A stretch of 64,000 nucleotides of DNA from the human T2T-CHM13v2.0 reference genome, Homo sapiens, in NCBI RefSeq assembly GCF_009914755.1, contig NC_060926.1, one strand, 5' to 3'. Position numbers and translations under genes: made by a program. Each line of letters opens with the position of its first letter. The first letter of the stretch is position 1. The notes under the pieces are model-generated. The model saw only the letters and a list, made by a program, of their open reading frames with translations, had not been told where the DNA came from and made no database searches. This document shows positions 1-64,000 of the stretch, piece after piece.

Positions 1-357
1 ACTTCCTCTTTCTGAGCTTTAGAAGTCACAGACAACATTTTAATTCTATTTCTACTATCTTTAGTTTAGCTTATATCTCTGCCTCCAGTTTCTTAACATT
101 TCTAGTCATATCTTTTAAGTGACAATAGTCATTTTCCTTAAACCCTCTCTTCAGAATGACAACCTTATGTCTAAAGGCCCTAGTGCTTCCACTGCCTTAA
201 AAAAAAGCCTCAAATGCTAACCTAGAAATTAGTACTATTTTAATCTCACATATTTCCAATGTGGAGGAAATTTTTATTAATCCATGGGTTCATATTTGTT
301 TTCTAAAATTTCTCTGCTGAAATTGAAAACAGATATTTTCCCAAATATTTCTGCTAA

Positions 358-727
<370 letters not shown>

Positions 728-1475
728 TAAATAATCTTTGCCGTGCCCATTCTGTCATTGTCTTTGCACCTTTATTATAATGGTTGTTAAACTATGTTGG
801 GGTATATCAACTAGTGTTTGTTACTTTTTTAAAATCAATTTTTATGTTATTAGGTCTTGAAAGGCAGCTCATGTCTGATACATTTAGGTAACTTTTGGAA
901 TATAAGATAGTTAATGGCTAACATATTTGACTCTGCCTCACCTAGTTCAACTCCAAAGCCCACAAGGTACCAAGGAGATAGCTCAAATAATTCTTGCCTC
1001 ACTCTTTGCAAGGAAGGTGAATCCATTTCCATTTGGAAGGAAGGTTATTATATCAGCTCTAGTGAAAAAAAAAACACTCTGCAAAAGTGAAAAATGTAGA
1101 TTGTAAAGAATCTTGAGTAGGAAAAGACAACTGCTATAATTTGTAGGTGTTAGGACACCACTGACTTGAATGGCAGGTGCAAAGGCACATAAATATTGGT
1201 TCTCAAACTAATTGTCTTCTCTTGGGGGTCTTGTAAGACCCACTTGAAGCAGTATAGTGAATTCTTATAATTTTATGTTGCCTTGGCATGCATTTTGAAT
1301 ATAGGGTTAACTTTCTCAGACCAGAGGCAGGGCTTAGGCAACTTTGACAGCTTCCAGTTCTCTACCTCTTCCCAGTGCCTCAATGTGGTTGATCCAGATA
1401 TCTGCCCTATACAACCTCCTCTTGTGCCTTCATCCCTGTGGGACAGCTAGATACAACCTATTTGACTCATCCCAC

Positions 1476-1883
1476 TGTCTTACTGCTTTTGTGTTGCTAC
1501 AAAGGAATATCTGAATCTGGGTAATTTATGAAGAAAACAGGTTTATTTGGCTCATAGTCTACAGGCTGTACAGAGAGCATGGCACCAGCATCTGTATCTG
1601 GTGAGGGTCTCAAGCTGCTTTCATTCATGGCAGAAAGAGAAGAGGAGCCTCCAAGTGCAGATATCACATGAGTGAGAGAGGAAGCCAGAGAGAGACGGGG
1701 AGATTCCAGGCTCTTTTTAACAACCAACTCCTGTGGAAAATAATAGAGCAAGAATTCACTCATTAACACTATCACGACATGAAGCCATTCATGACCCAAA
1801 CACCTACCATTAGGCCCCATCTCCAAAATTGGAGATCAGATTTCAACATGAGTTTTGGAGGGTCAAATATACAAACTATAGAA
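1476..1883 (-). mobile_element. MaLR solo LTR (MSTB-like)
   Basis: Typical MST motifs (CTGGGTAATTTATGAAGAAAA, ATTTCAACATGAGTTTTGGAGGG, CAAACTATAG). 5-bp TSD CCCAC/CCAAC. Confidence 0.88.
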
Positions 1884-2111
1884 CCAACTGATTTGTATGC
1901 CCTACATGTGCTGCACAGATATACCACAGTGACCATCTCTCAATCACAGGTGTTACTTTACAGAACTTATGTCTGCATGTTCTAAGTTCACCAATTAGAA
2001 CTTTCCAGGGAATATCTGCTTGACCAACACTCTGGACCCCAGTAATGGCTTAGGCCCACAGGTTCCTTATTCTCTCTTTCTTCAATCCACCTGCTGGTTG
2101 TGGTGTGGATA

Positions 2112-2528
2112 TGCTGTGTTTTGGATATGATTCATCCCCACCAACATTCATGTTGAAATTTCATCCATAGTGTAGCAGTGTTGGTGGGTGGAGTCTGGCG
2201 GAAGGTTTCTGGGTCTTGGGGGTATATTACTGTTCTCACAGTAGTGAGTGAGTTCTCATGAGTTCTAGGAATGAATTAGTTCTCACCAGCATGAGTGGTA
2301 AAGCCTGGACTCCCCTTGCATTTGGCCAGTTCACACGTACCTGCTTCCTCTTTGACCTACTTCCATGTTTTGACCCAGCACAAAAGCTCTCACCAGAAGC
2401 TGAGCAGATGCCAGCATCATCCTTCTTGAACTGTCCATCTTGCAAAACCATTAAGCTAAATAAACCTATTTTCTTTACAATTTACAGTCTTAGGTATTCT
2501 GTTATAGCAACAAAAATGGACTAAAAGA
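2112..2528 (+). mobile_element. MaLR solo LTR (MST family)
   Basis: Begins TGCTGTGTTTTGGATATG...CATGTTGAAAT, contains AATAAA, and ends GGTATTCTGTTATAGCAACAAAAATGGACTAA. Confidence 0.88.
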
Positions 2529-5071
2529 GTGTCCCAGACTGCTGCCCACTTCCCACTGGCTCTGAGAGGCATGCTGCCCGCTTCCCTATAAGTTCTCTAA
2601 GTAATGCACTGCTTTTGTTATTTCACATGCTTTACTGATTTGCCTGCTCTGTGTCTCCCCTGACTGACACACCTGAACCTAACTTCTTTTCTGGTCAGAG
2701 TTCTTTGACATAGTAGCTATCTTGGTGGGAATGAACTAGATATAAGTCAGACATGAGCCTTAGGAGTATCTGCCTTTATAAACAAGTTTCCTGTGAAAGG
2801 AAGACTTGGTTACCAGGTCAGACACTTAGCCATTAGGCCATCCTCCAGGATAAGGAAGTATCCTGTAAAAGGTACATTGTAAATGTCGAAGGCTGAATCC
2901 CCTGCAGCCCTATCAAGGCAGGGCTCATGTTTATAGTCACAGTACTGAGAGAGATGTCAAGACTAAAATGAAAAGAAAACAATACAACAAACAAATGAGG
3001 AAATAGCTCTCGTGTGACTTAGAGTCAAGGACCAGCCATTTATGATTGGATAACATTAAGTGGCAATATCTCACCTGATGTGTAGTGGTCTGTGTAAGCC
3101 TTTATCAATAATTTAAAACAGTGGTTTGAATATTATGGCTTTAAATAATGTGACTGTGTAAGATTTCATGTGGGCACTATATTTTACTGAGTAAGGGGTC
3201 ACAGTGCTTGCCAGAGAAGAGGTCCTCAAAAATATTAAATGTGATTAATATTTGGATTTATAAATATACCAAGCATCTATTTTTAGCTAAACTTATCACA
3301 TAAACAGAAAAATACAATACGACAGAAACTGCACTAAAGACTTTTGACCTATTAGTTACATGCCCTAAATTAACATATCACATTTTGCTTGTCAGTTTTT
3401 ATAATATATACAGCAATTGTGAAATAATTATTTTGAATATGCAAGTTATTATTCCCTTTCTAAAAGTGAAAAAACTGTCCCAGTGTTATATACTTTGTCC
3501 TTTATCAATGCCAAGATTCAGTAGAATTGTTTTCTCATTCCGAATTATATCTTATTTCCTACTCAGCTCCTTCAAAATACTTAGAGTTAGAAGAATATTT
3601 AATGATATTCTTAATATTATGCCTTCTTTTTGAAAACTTTTATTTATTTGAATTTACTCCTATATTTTAGCAAATTAGAATTGTGTTATGTAAGAATAAT
3701 GAGTTACTTTTTATTATACCATAATGTAATATTGGGCTTTCTAACTCTTCAAATCAAAAAAGATATTGAGAATTTCAATTAAGAACAAGAAAGTAGAAAA
3801 TGTGCTTGTGCAATGCATATTATCTCCAACAGAGCACAGCACATTTATAAGCATCGCGGGGTCTAGTGAAGTTTTTATCAAGTAAAAGATTGTAATTTGC
3901 AGTATTCCCTATTACTAATCCGAGATTTGTAAGCATCTATGCAATTACCTAGATGTTGTTGTCTTTGTTGATTTATTTAATGAGCATTAAACAACAATGA
4001 AAACATTCATAAGATCACTACTGACTAATGATCATTCTACTTATTTGCTTTATCTAATTTTAAGATTCTCATTCATCAGAGGAGTATCATAACTACATTT
4101 TAAGTGAGAATAACTTATTTCCAAAATGGTAGACATGGCCTGGAAGAAATATTTGCAAAACTTGACTCACAGTTTTACATATTTGAATTTTTTTTACTAC
4201 TAATAATTTGTAATTTACTAATTCTTTCCTCTATTTTTACCCCCAAAATATGTTTTTTGGAAATATGTCAGTAGAATCTTGCTTTTTGTTCCTTAGTGGT
4301 AGGTTCATTTGTTTACATTTGTTATTTTCCTCTATTTACATCCAGCTTTAAAAATAAAAATGTAAATTAGAAAAATTTTAATATAGTTATAATATTGTAT
4401 ATTTTCTGACAAAAATATTCAGATAATAAAAGTAAAACAAATTTTTAAAATATTTATCATGTTTGTGCCTTTAACAACCCTTGTTTGGCATTTCTTAATT
4501 CATCCTGACAAATCAACATATATGACATTTTCTCTGAGTAAAGAATCTGATTGTTGTGGCTGAAGGCTAAGTATTGGAACAGCTGATATGAGACAGTTGA
4601 AATCCTCTCTGAAAGGTAAATGATTCATGAAAGCAACAAAATAACAAGAGCAATAAACTATGCCTAAGTTACTTTGACCACCCATCAAATACAAAATTAG
4701 TCCTCATATATTTTTCTTAATTATGTAAAAGCCTGTTTTTCCCAAATCACGCCAGCCTGGAAGTAAAACTAGTGTCGTAAGAACAGTTTTTTAAAAATTA
4801 TATTTATTAAAAAAGAAGAATTATGTAATAAAAAACTCTTAAGAAGTAATAGGAAAAGGAAGAAGACTGGGCATATGATATAAGCAATTAATTCATAAGA
4901 GCAATGCAAATGTTTAATAAATATATTTAAATCATTTCCAACCTCATTGATAATTATATAAATAACAAAGTTATGTACTCTCATAGTGCAAAAATGATAT
5001 TGGAATTTCATTGAAAGTTCGGGAAACTAAATTTCATAAATGACTGGTGGCAATTAGAAAACAGGAATCAT

Positions 5072-5662
5072 TCCTCAGGGATCTAGAACTAGAAATACCA
5101 TTTGACCCAGCCGTCCCATTACTGGGTATATACCCAAAGGACTATAAATCATGCTGCTATAAAGACACATGCACACTTATGTTTATTGCAGCATTATTCA
5201 CAATAGCAAAGACTTGGAACCAACCCAAATGTCCAACAATGATAGACTGGCTTAAGAAAATGTGGCAATATACACCATGGAATACTATGCAGCCATAAAA
5301 AATGATGAGTTCATGTCCTTTGTAGGGACATGGATGAAATTGGAAATCATCATTCTCAGTAAACTATCGCAAGAACAAAAAACCAAACACCGCATATTCT
5401 CACTCATAGCTGGGAACTGAACAATGAGAACACATGGACACAGGAGGGGGAACATCACACTCTGGGGACTGTTGTGGGGTGGGGGGAGCGGGGAGGGATA
5501 GCATTAGGAGATATACCTAATGCTAGATGACGAGTTAGTGGGTGCAGAGCACCAGCATGGCACATGTATACATATGTAACTAACCTGCACATTGTGCACA
5601 TGTACCCTAAAACTTAAAGTATAATAATAATAAATAAATAAATAAACAAAGAGAAAAAAAAG
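5072..5662 (+). mobile_element. 5'-truncated young L1 (L1PA2/L1PA3): ORF2 C-terminus, 3'UTR and A-tail
   Basis: Encodes the ORF2 C-terminal peptide FLRDLELEIPFDPAVPLLGIYPKDYKSCCYKDTCT. G-rich 3'UTR with the GATGACGAGTTAG (non-Ta) diagnostic. Perfect 16-bp TSD AGAAAACAGGAATCAT at 5056-5071 and 5663-5678. Confidence 0.97.
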
Positions 5663-6099
5663 AGAAAACAGGAATCATAAGTATAAACTTTTCACACTCT
5701 GAATTTGTTATTACTTTTTTGATACATATTATGGGGAGTCATCATAGATGTACACAAAAATTATTCATAATCATAAATATGCTATTTTAATTTATGACTA
5801 TGACAATTTGAGAAAACGTTTCTAAATTCCCAACAGCAGAAGACTGGCTATGTAAATTATGGTACATACATATTATAAGGTAATTAAACCTGTTTGCAAA
5901 GGAATATTTATCGACATATTGAAATATTTTCAATTTATTGCTAATTTTAAAAATAAGGCCACAGATATATAGTACAGCATTTCCTATTAACAGACTTAAT
6001 GAGGTTTGGGGAAGTGACTATGACAATAGTCAATTCTAAATTTGACAAAAACTAAATGTAGCACTTCCATAAAAATTTCAATGACTTTCAAGATACACC

Positions 6100-7460
6100 T
6101 TTTATTTTACAACAGTTTTAGAATTACAGAAAAATTGCAAAGATGGGATAGAGATTTGAACCATACCCCACATCCAATTTCTAGGATTATTGACAGCTTA
6201 GATTATCATGAACTCAACTCCAGGGCATTTTCCAGATTTTTCTGTTACACAACCTAATTCTGGACACCACGTCACATTTAGTTGTCATGTCTCCTTCGGC
6301 TCCTCTTGGCTGTAACGAGTTCTCAAATTTACCTTGTTTTTTATGGCCTTGACAGTTTTAAGGAATACTTATCAGAAATTGTGTGGATTAGGATTTGTCT
6401 GATGTTCTCATGATTAACCTGTGTTATCAATTTCTGGGAATAGTTCACAGAGCGAAGTTTTCATCACATCATATAAAAGGTATATAGTACATGTTGATCT
6501 TTCTCTCCTGGCTGAGATAAATTTTGTTAGGTACTATAACATATCTTGCTTTTTTTCCTTTGTATACTGTACACTTTGGAAGAAAGTCACTATAGTCTAT
6601 ACTTGAAGAGTGGATAGTTATGTCTCTTCTACTTGTACATATCTCCAGCAGAATACGCATTTTTGTTTTGCTTTTTAAATGTATTTCCTTCCCGAGTCCT
6701 AGAATCAGGCATTTACTTACAGATCTTTGGTTCTTTTCATTGGAGAATGATACCAGAAGCCAAGATCTGAGACCTAGGTGTGTTTGTCGTTACTGAGGAA
6801 TCACTGCTTCCAGCCCCTCCCTGCTGACAGAACAAAGATATATATGTGTGTATCCTAACTCATGAAATTACACATAGCTATACATATTTTTACATATAAA
6901 TATATTTATCTAAATTATGCAAAACGTGTCCATATTGATGTTTCTAACATGAATCCATTACAATATATTTCATTCTAGCCTCTGCCCCTTACTTACCTGT
7001 AAACTCCAACTCCAACGGTAAGACAACTGACTCCCTCCACCCCACCCTGTCCATTTACCTGATTGTTCCATTCCAGTATATATGTGTAGTGGTATCATAA
7101 GTGGTATCACTTTATAGCAAGTGATTTCATCAACTACTACAGTACAGTGGCTATGTATGTTTTTCTTTTTCTTTTTTTCTTTCTTTTTTTTCCCCCTTAG
7201 GCTTACAGGCTCTACTCACTTTCTAAGTTACTCAAGTCACCACTTCCTCAATGAAATTCCATTACACATTTGTAATATCGTTACATTGTTTTGTCACATT
7301 TTGCATTTCATCATGGAATCCTCTGACTTTTAAAATATTGCTTACATTAATTTTTACTCATTGTACTGTAAATTTCTCTGGGTTTTGAAAAATGCTTAAC
7401 CAATGGACAATTACAAGATTATACAGAATAGTTTCACCATCCATACAGAATAGTCTCACC
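6100..7460 (-). mobile_element. Old L1 3' region (L1MC/L1MD-like)
   Basis: Starts with the motif CAGTTTTAGAATTACAGAAAAATTGCAAAGA and resembles the separate copy of the same family at 46.3-47.9 kb. Confidence 0.7.
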
Positions 7461-7479
7461 AAAATTACCACTGAAGTAT

Positions 7480-7720
7480 TTTATCAGCTGCCCACTATTC
7501 TATAGCTGTAGCAGCTTCTGCTGCAGATCAGTTGGCCTCCGCTGTGACTGTCTGGATTTCCCTGCCATTCCAGATTCCAGGGTGGCGGTTTGTCCTGAAA
7601 CTTCACTTTTCTCATTGTTCCAAGAAAAATTATTGGTTTGGGGTTTGTGCAGCTTTATCTTTTTGTAAGGAGGGAACGAAGATGAATAAGCTCGTTACAT
7701 GTTGAAGCAAAAACCAGAAT
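7480..7720 (-). mobile_element. Old L1M 5'-end fragment
   Basis: CCAGGGTGGCGGTTTGTCCTG...TTACATGTTGAAGCAAAAACCAGAA resembles L1MC/MD 5' termini. Confidence 0.55.
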
Positions 7721-7779
7721 TTTTCAGGGGGTTTTCAGATATTTAAGTATAAATATTCAGAGTTAGTAAAATCTATGTT

Positions 7780-8200
7780 TGGATTTGGAACTTTATGAAG
7801 CTAGCTGGGTGACTAGTATGTTTGTGTGTCCTTTGTACAGGGTAATTAAAACTAATGTCATGGATGAGATGGCCTTGGTTATGACTGTAGGCTATGAAAG
7901 GAATAGAAACTAGAATCAAGCCTGACAAGTCAGCCTTGAACAGCCACGTAGAAGATGAACCAGCAAAGTTGCTGGGGCATCAAGAGCATTAGAAGGAAAT
8001 ACAGACACTTTGATAACACCAAGAGTGTTTTCAGGAAGAAGCATTCAACACCATTGAAGGTTTCTGTGAGGAAAATGAGATGAGGACTAAAGGATATATT
8101 TATCTGACGAGTAGCATAGTACTGTTTGTGGCAATAGTAGAGCCATAGCAGTAGAGTAATGTCCGGAGCTAGGTAGTTTTAAATGGTTAATAAAACAGTG
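7780..8200 (-). mobile_element. L2 LINE fragment
   Basis: Degenerate L2 motifs (ATGGATGAGAT, GAACCAGCAAAG, GAGATGAGGACTAAA). Confidence 0.5.
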
Positions 8201-9004
8201 AGAAACTGTAAGCAATGACATTGTTAAAATAGATAATATTTGAAAGATTCAAGATACTTTGTATATTTAAATTTGTTTAAAAGATGTAGTTTGGAAATAA
8301 AAGTATGATAATATAAAAGAAGAAGATTTCAAAAATGTAAGTGCTGGGAAAACTATTTGTGAAATTAGGCCTTTGAAATTACAAATGATCCTGGAGAAAT
8401 ATTTATCTGAAAATAAGCAAAAGTATTAACAGATATTATTCCTGGTTGGTGAAATTATCTGAATTTTTTTCTGGTTAAGTCTTTCATCCAAACTGGCACT
8501 CATTATATTCCAGTTTGTAGTTAGAAGGGAAAAAATTATAAAAACACCAACAGCAACAAAAAAAATATTTAACAATGAAGACTCATCTCTTGCTTTTCTC
8601 TGGTTTAAGATGACGTGAGTAATAGTCCCAGTCCCAACCTTAATGTACTTTATATATTAGAAGAGGAAAAGGTAAAATGCCTAGAGAATCTCGGTGAAAG
8701 GGGATAAACACTAAGGGAGGTTTACATATGAGGCTTTGAAAACACTATAATTCAAATAAAATAATTTGGGGCATAATTTAAAGTTTCCATTTACTCCAAT
8801 AGAGTAGCATAATTTATTTTGGTAGGTTTTTTTTTGTTTGTTTTTGTTTTTGTTTTTAGTGTAACTCCTTATTTAGTTTGCTGTACATGGAATGAGACAG
8901 CACATTGGCCACTGATTTGTTCCTCACACATCTCAAGCTTGCTACTGACTGATGAGAGGACCAATGAGAATCTAAACACTCTAAGGGAACTACTATAATT
9001 GTTA

Positions 9005-12000
9005 TTTTTTTTAAATTTGTTTTGATTTTTAATTTTTGTGGGTACATAGTAGGTATATATATATATGTATTTATGGGTTACATGATATATATTGATGTGA
9101 GCATGCAGTGATAATAATCATATTATGAAAAATGGGGTATCCCTCACCCTAAATACTTTTCCTCTGTATTACAAACAATCCAATTATATTCTTTTGGCTA
9201 TTTTAAATGTACAATTAAATTATTTTTTACTATAGTGACTCTGTTGTGCTAGCAAATGCTATGTTTTACTCACATTTTCTAACTATTTTTTTGTACCCAT
9301 TAACCATTTCTATGTCTCCCAGCCTCCCTCCTCCACTACTCTTCCCAGTCCCTGATAACCATCCTTCAACTCTCTGCTCCATGAATTCAGTTATTTTAAT
9401 TTTTAGTTTCCTCAAATAAGTGAGAATATGTGAAGTTTGTCATTTATTTCCTGGCTTATTTCACTTAATATAATGACCTCCAGTTCCACCTATGTTGTTG
9501 CAAATTACATAATCTTATTCTTTTTTATGGCTGAATAGTATTCCATTGTGTATATGTACCACATTTTCTTTATCCATTCATCTGTTGATGAACAATCAAG
9601 TTGCTTACAAATTCCAGCTATTGTAAATAGTGCTGCAATAAAGATAGAAGTGCAGATATCTGTACAATACACTGATTTTCTTTCTTTTGGGTGTATACCA
9701 GGGAGTGGGATTGCTAGATCATATGTCAGCTCTACTTTTAGTTTTTTGAGGAACCTTTAAACTGTTCTCCATAGTGAATGTACTAATTTACATTTCTACC
9801 AAGAGTTTATGAGGTTTTACTTTTCTCCACATCCTTACCTGCCTTTGCTATTGCCTGACTTTAGATAAAAGTCATTCTAACTGGGGTGCAATGATATCTC
9901 ATTGTGGTTTTGATTTGTATTTCTCTGATGATCAATGATGTTGAGCATCTTTCTATATACCTGTTTGCCATTAGTATGTGTTCTTTTGAGGAATGTCTAT
10001 TGAGGTGTTTTGCCCATTTTAAAACCATATTATTAGATTTTACCCACAAAGTTGTTTGAGCTCCTTATTTATTCTGAACTAATCTCTTGTCATATGGATA
10101 GTTTGCAAATATTTGTTCTCATTCTGTGGGTTGTCTCTTCAGTTTGTTGACTGTTTCCTTTGCTGTGCAGAGACTTTTTAACTTGATGTAATCTCACTAT
10201 TCATTTTTGCTTTGTTCTCTTGTACTTGTTGGGTATTATTCAGAAAATCTTTGCCCAGTCCAATATCCTGAAGAGATTCCCAAACATTTTCTTTTAGTAG
10301 TTTCATAGTATGAGGTCTTAGATTTAAGTATTTGACTTGATTCTTGTACATGGGGAGAGATACTGGTCTAGTTTTATTTTGTGTGCATATGGATATCCAG
10401 TTTCCCCAGCACCATTTATTGAAGACTGTCCTTTCTCCAGCGTATGTTCTTGGCATGTTTATCAAAAGTGAGTTCACTGTAGGTGTGTGAATTTGTTTTT
10501 GAGTTCTCTATCCTCTCCCATTCTTTTATGTGTCTGTTTTTTATGGCAGTACCACGCTGTTTTGATTAATATAGCTCTTTAGTATAATTTGAAGTAAGGT
10601 AATGTGATTCCTCCAGTTTAGTTATTTTTGCTTAGGAGAGCTTTGGCTATTCTGGGTCTTTGGTGGTTTCGTATAAATTTTTTCTATTTCTGTGAAACAT
10701 GTCATTGGTATGTTCTTAGGGATTGCATTGAATCTACAGATTGCTTTGTGTAGTATGGACAGTTTAACAGTATTTTTTCATAGCATAAACATGGCTATCG
10801 TATGTGTGTGTGTGTGTGTGTGTGTCTGTGTGTGTGTGTCTGTGTGTCTTTTTCAATTTATTTCACGAATGTTTTATAATCTTTTAGAAATCGTTCACTT
10901 CTTTGGTTACCTTAATTCCCAGATATTTCATTTTATTTGCAGCTATTGTAAGTGGGATTACATTCTTGATTTCTTTTTCAGATTGCTGTTGGCATATAGA
11001 AATGCTACTGATTTTGTATGCTGATTTTGCATCTTACAACTTTACTGAATGTGCTTATCAGTTCTAATAGCTTTTTGGAGGAGTCTGTAGTTTTTTCCAA
11101 ATATAAGATCATATCATCTGCAAACAAGAATAGTTTGACTTCTTCCTTTCCAATTTGGATGCCCTTTGTTTCTTTCTGTTCTCTGATTGCTCTAGCTGGA
11201 ATTCCCAGCACTATGTTGAATAACAGTGGTGACAGTGGGCATCTTTGTCATTTTCCCAATATTAGAGGAAAGGCTTTCAGTTTTTCCCCATTCAGTATGG
11301 TACTAGCTATGATTCTGTCATATATGGCTTTTATTAGGTTATGTTTCTTCTATCCCCAGTGTTTTTAGAGTTTTTACCATGAAGAGATGTTGAATTTTAT
11401 CAAATGCTTTTTCAGCATCAATGGAAATGATCATGTGTTTTTGTCCTTCATTCTGTTGATAGGATATATCATATTTATTGATTTGCATATGTTGAACAGT
11501 CTTTGCATGTCAAGGATAAATCCCACCTGGTTACAATGAACTATCTTTTTAATGTGTTTTTGAATTTAATTTGCTTTTATTTTGTTGATGATTTTTGCGT
11601 CTATATATATCCATTATATTATCCTGTAGTTTTCTTTGTCTGGTTTTGAAATCAGGGTAATATAGTCCTCTTAGAATGAATTTGGAAGTATTCCCTCCTC
11701 TAGTTTTCAGAGTAGTTTGAGTAGGGTAAGCATTATTTCTTCTTTAAAAGTTTCATCAAATTCAGCAGTGAAGGCATTAGGTCTTGGGCTTTTCTTTGCT
11801 AACAGACTTGTTATTATGGCTCCTATCTCATTACTTTTTATTAGTCTGTTCAGATTTCAGATTTCTTTATGGTTCAAACTTGAGAGTTGTTTTTTTCTAG
11901 AAATTTATTCATTTATTCTGGATTTTCCAATATATTGGCATATAGTTGCTCATAGTAGCCACTAATGATCCTCTGAATTTCTGCAGTATTAGTTGTAATG

Positions 12001-14152
12001 TCTCTTCTTTCATCTTTGATTTTGTGTATTTGGGTATTCTCTTTTTTTTCCATAAGTCTGAAAAAAGTGAATAGTCAATTGTATTTATCTTTCCAAAAGA
12101 TAAACTTTTTGTTTCATTAATTTTTTGTATTTGTATTGTTATTTTAATTAACAAATGAAATTAATTTTATTTATTTATGCTCTGATCTTAATTTTTGTCT
12201 TCTATAAATTTGGGGTTTGGTTTTCTCTTGCTTTCCTAGTTAATATGTATCATTATGTTCTTTATTTGAACATTTTTTTAATTTTATGTAGGCATTTATA
12301 GCTATAAAATTTCTCTTAGTAATGGTTTTACTGTATCCTATAGGGTTTGGTATGTTGTATTTCCATTTTCATTTGTTTCAGAAAATTTTTTAATTTCCTT
12401 CTTAATTTCTTTATCTACCCTCTGGTTATTCAGGAGCATATTGTTTAATTTCCATGTGTTTATATAGTTTCCAAATTCCTGTTGTTACACATTTCTAGTT
12501 TTATTCCATTGTGCTCATAGAAGATGCTTGGCATTCTTTCAACTTTTTTGAATGATTTAAGATACCTAATACATGATTAAACCCAGAGAATGATCCATGT
12601 ATTAGAAAAAGAATGTGTATTCTGCAGCTGTTGAACAACATGTTCTTTAAATATCTGTTAGATTCATTTGGTTTATAGAGCAGATTAAGTCTAGTCTTTC
12701 TTTGTTGATTTTCCATCTGAAAGATCTGTTCAATGCTGAAAGTAACGTGTTGAAATCTCTAGCTATCATTGTGTCTCCCTGGCAAGAGTACTTCCAGGCT
12801 ACTGCCTATATTCCTTTCAAGCCCAAGGGCTTTTCAGTCAGCTTGCAGTGAATGCTGCCTGGCCTGGGCACTGGGCTCACCCTTCAGGAAACTGGGCTCC
12901 CTCTGGCTCAGGGTAGGTCCAGAAATGCCATCCAAGGGTCAAAGCCTGAATCAGGAACCCAAGAGGCCCACTTATTTCTTTACCCCACCCCCACCATGGC
13001 TGAACTGGCACCTAAGATGCAAGAAGAGGTCCCCTTTATTTTCCTTCTGTTTTTCTCAAGAAGAGGGAGTTTCTCACTATAGCCACCACAGTTGGGAATG
13101 TGCTGAGTCTCACTTAAAGCCATCAAGTCTGAGTCTCATCCAAAACCCACATTGTATTACCTGGCTATTGCTGCTGGTTATTCAGGGCTCAAGAGCTTTT
13201 TAGTCAGCAGCTGCTGGGTCCTCCCAAGCCTAGGTCATTCCCTTCAAGCCAGAAAGTTTCCTCTGGCCCAGGATGTATCTACTAGAAATTTCGTTCAGAA
13301 GCTATGGCCTAGAAAGAGAGGTCTCATGACTCTGACCAGTGCCCTATCCTGCTGTGGCTGAGCTAGTATTCAAGATGCAAAACAAAGTCCTCCCCACTCT
13401 TCCCTCTCCTTTGTTCAAGCAGAAAGAGGGGTCTCTTTTGGAGCCACAAGCTGTGCATCTGAGGAGGGATGGCATAAGCACTCCCTTTGCTTCCCTGGCT
13501 GTTATCTCAGTAGGTCATATGCCCCCCAAGTCCACTGTCTCCCAGCCCAGTTCTCCACTAGGAGTCACCTAGGTGTTGTAGTCTTTGTGGCCTAGACTGC
13601 CCTTTAAACTTGCTTAGAAGCCCAGAGTACTTTAGCCCACGGTGGCAAGGCTTGCTGGAGCTCAGATTCTGACCACTGGGATGTGCGAGCCCCGTCTCTT
13701 GGAACCTTTTCTGAGTTCAGCAAAACAGAGCTGGACTCAGCTGATGCCTCCCCACAAAGGGAGTACTTAGGGCTGGTTTAAATATTCCTTTCGTTGGCAG
13801 GTGTCAGCTGAATTCAGCCAGGTTTTGCTTTCTGCTGTGACAGGGCAGCATTGAGTTCAACGCAAAGTTTCACGATTGCTGCACTCGCTCTCTCACAAAA
13901 GCACAGATGCTCCCTGCCATGCAACCCTTGCCAGGGGGTATGGAGGAGGAATGGCATCAGTGATTCAAGACTCTTTCCTACCTTCTACGGTGCCTCTTTC
14001 AGCGATGTGAGGTTGAAACCAGGTACTGTAAGGGATCACTTCATTTTTGTTTCTTATAAAAGTGACTTTTTTGGTTAGATAGTGATTAAATTGATGTCCT
14101 CATTGGGGGGACGGTAGGTGGAACTTTCTATTTGTCCATTTTATTCCACCAC
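9005..14152 (-). mobile_element. L1MA2/3-like LINE-1 with both ends present but ORF1 and the start of ORF2 missing
   Basis: L1MA 3' end at 9005 (TTTTGTGGGTACATAGTAGG). Decayed RT motif [13 protein letters not shown] in ORF 11005..11211. Abrupt switch to 5'UTR at about 12770. Degenerate TSD CTATAAT...TTTT at 8993 and 14153. Confidence 0.9.
10803..10848. repeat. (TG)n microsatellite inside the L1MA
   Basis: Read directly from the sequence. Confidence 0.95.
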
Positions 14153-15607
14153 CTATAATGAATTTTTATGAACTGAGTTCATGGCAGTAGAAATGCTGAT
14201 TTTATTCATAGTTATTTACCTACATTGCCATTCAGTCATAAGCTCTGCCTGCCTGTTCTTTTCCTCTTTCTACTTGTGTTCTCTTTCTTCCTCAGAAGAC
14301 GAAGTTATGACACCATGAGATGAGTATTTTTTTCCCTTTTACTCACAGGCAAAAGCATAAATAAACACATTTTTTGTCATATAAAATAGTTTTAGTATAC
14401 ATGACTTTAATAAAAATGTTTGCTACTCTTCCTTTGACATTTGATTTAATTTAAATATTCACTAAGAGGTAAACTGTATGTAACAAACAAATGATAATGT
14501 CCAGAAATGTGGTTTTTTCCTTATTTTTGGACACATTTATGCCTATAGGAAGCATATTTTTCACTTTTAAATTATTTTCTAACACATTTACGTATGTATT
14601 CCAGTTATATTTTAATTGGTAGCAGTTAGTATTGAAATGTAGACAAATGGTTTTCAAACACAAATATTGCCCACTGGCAACAAAGAAAGTGCTATGTTCA
14701 AGGTGGCCCTGTTGACATATTTGTATGTGAATATATGAATAGACTGATGATTAAACTCTTTTCAGTTTGACCTCTTATTTCCAAAATAAGCTTGAAATAA
14801 AAAATTCTTTGCAAATTGCTTAGAAATTTTTACCCCAGCATTGTTTATCACCATTTCCTTCATGTGATATTAACACCAAATTGAACTCAATCTCAGGCCC
14901 TATGGGAATTATCACACATATTGTGATTAAAAGGTTACAATCAATGTGATTTTAATACATCATCAAAGGAGGCCTGAATCTCAGGATTCAAGCCATCTCA
15001 GTTTCATCCCCAAAATAATTGCAAACAGAGTGAGTCTGCAGCAGGAAGCTCAAACAACTTTATTTATCAGTACCATCTCCGTTTAATTCACTGTTAAGTG
15101 TCTTTGTTAAATAACATTGCCTCTCTGGTGCTCATCATGATCTTGGATGATTAAAAAGCATTTGGATAATATCTGTAATAAAACTAAGCTCACTGAGCTA
15201 TGTATACTACTGAGTTCCGGGGACCAAATGAGACAAAAGTTTCCAACTGTCAAATTAAGTAGAGTAAGTTAAAGGAAATTAAAATGAAACTTCTCCAGAG
15301 AGGCAATAGTTGCATTCCATTGTCATTTTCTTTTCTTTATTTTATCTTTGAAGACAGATGCTGACAGCAGTTTGTGAATAAGCATTGAAAGGTGTCTTTG
15401 GAGTAGAAATGTAGAGTACAAACACAAATCAATGTGCAGTTTTTGTTCTTATGAATTTCATCAAAAATCAATTCCCAAGCTAACTGAACTAGAGTCAACT
15501 TAATATTTTTCTTTGTTTCTGTATTTTTTTTAGCTTCAAAACAATCAATATTTACCATGTAGGTGTTTACATTGTTGAATTTATAGTATTTAATAAATAT
15601 GTTATAA

Positions 15608-15939
<332 letters not shown>

Positions 15940-16419
15940 TTTTTTGAAAGAGTAGGTATTAATTTCACTGCATGGTGTTCAGAAGGGAACATGCTTGTTT
16001 AGCCTAGAAATTCTCTAAAATCATCTTCCTAGGACTTTAGTTGAAAGACCAGAGTTTAAAACAAGTAAAGTATTTTATTCTTCTTCAGAAAAGTAAGAAT
16101 AAGATGCCAGATAAATTTTATACTTCTACTACTACTAATAGTAATAATAACAAAGAAAGACTTAAAGCAATCTCAGCAAAATTTTCCTTGCTTTACAATG
16201 TCACATTTCCCTAGAACCTGAAGGTGAGGAAGAGCAGGGTCCTAAAACAAAGTATCTTAAGATTTATGAGGGGTCTCATTTTAGAGATGGCCATTTTCTT
16301 GGAGACTGGACATGTGGGGTTATTGTATGGCAAACACAAATTATGTCATGGCAAGAACACAAACTTGAAGTCAGACCTGTTTGATATATTAATTATTTGT
16401 TAATTTTGAAAGCACTGAA

Positions 16420-16690
16420 GGACAGATCCAAATCCCAGCATGACTTTAGACTATCTTTCTGTATATGGAAAAAAATTGCTTAAACTCTCTGAGCATTTTT
16501 TTTCATTCGTGAAAAACAAGTGGGAAAATAATTCTACCCGAGGGAGTTATTTGAAGAGTAATGAACTAATTGAATAAATAAATAATAAAAATTAAATTAA
16601 AAAACACACAAACACAAAGAAGAGTAATGAACTAATGATCTTAAGACCCCTAGGATATTCCCTGAGTAGGCTCATAGCAGATATCATTTT
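16420..16690 (+). mobile_element. MIR fragment interrupted by a short A-rich insertion
   Basis: MIR core-like sequence CAAATCCCAGC...TTGCTTAAACTCTCTGAGC...TTTTCATTCGTGAAAA. Confidence 0.6.
16571..16618 (+). mobile_element. Tail-only retrotransposed insertion (48 bp)
   Basis: A-rich 48 bp between perfect 18-bp direct repeats GAAGAGTAATGAACTAAT (16553-16570 and 16619-16636). Confidence 0.8.
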
Positions 16691-17422
16691 CTTTATCATC
16701 TCCTTTTTCTGTACTTTTTTCTTTTATTCATTTTAAATTGCGTTCCTCATTCTCCAATGAAGATTAAATATTTGTCCTTAGATCTTCTGTATCAAACAAA
16801 TCAAAATGTGTATGTGATACTGCTTTACAGTGTAACATTCTATGTTGTAAAGAATTTTGAAGCAATCCTATTATTAAATAATGCAGGTGGAGAAAAGATC
16901 TAAATCAACTCAAAGATATTGCTGGGTTTGGGTCATAATTCTTTAGCACAGATTATGATGTGTGTTTGGCAAATGTCTGCATATTTTATTTTATTTTTTT
17001 ATCTCCACTCATTCTCCTATCATCAGAACCCACAGTCCATCTGCCTCTGCCGTTGAGGAGCCTAAGGCAATAGCTACAGCAATTACCTCTCGTCTCATTA
17101 TTGCCTTCTGCAATGCCACTTGGGGGACTATTTTCATGTTGGCACTGGCAGAATAGACATTTGCTTACCAAAATTTACCCAAGATATCTTCCTTATTTGT
17201 ATTCCCAAGTGTCAGTGCTTTTATTTTTGACATTAAAAAAATGCCAGTATTTCTGGAAGAAATATAAATTAAACTGATAATTTTTTCTTAGCATAAATTC
17301 ATCTATTCACAATAGGGAAGTTCATTTGAAATACATGACTTTCATGGGGAGAGGAGAGGTCTGTAACATGGAACCTGACATATATACATATGCATAACTC
17401 TTATTTAAATACATAATATACG

Positions 17423-17712
17423 GGCCGGGTGTAGTGGCTAATATCTATAATCACAGTAATTTGGAGGACTGAGACAGGAGAATTCCTTGAGGCCAGAAGT
17501 TCAAGACCAGCCTGGGCAACATAACAAGAACCCATCTCTAAAAATAATTTAAAAATTAGCCGGGCAGGGTGGTGCATTCCTGTAGTCTCAGATGGAGTGC
17601 TGCAGTAGGAAGATCACTGAGCTCAGGAGCTCCAGGTTGCAGTGAGCCAAATTATAATTTCACCACTGCACTCCAGTCTGGGTGACTGAGCAAGACCATA
17701 TGGCTAAAAAAA
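17423..17712 (+). mobile_element. AluJ
   Basis: Diverged dimer with CCTGGGCAACATA. Degenerate TSD AATACATAATATAC / AATATATGATATAC. Confidence 0.92.
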
Positions 17713-18739
17713 CTTTTCTTAATATATGATATACAAGGATGCATGTGTATACATATGTTGTGAATATATATATAATATACAGTATATATTCAGCATAATA
17801 TATTCTATCATCTATGTATCCACCTATTCATCACCTATCCGTGTGTCTCCCATTTATGTATCATCATAATGAGTATGCAAGGAAAGAACTTGTTCTAGGT
17901 CACACAGCAAGTGACCAGCAAAGGGTAGATTCTACCCTGGTTCTATTTATCTCCAAAACCTGGGATTGATACATGGTAATTCTATATTTTTTTTCAGGAA
18001 ACTTTTCCATAGTTTTTGCTTGATATATAAAACCTCAGTCTTTATAAGAGAGAGTACGAAATAAAGAGGCATTTTAATATACTCAAGTGTGGGAGTTTCC
18101 CTTCAAGTTTTAAAAGACAAGAAAGAACAAGAAACCTGGCCACAGAAGTTTATTTCCAGATGTTTGCTCTAATCTCACAACTCAAAAATAAATTTGCTTT
18201 CAGTGCCTTGGTACTGCATGATGAGCTACGTAAGACCAACTAGTTATTTTTATTGAATGTTTTCTTTAAATAAAAATGTTAAGTTTGTACATCCAAGCTG
18301 TCTTTATTTGAGTCTCTTCAACTGTTTATAAGCCACAGAACTTTTTTTTTAACTTTTTCATTACAAGAGAAAAATAATATTCAAGCAGCATTTAAAGAAT
18401 ACACAACTGGACAAATGCAACTGAAGAGTTTCCAATTATTTTCTATAAGATGATGATTCCAAGTGATGTATACTGTCAATATAAGGGCTTATGACAGTCA
18501 CTAAATTTAGTTGTTTTATAAAAGATCTCACTAAAATTTCAACTACTTGTCGAAAGTATTTTCCATCTAATCATGAAAATGCGCTGACTATGGAAGAGAA
18601 AAGAAATGTGGAACTTCACAAATATTATTATCTGAAAGATGCCAACTGGGTCAACTCTACAGTTTTTTTTTTTTAATTCTAGAGTTTGCCTTCTGTCTGC
18701 ATTGCAGAGTATATAGAGATGCATAAGTAATATAAATTC

Positions 18740-18910
18740 ACACTTTGGTTTTATAGACCTTTGTTTAAATCCTCTCAGTGTTCCATAAGTCTGTTTTTTT
18801 TTTATCAGTTCGTCTATATAGTATTGCAGTTATAATTCAGTGGAATAATCCTTACAGAGACCTTTGCACAGAATCTGATACTTAGTACTCAACAACATTT
18901 ATTGGTGATA
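18740..18910 (+). mobile_element. MIR fragment
   Basis: AGACCTTTGTTTAAATCC...GCACAGAATCTGATACTTAGTACTCAACAA resembles the MIR core and 3' end. Confidence 0.5.
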
Positions 18911-21522
18911 ATGGTGATGATGATGATAAATGATAGAGGATAATAATGATGGCAGCTACTTTGGAGTTGGTTGTAATCTAGGGCCAGAGCCCAGTAAGAT
19001 TACAATCCCTATATTTACAGTGACTCTAGTTTATTGTTTCTTAAAGAGGGATAATTCAAGGCAGATGTCTACCTTGAGTGTTTTAGATTAAATCCAGGAC
19101 TGCAACTGGCCATAGATGGGAATCAGTAAAGACCCACCAGTTTTGACTGTAAAAATTGAACTGATTTTAATTTTCATTGCCCAAGTCAGATATGTGTTCA
19201 AATCAGGTTTAGAAACTCCATTTAAAATACTTCATACATGTAAAGCCTCATTCCAGGCATTATAAATATAAACTAAAACAACAGCTATTGACTTTGAAGA
19301 GATTCTGCCTAGATCAACAAACTAAAACTTACAAGGAGGTGTTTTCAATTGTTCCACATGAGAACACTTAAAGGTTAGAAATGATAAACAGTTCGACTTT
19401 GAATATGAGAAAAATCCAAACAGCCAATAAAAATTTGAATTTGCTTTTACAAACTAATAAAATATGTTAGGAATTTGTGATATTTGCCATTTCTAGTGCT
19501 GGCTATTCAAACTGTGAGTTTGACCTCCTTGACTCAACCAGTTTCAACTTCTTGACATCTTCCATTATTTAAAATACACTGAGCACATTTTTCATCCATA
19601 AAAAATTATCTTAGAAAATAAAAATCATTGATTTGTTCCTTAAATACATTCTGATCTTCTTTTCTTTGTGGAATTATTATTCCAAATGGTTTTAATAATG
19701 TGGAAGATGCATGTAACGCTCAATCCTAGGAGAATTTTGAGTATCGGTATTGAGACTGGCGGATGGAGTCAAACACAGCCTGACAACACGGAAAGAGAAA
19801 AGAAGTTACAACCTGAAGCTTCTGGAATATTAAGCATATTTTCATCTTATTTGGAATGAAATATAAGCCTAGCTCTTCTATTAGATAAATTTGCCTCCTT
19901 AATCCTTGTAGCTTTCATATGATACCGAAATTTAATTTAAAATTATAATGGCAGAATTTTATTGGCCATTTCAAAGCAATCTCAAATTAGTTCCCTTAAA
20001 CCACAATAGAACTTCAAGAACACTTATCCTTAAACACCTTACTATTCTATCCTTTGATACCAATAGTGTAATCACCCAATTATCCAATATCATAGTATTA
20101 TCTAATGACAGCCATCTCTGAAGGTTTTGGTATTCTTCACAAATCTGTTACTATGAACTACCTCAGACTTAGGAACAAATTGTTTCATCCCATCTGGCAT
20201 TGTTTTCCTTTACTGCAGAAAAAAATACAATTAACCTCATTCGTATTGTTTTACCTGTAATGTTAAAAGCATTCTACATATTATAATTCCAAAACATGTG
20301 CTTAATTACTTAATTAGAGACTTGAGAACTGCAGTAGTTAGTTAACAGGAAGGCAAAGAGAGAAAAAAGCATGAGAAGATGAGAAGGTTCAGTGAAATAT
20401 TCCCACACTTGTGTGAAATTATTTTGCATTATCTTTTTTTGTCAAGTAGTTTACTTACATGAGAGAGAAATGAGAATTTGACTGTAGTTAAAGTAGGAAT
20501 AAAAAAACTCCACCACTACTAGAATTTTAAAGCATGTGTAAATGACTTGTGGTTTATCTGACATGATACCAGGTAAGATGTCTGGCCCTCCAGCCTTGTA
20601 GAAGGCAAGTTTCAAAGGTAGGATTTCAAAAGGGAATGATAATTCAACAAGGAAATACAAAACAGTGTTTACAATTAGGTAAAGTTTTTTTTTTGGTAGT
20701 TTTTTTTGTATTATTATGAAGCTTGTAAGTAAATATTACTCTGTTCAGGACATATGGAGACACTTGCCACTCTGCACATGCTCAGAGCAACAAAGAATCA
20801 GTGTTACCTGGAGTTTATAGGAGATTCAGGCTCTTCAACACCACTTAGAATTACTCAAGCCCACATTTTAATAAGCTAATTAGTTTACATATTAACAATT
20901 AAGAGCACTTGAGTGAACTTTGTATCTCCTTCCCAATTTATTTGTTTTTGGATTAAGATGTCACACATATTGCAAAATGATTAAATAATTAACATTCCAG
21001 CACTACAGCATAACATTTATGACATTTATTTTTCTTGCTAATAAGGAGCTCTCCTTACTATCCCAAACCAAACAAACTCATTTGTTTTATTTCACTGTAG
21101 AAGAGAAGAAATGAAATGGAATAAAATCACTAAGTTGAGTGTTCATAAGCTAGATACTTCACAGTAAATGAAAAAGTATAACATCAAAGGGAAAAATATA
21201 AATTTTCATTTAAATTAACTCATTTATTTGTTTGTTTATTCAGAATGTTCTTAAATTTCGTATTATCTTTTTGGATATTTTTTTCTCTTCATATGAATTT
21301 TTTAGTAAATCTTTTAGCACAGGTTTGAGTCACATGTCCTCATGCTTTATTTTTCAAAAGAATTACTAACATTCTTGAATGATAGTTTACGTGGATATAT
21401 TTTCTGAATCAGTTTAAGAATATGTTCCCATTATCTATCAAATGCTTTGGAGTTATTGAAAGAGCAATTTAGTTATTCTTCCCTTTGGGGAAACATATCT
21501 TTCCTCTTTAAAAAAAAGTTTT

Positions 21523-21782
21523 AGCTAGGCACTGTGTCTCAGGCCTGTAATCTCAGCAATTTAGGAGTCCAAGGCAGGCAGATCACTTGAGGTCAGGAGT
21601 TCAAGATCAGCCTGGCCAACATGGAGACACCCTTTCTCTACTAAAATTACAAAAATTAGCCAGGCGTGGTGGCTCTTGCCTGCAATCCTAGCTACTCAGC
21701 AGGCTGAGGCAGGAGAATCGCTTGAACCCAGGAGGTGGGGGTTGCAGGAAGGTCATGCCACTTTACTCCAGCCTGGGTGACA
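21523..21782 (+). mobile_element. AluS lacking its 3' end, tail and right TSD
   Basis: Alu sequence stops at CCTGGGTGACA and runs straight into unique DNA. Confidence 0.93.
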
Positions 21783-22423
21783 TTTGGGATGAGCTTATCC
21801 TGTTCCCCTCCTCTCCAGACCTGCAAGAGAATGCACCATCACTGTATATAAGCACACAGCTAAAAATACCACAAGGCAAATATACACACACCATATCAGA
21901 AAAATGAATAAAGCAGGTAGATGAGATCTACTGAAGACATCATTGGAGAAAACAAATCACTCTTAATGTTTGCATAACTACTCAGTTCTTCCATTGAGCT
22001 TTAATCATTTAAAGATGCACATTCTAAAAAGAAAAAACACATTAGCAGATAGTAGTAATGAATGACCTGACAAAAGAGGTGACCAATATTGAAAGAATGA
22101 CATGATAAAATCAAAGACCCACACAAGAGTGTGTGCAAAATATGAACTATAAGAGGAATAACCTAGACAGGTCCAGATTATAGAACATGTTTTCTGGCTA
22201 AATATTAAAGCAAGTAAACAAACATTAAAGGGTTAATATCAATTATAAATAACATGTTATAGATTTCAGTGCTGTAGATTTATAGATTACAATTTGTTGA
22301 TCAACAGTATATAAAATAAATTTAATTTACTTAAAGTATTTTTTGTTTATCAATTCTTCAGTTGAAAAAAAATCCCCAATAATGTTTTAGATATATGTAT
22401 GTGTGTGGGGGGGTTTGTGCATG
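21779..22423 (+). repeat. Unique-sequence segment duplicated in inverted orientation at 55566-56202
   Basis: Reverse-complement match by eye, about 9 mismatches in the first ~190 bp. ORFs 21722..21907 and 56074..56295 share ILFPSSPDLQEN.PSLYISTQLKIPQGKYTH.ISEK. Confidence 0.97.
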
Positions 22424-23797
22424 CCCATGCATGCACAGGTGCATGTGTGTATGCAGGTGAGTGTGTGTGGGGGGGTGGTCTGTGCAAACCATACCTTTTT
22501 CAGCAAAGATAATAGTGAATAAAGGGAACATCAGTTTATATCAAATATTTCAATGTGTTATCTTGTCAGGGCTTATTATATCTTGTCCTTAGGCATGTTA
22601 CGTTCTGTAGTCACTAGGTTTAAGTCATGACATCCATATTTAGCAAATATGTGCATGCCATAATAAAGATGTTCAGTGAACCTAAGAGTAACATACAGTA
22701 GGAGCAGTTGGTAAGGAATGGAGAAGAAAATTTATCATTCAAACTTGAGCAACAAAATTCTGAGACATCGGTGAAAATTAAACTAAACTGTTAGTACAAT
22801 GCAGAAAGTTTTTAACTAAGATCTCTGCATAAAGTATCTATACTTAGATTAATATAAATTGGAAAATTATTTAACAAAGAGAGATATAAAACTGTAATTT
22901 TCTCTTAAAGATCACCTTTAACTGTTAGATAAATATCACCTCTGTCACAAGAAGCAGATGAGTTTTCAAACTGATGAGGTATCAAGGAATTTGCAAATTT
23001 AAGAGAAGAAAGGTGCGATGTAATTGTCAACCTTAGTTAATGGAAAGCTACTACTTTTCTAGGCAGCAGCCTTAACACTGTGTTCTGTTATTAATGGTAG
23101 AAAAGGGCCTTCGTATGTATTTTATTATTGAAGAACTACAGAAAACATAGACCTTAATTATTCAGCAGCCTTAGGGGCAACCTACAATGTTAAGATAAAA
23201 GTAAACTTCTATCCACTGCAAGCCTGAATCCAGCAAAATGAGGGAACAAATCATATCTTTATTTCATTTGTATGTTGCAAAATGTGCCTGGGAAAGGATC
23301 TAAGAAAGAGCATTATAGTCAGAACCTTGCTGTAGGGTGATTTTCAATGAAGGAACAAATTAGACTTTAATGTATCACATGACATTGTACTAAGGCTTAA
23401 AAGTTAGAGTGCCACTTAGGACTTGATTCCCTCACTGGGTCTATCCCAAGGGAATTTGTTAAAACAGGTTCCGAATAGGAATCAATGTAAGGTACATATG
23501 AGCCAATCTTGCCTCAAGAATCCTAACAGACAGAACATTTCCAATTATTATCTTTTTTCATTTCTTCAGCATAAGGAAGTCAATTTGTGAGATTACCAGG
23601 ACAGAAAATGGTGATTCTACTATAGAACATTTGCAATAAAGATAGACCTCCGTAGGCACTTGAATGCCTAGAATTTGGTTTCTTCTCAAGCCACAATGTA
23701 CAGATGTAGTTAACGTGATAGTTAACATGACCTGAAAATCAGAGAAACTGACTTTTATTCCCTATTTGTTACTGGATACATATGTGGCTTTGGGCCA

Positions 23798-24113
23798 CTG
23801 TTATCAAACAGAAATAAAATGTGAGCCACAAAGGCAAACTTCTATATAATTTTAAATTTTCTAATAAACATATATAACAAGTAAGTAGAAAGAGTTGAAA
23901 TTAATTTCAATACTATATTTGATTTAAGTCAATTTATCCAAAATATTATTTATCATGTAATCTACACAAAAATTTTGAGATATTTTACATCTTTTTATTA
24001 ATCATCTGAAATTAAATATTTTTTTATTTACAGAGCATCAGATTTCTAACTAGCCACATTTTAATTGCTCAATAGCAATATGTGGCTACTATCTTCTGTA
24101 GTAGACAGCTTAG
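23798..24113. mobile_element. MER33-like hAT-Charlie DNA transposon
   Basis: AGAAATAAAATGTGAGCCAC...CTAGCCACATTTTAATTGCTCAATAGCAATATGTGGCTA...GACAGC, about 320 bp. Confidence 0.8.
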
Positions 24114-24679
24114 TTTCAGACAAATATTTTCAGGGGTTTTGTTATGTCTTAGTCATAAACAACATTGAAATAAATAACAGTATAGACATTTTCTCAAGTC
24201 ATATGGTTGAATAATCAAAACAAGAGTAGGAGACAGTACTGAGAGAGAAAGAGAGAGAAAAAAACACAATATTTGAATGAACAGTTATTCCCAGTATAAA
24301 CTTGAGCTTATAATGTGGAAGTGAGGTAGAACAGATTTGGAATGGCAATTGACTGACGTTCCAATGTATTAAGAAGAAAAGTTTAAAAAATCAAACAAAC
24401 GAAAAACTGGAACACATTAAGTAGCAAGTGGCCATGATAGTGCAAAAATTATATTATGGAACAAAATGGAAGGCACTAGCAACATTTAACCTGTAGAGAA
24501 AAATGTAATTAGGAGAAGCAATAACTGTCTTTAAATAAAGATTGGAAAGACAGTTGCAGATAAAAGTTGAGCTTTTTCTAGATAAACTGAAAAGACATAA
24601 GTGTAAGGTAGAACTGACAGACCAAAAAGACATAACTGAAAGATATAACTGACAGGCCAAATATGGTCATTTTATTTGT

Positions 24680-24770
24680 ACATTAATTCAGCAAGCACAT
24701 ATTGAACATCTAGTATGTACAACTCAACATGCAGACTGCTATGGTGCAAATATGAATAAGACAGAGAAGT
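24680..24770 (-). mobile_element. L2 3'-end fragment
   Basis: ATTCAGCAAGCACATATTGAACATCTAGTATGT...ATGAATAAGACAG. Confidence 0.6.
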
Positions 24771-27411
24771 AAATTAAAATAAAATTATTAATCTCATGAA
24801 TGTATGATTCTAGTTCATCAAGAGAAATTTTTGTGTTGGATAGAGTCAAAATCTATCTGAAGGCAAATAAATTTATTATGTTACTTCTCCCTTTCCTACA
24901 TTATCTAGCCTTCAATCATAGAAAGAAATTTAAAATAGCTTGTAAAATATACTTTTCACAGATCTATGATGACTGTTCCATGGCACTGATGCTTTACTAC
25001 AAGGATATATATACATTGATGGATATTTTCAAGAGGGTTATCCTAAAATATGTATATTATAATTGTAAATTTTGTCGCCTTACATCTCTAGCAAAAGATT
25101 ATCCTCTTCAAACACTTGTAATAAGCTACTATATAACTGGATTCTCAAGAAAGACTTTATACACATTGGGCAGTGGTGGAGATGTGGAAGGTGAACTTGT
25201 AGTATGGAATTTTCTAGATTTATGGTCTGACATGAGCTAGAAAGCTTCAAAGATGTTGTATCATCAACTTTTTTATATTTCAACAACTAACAATAAAATG
25301 AAGACTACTACAGGGCAGTGTAGTATTATTTGATGATATAAGACAATAAACTATACTGGACATCTCTTTTCCAATAATTTCTGAACTACTCTAATTTTTA
25401 TCATTGTAAAGTAAGATTTTCAACTTATGATATCTATTGGCATTCCATGTGTTTTGACAAGTTTATTTACACTAAGTCATATTCCTAATGCATTTCTTAA
25501 AGAATTGGATTTATTTTTTAATCTGCATTGGATAACATTCTCATTACTGGCATATTCTTGTTCGCATTCTTAATCAAATTATTTATAGGTTCAAGGTAGC
25601 TGGACAAATTATTTTTTAATGTTGGTGTTATTAAATATCAACCTGAAAAACTATCCAATTGAACTGTGAACTACAACCTTTCCACTCCACCTACCCAAAC
25701 CTAGATAAGTGCATTAATAGTATCCAAAGGAGGGGCAAAGCAAGATAGAAGAATAGAATCATCCCCCCATTCAAGGAGAATATCTACACACAAAAAAGTA
25801 CTTTTATAAGAGCCAAAAATCAGGTGGGCACACACAGTACCTGGTATTAACTTCATATTGTTCATATCGCTAAAATAGACACTGAAGAGGTAGAAAAAAC
25901 AGTTTTGAATCACTGAAGCCACCCCTCCCCCATCCCTTGATAGTGACAGCATGGTGCAGAGAGTGATTCTGAATGCTGAGGTGAGGGAAAGCCAACAATT
26001 ATGAGGCATTATTCTCAGGGCTGCCCTTGTTATAGCAGAAAGCAAAACTGGACTAAACTCAGCTGATGCTTGCCCACAGAGGGAGCATTTAAACCAGCCC
26101 TAGCCAGAGGGCAAACACCATTCCCAGCAGTCAGAACTTGAGTTCTTGAAAGCCTTGCTACCATGTACTAATGTGCTCTGGGGCCCCAAGTGAAGTTGAA
26201 AAGCAGTCTTGGCCACAAGGACTGCAAATCCTAGGCAAGTCCTAGTGCTAAACTGGTCCCAGAGCCAGTGGACTGGGGGCCACGTGACCTATGGAGATAC
26301 AAGCAGAAGCAGCTAAGGGAGTGCTGGCATCAACTCTCCCCTAACCCCAGGCTGCAGATCTCATGGTCCCAAAAGAGATCTCTTCCTTCTTCTTGAGGAG
26401 AGGAGATAGAAGATTTGGAAGGACTTTGCCTCGCTGCTTGGACACCAACTCAGCTGTAGTAGAAATAGGGCACTGGTCAGAGCCATGGGAAACCACTATC
26501 CAGGCACTAGCTAACAGACAACTTTTCTAGACTCATAGTGGGCCAGAGGGGAACCACATACCTTCGATAGAAGAACCCAGTTTGGCAAGGCTTCATCACC
26601 TGCTAGCTGAAGATCCCTTGGTCCCTCAATAACAAGCAGTGATCCCAGGTACAACATCAAGAGCCTTGGGTGAGACTATGAGATTTCCTGGCTTCAGGTG
26701 AGACTCAGCACATTCCCAACTGCAGTGGTTGCAGTGAGAGACTCCTGCTTCAGAAAAGTGGAGGGAAAAGTAAAGGGGAATTTGTCTTACACCTTGTGGA
26801 CCACCTCAGCCACAGGGGTGCAGAGCACCACATGGGGTCTTTGGGTCTCCAATTCCAGGCCTTGACTCTTGGACAACATTTCTGGATGTGGCCTTTCCAG
26901 AGGCGAGCCCTCTGCCCCGACAGGTGAGACACAGAACAGGCAGCCTTCACTACAGGCTGACTGAAGAATCCTTGGGTCTCAAGGGAACATTGGTGGTAGT
27001 CGGGCTGTACTCTCCCATGGATCTTAACAGGCAGCAGTCAAGGAGTGCAGGAAAGACTGGGAAGGACTGCATCTTGTGGTTTGAATGCTAGCTCAGCTGC
27101 AGTACAATAGAGCACCAGGTAGACTTCTAAGGTTTATTACTCTAGTCCCTGGCTCCCAGACAGCACCTCTGGACCTGCCTGGGGACTGTGGGAACTTGCT
27201 GCCCTGAAGCAAAGGACATAGGCCTGGCTGGCTTTGCCACTTCCTGATTATAGAGCTGCATGGTTTTGAGCAACATAGGTGGTAGCCAGAAAGTGGTTAG
27301 AGCAGGCCCTGAGCCAGACCCAGTACTGTGTTGGTCTGACCCTCTGCAGTCTTAGAGGTGGTAGCCACAGGGGTGCTTGTGTCAGTCCAACCCTAGCTCC
27401 AGGTAGCTTAG

Positions 27412-27414
<3 letters not shown>

Positions 27415-27449
<35 letters not shown>
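27415..27449. repeat. (AG)n microsatellite in the L1 5'UTR
   Basis: Read directly from the sequence. Confidence 0.95.
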
Positions 27450-27451
<2 letters not shown>

Positions 27452-28091
27452 CCCCTCTTGTTTGAGAAACAGTAAGGGAAGAAAACAAGTTTCTGCCTGG
27501 CAATCCAGATAATTCTTCCATATCTTGTTGAAGACCATCAAGGCGGTTCATCTATGAGTATTCAAAAAGCACAGGCTTACTGGGCTTGGGGTCCCTGGTA
27601 AAGAAGATACAGCTTAGATCACAACACTCAAGTTTTTTGAATACACAAAAAGTCTTCCCAAGAGTGATGGGTACTAACAGGCCCAGACTGTGAAGACTAC
27701 AATAAATACTCTTTAATGCTTATACACAGATGAACTTCTATAAGTATTAAGACCATCCAAGAAAACATAACCTTACCAAATGAACTAAATAAGGAACCAG
27801 GTACCAATCCTGGGGAAACAGAGGTATGTGACTTTTCAGATAGAGAATTCAAAATAGCTGTTTTGAGGAAACTCAAAGAAATTCAAAGTAAAACAGAGAA
27901 GGAATTCAGAATTCTATCAAATAAATGTAAGAAAGGCATTGAAATAATTTAAAAGAATTAAGCACAAGTTCTAGAGCTAAAAAATATAATTGGCATACTG
28001 AAGAATGCATCGGAGTCATCTAACAGCCAAAATGATCAAGAGGAAGAAATAGTGAGCTTGAAGATGGGCTATTTGAAAATGCATAATCAGA

Positions 28092-28415
28092 GACCAGGCA
28101 TAGTGGCTCATGCCTGTAATCTCAGCACTTTGGGAGGTCAAGGTGGGCAGATCTCTTGAGCCCAACAGTTTGAGATCAGCCTGAGCATCATGGTGAGACC
28201 CTGTCTCTAGTAAAATTACAAAAAAAAAAAAAAAATGAGTTTGGCTTGGTGGCATGCACCTGTAATCCCAGCTATTCAGGAGGCTGAGGTGGGAGAATCA
28301 CCTGAGCCAAGGAGGTCAAGGATACAATGAGCCATGATTATGCCATTGCACTCTAGCCTGAGCAATGTGAGTGAGACATTGTCTCGGGAAACAAACAAAC
28401 AAAAACAAAATAAAT
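28092..28415 (+). mobile_element. AluJ inserted in L1 ORF1
   Basis: Diverged dimer with J-type GAGCCC and GGTCAAGG. Degenerate TSD AAATGCATAATCAGA / AAATACACGGTCAGA. Confidence 0.92.
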
Positions 28416-30355
28416 AGAAATACACGGTCAGAGGAGACTGAATGAAACACACTCACGAGATCTAGAAAATAGCCTCAAAAGGGTGAATCTAGGAGTTAAC
28501 CTTAAAGAAGAGATAGAGAAAGAGATATGGAAGAGAGTTTATTCAAATAAATAATAACTTTTCAAACACAGTAAAATATATCAATATCCAAATATAAGAA
28601 GGTTATAAAACACCAAGCAGAGTTAACTCAGAGAAGACTACTTCAAGGAATTTAATAATTAAACTTCCAAAAGTCCAGGATGAAGAAAGGACCCTGAAAG
28701 CAGCAAGAGGAAAGAAGTTAATTACATACAATGGAGCTCCAATATGTCTGACAGTAGACTTTTCAGTGGAAATCTTATAGGCCAGGAGATAGTGGCATGA
28801 CATATTTAAAGTGCTGAAGAACATAGACTAGTATATCTGGTAAAAAAAAATTCTTAGAAAAGAAGCAGAAATAAAAACTTCTGCAGACAAACAAAGGCTG
28901 AGGGATATCAACACCAGATCTTTCTTACAAGAAATGCTACAGGGAGTACTTACATTAGGAAAATGTAGAACATTAATTAGTAGTAAAATATCATGTTATG
29001 GTACAAAACTCACTGGTAATAGTAAGTACACAGAAAAACACAGAATATTATAGCACTGTAAATGCAGTATGTATACTACTCTTGTCTTGAGTAGAAAGAA
29101 TAAATGATGAACCATTCAAAAATAACAACTGCAACCACCATTCAAGAGATGGACAGTACAATAAGATATAAACAAAATGTTAAAAAGTCAAGGGGACAAA
29201 ATTAAGGCATACAGCCTTTATTAGGTTTATTTTGCTTATTTGTTTGCTTGTTTTGTTTATGAAGTGTTTAGATGATATCAAATTAATGTAATGGGTTTTA
29301 AGATAGTATTTGCAAGCCTCCTGGTAACCTCAAACCAGAGAACATACAATGGATACATACACACAAAAAAAGCAAGAGACCCATTCATCTCAGCAGGGAA
29401 AACCACCTTTACTAAAATAAAAAACAGGAAGAAAAAAAGAAGGAAGAGAACACCACAAAACAAGCAGAAAACAAATGATAAAATGTCAGAAGTAAGTAAT
29501 AGTTTATCAATAATAATATTGAATGTAAATGGACTAAACTCTCTATTATGAAGACACACACAGACTGAAAATAAAGGGATGAAATAAGATATCCCATGCC
29601 AATAAAAGCTAAAAAAGAGCACGAGTGGCTATACTCATGTTAGACAAAAGAGATTTCAAGACAAAAACTATAAGAAAAAACAAAGAGGCTCGCAATGCAA
29701 TGATGAAGGTGTCAACTCAGTAAGTGGATATAACAATTTTAAAAATACTTACACCCAACACTGGAGCACCAAGATATGTAAAGCAAATATTACTAGAGCT
29801 AAAGAGAGAGATCCCAGTACAATAATAGCTCAATATTTCACTCCAGTTTGAGGAATGTATAGTTCTTCAAGACAGAAAATCAACAAAGAAACATCAGACT
29901 TAATCTGCATTATAGACCAAATGGACCAAATAAATATTTATAGAACATTTCATCCAATGGCTGTAGAACGCACATTTTTTTTCCTCAGCACATGGATCAT
30001 TTGCAAGGACAGACCACATGTTATGTCACAAACAATTATTAAATCATTGAAAGAAATTGAAATGCTATCAAGCATCTTCTCTGGCCACAATGGAATAAAA
30101 CTAGAAATCAATAACAAGAGGTATTTTTGAAACTATACAAATACATGGAAATTAAACAATATGCTTTTGAGTAACCAGAGGGTCAATGAAGAAGTTAAAA
30201 AGGAGACTTAAATATTTTTTGAAACAAATGATAACAGAAAAAGAACATATCAAAACCTGAGATACAGCAAAAGCAGTAATCAGAGGGAAGTTTATAGCTG
30301 CAAGTGCCTACTTTAAAAAAGAAGAAAAACTTTAAAAAACAACCTAATAATCCAT

Positions 30356-32682
30356 ATTTTTATTCTGTTCTCATGCTGCTAATAAAGACATACCTGAGAC
30401 TGGGTAATTTATAGAGAAAAGAGGTTTAATAGACTCACACTTCCATATGACTGGGGAGGTCTCACAATTATGGTGGAAGGCATAGGAGAAGCAAAGGCAC
30501 ATCTTACATGGCACCAGGCAATACAATACATGGTATGCAGGGGAAACTCCCATTTATAAAACCATCAGATTTTGTGAAACTTATTCACTACCATGAGAAC
30601 AGCATGGGAGAAACTGTTCCTATGATTCAATTATCTCCACCTTGCCTGGTCCCTGACACCTGGGGATTATTATAATTCAAAGTAAGATTTAAGTAGGGAC
30701 ACAGCCAAATCATATCATTCCACCCCTGCCCCTTCCAAATCTTATGTTTTCATGTTTTAAAACCAATCATGCCTTCTCAGCAGTCCCCCAAAATCTTAAC
30801 TCATTTCAGCATTAACTCAAAAGCCCACAGTACAGTCTCATCTGAGACAAGGTAAGTCCCTTCTGCCTATAAGCCTATAAAATCAAAAGCAAGTTAGTTA
30901 CTTCCTATATACAATGTGGGTACAGGCATTGGTTAAATACACCCATTCCAAATAGGAAAATTTGGCCAAAATTAAGGGACTACAGGCTCCATGCAAGTCT
31001 GAAATCCAACGAGGCAGTCAAACCTTAAAGCTCTGAAATAATCTCCTTTGATTCCATGTCTCACATTCAGATAATGTTGATACAAGAGGTTGGCTCCCAT
31101 AGCCTTGGGCATCTTTTCCCCTGTGGCTTTGCAGGGTACAGGCCTCCTTCTGGCTGCTTTCACATGCTGGCATTGAGTGCCTGTGGCTTTTCCAGGTGGA
31201 CAATGAAAGCTATTGGTGGATCTACCAATCTGCAATCTAGAGCATGATGGCCCTCTTTTTACAGCTCCACTAGGCAGTTCCCCAGTGTGAACTCTAGTGG
31301 GGGCACTGACTCCACATATCCCTTCTGCACTGCTCTAACAGTGGTTCTCCTTGAAGTCTCCACCCTTGCAGCATAATTCTGCCCGGACATCCAGGAATTT
31401 TCATACATCCTCTGAAATCTAGGTGGAGGTTCCCAAAACTCAATTCTTGACTTCCGTGCACCCACAGGCCCAACACCATGTGGAAGCTGCCAAGGCTTGG
31501 GGCTTGCAGCCTCTGAACCAACGGCCTGAGCTCTATGTTGGCCCCTTTTAGCCATGGCTGGGATGCAGGGCACCAAGTCCTGAGACTTCACAAAGCAACA
31601 AGGCCCTTGGCCTGGCCTATGAAGCAATTTGTTCCTTCTAAGCCTCCAGGCCTGTGATGGGAGGGGCTGCCCTGAAGACCTCTGACATGCCCTGAATAAA
31701 CTTTCCCCACTTTCTTGGGAATTAAAATTTGGCTCCTCATTACTTATGCAAATTCTACAGCCAGCTTGAATTTCTCCTCAGAAATGGATGGGTTTTTCAT
31801 TTCTATAGCATCATCAGACTGCAATTTTTCTCAGTTTTTACGCTCTGCTTCCCTTTCAAACGTAAGTTCCAATGCCAAATCTTACATTTGTGAATACATA
31901 AAACTTAATGCTTTTAACAGCATCCAAGTTACCTTTACTACTTTAAACTTTTTTCTGCCAGGTGCCCCAAATCATCTTCTTTCTCAAGTTCAAACTTGAA
32001 CAAATCTCCAGGGCTAGGGCAAAATGCCACCAGTCTTTTTGCTAAAACATAGCAAGAGTAATTTTTATTCTAGTTCCCAACAAGTTCCTCATCTCCATCT
32101 GAAACCACCTCATCCTTGATTTCATTGTCCATATTACTATCACCATTTTGATCAAAGCCATTCAACAAGTCTCTAGGAAGTTCCAAACATTCCCACATCT
32201 TCCTGTCCTCTTCTGAGCTCTCCAAACGGTTCCAATTTCTGCCTGTTACCCAGTTCCAAAGTCATTTTCACATTTTCAGGTATCTTTAGAGCAGCGCCCC
32301 ACTCAACTGGTACCAATTTACTGTATTAGTCTGTTCTCACGCTGCTAATAAAGACATACCTGAGACTGGGTAACTTATAAAGGAAAGAGATGTGATGGAC
32401 TTACACTTCCACATGGCTGGGTAGGCCTCACAATTATGGCAGAAGACAAAAGAAGAGCAAAGGCATGTCTCACATATCAGCAGGAAATACAATACATGGC
32501 ATGCAGGAGAACTCCCATTTATAATATTATCAGACCTCATGAAACTTATTCACTACCCTGAAAACAGTATGAGACAAACCACCCCCTTGATTCAGTTATC
32601 TCCTCTTGGCCCCCCATCTTAACACATGGGATTATTATAATTCAAGGTGATATTTGGCTGGGGACACAGCCAAGCCATATCA
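30356..32682 (-). mobile_element. Full-length THE1 (THE1C-like) MaLR: LTR - internal - LTR
   Basis: Two ~360-bp direct LTRs (about 30356-30717 and 32322-32682) flank a 1.6-kb internal region. L1 ORF2 resumes colinearly on both sides. Confidence 0.95.
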
Positions 32683-33792
32683 ATTTTAAAGAATAGAAAA
32701 GCAAGAGTGAAACAAACCCATAATTAGTAGAAGAAAATAATAGTAAAGAACAGAAATAAATGAAATTGAAATAAGAAAACAATCCAAAAATCAATAAGAA
32801 GTTTTTTTGAAAAGTTGAACAAAATTAACAAAACTTTAGCCAGAATGAGAAAAAAAGAGAAATAATTGAAGTTAATAAAATCAGAGATAAAAAAGGAGAA
32901 ATTACTACTGATGCTGCAGAAATTCAAAAGATCATCAGTGGCTACTATAAACACCTATATGCCAATAATTTGGAAAATCTGGAAGGAATGACAATTCTAA
33001 GACACATAAAACCTACCAAGATCAAAGCATGAAGAAATCCAAAAACCTGGAAAGACCTATAACAAGTAATAAGATCAAAGCCATAATAATGTCTCTTAGT
33101 GAAGAAAAGCACAGGACCTAATGGCTTCACTGCTGAATTCTAACACACATTTAAGGAAGCACTAACACTAACTCTATTCAAACTACTCAGAAAAGTAGAG
33201 GTGAAGGGAATAACCATATGATCATTTCAATTTATGTTGAAAAAGCCATTTGATAAAATTCAACATCCTTCATAATAAAAATCCTCAAAAAACTTGGTAT
33301 AGAAAGATGATACCTCAATCTGATAAAAACTATGTAGGGCAGGCCCACAGCTATTATCATACTGAATGGGGAAAAAATGAAAGCTTGTTTTCTAAGATTT
33401 GGAATATGAAAATGATGCCTACTGTCACCACTGTTCTTCATTCAATATAAAATAGGAAGTCCTAGCTACAGCAATTAGACAAGAGACTGATATACGGGAC
33501 ATCCAAACTGGAAAGAAGTTAAATAACCCTTGTTTGCAGATGGTAGTTTCCTATATTTGGAAAAAACTAAAGACTCCACACACACACACAAAAAAAAAAC
33601 TATTAGAACTGATATATTCAGTAAAGTTGCAGGATACAAAATCAACATACAAAAATCAGTAGCATATACATATGCTCACAATAAATAAACTGAAAAAGAA
33701 ATTAAAAAGTAATGCCATTTACAATAGGCACAAATAAAATAGTCATGAAATGATTCATGTATCTCTACATACATGGCTAAGTCATATTAACT

Positions 33793-34040
33793 GATATATA
33801 TTTATATATGGATATATATATCTGGATATATATTTATATATGGATATATATATCCGGATATATATATTTATATATGGATATATATATCCGGATATATATA
33901 TTTATATATGGATATATATATCCGGATATATATATTTATATATGGATATATATATCCGGATATATATATTTATATATGGATATATATATCCGGATATATA
34001 TATTTATATATGGATATATATATCCGGATATATATATTTA
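33793..34040. repeat. 34-bp AT-rich palindromic minisatellite, about 7 copies
   Basis: Unit ATATATATATTTATATATGGATATATATATCCGG. CCGG occurs at 33854, 33888, 33922, 33956, 33990 and 34024; the first copy has CTGG at 33822. Confidence 0.97.
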
Positions 34041-34074
34041 TAATTATTTATTCTGATAGCATATAATATCTAAT

Positions 34075-35792
34075 TATGGTTTTAGCTTACATGTATTTAA
34101 TAGCTAATGATGTTTATTATTACACCTATCTCAGATGCATAATTTCCAAACATTTTCTCCAATTGTGTAGGTTGTCTTTAACTCAGCTGATAGCTTCTTT
34201 TGCTTTGCAGAAGCTTTTTAGTTTAGTTAGGGGACTATTGTCAATCATAATGGTTTTTTGGTAATTATTTTGGTGTCTTTGTCATGAAATCTTTGCCAGG
34301 CCTATGTGCAGAATAGTAGTTCCTAGGTTGTCTTTCACGATTTTAATAGTATTAGGTTTTACATTTAAGTATTTAATTCATCCTGAGTTGATTTTTGTAT
34401 ATGGTGTAAGAAAGGGGTCCAACTTCAATTTCTGACTATGGCAGCCAGTTATTCCAGGACTATTTATTAAATAAGAATTCCCTTCCCCATTGCTTATTGT
34501 TTTCAACTTTGTCAAATATCAGTTGGTTGTACATGTGTGACTTTATTTCTGTGTTCTCTATTCTGTTCCGTTGGTCTACGTGTCTGTTTTTGGAGCAGTA
34601 CCATGCTGATTTGGTTACTGCAGCTTTGTGGTATAGTTTGAAGTTGGGAGACATGATGACATCAGCTTTTATCCTTTTGCTTAGGATTGCCTTGGCTGCT
34701 CAAGTTCTTTTTTGGTTTTATATGGATTTTAAAATAATTTTTTCTAATTCTATGAAGAATGCATTGGTTTGATAATAACATCATTGAATCTGTAAATTGC
34801 TTTGCAATATGGCCGTATTAACAATATTGATCATTTTATCCATGAGTATGAAATGTTTTTCCATTTGTTCTTGTCATGGCAGATTTCTTTGAGCTGTGTT
34901 TTGTACTTCTTATTGTACTTTGTATTGTACTTCTTATTGTAGATTTTTTTATCTGTTAGCTGTATTTATAAATATTTTATTCTTTTGTGGCTATCGTGAA
35001 TGGAATTGCATTTTTGATATGGCTCTTTCCTTGGACATTGTTGGGGTATAGAAATGCTACTGACGTTTATACACTGACTTTGCATCCTGAAACTTTGCTG
35101 ATGTTGTTTATCAGAGGTAGGACATTTTGGGCAAAGACAATTGAGCTTTCTAGGTATAGAATTACATCATCTGCAAACACACATTTTTTGACTTCTCTTC
35201 CAATTTTGGATCTCTCACTCTCTCTCTCCTGATTTCTGTAGCTAGGACCTCCAGAGATATGTTAAATTGGGGTGGTGAGAGTGGGCATCTTTTCTTCTCT
35301 TTTTCTAGGTCTCGAGAAGAATGCTTTCAGCTTGTGCCCATTCAGTATAATGTAGGCTATGGATTGGTCATAGATGGCCCTTATTTTAAAGTATGTTCCC
35401 CTAATGCCTGGTTTTTTAGTGTTTTTAACATGAAGGGACATTTGATTTTATTAAAAGTCTCTTCTGCCTCTATTGTTACAGCCATGTGGTTTTCTTCTTT
35501 TGATTTTAGATTTTTTAATGTGGTAAATCACAAATAATTATTTGTGTATATTGAGTCAACCTTGCATTTCAGACATAAAGCACAGTTGATCATGATGGAT
35601 AACTTTTTTTATATAGAGTTGGATTCATTATCTCAGTGTTTTGCTGAAAGTTTTTGCCTCTATGTTTATCAGCAATATTGAACCAAAGTTTGTTGTTGTT
35701 GTTGTTATGTCTCTGTCAGGTATTGGTATCAGTTTAATGCTGGCTTCATAGAAAGAGTTAGGAAGAAGTATTTATTGCTCAATTTTTCGGAG
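34075..35792 (-). mobile_element. L1 ORF2 fragment (L1PA15/16-like)
   Basis: ORF 34460..34654 [17 protein letters not shown]...[11 protein letters not shown] is an L1 ORF2 remnant. No 3'UTR or tail. Confidence 0.85.
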
Positions 35793-36052
35793 TAGTATTT
35801 TGTTGAAGATTTTTGCATCTATGTTCACCATGGATATTGGTCTGTAGTTTTGTTGTTGTTGTTGTTGTTACCAAATCCAACAGCATATCAAAAACGTAAC
35901 CCACCATGATCAAGTGGGTTTTATACCAGGGATGCAGGGATGGTTGAACATATGCAAGTCAATAAATGTGATACACCACATAAACAGAATTAAAAACGAA
36001 AATCACATGATCACCTCAAGAGATGCAGAAAAAGTATTTGACAGAATCCAGC
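35793..36052 (+). mobile_element. L1 (L1PB-like) fragment with 5' inversion
   Basis: 35793-35869 is antisense. 35870-36052 is sense ([24 protein letters not shown]) and continues from the L1 position at the left end of the antisense part. Confidence 0.8.
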
Positions 36053-36074
36053 AGAATGAAAATGGACTAATACA

Positions 36075-39000
36075 GAGGGCTGTATCTTTCCAGTAATTTT
36101 TCTATCTCTTCTAGGTTTTCTAGTTTATTTACATAAAGGTGTTCAAAGTAGCCTTGAATGGTCATTTGTATTTCTGTTGTCTCGGTAGTAATATCTCCCG
36201 TTTCATTTCTAATTGAGCTTATTTTGATTTCTTCTCTTCTTTTGTTGGTTAACCTTGCTAATGGTGCACTAATTTTATTTATATTTTCAAAGTACTAGCA
36301 TTTGTTTCATTTATCTTTTTGTTGTTGTTTCACTTTCATTTAGTTCTGCCCTGACCTTGATTATTTCCTTTGTTTTGCTTGATTTTTGTTTGTTTTTTCT
36401 TGTTTCACTAATTCCTTTAAGTGTGACTTTAGATTGTCTATTTGCGCTCTTTCAGACTTTTTGATGTAGGCATTTAAGCCTATGAACTTTGTCCTCTTAG
36501 CACCGCCTTCGCTGTATCCCAGATGTTTTTATACATTGTGTCAAAATTATCATTCAGTTCAAATAATTTTTATAATTCCATCTCGATTTAATTGTTGACC
36601 CATTGATTATTCAGGAGCAGGTTATTTAATTTCCATGTATGTACATGGTTTTGAAGTTTCCTTTTGGAGTTGATTTCCAGTTTTATTCCACTGTGTTCTG
36701 AGAGAGGACTTCATATGATTTCAATTTTCTTAAATTTATTGAAACGTGTTTTGTGGCCTATGCTATAATCTATCTTGAAGAAAGTTCCATGTGCTGATGA
36801 ATAGAATGTATATTCTGTGGTTGTGGATGGAATGTTCTGTATATTTCTGTTATACTTGAAGGAATAAAAAAAGAAAACTTCCCCTGGTGTAGTTTAAATC
36901 CATTGTTTCTTTGCTGACTTTCTGTCTTGACGACCTGTCTAGTGTTGTCAATGGAGTATTCAAGTCCCCCAATATTATTGTGTTGCTGTCTATCTCATTC
37001 CTTATATCTAGTAGTACTTGTTTTATAAATTTGGAAGCTCCAGTGTTAGGTGCATATATATTTAGGATTGTCATATTTTCCTGTTGGACCAAGGCCTTTA
37101 TCATTATATAATGTCCCCCTTTGTCTTTTTAAAGTGCTGTTGCTTTAAAGTTTGTTTTGTCTTATGTAAGGATAGCTTCTTCTACTCACTTTTGGTGTCC
37201 ATTTGCATGGAGTTTTTTTTTTTTCTTCCCTTTACCTTAAATATTATATGAGTGATTATGTGTTAGGTAAGTCTCTCAACAGCAGTGGATACTTGGTTGG
37301 TACATTCTTATCCATTCTGCCATTCTGTATCTTTTAAGTGGAACACTTAGGCCATTTACATTCAATGTTAATATTGAGATGTGTGGTACTATTCCATTCA
37401 TTGTGCTATTTGTTGCCTGTATACTTTTTCTTTTTACTGTATTTTCTTTTATATATTATGTGAGATTTGTGCTTTTAAAGACGTTATGTTTTTACATGTT
37501 TCCAGGATTTGTTTCAAGATTTAGAGCTCCTTTTAGCAGTTCTTGTAGTGCTGGCTTGGTAGTGGGGAATTCTCTCAGCATTTGTTAGTCTGAAAAAAGA
37601 CTATCTTTCCATCATTTAGGAAGCTTAGTTTCACTGGATACAAAATTCTTGGCTAATAATTGTTTTGTTTATGGAAGCTGAAGATAGGACTCCAATGCCT
37701 TCTAGACTGTAGGGTTTTTGCTGAGAAATCTGCTGTCAATCTGGTAGGTTTTCTTTTGTAGTTTACCTGGCACTTTTGCCTCCTAGCTCTTAAGATTCTT
37801 TTCTTCACCTTGACTTTGGATAACCTGATGACAATGTGCCTAGGTGATGATCATTTCGTGATGAATTCCAGAGGTGTTCTTTGTGCTTCTTTTATTTGTA
37901 TGCCTAGGTCTCTAGCAAGACTGGGGAAGAGGAAGTTTTCTTTTTTTATTCCTTCAAGTATGTTTTCCAAAGTTTTAGATTTGTCTTCTTCCTCAGGAAC
38001 ACCAATTATTCTTAGGTTTGGTCATTTAACACTATCTTAAACTTCTTGGAGGCTTTGTTCATTTTTTTAAATTATTTTTTCTTTGTCTTCATTGGATTGG
38101 GTTAATTTGAAAACCTTTCCTTTGAGCTCTGAAATTCTTCTTCTGCTTGTTTGATTCTATTGAGGAGACTTTCCAGTACATTTTTTATTTCTCTGTTTCC
38201 TTTATTTCCTGAAGTTGTGATTGTTTTTTTAATTTATGCTATGTATTTCACTGAAGATTTCTCCCCTCATATTTAGTATCTTTTTATGATTTCTTAAATT
38301 GGACTTCACCTCCCTCTGGTGTCTCCTTGATTAGCTTAATAATTGACCTTCTAAACTCTTCTTCAGGGAATCACATATTTCTCCTTAGTTTGGATCCATT
38401 GCTGGTGAGCTGGTGTGCTTTTGGGGTGTATTAACAAATCTTGATTTGTCGTTACCTGAATTTTTTTTCTCTCTCACTTGAGTAGGCTGTATCAGAGGGA
38501 TGAACAGGGGTTCAAGGCAGTTGTTCCAATTCTTTTGTCCCATGGGTGTTCCCTTGATGTAGTACTCTTCTCATTTTCTTAAGAATGTGGCCTCCTGAGA
38601 GCCAAACTCTAATGATTGTTATTTCTCTTCTGGAGCTAGCCACCCAGCAGGGCTACCAGGTTCTGGGCTGGTGCTGAGGCTTGTCTGCACAGAATCTTGT
38701 AATGGGAACCGTCTTCAGGTCTCTCTACCATGGATAACAGCACCTGCTTTGGTGAAGGTGGTAGGAGAGTGAAATGGACTCTGTCAGAGTTCTTAGTTTT
38801 GTTGGTTTAATTCACTATTTTTGTGTCAGTTGGCCTCCTGTCAGAAGGTGGTGCTTTCAAGAGAGCATCAGCTATAGTAGCGTAAGGAGGATCAGGTGGT
38901 GGGCAGGGCTCTAGAACTCCCAAGAGAATATGTCCTTTGTCTTCAGCTACCAGGGTGGGTAGCAAAGGACCATCAGCTGGGAGCAGGGCTAGGCATGTCT

Positions 39001-39619
39001 GAGCTCAGACTATTCTTGGATGGGGCTTGCTATGGCTGCTGTGGGGAATAGGGGTTTGGTTCCTGGGTCAATGGAGTTATGTTCCCAGAAGGATTATGGT
39101 TGCCTCTGTTGTGTCATGCAGGTTGTCAGGAAAGTAGGGGAAAGCCAGCAGTTACAGGCCTCACCCAGCTCCCATGCAACCCAAAAGGCCAGTCTTACTT
39201 CCACTGTGTTCCACGCAACAGCAGCACTTGGTTTGCTTCCAGGAAGTGGGTTGAGAACTTGCCCCAGGCTACCAGCCCTGGCTGAAAAAGCAAGCAGGAC
39301 TTTCCCCCCTCCCCAGCTGTTGAGTCTGCACAGCAGATTTATGCCCTCTCCCACGTTCTAGCCAGAAGACTTTGCATTTGGTTAGAATTATTACCACATT
39401 CAGCTGGAGGTTTCTTTCTCCCCGTGGTCTTTTCTCAGTTCTTCTGGCAGTCCTCCCCAAGGATCCTGCATGAAACGAGTCAGAGACAGCTTCCCCGGGG
39501 ACCCAGAGAACCCACAGGGCATTTCCAGCTTCTTTCTCTAATCCTGTATTTCGTTCAGCTTTCTAAATTGACTCAGCTCCAGGTAAGGTCAAATCCTTCT
39601 CCTGTGATCTAAACCTTCA
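36075..39619 (-). mobile_element. L1PB-like LINE-1 5' half (ORF2 endonuclease, ORF1, 5'UTR)
   Basis: Endonuclease remnant TILNIYAPNTGASKFIKQVL...GDLNTPLTTLDRSSRQK (ORF 36850..37104). L1PB-type 5'UTR at 38.5-39.6 kb. Confidence 0.88.
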
Positions 39620-39843
39620 CTCACTCACCCTTTCCCTTGTTGGAGAGGTTCTTCTGGCTCCATGCTGAGGCCAGACAAGCTGGTGCCCAGCTTCACTCCT
39701 CTCTGTTCTCTGTGTCCCCATGCTGCCATGATGGATCCTGTTGTGGTGCCTCAAATGATCAGCCTACATTGTCAGTGTTCACTAGCTCTTTGTTTCCTCT
39801 CCATGAGAGAAGCACACATTCATTGCTTCTAGTTTCCATCTTG
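39620..39843 (-). mobile_element. 5' terminus of a different L1 (L1PA15/16-like)
   Basis: CTCACTCACCCTTTCCC...TTCCTCTCCATGAGAG...GCTTCTAGTTTCCATCTTG; the reverse complement contains the CAAGATGG YY1-site terminus. Confidence 0.6.
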
Positions 39844-39949
39844 TTGCCATACAATTTTTATTTATTGCTGTTTTCATTTTAAAAATTAGTTATTTTTCAC
39901 CTTTAAAGTCTTTAGATTTTCATAGGTATATTTCTCCATGTCTTTTTTT

Positions 39950-41942
39950 TCTGATTATTTTTATTATTACATTGTCCTTGTTTGATTTTGTTATCGGGAT
40001 AAGTACAGCCTCATAAAATGTTCCCTTTTCTTCCATTTTCTGAAATAAATTGTGTAAATGTGTTATTAATTCAGTTTTAACACTTGGTAGAATTGTCCAG
40101 TGAAAGCATTTCAGCCTGAAGATTTGTTTATTAAAATATTTTAAGTTATAAACTCAATTTTAATATTTTTAGTTGAATTTTGGTAGTTTGTGATTTTCAA
40201 TTTACTGATAATAAATTAATTTGAGGTATTCTTTCATCTTTTTCTAATGAATGCAAAATCTGTACTGAAATTTCCTGTTTCATTTGTGATATTAGTGATT
40301 TATGTCTTCTTTACATCCCTCTCTGTCTTACTAGAGGTTTATTAATTGTAGTAAATTTTTCAAAGTGCCAAGTTTTGTTTTAATTACTTTATAAATGTTT
40401 CTCATTTTTGTTTTATTGATTTTATTGTTCCTTCCAATTGCTTTTAGTTTAATTTGCTTATTTATTAAAATTTCCCTATACAGGACTTAGATTATTTAAG
40501 ATCTTTCCTTTTTTAATACAAGAATTTATGTCCATAATTTTTTCTCTCATTACAGATATTGATATGTTGTATATACATTTCACTGAGCTCTAATTATTAC
40601 TTTTTTATTTTCTTTTCAACTTGGTCTTTGAACCATGAAGTATTTCTGAGTGTACTGTTTAATTTCTAAATATTTAGACAATTTCTCATTATCTCTGTGA
40701 AACTATTTTTTTTTAGTTTCATTTTATTATGGTCCAAGAACTTACTCTGTACCATATCAATTATTTTAAATGTGTTGATGCTACTTTTATGTACCACAAT
40801 ATGGTCTAACTTGGTGGATATTTAATGTATTCTTGAAATTATGTATTTTTCTATTCTTGAATGGAGTTTTCTATGTCTTCATTAAATACCATTTCTTGAT
40901 TATGTTGGTCAGATCCTTTATATGCTTGCTGATACCTGCCTAATAATTCTTTAAAGAGAGGTGTTTTCGTCCCCAGTTATAACTGTGTATACTCCTACTT
41001 TTCCTTTCATTCTATTTGTTCTATTTCTTTAAAACAAATTTTTATATTTTGAGGCTACACTGTTGAGGGAAAACATATCCAGGATCATTATATCTTCTAG
41101 GAGAATTGATGCTTCTATCATTATGTAAGGTCCCTCTTTGCCTCTAGTAATTTTCTTATTCTAAATTCTGTTTTATCAGATATTAATATAGACAATGTTG
41201 CATTATAAAATTAAAGTTAGAATGATATGCCTTTTCTCATCCTTTTACTTTCAACTTATCTCTTTTGTTGCATTTGAACTAAGTTTGTTATAAACAGCAC
41301 ATATTTGGAGCTGTGTTTTTTAATCACTCTGCCAATCTCTTTCCTTAATATGTGTATTTAGACCATTTACATTTAGCATAATTTTTGATGTTGTAAAGAT
41401 TATATCTTGTTTATTAGTATTCCTGTTGCTTTGTTTTCTCATTTTTATGAGTTACTTAAACGCTTTTCTTTAAAATTTTATCTTTATTTATTTGGAGGGC
41501 TTTTGAGTGTGCCACTTTTATGATTTCTCAGAATTAACTCTAATTTTTACCAAATACTTATGTGACATCACTGTTTACTTTGATTGCAGTATGAAAACAT
41601 GAAAACCTAAGTACTCTCTAGATCTGTCTTCCATTCAGAATTTTAAATAATATTATTGTCTTGATTATAATTTTTAAATTTTATTTCAATTATCACATAT
41701 AAATTAGAAAATTTATTAGAAGGATAGTCTTATATAGGTACTAACATTTCTACTTTCTGTTTTTCTTGCTTCTCTGCTGATGCTCCAAGATTTCTTCTTT
41801 TATGATTTTCATTGTGTTTGAAGAACTTCCTTCAGTCATTATTTAATTGTTTGTCTGCTTGTGACAGAAAATTGTAGTTATATTTTATCTGACATTGCCT
41901 CTATTTCTTCCTTATTTTTTAAAAACAGTTTCACCAGATTTG

Positions 41943-41976
<34 letters not shown>

Positions 41977-42902
41977 TGTATATATATATATATATATGGT
42001 GTATATATATATATATATATGGTGTATATATATATATATATATATATGGTGTATATATATATATATATGGTGTATATATATATATGGTGTATATATATAT
42101 ATATGGTGTGTATATATATATATATATGGTGTATATATATATATGGTGTATATATATATGGTATATATATATGGTATATATATATTTGCTATATATATAT
42201 AGCAGATCTGCTATATATATATATTTGCTATATATATAGCAGATCTGCTATATATATATATTTGCTATATATATAGCAGATCTGCTATATATATATATTT
42301 GCTATATATATAGCAGATCTACTATATATATTTGCTATATATATGCTATATATATGCTATATATATGCTACATATATGCTATATATATGCTATATATATG
42401 CTACATATATGCTATATATATGCTATATATATGCTACATATATGCTATATATATGCTATATATGCTACATATATGCTACATATATGCTATATATATGCTA
42501 CATATATGCTACATATATGCTATATATATGCTACATATATGCTATATATATGCTATATATACGCTATATATATGCTATATATATAGCTATATATATATGC
42601 TATATATGCTATATATATGCTATATATATGCTATATATATATGCTATATATGCTATATATATAGCATATATATGCTATATATGCTATATATATGCTCTAT
42701 ATATAGTATATATATGCTATATATATGCTATATATAGTATATATATGCTACATATATGCTATATATATGCTACATATATGCTATATATATGCCATATGTA
42801 TGCTATATATATGCTATATATATATGCTATATATATGCTATATATATATATATATATATATGGCCATATATGTATATATGGCCCCAATATGTGGTGTGTG
42901 TG

Positions 42903-42933
<31 letters not shown>

Positions 42934-43001
42934 ATGTGTGTGTGTATATATATATGTGTGTATATATATGGCTATTATATGTATATATGGCCCCAATGTA
43001 T

Positions 43002-43042
<41 letters not shown>

Positions 43043-44702
43043 TTTATAATTCTTTATTTTTAGCACTGAAAAAAATACTATGCCACTTCCTTCTGGCCTC
43101 CATGTTTTCAGGTCATGAATGTCTTCAATGAAATTAGTGTACACCAATAGCCAATGCATCAGTTACCTCTGGCTGATTTAAAGATTTCTCCTTTGTTTAC
43201 AGTTTTCAAAATTCTAATTTTGACGTCTTAAAATAGATTTATTTCATTTTTTTCTATTTGAAATTTTTAAGCTTTCTAAATTTGTATTTTTATGTTTGTC
43301 CCAAACTTTAGGGAGCTTTCAGCCATATTTCTCCAAATAATGTGTCATTTCCACTTTATCCTCTTCTTATGAGACTCCAGTAATCTGAATTTCGGATACT
43401 TTATAATTATACACAAGTCTTTGGTCATCTTTTGTCTATTTTCCCTCTATTGTTCAGATTGAATAAATTACATGAGCCCACCCTCAAGTTCGCGGATTCT
43501 ATCTTCTGCCATTTTATTCTATCATTGAGCACATTCAGCAAATTTATGTTATTTAATTTTTAGTTCTACAGCTTCATTGCATTTTCTTTATAACTTTCAT
43601 GTCTTGTTGAGATGTTATTTGTCTGATTGTTTACAGATAATTTTTAAATTTTCTGCTGAATTAATTTTTAGGATGGTGATTTAAAATCATTTGAAAATTT
43701 AATTATCTAGTTCATTTTTATTTTATGTCATATAATTGTCTTTTCATATTCATAAGATAATTTTTCTTGTTCATTGCATGACAGGTGGTTGTCTTTTCTG
43801 TACTGAGTGTTTTGTCTCTTGTTTTCAGAAACCTCACGTTCTTTTTAGTTTTTTCTAAATTTTATCACACAATCACCATGCAGATTTTGAACACAGGTTC
43901 TGATGTATTTTTTGGGCTGGTATTCCTATGACATTCTAATTTTTAGAATATTTTTAATGAAATTTGGTCTACTTATTTTACTTCATGCTGCTGGAGCTCT
44001 TACTGCTCCCTACTGATGCTGCTTGAGGAAAATAATGGAACTTCTCTGGTTGTGCTGCCTCATGTCTGTAATGGGTGAAGGGAGTGTCAAGGCCTCTCTC
44101 AGAGAAACACTGAGTCATTTACTGGATTTTTTTTTTTAATTGGGATCACCATTTTTGGGATCACCATTTTTGAGATCATCTGGCTTCCTAGTGTCACTTT
44201 GTGTACTAAGAGAGTTTTAAGACTGCAGTGACAGAGTTTCCCTGAACTGGACACTTGTCATGGTGACATTTCCCTTGTCTATGTTTTTCAGTTGTGTGGT
44301 TTCTCTGTATGGAAGTGAGTCCCAGGCACAGCAGGAGAGAAGAGCACTTTTTCTGGACACTTATTGTCAGTGGGATTTCCCATAGAACAGATCATCATTG
44401 ATCTTTTTATTAATGTAGATGGAACCCCCATTAAATGAAAATATGTGCACACCTGGGTGGTTTTGTGTTGTTGAGAATCAGCAAATCTGGGCCAGGGTCA
44501 CCATTTTTCTGTTATGTGTGGAATCATAAGATTCATTAGTTCTCTATTTTTTCTTAAGTTTCTAGAATCCCTAACCAGTTTGCCTTTATTTTTTTCTGCT
44601 TAGCATTCTCCTTTGCCTGTATATTACCTTATATCAGGAAAGTATAGTTGATGAAGAGCAGGAAGAGATGAGCCTATGCCATCTTAACTGGTCTGGACAT
44701 TC
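39950..44702 (-). mobile_element. Highly decayed old L1 (L1ME/L1MD-type) 5' half
   Basis: T-rich antisense L1 ORF2/ORF1-like motifs (GGTAGAATTGTCCAGTGAA, GAGAATTGATGCTTCTATCATTATG, CTTCTGGCCTCCATG). 5'-end motif GCCATCTTAACTGG near 44680. Confidence 0.7.
41942..43040. repeat. 1.1-kb compound (TA)n-derived satellite
   Basis: Successive blocks of (TA)nTGGTG, (TA)nGCAGATCTGC, (TATATATGC)n/(TACATATATGC)n, (TG)n and (TA)n. Confidence 0.98.
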
Positions 44703-45797
44703 CTGTGAGGCATAGATAGTTAAGGTATATTTTCATTAATTTAGTAAAGACAATTTTAAGAAGGAATCATTTCTCCCCAAAACACTTGACATGAATTTTA
44801 ACCCTGCTTTAAGAAGATTAGATAGCTACATAATCATATTCCTGTTTCCCTGTGTGAGGACTGACTAGATATTTAATTTTCTGTGAAAATATCATCACTT
44901 ATTTAAAATTCACCAGTTTATTCATTCTTATCTTGAATTCACACACATTCCAACTACCTGAACACATTTTGATGTATTTTCCAAATTTAAGGACGTTCAT
45001 TTCTTCCATTTTCATGAACCTTTATGGGTGATCAAAAAGAAAATATTTCTGTGGTCCGAAGAGATTATGTTTAGGTTTTATAGTTTCGTTTCTTTTTTTT
45101 TAAAAGAAGGAATTCAGATGTTGGGGCTAAATACAAAGAACCATTTAATAGCCATATGCACACATTTTAATAATGATACAATAAATATAATTATAATATA
45201 CTTATTTGTTTAATGTAAACTAGGATACTAAATTCAAAGTTCAGCTGGAAAAAGATTATTTGTAAGTAGAGGAAAAAATAATATAAACATTATTATATAG
45301 AATGTGGAATATTGGACACTCAGTATATTTATGTTCTGTCTTTTAGAATATTAATTAGGTGGGAATAGAAAACTAATAGAAGTGGGAAATCTTGAATGTT
45401 CAAATAATTTTACATATTTCTGCTCTAGAAATAGAATAAACAGACTTTATGTTGTAATGGCAGAAATTAAAGAGAGGAAGCGTGGTCTTCTCAATTTTGG
45501 ATTGAATATCTAAATCACTGAAAAACTTAAAGCATATCACTGATAGTTGAACTAAACACAAAAAAAAGAATAGCGTCTACTTATCATATCTTTAGGATTG
45601 ATGGATTTAATAAAATAATCTTGAAAGATACTGTCCACCATTAAAGTACAAATAAAAGACAAACAAAATAAGCACATCAAGAGGTTGAATGGACCAAATA
45701 GCATGACAAACAAATACTTCAAAAACTTAATAAGATCTATTCAATAACCCAAAATTTAAAAAAAAAAGGCGGGGGGGTGTATAATATGGGTGAAAGT

Positions 45798-46310
45798 TGT
45801 AGGTGCCAGGGAAAATGACTTTTGTCAGGCCCAGACAAAATAGGGCCAGGAAAGCATGAAGAGAGGAAGCTTATACCTACATATCCGGGATAAGGACTGT
45901 TTCCAAGAACATTCCAAAACCCCACAAGAAATTCCTGTACATTCTTCAAGCATGTCCTTTTCAGGGCTTACATATTTCACGCATATACTAACATTTCTAT
46001 GACAAGGTAGATATTCCTTAGACATTCCCTAGAACTGCAGTAATTCGGACAAGATATTGTCAAAAAATACTTGCCCAGTTAACAGCATCTCCACCAATGA
46101 ACTGATAACCACTCTGACTTTGGATCTCTGGAACCAATGAACACTATTTCTAAGCAGCTTCTCTCTCCCTTTCTAAGCAGTGACCCTCTCCCTTTTTGCT
46201 AGGAAAAGCTTCCTTTTGCCCTTCCCTCAAAGTATGCCCTTGTGGCATCCTAGGTTATAATCTTCATTTCTCATTCCAAGTAAACTCAACATATTTGGAG
46301 AACATTTTCT
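45798..46310 (+). mobile_element. ERV1-class solo LTR (MER67/MER34-like), 3' end eroded
   Basis: Starts TGTAG; contains AGGCCCAGACAAAATAGGGCC, two CCAATGAAC boxes and a polyA-signal-like CTCATTCCAAGTAAACTC. The subfamily is uncertain. Confidence 0.6.
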
Positions 46311-46781
46311 GTAACGGAGACACTTAAAGAACAATTTATTTGGTTTCTAAATCGCTCAAGTAGTAGGCAATTATTCTCTACCTCCTTGAAAACTAACGCA
46401 TTATGTGGAATTCTTCTGCAGGAGAGGTTTGTATATTCTCAACTCTATTCAATAGTTATTTGTATTATTACAGACTCACTGATACTGAGTTAATTTTGTT
46501 GCTCAAATTGGCCCAGATTGGTGACTGAGAGCTCTTTCAGTGGATTCTGTGTCCTTCCACTCCCCCAATCATTGTTTGGTTTTGCATGCTTAGCACTTTC
46601 TTACTTTCTTACACCCTAGACTTACACATTTTCTGTCTCAGTCCTAGAGTCAGCCATTTCTCCAAGAAGCCCTTGTTCCTTTTTATGGGAGAAAGATATT
46701 AGAAATCAGAATCTGAGTATAAAATATGCATGTTGTTACTGGAGAGTCATTGCTTCTAGTCTCTCTCAACTGATAGAGGAA

Positions 46782-46823
<42 letters not shown>

Positions 46824-46837
46824 GCATGTGTGTGTGT
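46782..46837. repeat. (TA)n(TG)n microsatellite
   Basis: Read directly from the sequence. Confidence 0.95.
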
Positions 46838-46844
46838 ATTAGCC

Positions 46845-47221
46845 AGAACTTTGAAGATGTGATTAAGTTAGGAATCTTAAAATGAGATTAAGGTCCTTGT
46901 AAGAGGGAGGCTGGAGAGTCAGTGTCAGAGGAAAAGACAGGAAGATGGAAGGAGAGGCCTAAGTGATGCAATTGCTGGCTTTGAAGGTGGTCGACAGGAC
47001 CAGGGCCATGGAATATAGGCAGCCCCTAGAAGCTGGAAAAACAAGAGGGTGAATTCTCCCCTAGAACCTGTAGAAGGAATGCAATCCTGCTACACTTTGA
47101 TTTTGAAGAACAAACCCTATTTTGAATTCTCACCTACAGAACTCTAAGATACTGATTTATTTTATTTCAAGCCACCGAGTTTTGTGAAACTTTGCTGTGG
47201 CAGCTGTAGAAACTTGATATA
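46845..47221 (+). mobile_element. MLT1D-like MaLR LTR
   Basis: GATGTGATTAAGTTA, TTGCTGGCTTTGAAG, CTAGAAGCTGGAAAA, TTCTCCCCTAGA, AAGCCAC...TTTGTG. Confidence 0.85.
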
Positions 47222-47907
47222 CTGATTTTAGGAGAATTCACACTGAAATTTTGCAACTCAAATCCGTTGCTATATGAATCATTTTATTCTACCACTCTTG
47301 CTTACTTATACTCTTCCATTCCAATTGTGAGAAACTTGGCTCCCACTATCTGCCATCCATGTACTTGTTTACTTCTAGTATATATGTTTTACAGTGGTTC
47401 CAGAATTGGTAACCTATACACCATGGGAAATGACTTTATCAAGAAGAGTGCACTGATTATGTAGGTTTCCTTTGGATTTCAATCATTCTGACTCTCCTTA
47501 TTTCCAAGTTATTAGTCCAGCACCTCTGCTCCCCACCTTCAGTAAATTGGTCACATGCATTTGTGACACAGATTATTTTGGCACATTTGCTTTACACCAC
47601 TGAATCGTCTGAATTCCTGATTTTGTAAGTTTAAATACTTCACTTTGTGATGTAAAGTTTCATGCACGGAATTTAAAAAATTGTGTCATGTTTCTATTAT
47701 TAGAGTATCATATAGAGTGTTACACCATCCTAAATAATCCTCTGCACTTCATTTATTTAACACCCCCAACCACTAATCTCTGACAACTTCTCATCTGTGA
47801 ACTATTTTTATAGAATATAGCTTTGAAGCTTTGAAGGTTTGCATCTATCAATTTGCAATAGGCACTTAAAATTCATCTATGTCAGTGTGTAGTTTGATAG
47901 CTCACTT

Positions 47908-48206
47908 TATTTATTTATTTATTTTTTTGACAGTTTCACTCTTGTTGCCCAGACTGGAGTGCAGTGGTGTGATCTCAGTTCACCCCAACCTCCGCCTCCC
48001 AGGTTCAAGCGATTCTCCTGCCTCAACCTCCTGAGTGGCTGGGATTACAGGCATGCACCACCACACCCAGCTAATTTTGTATTTTTTAGTAGTGATGGGG
48101 TTTCTCCATGTTGGTCAGGCTGGTCTCAAACTAACAACCTCAGGTGATCCTCCTGCCTCGGCCTCCCAAAGTGCTGGGATGACAGGCATAAGCCACTGAG
48201 CCGGCT
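47908..48206 (-). mobile_element. AluSq/Sp
   Basis: Diagnostic TTTCACTCTTGTTGCCCAG and TTGGTCAGG. TSD AGCTCACTT at 47899-47907 and 48207-48215. Confidence 0.95.
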
Positions 48207-48303
48207 AGCTCACTTCCCTTTTTAGCTGTGCTGCAGTTTGATTATCCACTCATCTATTGAGAGTGGATTTGGTAGCTTCCAGGTTTTGAAACTCATAAAT
48301 ACA

Positions 48304-48615
<312 letters not shown>

Positions 48616-49294
48616 TCATAAATACAGATGCTATGAATGTTTGCACATGCATGTTTTTGAGTGGGCATAGGTTTTCAAACTAGTTGGGTAAATAACAAGA
48701 AGCGTGATTACAGTATTACGTGGTAAAACTATTTTTAGCTTTGAAAGAAACTGCGAAACTACCGTCCAAAGTTGTTAATATCGTTTTGCATTGTACAAGC
48801 AATGAGTGAGAGTGCCTGTGCTTTACATCCCCGTTAGCATTGGGCATTGTCAGTTTTAGGGAACTTATCCATTCTAAAAATATTGGTGGTAACTCATTAT
48901 TATTTTATTTTGTATTTCCCTAATGACAGATAATGCAGAAGATATTTTGCTTTGGTTTATTTGCATCCACTTATCTTTTCATTGCATTTTCCACATCTTG
49001 CCCATTTTAAAACTGGGTTGTATTCTGGTTGTTGAGATTTGAAGGTTGTTTATAAGATAGGTGTTTTGCAAATATTTTCTCCCAGTGTGGCTTACGTTTG
49101 CCTGCTCTTAAAAATGTTCCTTGTGGAGAAGATTTAATCTTAATAAAGTCCAACTTGTCATTTTAAAAAATTGAACATGCTTTTGGTGTCGTATCAAAAA
49201 ACTCACAGCCTAACCAAAAGTCAAAGATTTTTGTTAATGTTATCTTTTAGAAGTTTCATAGTTTTGTATTTCAGATCTACAATCCATTTCCTAT

Positions 49295-50285
49295 GTTCTG
49301 TATCTAGTGTACTCTAATTCATAGAGCCAGAAGTAGAATGGTGGTTGGCGGCCACTGCTGGAATGGACTAAATGGTAGTTACTGTTTAATGGGCACAGAG
49401 TTTCAGCTTTGCAAGATGGATGGAGTTTTGGAGATGGATGGTGGTAATGATTGAACAACAAATTGAAAATACTTAATACCCCTGAGCTGTACCCTTGAAA
49501 ATGATTAAGATGGGTTGGTTTCAAGCCTTTGCTATTGTAAATAGTGCTACAGTAAACATACGTGTGCATGTGTCTTTTTAGTAAAATGATTTATAATGCT
49601 TTGGGTATATACCCAGTAATGGGATTGCTGGTTCAAATGGTATTTCAAATGCTGGGTCAAATGGTATTTCTCATTCTAGATCCTTGAGGAATCTCCACAC
49701 TGTCTTCCACAATGGTTGAACTAATTTGCGCTGCCACCAACAGTGTAAAAGCATTCCTATTTCTCCATAGCCTCGCCAGCATTTCCTGTTTCCTGACTTT
49801 TTAATAATAGCCATTCTGACTGGCATGAGATGGTATAAAGAAAATGTGGCATATACACACCATGGAAAACTATGCAGCCATAAAAAAGAATGAGTTCATG
49901 TCCTTTGCGGGGACATGGATGAAGCTGGAAGCCATCATTCTCAGCCAACTAATACAGGAACAGAAAATTAAACACTGCATGTTCTCACTTATAAGTGGGA
50001 GTTGAAAAAGAGAACATATGGACACAGGGAGGGGATGATCACACACTGGGACCTGTCAGAGGGTGGGCGACAAGCGGAGGGAGAGCATTAGGACAAACAC
50101 CTAATGTATGTGGGGCTTAAAACCCATATGATGGGTTGATAGATGCAGCAAACCACCATGGCATATGCATACCTATGTAACAAACCTGCGCGTTCTGCAC
50201 ATGTATCCCAGAACTTAAAATTTTTTTAAAAAAAGTTTAGGATAGTAAATTTTATGTCGTGTCTATATTGCCACAATAAAAAATA
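49295..50285 (+). mobile_element. L1MB 3'-end fragment interrupted by an L1PA8
   Basis: GTAGAATGGTGGTTG...TTTAATGGGCACAGAGTTTCAG...AAAATGATTAAGAT, resuming after the insert as GATAGTAAATTTTATG...CCACAATAAAAA. Confidence 0.8.
49511..50230 (+). mobile_element. L1PA8-like, 5'-truncated and 5'-inverted (twin priming)
   Basis: Antisense ORF2 segment 49511-49836 is joined through a 2-bp AT overlap to the sense 3' end 49835-50230. 3'UTR diagnostics GCATTAGGACAAA and GGGGCTTAAAACC. Confidence 0.92.
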
Positions 50286-50299
50286 ATGTATAATTTTAA

Positions 50300-51210
50300 G
50301 TATTAGATTTAGATTTTTGACCCGTTTTGAGTTGATTTTTATACATGTTGTAAGATATGATTCAACTTCAACTTTTTGCCTGTTGATATCCAGTTGTTCT
50401 GGTACCATTTGTTGTAAAGAATATTCTCTCTCCATTGAGTGGACTTGGCACACTTGTAAAAAATTAGGCTGGATGCAGTGGCTCATGCCTGTAATTCCAG
50501 CACTTCAGAAGACTGAGGTGAGAAGATCACTTGAGCCCAGGAGTTTGAGACTATCCAGTGCAAGATTGCAAGACCTCATCTCTATAAAATAATTTTTAAA
50601 AATTATCGGGTCATGGCAGCACCTGCCTGTAGTTCCAGCTACTCAGGAGGCTGAGGTGGGAGGATCCCCAGAGACCAGGAGTTCAACATTTCAGTGAGCT
50701 GCAATCTCACTTTGCACTCCAACCTGGGCAATAGAGAAGACCCCCATCTCTTTAAAAAAATCAATTGACCATGGATGTATGGGTATATTTTGGGTTTCCC
50801 AATTCTATCTTATTGATCTATATGTGTTATCTTTGTGCCAGTTTGAAGCTGGGACGTGTGACTCTCCTTATTTTGTGTTTGTCTTTGAAAGATTGTTTTG
50901 GTTATACTTGGTACCTTGCAACATATGGACTTTAGATACAGTTTTTCAATTTCTATGAGAAGACAGCTGAGATTTTGATTAATTGCATTGCATCTGTATC
51001 AATTTGTGAAGTATTGACATCTTAATAATGTTAAGTATTCTAATACATGAATATGGGATATTTTTTCAACTTATTTAGATCTTCCTTATTTATTTCAATA
51101 ACGATTTGTAGTTTTCAATACATACATTTCTTTTTCTTTAGATACATTTATTCCTAAATATTTCAGTTCTTTTGATACTATTATTAATTGAATTATTTTC
51201 TTTTTTAAAT
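50300..51210 (-). mobile_element. Old L1M ORF2 fragment
   Basis: TTGATATCCAGTTGTTCTGGTACCATTTGTTG and AATCAATTGACCATGGATGTATGGG; interrupted by an AluJ. Confidence 0.75.
50467..50760 (+). mobile_element. AluJ
   Basis: Diverged dimer with CTTGAGCCCAGGAG. TSD approximately AAAAAATTA / AAAAAATCA. Confidence 0.92.
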
Positions 51211-51220
51211 AATTATGACT

Positions 51221-52133
<913 letters not shown>

Positions 52134-55100
52134 GGAGGGACCAATATGGCCAAGTAGGAACAGCTCCAGTCTGCAGCTCCCAGTGAGGCCAATGCAGAAG
52201 GCGGGTGATTTCTGCATTTCCAACTGAGGTACCTGATTCATCTCAATGGGACTGGTTAGGCAGTGGGTGCAACCCACAGAGAGTGAGCAGAAGCAGGGTG
52301 GGTGTTGCTTCACCTGTGAAGTGCAAGGAGCTGTAGGACCTCCCTCCCCCAGCCAAGGGAAGATGTGAGGGACTGTGCTACCCGGCCTGGGTACCATGCT
52401 TTTCCCACAGTTTTGCAATCCGCAGATTAGGAGATTCCCTCATGTGCCTACACTACCAAGGCCCTGGGTTTCAAGCACAAAAGTGGGTGGCTGTTTGGGC
52501 AGACACCGAACTAGCTGCATGAGTTTTTTTTTGGTACCCCAGTGGTACCTGGAACCCCAGCGAGACAGAACCGTTCACTCCCCTGGAAAGGGGACTGAAG
52601 CCAGGGAGCCAAGTAGTTTTCGTTCAGTGGGTCCCACTCCCATGGAGCCCAGCAAGCTAAGAACCGCTGGCTGGAAAATCTCACTGCCAGCACAGCAATG
52701 TGAAGTCAACCAGAGATAATCAAGCTTGGTGGGTGGAGGGACATCTGCCATTACTGAGGCTTTAGTAGGTAGTTTTCTCCTGACGGTGCTAAGGGGGCTA
52801 GGAGGTTTGGACTGGGTGGAATTCATCACAGTGTGGCAAAGCAGCTGTGGCCAGACTGCTTCTCTAGATTCCTCCTCACTGGGCAGGGTATTTCTGAAGG
52901 AAAGACAGCAGCCCCAGTAATGGGCTTACAGATAAAACTCTCATCTCACTGGGACAGAGCACCGGGGGGAAGGGGCAGATGTGGGCACAGCTTCAACGCA
53001 TTTAATCTTTCCTGCCTGCTGGCTCTGAAGAGTGCAGCTGATCCGGACAAGCAGGATTCTGCCAGCACAGCACACAAGCTCTGCTAAGGGACAAACTGCC
53101 TCCTCAAGTGGGTCCCTGATCCCTGTGCCTCCTAACTGGGAGAGAACTCCCAAAAGGGGTGGACAGACACATCATACAGGACAGCATCAGCTGGCATCAC
53201 TCTGGTGGCCCTCTAGGGTGAAGCTTTCAGAGAAAGGAGCAGTTAGTAATCTTTGCAGCCTCCAGCAAACTGCAGCAGACCTGCAGAAGAGGAGTCTGTT
53301 TGGTAGAAGAAAAACTGACATACAGAAAGGAGCAACATCAGCATCAGCAAAAAGAGATTCCCACACAAAAACCTCAAACAAAGATCATCAGCCTCAAAGA
53401 TCAAAGGTAGATAAATCCACGAAGATGAGGAATAACCAGTGAAAAAGTGCTGAAAATTCCAAAAAACAGACTGCCTCTTCTCCTCCAAATGATCGCAACT
53501 CCTCTCCAGCAAGGGCACAAAACTGGAGGGAGAATGAGATTGACAAATTGACAGAAGTAGGCTTCAGAAGGTGGGCAATAACAAACTCCTCTGAGCTAAA
53601 GGAGCATGTTCTAACCCAATGCAAGGAAGTTAAGAACCTTGATAAAAGGCTAGAGGACCTACTAACTAGAATAACCAGTTTAGAGAAGAACATAAATGAC
53701 CTGATGTAGCTGAAAAACACAGCACGAGAACTTCGTGAAGCATACACAAGTATTAACAGCCAAATCGATCAAGTGGAAGAAAGGATGTCAGGGATTGAAG
53801 ATCATCTTACTGAAATAAGGCATGAAGACAAGATTAGAGAAAAAAGAATGAAAAGGAATGAACAAAGCCTCCCGGAAATATAAGACTATGTGAAAAGACC
53901 AAACCTGCAATTGATTGGTGTACCCGAAAGTGATGGGGAGAATGGAACCAAATTGGAAAACACACTTTAGGATATTATCCAAGAGAACTTCCCAACCTAG
54001 CAAGACAGGCTAACATTCAAATTCAGGAAATACAGAGAAAACCACTAAGATACTCCTTGAGAAGAGCAACCCCAACTCATATAATTGTCAGATTCTCCAA
54101 GGTTGAAATGAAGGAAAAATGTTAAGGACAGCCATAGAGAAAGGTTAGGTTACCTACAAAGGGAAGCCCATCAGACTAACAGTAGATCTCTCTGCAGAAA
54201 CCTTACAAGCCAGAAGAGAGAGGGAGTCAATATTCAACATTCTTAAAGAAAAGAATTTTCGACCTAGAATTTCATATCCAGCCAAACTAAGCTTTATGAG
54301 TAAAGGAGAAATAAAATCATTTACAGACAAGTAAATGCTGAGAGATTTTGTCACCACCAGGCCTGCCTTACAAGGGCTCCTGAAGGAAGCACTAAATATG
54401 TAAAGGAAAAAACAGTACTAGCTACTGCATAAACACACCAAAATATGAAGACCAATGACACTATGAAGAAACTGCATCAACTAATGTGCAAAATAAGCAG
54501 CTAGCATCGTAATGACAGGATCAAATTTACACATAACAATATTAACCTCAAATGTAAATGGGCTAAATCCTCCCAATTAAAAGACACAGACTGACAAATT
54601 GGGTAAAGAGTCAAGACCCATGGGTGTGCTGTGTTTAGGAAACGCATCTTACATGCGAAAACACACACAGGCTCAAAATAAAGGGATGGAGGAATATCCA
54701 CCAAGCAAAAGGAAAGCATAAAAAGCAGGAGTTGCAATCCTAATCTTTGATAAAACAGACTTTCAACCAACAAAGATCAAAAAAGACAAAGAAGGGCATT
54801 ATATAATGGTAAAGGAATCAATGCAACAAGAGGAGCTAACTATCCTAAATATATATGCACCCAGTACAGGAGCATCCAGATTCATAAAACAAGTTCTTAG
54901 AGACCTACAAAGAGACTTAGACTCCCACACAGTAGTAGTGGAGACTTTAATACCTTACTGTCAACATTAGATGGATCAATGAGACAGAAAATTAACGAGG
55001 ATATTCAGGACTCAAACTTAGCTCTGGACCAAGCAGACCTAACAGACATCTACAGAACTCTGTACCCCAAATCAACAGAATATACATTCTTCTCAGCACC

Positions 55101-55242
55101 ACATAGCACTTATTCTAAAATTGACCACATAATTGGAAGTAAAACACTCCTCAGAAAATGCAAAAGAATGGAAATCATAACAAACTGTCTCTCAGACCAC
55201 AGTGCAATCAAATTAGAACTCAGGATTAAGAAACTCACTCAA

Positions 55243-55538
55243 GGTCAGGCGTGGTGGTTCACACCTGTAATCCCAGCACTTTGGGAGGCCAAGGTAGGTG
55301 GATGACGAGGTCAGGAGATTGAGACCATCCTGGCTAACATGGTGAAACCCCGTCTCTACTAAAAATACAAAAAATTAGCTGGGCGTGGTGGTGGGTGCCT
55401 GTAGTCCCAGCTACTTGGGAGGCTGAGGCAGGAGAATGGTGTGAACCCTGGGAGGTGGATCTTGCAGTGAGCTGACATCATGCCACTGCACTCCAGCTTG
55501 GTTGACAGAGCAAGACTCTGTCTCAAAAAAAAAAAAAA
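55243..55538 (+). mobile_element. AluY (left member of the cassette)
   Basis: ACCATCCTGGCTAACA, GGAGAATGG and an A14 tail. Preceded by AAGAAACTCACTCAA (55228-55242). Confidence 0.96.
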
Positions 55539-56602
55539 TGTATATAACTAGAAAGAGCCCAGTTTCATGCACAAACCCACACACACATACATATATCTAA
55601 AATATTACTGGGGATTTTTTTCAACTGAAGAACTGATAAAAAATACTTTAAGTAAATTAAATGTATTTTGTATACTGTTGATCAACAAATTGTAATCTAT
55701 AAATCTATAGCACTGAAGTCTATAACATGTTATTTATAATGATATTAACCCTTTAATGTTTGTTTACTGGCTTTAATATCTAGCCAGTAAACATGTTCTA
55801 TATTCTGGACCAGTCTAGGTTATTCCTCTTATAGTTCATATTTTGCAGACACTCTTGTGTGAGTCTTTAATTTTATTGTGTCATTCTTTCAATATTGTTC
55901 ACCTCTTTTGTTAGGTCATTCATTACTACTATCTGCTAATGTGTTTTTTCTTTTTAGAATGTGCATCTTTAAATGATTAAAGCTCAATGGAAGATCTAAG
56001 GAGTTATGTGAACATTAAGAGTGATTTGTTTTCTCCAATGATGTCTTCAATAGATCTCACCTACCTGCTTTATTCATTTTTCTGATATGATGTGTGTATA
56101 TTTGCCTTGGGGTATTTTTAGCTGTGTGCTTATATATAGTGATGGTGTATTCTCTTGCAGGTCTGGAGAGGAGGGGAACAGGATAGGGTCATTCCAAATG
56201 TCTTTTAATGGAAACAATCTCTTACACCGTTCAAGAATGAAATCAAAGGTGCAAAGCAACACAGCACATCCTCTATCCTCATTGTCCTTCTTCAACTAAT
56301 CTCAATATAAGCAGGCACCAAACATAGTAAACAGCATTGCTTTTAATTAGTAGTTTCTAGGGTGCAAAACAGTTAGGATACAAGTATAACTGGTAGACTT
56401 GTACTATTTCTGAGCTTCTAATGACTGTAACATGACAATTTTAACTAATATGGGATTCTTTGGAAAAAGAGGCAATAGGATAACCTGAAATAATCAAATT
56501 AATGTGTTTACAATGAGTATATATAAGTAAAACACTATAAAATAGACATATTTATAAAATAACATATTTATGAAAATAATGTAATAGACATCCAGATACT
56601 TT
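55539..56602 (-). other. Captured non-repeat genomic DNA (inverted copy of 21779-22423 plus ~400 bp not seen elsewhere in the window)
   Basis: 55566-56202 is the reverse complement of 21779-22423. 55539-55565 is a 27-bp filler. I found no counterpart for 56203-56602. Confidence 0.93.
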
Positions 56603-56891
56603 CGGTGGCTCAAGCCTGTAATCCCAGCACTTTGGAAGGCCAAGGCAGGCAGATCACGAGGTCAGGAGATTGAGACCATCCTGGCTAACACGGTGAAACC
56701 CCATCTCTACTAAAAATACAAAAAATTAGCCAGGCTTGGTGGTGGGTGCCTGTAGTCCCAGCTACTCTGGAGGCTGAGGCAGGAGAATGTCATGAACCCA
56801 GGAGGTGGAGCTTGCAGTGAGCCAAGATTGCACCACTGCACTCCAGCCTGGGTGATAGAGTGAGACTCTGTCTCAAAAAAAAAAAAAAAAA
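56603..56891 (+). mobile_element. AluY (right member of the cassette), lacking the first ~9 nt
   Basis: Starts CGGTGGCTC, has Y diagnostics, and its A-tail is followed by AAGAAACTCACTGAA (56892-56906). Confidence 0.96.
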
Positions 56892-58354
56892 AAGAAACTC
56901 ACTGAAAGCCACACAGCTACATGGAAACTGAACCACCTGCTCCTGAGTGACTACAGGGTAAATAACGAAATTAAGGCAGAAATAAAGAAGTTTTTTGAAA
57001 CCGATGAGAACAAAGACACCACTTACCAGAATCTCTACGACACAGCTAAAGCAATGTTAAGAGGAAAATTTATAGCCATAAATGCCCACATCAGAAAGCT
57101 TGAAAGATCTGAAATCAATACCCGAACATCACAATTAAAAGAACTGGAGAAGCAAGAGCAAACAAATTCAAAAGCTAGAAGACTACAAGAAGTAACTAAG
57201 ATCAGAGCAGAACTGAAGGAGATGGAGACACAAAAAATCCTTCAAAATATCAGTGAATCCAGAATCCGGTTTTTCGGAAAGATTAACAAACTAGATAGAC
57301 CACTAGCTAGACTAATAAAGAAGAAAAGAGCATAGAATTAAAACACAATAAAAAGTGATAAAGAGGAGATCACCACTAATCCCACAGAAATACAAACTAC
57401 CATCAGAGAATAATATAAACACCTTTATCAAATAAACTAGAAAATCTAGAAGAAATAGGTAAATTCCTGAATACATACACTCTCCCAAGTCAAATCCCCA
57501 AATAGATCAATAACAAGTTTTGAAATTGAGGCAGTAATTAATATCCTACCAACCAAAAAAAAAAAAAAAAAAAAAAAACCCAGGACCAGACGGATTCAAT
57601 TGAATTCTCCCAGACGGATTCACAGTCGAATTCACCAGACATACAAAAAGGAGCAGGTACCATTCCTTCTAAAACTATTCCAAACAATAAAAAAAAAAGA
57701 CTTCTCTCTAACTCATTTTATGAGGCCAGCATCATCCTGATACCAAAATCTGGCAGAAACACAACACAACAAAAAAAAGAAAATTGCAAAAATACTCAAT
57801 AAAATACTGGTACACCAAATCCAGCAGTATATCAAAAAGCTTATCCACCACAATCAAGTCAGCTTCATCCCTGATTCAACATATGCAAATCAATAAACAT
57901 AATCCATCACATAAACAGTACCAATGACAAAAACCATATGATTATCTCAATAAATGCAGAAAAGGCCTTCGATAAAATTTAACAGCCCTTCATGCTGAAA
58001 ACTTTCAATAAACTAGGTATTGATGGAATGTATCTCAAAATAATAAGACCTATTTATGACAAATTCATAGCCAATATCATAATGAACGGGCAAAACCTAG
58101 AAGCATTCCCTTTGAAAACTAGCACAAGACAAGGATGGCCTCTCTCACCACTCCTATTCAACATAGTATTGGAAGTTCTGGCCAGGGCAATCAGGCAAGA
58201 GAAAGAAATAAAGGATATCCAAATAGGAAGAGAGGAAGTCAAATTGTCTGTTTGTAGATGACATGACTGTATATTTAGAAAGCCCCATCATCTCAGCCCA
58301 AAACCTCCTTAAGCAGATAAGCAACTTCAGATAATCTATTTTTAAAAAATATTT

Positions 58355-58465
58355 CCACCTTTATTAATGATCTTGGCTAGATCTTCTAAATAACTTCTGC
58401 AGCTTTTACATCAGCATTTGCTGCTTCACTTTGCACTTTTTTCCCCTGAATAGTATAGTATTGTG

Positions 58466-58496
<31 letters not shown>

Positions 58497-59457
58497 GCAT
58501 CACATTTTCTTTACTCATTCGTCTGTTGATGAACACTTAATTTTATTTTATTTTTTATTTTTATTATACTTTAAGTTCTGGGGTACATGTCACTTTGCAC
58601 TTTTATGTTATGGATATAGCATCTTTTCTTAAACCACATGAACTAACTGCTGTCTTCAAACATTTCTTTTATAGCTTCCTCACCTCTCTCTGCATTCATA
58701 GAATTGGAGAGAGTTAGGACCTGGCTCTTGGTTAGGCTTTGGTTTAAGGAATGTTGGAGCTGGTTTGATCTTCTATCCAGACCACTAAAACTTTCTTCAT
58801 ATTAGCAATAATGCTTGTTCATTTTCTTATTGTGTGTTTACTGGAATAGCAGATTTAATTTCCTTCAATACCTTTTCCTTTGCATTCACAACTTGGCTAA
58901 CTGGCACAAAAGTCCTACCTTTCAGCCTATCTCAGGTTTTGACATATTTTCCTCACTGAGCTTAATTATTTCTAACTTTTGACTGAAAATGAGAGACATA
59001 CAACGATTCCATTTACTTGAAAATGCAAAGACCTTTAGGGGTAAATTAATTTCTATATTTTTGTGTCTTGGGAAACAGGGAGGCCCAAGGAGAAGAAGAA
59101 AGATGGCGGAACAGTTGGTCCATGTAGCAGTGAGAACACACACAGAATTTTATTAGCTACTTTTGCCATTTTACATGGTGATAGTTCATGGAGACACAAA
59201 GCAATTACAATAGTAGCTTCAAAGATCACTGATTACAGGTCACCAAACTGATATAATAATAATGAAAATATTTGAAATATTGCAAGAAAAACCAAAATGT
59301 AACACAAACACATGAAGTGAGCACATGCTGTTGGAAAGAGATATGAACTCAGGGTTACTACACCCCTTCAATTTGTACAAAACACAATGTTTGTCAGGCA
59401 TAATAAAGCAAAGCATGAGGTATGAAATGAAAATGAAAATGAAATGAGGTATGCCTG
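58355..59457 (-). mobile_element. Tigger1 (TcMar) DNA transposon, 5' portion
   Basis: Ends GAGGTATGCCTG followed by TA (reverse complement CAGGCATACCTC TIR). Transposase N-terminal remnant QKLEIIKLSEENMSKPEIG. Confidence 0.92.
58441..58589 (-). mobile_element. Very short L1PA 3' end with putative 3'-transduced sequence
   Basis: 15-bp TSD TCACTTTGCACTTTT at 58426-58440 and 58590-58604. Contains the L1PA terminus CATGTACCCCAGAACTTAAAGTATAATAAAA in antisense plus ~100 bp of older L1 sequence. Confidence 0.8.
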
Positions 59458-59459
59458 TA

Positions 59460-62310
59460 CTTATATCTGTTATTTTACTTTTTGTTTCCCATTTGTCTAA
59501 TATCATTTTATTCATGTATTTCTCCTCACTGTTTCCTTTTGATTGAGTATATATATTCTATTATGCCCTTTAACTTGTTTAATAATTTCTTTATTATTTT
59601 TCGAGTTATAATTTAATGATTTCTCTAGGATTTGTCAAATGCATCTGAACTTATCAGAATTAACTTCATATTAATACTTGTCAAATTCCAGTGAAATAGA
59701 GAAATATTATCCTTACATAACTATTTCTTTTTCTCCTTTTAGTGATATTATTATTATCCATATTATACCTATCACTATTACGAATTTAACAATACATTCT
59801 TATGCTTATGACTTTACCATTTGTAGTCATTTCCTCATCCAAATATAGCATTGCTCCCTTTCAACCTCTTTTGTGCAGTTCTGTTTGATATGTTATATGG
59901 CCCAAAAATACATTGGATGCATATTGTTTTATACAATTCATTTTTAAACTAGTTAAGAAAAGAAAGGAGAAACAAATTCCTTAATATTTTTTAAATAATT
60001 ACCTTTGCCAGTGCTCTTCATTTGTTCATGTGCATTGCAATTATTTTCTTGTCTCACTTGTTTTCAGCTTGAATAACTTTCTTTAGTACTTCATGTGTGA
60101 TATGTCTGTTAGCAATCAATTCTCTCAGTTCTTGTTTTTCTGGGAAAATATTTATTTCTCTTTCATTTTTGAAATATACCTTTGATGGATTAATGATTCC
60201 TGGTGGACAGTTTTTTTCTTGAGCACTTTAATATGTTATCTCACTCCTACTGGCCTCTACTATTTGAGCTTGGAATTAGCTATTAATAGTATTGATGTTC
60301 TTCTCTAAGTGATATGCCATTTTTCCTCCTGTTGCTTTGAAAATTTTTTTCCTTGTCTTTGATTTTTCGTATTTTACTATGAAGCATCTCTCTATGAATC
60401 TTTTTGTATCTGTCCTAATTGGAGTTCACAGAGTTTCCTGAATATATGTTATTATTTTTTAATAAATTCAGTAAATTTTTAGCCATATAGTTTTCATTTT
60501 TTTCTATTTTATTTCTCTCTTCCTGCTGTGCTCTATATGCAAATGTATAGTTCAGTTAATAGTGTTACACATTTCATTGAGTTTCTGTTCATTTTTATTT
60601 ATTTTTTCTACTCTGTTCCTCAACTCACATAATATCCATAATCTATATCAATGTATCTTTGATTTGCTAATTATTTCTTTTTTTGCCACTTCAAATATAC
60701 TGCTGATACTTTCTAGCAATGCTTTTATTTTTTAATTCTAGTGATTGTACTTTTCAGCTCCAAAATTAGTATTTTATTCCCTTTACATTTTATTATTGCT
60801 GACATTCTTTACTTCTGTAACATTTCCATCATACATTTATTTAATTCTTTATTTATGATTTCCTTTAATTATATAACAATGCATATCATTGTTCCTTTGT
60901 ATTCTTTTTTTTCTATAGAATATGGCACGTGGTCACTCTGAGAGGCAATTGAAGTTGTCTACTTTTTTTTTTAACCAGTGTATACATCATATTTTCTTGT
61001 TTCTTTCCTTGCTTTATACTATTTTATTTGAAACTGGACATATGTAACAATGTATTGTAACAACCCCAGATATTGCCTTTGACCCCAGGAACTGGTTGTT
61101 TATTCTATTGCTTATTGACTAGATGGTTTATTTTAGTAAAGTCTATCACTCCCCAGTAAACCTTTGATATTGCTCCTCAAGGAGGTGCAACTTTTTGGTT
61201 GTTCTGAGATGACAGTAGTATTAAAAGAACTCTCTTCATCTCTTTTGCTAATTGCACCACTCATTGTTGGCTAATTGTCTCTTATTTTTAACAGCTCCGT
61301 GTGACACAAATTGAACTTCAAACTAATTCAATAAAATTAAATGTGATTTATTCAGCGGAATAGTTGATTTCAGTATTTGATATTTTTATTTACCTTATTG
61401 AGGAGAAAGATCCTCCACTTTTCCTATTATCTCAATCTCTCCTGAAAACTATTCATTTTTCTTCTGAAAACTAGTATAGGCCATGATATTATTAAATACG
61501 CAAATCCCCTCTGAATGATCTTTCACCACAACCTCCACTACTCTTGAGAGTGTCCTTAGACTTGAACTTTCCTATTTTCTGTTGTAAATAAAGTCAGTTT
61601 TTTTCTTTACTTAAGTGCTTGAGAAGTATTTATTTTACCATCTGCTTATTTTCTTAGACAAAAGTCCGTGAGCTAGAGCTCTAAAGCTGGAGGTAGGGCA
61701 ACAAAAATCTTCTCTGTTAGTAACACCTTCTCTCCAGGACCCCAGTAATTAGTGGTAGGGAAGTGGCAAGTTGAGATCCTCTGGGCCTTTTGTCCTGCCA
61801 TGAAACCACTGTGTCATGGTCAAGGAAAGCGTTATCTGGGCTGCAGTTTTCTCAATATGCCACAATCACATAGAACCTCAGTTCCAAAAATGGGAATAGA
61901 TAGAAGAAGGAAACTCCTACCTCTTGACCACACAAATTCCAAAGTCTTATACTCAAAACCAAGTAACTTGAGATACAATAGAAAGCCAAACTCTTTTACC
62001 TTCCAGAGCAAAACCCCTCTGACTGGGAGCTGGGACAGAGGGACTCCTGTGTTTATATATGCTAAAGCCTAAAAAGAAGTTGTCATCTTGCTCATCTGGG
62101 AGGTTGGGGCATGGAAGGTTCTTGACTAAAATACCACAGACTGAGTTTTCTTAGCAAATTATTATAGATTATCTTGAACAGATATTTCTTCATTAACTGT
62201 GGGCCTTCAGAACAATTGCCAGAGATTTTTAACTGATTTTCTTTAAATAATTTTTATCAATTTCACTGGGAAGCAGGTCAGTGGAGCTTCTCATGATTTC
62301 ATGTTCAAAT
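59460..62310 (-). mobile_element. Old L1M (L1MC/ME-like) ORF1 and 5' region
   Basis: T-rich antisense L1 motifs (TGTTAGCAATCAATTCTCTCAG, CTACTGGCCTCT, AAATACCACAGACT) and a 5'-end-like sequence near 62.3 kb. Confidence 0.65.
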
Positions 62311-62319
62311 AACTCTCCA

Positions 62320-64000
<1,681 letters not shown>

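What the first reader, a model, noticed from the sequence alone, without database searches (positions are those of the whole stretch)
55228..56906. AluY - 1.06 kb captured local DNA - AluY cassette inside one target-site duplication
Seen: L1 ORF2 is interrupted by two same-orientation AluY copies bracketing 1064 bp of non-repeat DNA. Only one TSD is visible, AAGAAACTCACTCAA (55228-55242) / AAGAAACTCACTGAA (56892-56906), at an L1-endonuclease-type site (TT|AAGA). L1 resumes colinearly afterwards. 637 bp of the cargo is an inverted copy of 21779-22423, about 95% identical over the first ~190 bp I compared. Known: Alu normally moves only its own Pol III transcript. Inference, three models: (a) RT template switching from Alu RNA to nearby DNA or RNA during integration; (b) the right Alu plus cargo inserted into the A-tail of the left Alu, hiding its TSD in poly-A; (c) retrotransposition of a minus-strand Pol II transcript from the donor locus, primed at the tail of an embedded Alu. 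Each amounts to Alu-associated local duplication of unique DNA.
Basis: partly seen in the sequence, partly recalled or inferred. Interest (0 to 1): 0.8.

Follow-up and report, generated by a model that had tools for sequence, protein, structure and literature searches.

The report
Composite Alu-cargo-Alu insert in L1
An old L1 on human chromosome 2 holds, inside one target-site duplication, two AluY copies around 1 kb of DNA stitched together from two nearby places, which is a fossil of either a replication-repair accident or a multi-template retrotransposition.

Summary
One L1 ORF2 is interrupted at a single 15-bp target-site duplication by AluY (full length, A14), 1064 bp of cargo, and a second AluY (from nt 10, A17). 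The cargo is not a dispersed repeat.

Three facts change the reading.
- The first 27-29 bp of cargo are not orphan. They are the 3' TSD remnant plus 21 nt of native flank of another AluY ("AluSrc") 127 kb upstream on the same strand. So the left Alu came together with its source's trailer.
- Next come 637 bp (K2P 0.056) copied in inverted orientation from 33 kb upstream. At that locus the homology stops at a 4-bp microhomology junction inside a 3'-truncated AluS.
- The last 400 bp have no long match elsewhere in the genome.

Both identified templates lie within 130 kb, in mixed orientation, with 0-4 bp microhomology. I therefore favour (0.45) DNA-level iterative template switching anchored on a young resident AluY. 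The main rival (0.25) is one-step TPRT with RT template jumps. It is supported because the left segment spans Alu nt 1 to the first T-run and both inner junctions follow TTT. Primate orthologues would decide.

The parts
53259..55227 (+). Host L1 (ORF2 region), part left of the insert
   Evidence: Aligns to 10 genomic L1 copies. It is 5-7% from their majority sequence.
55228..55242 (+). Left copy of the 15-bp target-site duplication, AAGAAACTCACTCAA, at a TT/AAGA site
55243..55524 (+). Left AluY ('AluL'), full length from nt 1
   Evidence: Carries all Y-diagnostic states of a data-derived consensus. Non-CpG changes are 7/229 (6/227 after re-marking one site as CpG) and CpG changes 18/46. Rfam SRP-type hits fall only in the Alus.
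55525..55538 (+). A14 tail of the left Alu
55539..55567 (+). Trailer. 55541-55546 (TATATA) matches the last 6 nt of the 3' TSD of AluSrc. 55547-55567 matches 21 nt of AluSrc's native 3' flank exactly. The copy ends at the first T-run downstream of that Alu. 55566-55567 (CA) is shared with the next segment.
   Evidence: A genome pattern search with up to 3 mismatches found only 2 places and 0 in the control. Alignment to L036:1524-1550 gives 26/27, and AluSrc's own TSD AAAGAATATAGA is seen on both sides of AluSrc. AluSrc is G000:C2:123556396-123556677, 126,847 bp upstream of AluL and outside the window.
55566..56202 (+). 637-bp segment copied in inverted orientation from 21779-22423
56203..56602 (+). 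400-bp orphan segment, contiguous with the 637 bp. It ends in ...ACTTT directly before Alu nt 10.
   Evidence: Matches only itself in the genome at E<=10. There is no exact match of 14 nt or more elsewhere in the window or in L036. Its last 30 nt are unique at up to 3 mismatches. Caveat: the genome DNA search misses matches of about 35 nt or less (control).
56603..56874 (+). Right AluY ('AluR'), lacking nt 1-9
   Evidence: Y-diagnostic along its whole length. Non-CpG changes are 5/227 (3/225) and CpG changes 19/44.
56875..56891 (+). A17 tail of the right Alu, abutting the TSD
56892..56906 (+). Right copy of the TSD, AAGAAACTCACTGAA. The G is a later change, because 7 of 8 L1 references read C there.
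56907..58330 (+). Host L1, continuing colinearly
21779..22423 (-). Partner of the 637-bp segment (645 bp), lying in DNA that is otherwise unique in the genome
   Evidence: The flanks 20300-21526 and 22424-23600 match only themselves.
21527..21782 (+). AluS truncated at its 3' end (no last ~17 nt, no A-tail, no 3' TSD). It is joined to the partner copy through a 4-bp microhomology (GACA/TGTC).
   Evidence: The 5'-flank motif was not found again downstream.
22395..22480 (+). CA/G-rich microsatellite-like stretch with an internal direct repeat. The homology ends here, at 22423.
   Evidence: read by eye.

Best explanation
What is shown:
- One L1-endonuclease-type insertion site in an L1 carries the whole 1.65-kb cassette.
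- The cassette is a mosaic. Its parts, in order, are: AluY, A14, a remnant of the 3' TSD and 21 nt of flank of an AluY lying 127 kb upstream in direct orientation, 637 bp from 33 kb upstream in inverted orientation, 400 bp of unknown source, AluY from nt 10, A17.

What is inferred:
1. An AluY first inserted into the L1 by ordinary target-primed reverse transcription. This made the TSD and the terminal A-tail.
2. Soon after, or while that insertion was being resolved, a broken or stalled replication end in this Alu or its A-tail was repaired by break-induced, iterative template switching (FoSTeS/MMBIR type, Alu-assisted).
3. The end invaded the homologous AluY 127 kb upstream and copied through its tail, TSD and 21 nt of flank.
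4. It then switched, on a 2-nt CA overlap, to the opposite strand 33 kb upstream and copied about 1.04 kb.
5. It then returned to the resident Alu at nt 10 and re-copied it.

On this reading the two Alus are wholly or partly duplicates of one resident element around the templated insert.

The 400 bp were contiguous with the 637 bp at the donor. They were lost there by a deletion that joined the donor to the AluS through 4 bp of microhomology. That deletion happened either later or as a flanking change of the same event.

The cassette has no evident function. It is a fossil roughly 20-30 Myr old. That age uses my own rate assumption of about 1e-9 per site per year applied to K/2 = 0.028.
For: - Both identified templates are local, in mixed orientation: 126,847 bp upstream direct and 33,143 bp upstream inverted. 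For RNAs acting in trans the chances are about 8e-5 and 2e-5.
- The junctions have 0-4 bp of microhomology: CA at 55566-55567, blunt at 56602/56603, TGTC at the donor. This matches junctions reported for iterative template switching, which also carry templated insertions of 376, 815 and 13,357 bp, blunt ends, and small copy-number changes beside the inserted fragment and its source (Gu et al. 2016, PMC5120786, passages read).
- The donor is itself rearranged exactly at the end of the copied stretch.
- The ages agree. Non-CpG differences are L-R 9/225, L-AluSrc 12/227 and R-AluSrc 8/225, against 34/637 for cargo versus donor.
- A resident Alu explains why the copy starts at Alu nt 1 next to the TSD and ends with an A-tail plus TSD.
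Against: - There is no direct evidence that a single-Alu stage ever existed.
- AluL, AluR and AluSrc share no private non-CpG change. Shared CpG changes are at chance level: L-R 8 against 8.7 expected, L-AluSrc 6 against 5.4. So all three Alus must have been nearly unmutated at the event, which is a timing coincidence for a DNA model.
- The AluSrc-derived part ends 0-2 nt after the first T-run downstream of that Alu, and the cargo ends in TTT. By chance these have probabilities of about 0.11 and 0.05. An RNA reading predicts them. This model does not.
- There is no microhomology at the return junction.
- The 400 bp need an extra deletion or a lost template.
Confidence: 0.45

Rival explanations
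1. One-step chimeric retrotransposition, which is the reader's model (a) in its RNA version.
1. L1 ORF2p primes on the A-tail of an AluY RNA at the nicked L1 target and copies it to nt 10.
2. It jumps to the 3' end of a roughly 1.04-kb RNA from the minus strand of the locus 33 kb upstream.
3. At that RNA's 5' end it jumps to the 3' end of the Pol III primary transcript of AluSrc (Alu, A-tail, trailer).
4. It copies that transcript to nt 1, and the cDNA is joined at the left TSD.
For: - There is a single 15-bp TSD, an EN-type site and a terminal A-tail.
- The architecture equals known chimeras, with a full-length sense Pol III RNA at the 5' side and a 5'-truncated poly-A partner at the 3' side. 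452 Alu/L1 chimeras inside one TSD have been reported (Law & Burns 2026, PMC13174262; abstract, passages and section 12 read).
- The left segment runs from Alu nt 1 to the first T-run after the tail. That is where an Alu primary transcript with its unique 3' trailer would start and end (Conti et al. 2015, PMC4333407, passages read).
- Both inner junctions follow TTT, with a joint chance of about 0.006. This would fit acceptor RNAs with U-rich 3' ends.
- All three Alus being unmutated at the event is natural for active source RNAs.
Against: - Both acceptor templates come from within 130 kb of the target. The chance for trans-acting RNAs is about 2e-9 jointly, and I know of no mechanism for local RNA capture.
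- The T-run is T3, not a canonical T4 or longer.
- No gene or known RNA lies at the 33-kb donor (hub annotation; Rfam finds nothing in the cargo).
- The cargo has 13 runs of T4 or longer, so it is not a Pol III product.
- The donor's deletion must be an unrelated later event.
Confidence: 0.25
2. The two donors were once contiguous, in the order AluSrc, tail, flank, 637 bp, 400 bp, and perhaps an Alu. The cassette is one continuous copy of that stretch, made by gene conversion into a resident Alu or as a retrocopy. A later inversion of about 94 kb and a deletion then broke up the donor.
For: Undoing an inversion between G000:C2:123556750 and window position 22423 would place the 637 bp directly after AluSrc's flank, in the cassette's orientation. 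This follows from the geometry. The donor at 21779 is visibly rearranged.
Against: - It needs a fixed 94-kb inversion with a breakpoint inside a 1.4-kb stretch, plus a deletion.
- No inverted repeats are seen at the supposed breakpoints (by eye).
- The retrocopy version still has the locality problem, and its 5' end would fall exactly on Alu nt 1.
Confidence: 0.1
3. The direction of copying is the reverse. The 645-bp copy at 21779-22423 was made from the cassette, as a small local inverted duplication inserted at a break in the AluS tail. The roughly 1.04-kb cargo came from a source that is now lost.
For: - The 637 bp are internal to the longer contiguous cargo.
- The copy at 21.7 kb is bounded by a microhomology junction in a truncated AluS whose tail and 3' TSD are gone.
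Against: - Both flanks of the 21.7-kb copy are ordinary unique DNA.
- It needs one more rare event, and the loss of the whole source.
- The first cargo segment does have a local source with a clear direction, because AluSrc has its own TSD. That makes a local origin of the rest more likely.
Confidence: 0.1
4. An ordinary AluY insertion came first. A retrocopy of cargo plus right Alu then inserted into its A-tail, and its TSD is hidden in poly-A.
For: Same-sense insertions at A-rich tails and TSDs of earlier elements are very common. These are the CLIQUE clusters, with an inverted-to-direct Alu pair ratio of 0.38 (Cook et al. 2011, PMC3215922; abstract and section 7 read). Levy et al. 2010 report the same pattern (PMC2836564, passages read).
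Against: - The 27-29 nt right after the A14 belong to the flank of AluSrc. So the tail and the start of the 'second insert' are one copied unit.
- It can be rescued only by assuming that the donors were contiguous, as in the previous rival, together with a trans landing 33-127 kb from the source.
Confidence: 0.03
5. Assembly artefact.
For: None found.
Against: The copies differ by 5% and every junction reads cleanly in one contig. Long reads could not be checked here.
Confidence: 0.02

Closest known systems
Replication-based complex rearrangements with iterative template switching (FoSTeS/MMBIR, Alu/Alu-assisted). Example read: Gu et al. 2016, PMC5120786 (passages).
   Same: Templated segments of hundreds to thousands of bp. 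Templates in either orientation. Junctions blunt or with 1-5 bp of microhomology. Repeats at the junctions. Small changes beside the donor fragment.
   Different: This case is small (1.65 kb), old and fixed. It sits exactly within the boundaries of a retrotransposon insertion, so it mimics a single TPRT event. One template is an Alu together with its own TSD and flank.
Chimeric retrocopies made by L1 (U6/L1, Alu/L1). Law & Burns 2026, PMC13174262 (abstract, passages, section 12). The earlier bipartite and tripartite chimeras of Buzdin and colleagues are recalled, not read.
   Same: One TSD, an EN-type site and a terminal poly-A. All parts have the same sense. A full-length Pol III RNA lies at the 5' side and a 5'-truncated partner at the 3' side.
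   Different: The 3' partner is an Alu, not an L1. The middle part is 1 kb of unannotated unique DNA. The 5' Alu keeps its A-tail and a source-specific trailer. Both non-terminal templates are local, within 127 kb.
Alu primary transcripts with unique 3' trailers (Conti et al. 2015, PMC4333407, passages), and 3' transduction by L1/SVA (recalled).
   Same: The segment runs from Alu nt 1 through the tail into flanking DNA, up to a T-run.
   Different: The trailer is internal and not followed by a new poly-A. The T-run is only T3. Normal Alu daughters do not carry the trailer.
Tail-to-head retrotransposon clusters (CLIQUEs; Cook et al. 2011, PMC3215922, section 7).
   Same: Two same-sense Alus lie close together in an L1.
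   Different: Only one TSD is present. The sequence after the first tail is a copied flank, not a second insertion.

Membership tests
L1-mediated (TPRT) insertion | Target-site duplication of 7-20 bp bounding the insert, with colinear target sequence | tested here: met
   The TSD is 15 bp with 14/15 identical. The overlap is exactly 15 nt in 5 of 5 L1 references, and the target is single-copy in the 8 of 10 references where it was found.
L1-mediated (TPRT) insertion | Endonuclease-type target (TT/AAAA-like) and a 3'-terminal A-tail abutting the TSD | tested here: met
   The target is GGATT|AAGAAA, and A17 lies directly before the right TSD. That TT/AAGA is a commonly used variant is recalled, not tested.
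Chimeric retrocopy by RT template switching or RNA ligation | All parts lie inside one TSD in one transcriptional sense, with a full-length small RNA at the 5' side and a 5'-truncated poly-A RNA at the 3' side | tested here: met
   AluL runs from nt 1, AluR from nt 10 with a tail, and both are on the + strand.
Chimeric retrocopy by RT template switching or RNA ligation | Each part corresponds to a real RNA with its own ends | tested here: inconclusive
   The left part runs from Alu nt 1 to the first T-run, which is T3 and not canonical. For the middle 1.04 kb there is no known RNA, no Rfam hit and 13 internal T-runs of 4 or more. No expression data were available.
Chimeric retrocopy by RT template switching or RNA ligation | All parts arrive at the same time in species alignments | not testable with these tools
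   No primate genomes were on hand. The search tool states that G000 has no relatives.
FoSTeS/MMBIR-type complex insertion | Templated segments copied from other, usually nearby, loci, in either orientation | tested here: met
   One template lies 127 kb upstream in direct orientation and one 33 kb upstream in inverted orientation.
FoSTeS/MMBIR-type complex insertion | Junctions that are blunt or carry short microhomology | tested here: met
   CA (2 nt), blunt, and TGTC (4 nt, at the donor).
FoSTeS/MMBIR-type complex insertion | A pre-event allele (single resident Alu), with the recipient sequence duplicated around the insert | tested here: inconclusive
   AluL and AluR are no closer to each other (88.5%) than to unrelated AluYs in the window (87.3-88.6%), and they share no private non-CpG change. 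This is what is expected both for duplicates made soon after insertion and for independent copies.
   It is the TSD remnant and flank of AluSrc, and so goes with the Alu and its tail.
   There are 2 places for the cargo and 1 for the 400 bp. The caveat on short matches applies.

The most novel reading that the evidence does not exclude
The cassette was made in one retrotransposition event. In that event the L1 reverse transcriptase, after copying an Alu RNA, jumped onto RNAs made nearby on the same chromosome: an unannotated transcript from 33 kb away, and then the Pol III primary transcript, with trailer, of an AluY 127 kb away. This would mean that template jumping during TPRT prefers chromatin-bound local RNAs. 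It would also mean that the Alu/L1 machinery can duplicate local unique DNA, a route to small local duplications that has not been described.
Probability: 0.2. Interest if true: 0.8.

Novelty: new variant of a known kind. Interest (0 to 1): 0.5.

Why it matters
This locus has the full outward signature of a single retrotransposition: one TSD, an EN-type site and a terminal A-tail. Its inside, however, is a three-template mosaic drawn from the surrounding 130 kb.

If the DNA reading is right, replication-repair events seated in a fresh Alu can masquerade as chimeric retrocopies. Catalogues of 'chimeric insertions' and of Alu-mediated duplication should then check where the templates lie.

If the RNA reading is right, it is evidence for local RNA capture by the L1 reverse transcriptase.

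Either way, the Alu trailer gives a rare direct link between an Alu copy and its source locus. The case can be settled with existing primate T2T assemblies.

Tried and rejected
- Average-linkage clustering of 155 chr19 Alus did not separate subfamilies. I used six linked diagnostic columns instead. That gave 26 Y-type and 123 S-type elements, and 6 intermediates were dropped.
- Test for subfamily-mosaic Alus, as expected from homologous-recombination or circle-integration models: uninformative, because both Alus are Y-type along their whole length.
- Idea that the L1 left and right of the insert are different elements, or that the right side is hypermutated. The best genome hits are 93% for the left flank and 85% for the right flank. 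A 10-copy alignment, however, shows patchy divergence on both sides (5.1-9.4%), no step at the insert, and only a mild G>A excess of 23/79. Rejected as a boundary effect.
- Search for the missing 3' TSD of the truncated AluS found none nearby. Matches numbered 5 against 6.7 expected by chance.
- Reading the 400 bp as a mosaic of short local pieces. No exact match of 14 nt or more exists elsewhere in the window or in L036, and shuffled queries gave 0.7. The last 30 nt are unique in the genome. This could not be tested beyond the window. The genome DNA search misses short matches: a 65-nt control query did not recover two known partners.
- Pol III read-through of the whole cassette: rejected because the cargo has 13 runs of T4 or longer.
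- Splicing at the first inner junction. A GT follows in AluSrc's flank, but no AG precedes the acceptor side. This was read by eye. The two donors also lie on opposite strands.
- Coding or known-RNA content of the cargo: one 70-aa ORF and no Rfam hit outside the Alus.
- Literature searches turned up no description of an Alu trailer inside a composite insert. They were not exhaustive, so I claim no absence from print.
Full report
**What is there.**
The window is human T2T chr2:123,628,001-123,692,000.
- L1 ORF2 on the + strand
- AAGAAACTCACTCAA (55228-55242)
- a full-length Alu (55243-55524) with A14
- 1064 bp of cargo (55539-56602)
- an Alu that starts at nt 10 (56603-56874) with A17
- AAGAAACTCACTGAA (56892-56906)
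- L1 again

In 5 of 5 related L1 copies fetched from the genome, the left flank ends and the right flank begins with exactly 15 nt of overlap. The 15-mer is single-copy in the 8 of 10 L1 references where a motif search found it, and 7 of those 8 read C where the right copy has G. So this is a true TSD at a TT/AAGA site in one colinear L1.

**The Alus.**
I took 155 near-full-length Alus from 200 kb of chromosome 19 and derived Y-type (26 copies) and S-type (123 copies) majority sequences from six linked diagnostic columns. Six intermediates were dropped.
- Both cassette Alus are AluY along their whole length.
- Non-CpG changes are 7/229 for the left Alu and 5/227 for the right Alu. After re-marking one site as CpG they are 6/227 and 3/225.
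- About 40% of CpG positions are changed in each.
- The two Alus share no private non-CpG change. Shared CpG changes are at chance level, 8 against 8.7 expected.
- They are no more alike (88.5%) than either is to other AluYs in the window (87.3-88.6%).

**The cargo is a mosaic.**

(i) The 637-bp segment. 55566-56202 is an inverted copy of 21779-22423: 34 mismatches in 637 aligned positions, 8 gap positions, K2P 0.056, no CpG sites. It is the only non-repeat pair in a self-comparison of the window. The whole genome holds only these two places. Both flanks of the 21.7-kb copy are unique DNA.

(ii) The ends of the homology at the 21.7-kb locus. The homology stops exactly at an AluS that lacks its last ~17 nt, its tail and its 3' TSD. 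The joint has 4 bp of microhomology, TGTC. So that locus was rearranged at this point. At the other end the homology stops in a microsatellite-like stretch.

(iii) The 400-bp segment. 56203-56602 matches nothing else in the genome at E<=10. It has no exact match of 14 nt or more elsewhere in the window. Its last 30 nt are unique at up to 3 mismatches. A control showed that the genome DNA search misses matches of about 35 nt or less, so very short templated pieces from outside the window are not excluded.

(iv) The first 27 bp. This is the new point. A pattern search with the first 27 nt of the cargo found one other place in 3.1 Gb (none with the reversed control), on the same strand 127 kb upstream. 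There an AluY, which I call AluSrc (G000:C2:123556396-123556677), sits between its own TSD copies AAAGAATATAGA, with a tail of A22 plus (CAA)n. The cassette has, directly after the left Alu's A14, TATATA (against TATAGA, the end of AluSrc's 3' TSD) followed by 21 nt identical to AluSrc's native flank.

Because AluSrc has its own TSD, the direction is from the AluSrc locus to the cassette. The left Alu, its tail and the first 27-29 nt of cargo are therefore one copied unit. The copy ends 0-2 nt after the first T-run (TTT) downstream of AluSrc. The last two bases (CA) are shared with the start of the 637-bp segment.

- Model (b) needs the cargo to be an independent second insert starting right after the tail. 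That is contradicted.
- Model (c) needs one donor transcript. The cargo comes from at least two loci on opposite strands.
- Model (a), template switching, remains but needs at least three templates.
- A Pol III read-through of the whole cassette is excluded by 13 runs of T4 or longer in the cargo.

**RNA or DNA.**

For RNA:
- The outward hallmarks of TPRT are all present.
- The layout is that of known chimeric retrocopies, a full-length sense Pol III RNA at the 5' side and a 5'-truncated poly-A partner at the 3' side. 452 Alu/L1 chimeras within one TSD are reported (Law & Burns 2026).
- The left segment spans what an Alu primary transcript with its trailer would span (Conti et al. 2015).
- Both inner junctions follow TTT. 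The chance values are about 0.11 and 0.05.

Against RNA:
- Both acceptor templates lie within 130 kb of the target. For RNAs acting in trans the chances are about 8e-5 and 2e-5.
- The T-run is only T3.
- No RNA is known from the 33-kb donor (hub annotation).

For DNA-level iterative template switching:
- The templates are local and in mixed orientation.
- The junctions carry 0-4 bp of microhomology.
- The donor is rearranged at the edge of the copied stretch. Junction types, kilobase-scale templated insertions and small changes beside donor fragments are all reported for such events (Gu et al. 2016).
- A resident AluY at the site explains why the mosaic begins at Alu nt 1 beside the TSD and ends with tail plus TSD. 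The broken end invades AluSrc by Alu or A-tract homology, and synthesis finally resumes in the resident Alu at nt 10.

The cost of the DNA model:
- No single-Alu stage is seen.
- All three Alus must have been almost unmutated at the event.
- The T-run coincidences are then unexplained.

I put 0.45 on the DNA model, including a variant in which the break arose while the Alu insertion was being resolved. I put 0.25 on the one-step RNA model. The rest goes to a formerly contiguous donor with later inversion, a reversed direction for the 637 bp, model (b) and artefact.

**Age.**
The divergences agree with one burst:
- cargo versus donor, 5.3%
- AluL versus AluR, 4.0% non-CpG
- AluL versus AluSrc, 5.3% non-CpG
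- each Alu, 1.3-3.1% from the Y majority sequence

The host L1 is 5-9% from the majority of 10 relatives and so is older. With an assumed rate of about 1e-9 per site per year, which is my own assumption, the event is roughly 20-30 Myr old. Apes, and perhaps Old World monkeys, should therefore be informative.

**Verdict.**
The structure is real, not a chance pattern and not a dispersed repeat. It is a fossil without evident function. It belongs to known kinds, either a complex template-switching insertion or a chimeric retrocopy, but it is an unusual variant. It looks like a TPRT product from outside and is a local three-template mosaic inside, including an Alu copied together with its source's trailer. 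Primate orthologues of the three loci would settle the mechanism. They were not available here.

Noticed in passing
window 54743-55242 versus 56907-57560 (host L1): The best genome-wide L1 matches are 93% for the 500 bp left of the insert but only 85% for the 654 bp right of it. In a 10-copy alignment, divergence from the majority is patchy: 7.4, 5.1, 8.2, 9.4 and 5.8% in five stretches. G>A makes up 23 of 79 changes in 57007-57906. There is no sharp step at the insert. The cause of the patchiness is open.
   Followed up: partly
window 21514-21526 and 63461-63473: Two different old Alus, about 80% alike, at 21527 and 63477 have the same 12 nt (AAAGTTTTAGCT) directly at their 5' ends. The flanks further upstream do not align. 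This is either coincidence or a shared target motif.
   Followed up: partly
window 22395-22480: A G/CA-rich microsatellite-like stretch with an internal direct repeat (TGTGTGTGGGGGGGT..TGTGCA, twice, about 55 bp apart). It lies exactly where the homology to the cargo ends. It was seen by eye.
   Followed up: no
L036:1478-1520 (G000:C2:123556678-123556720): AluSrc's tail is A22 followed by (CAA)5, while the copy in the cassette has a plain A14. AluSrc also has fewer changed CpG positions (13/48) than AluL (20/48) or AluR (20/46). That would fit a less methylated source element but is not significant.
   Followed up: partly
window 55376-55427, 56727-56778, 56795-56854: Sub-threshold Rfam hits to mir-1268 and mir-3135 lie inside the two Alus. 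They are Alu-derived models, not separate genes.
   Followed up: no
window, whole: Only 11 Alu hits were found in 64 kb when the left Alu was used as the BLAST query, in a window with 36% G+C and no annotated gene (hub annotation). That is what a gene desert would look like.
   Followed up: no
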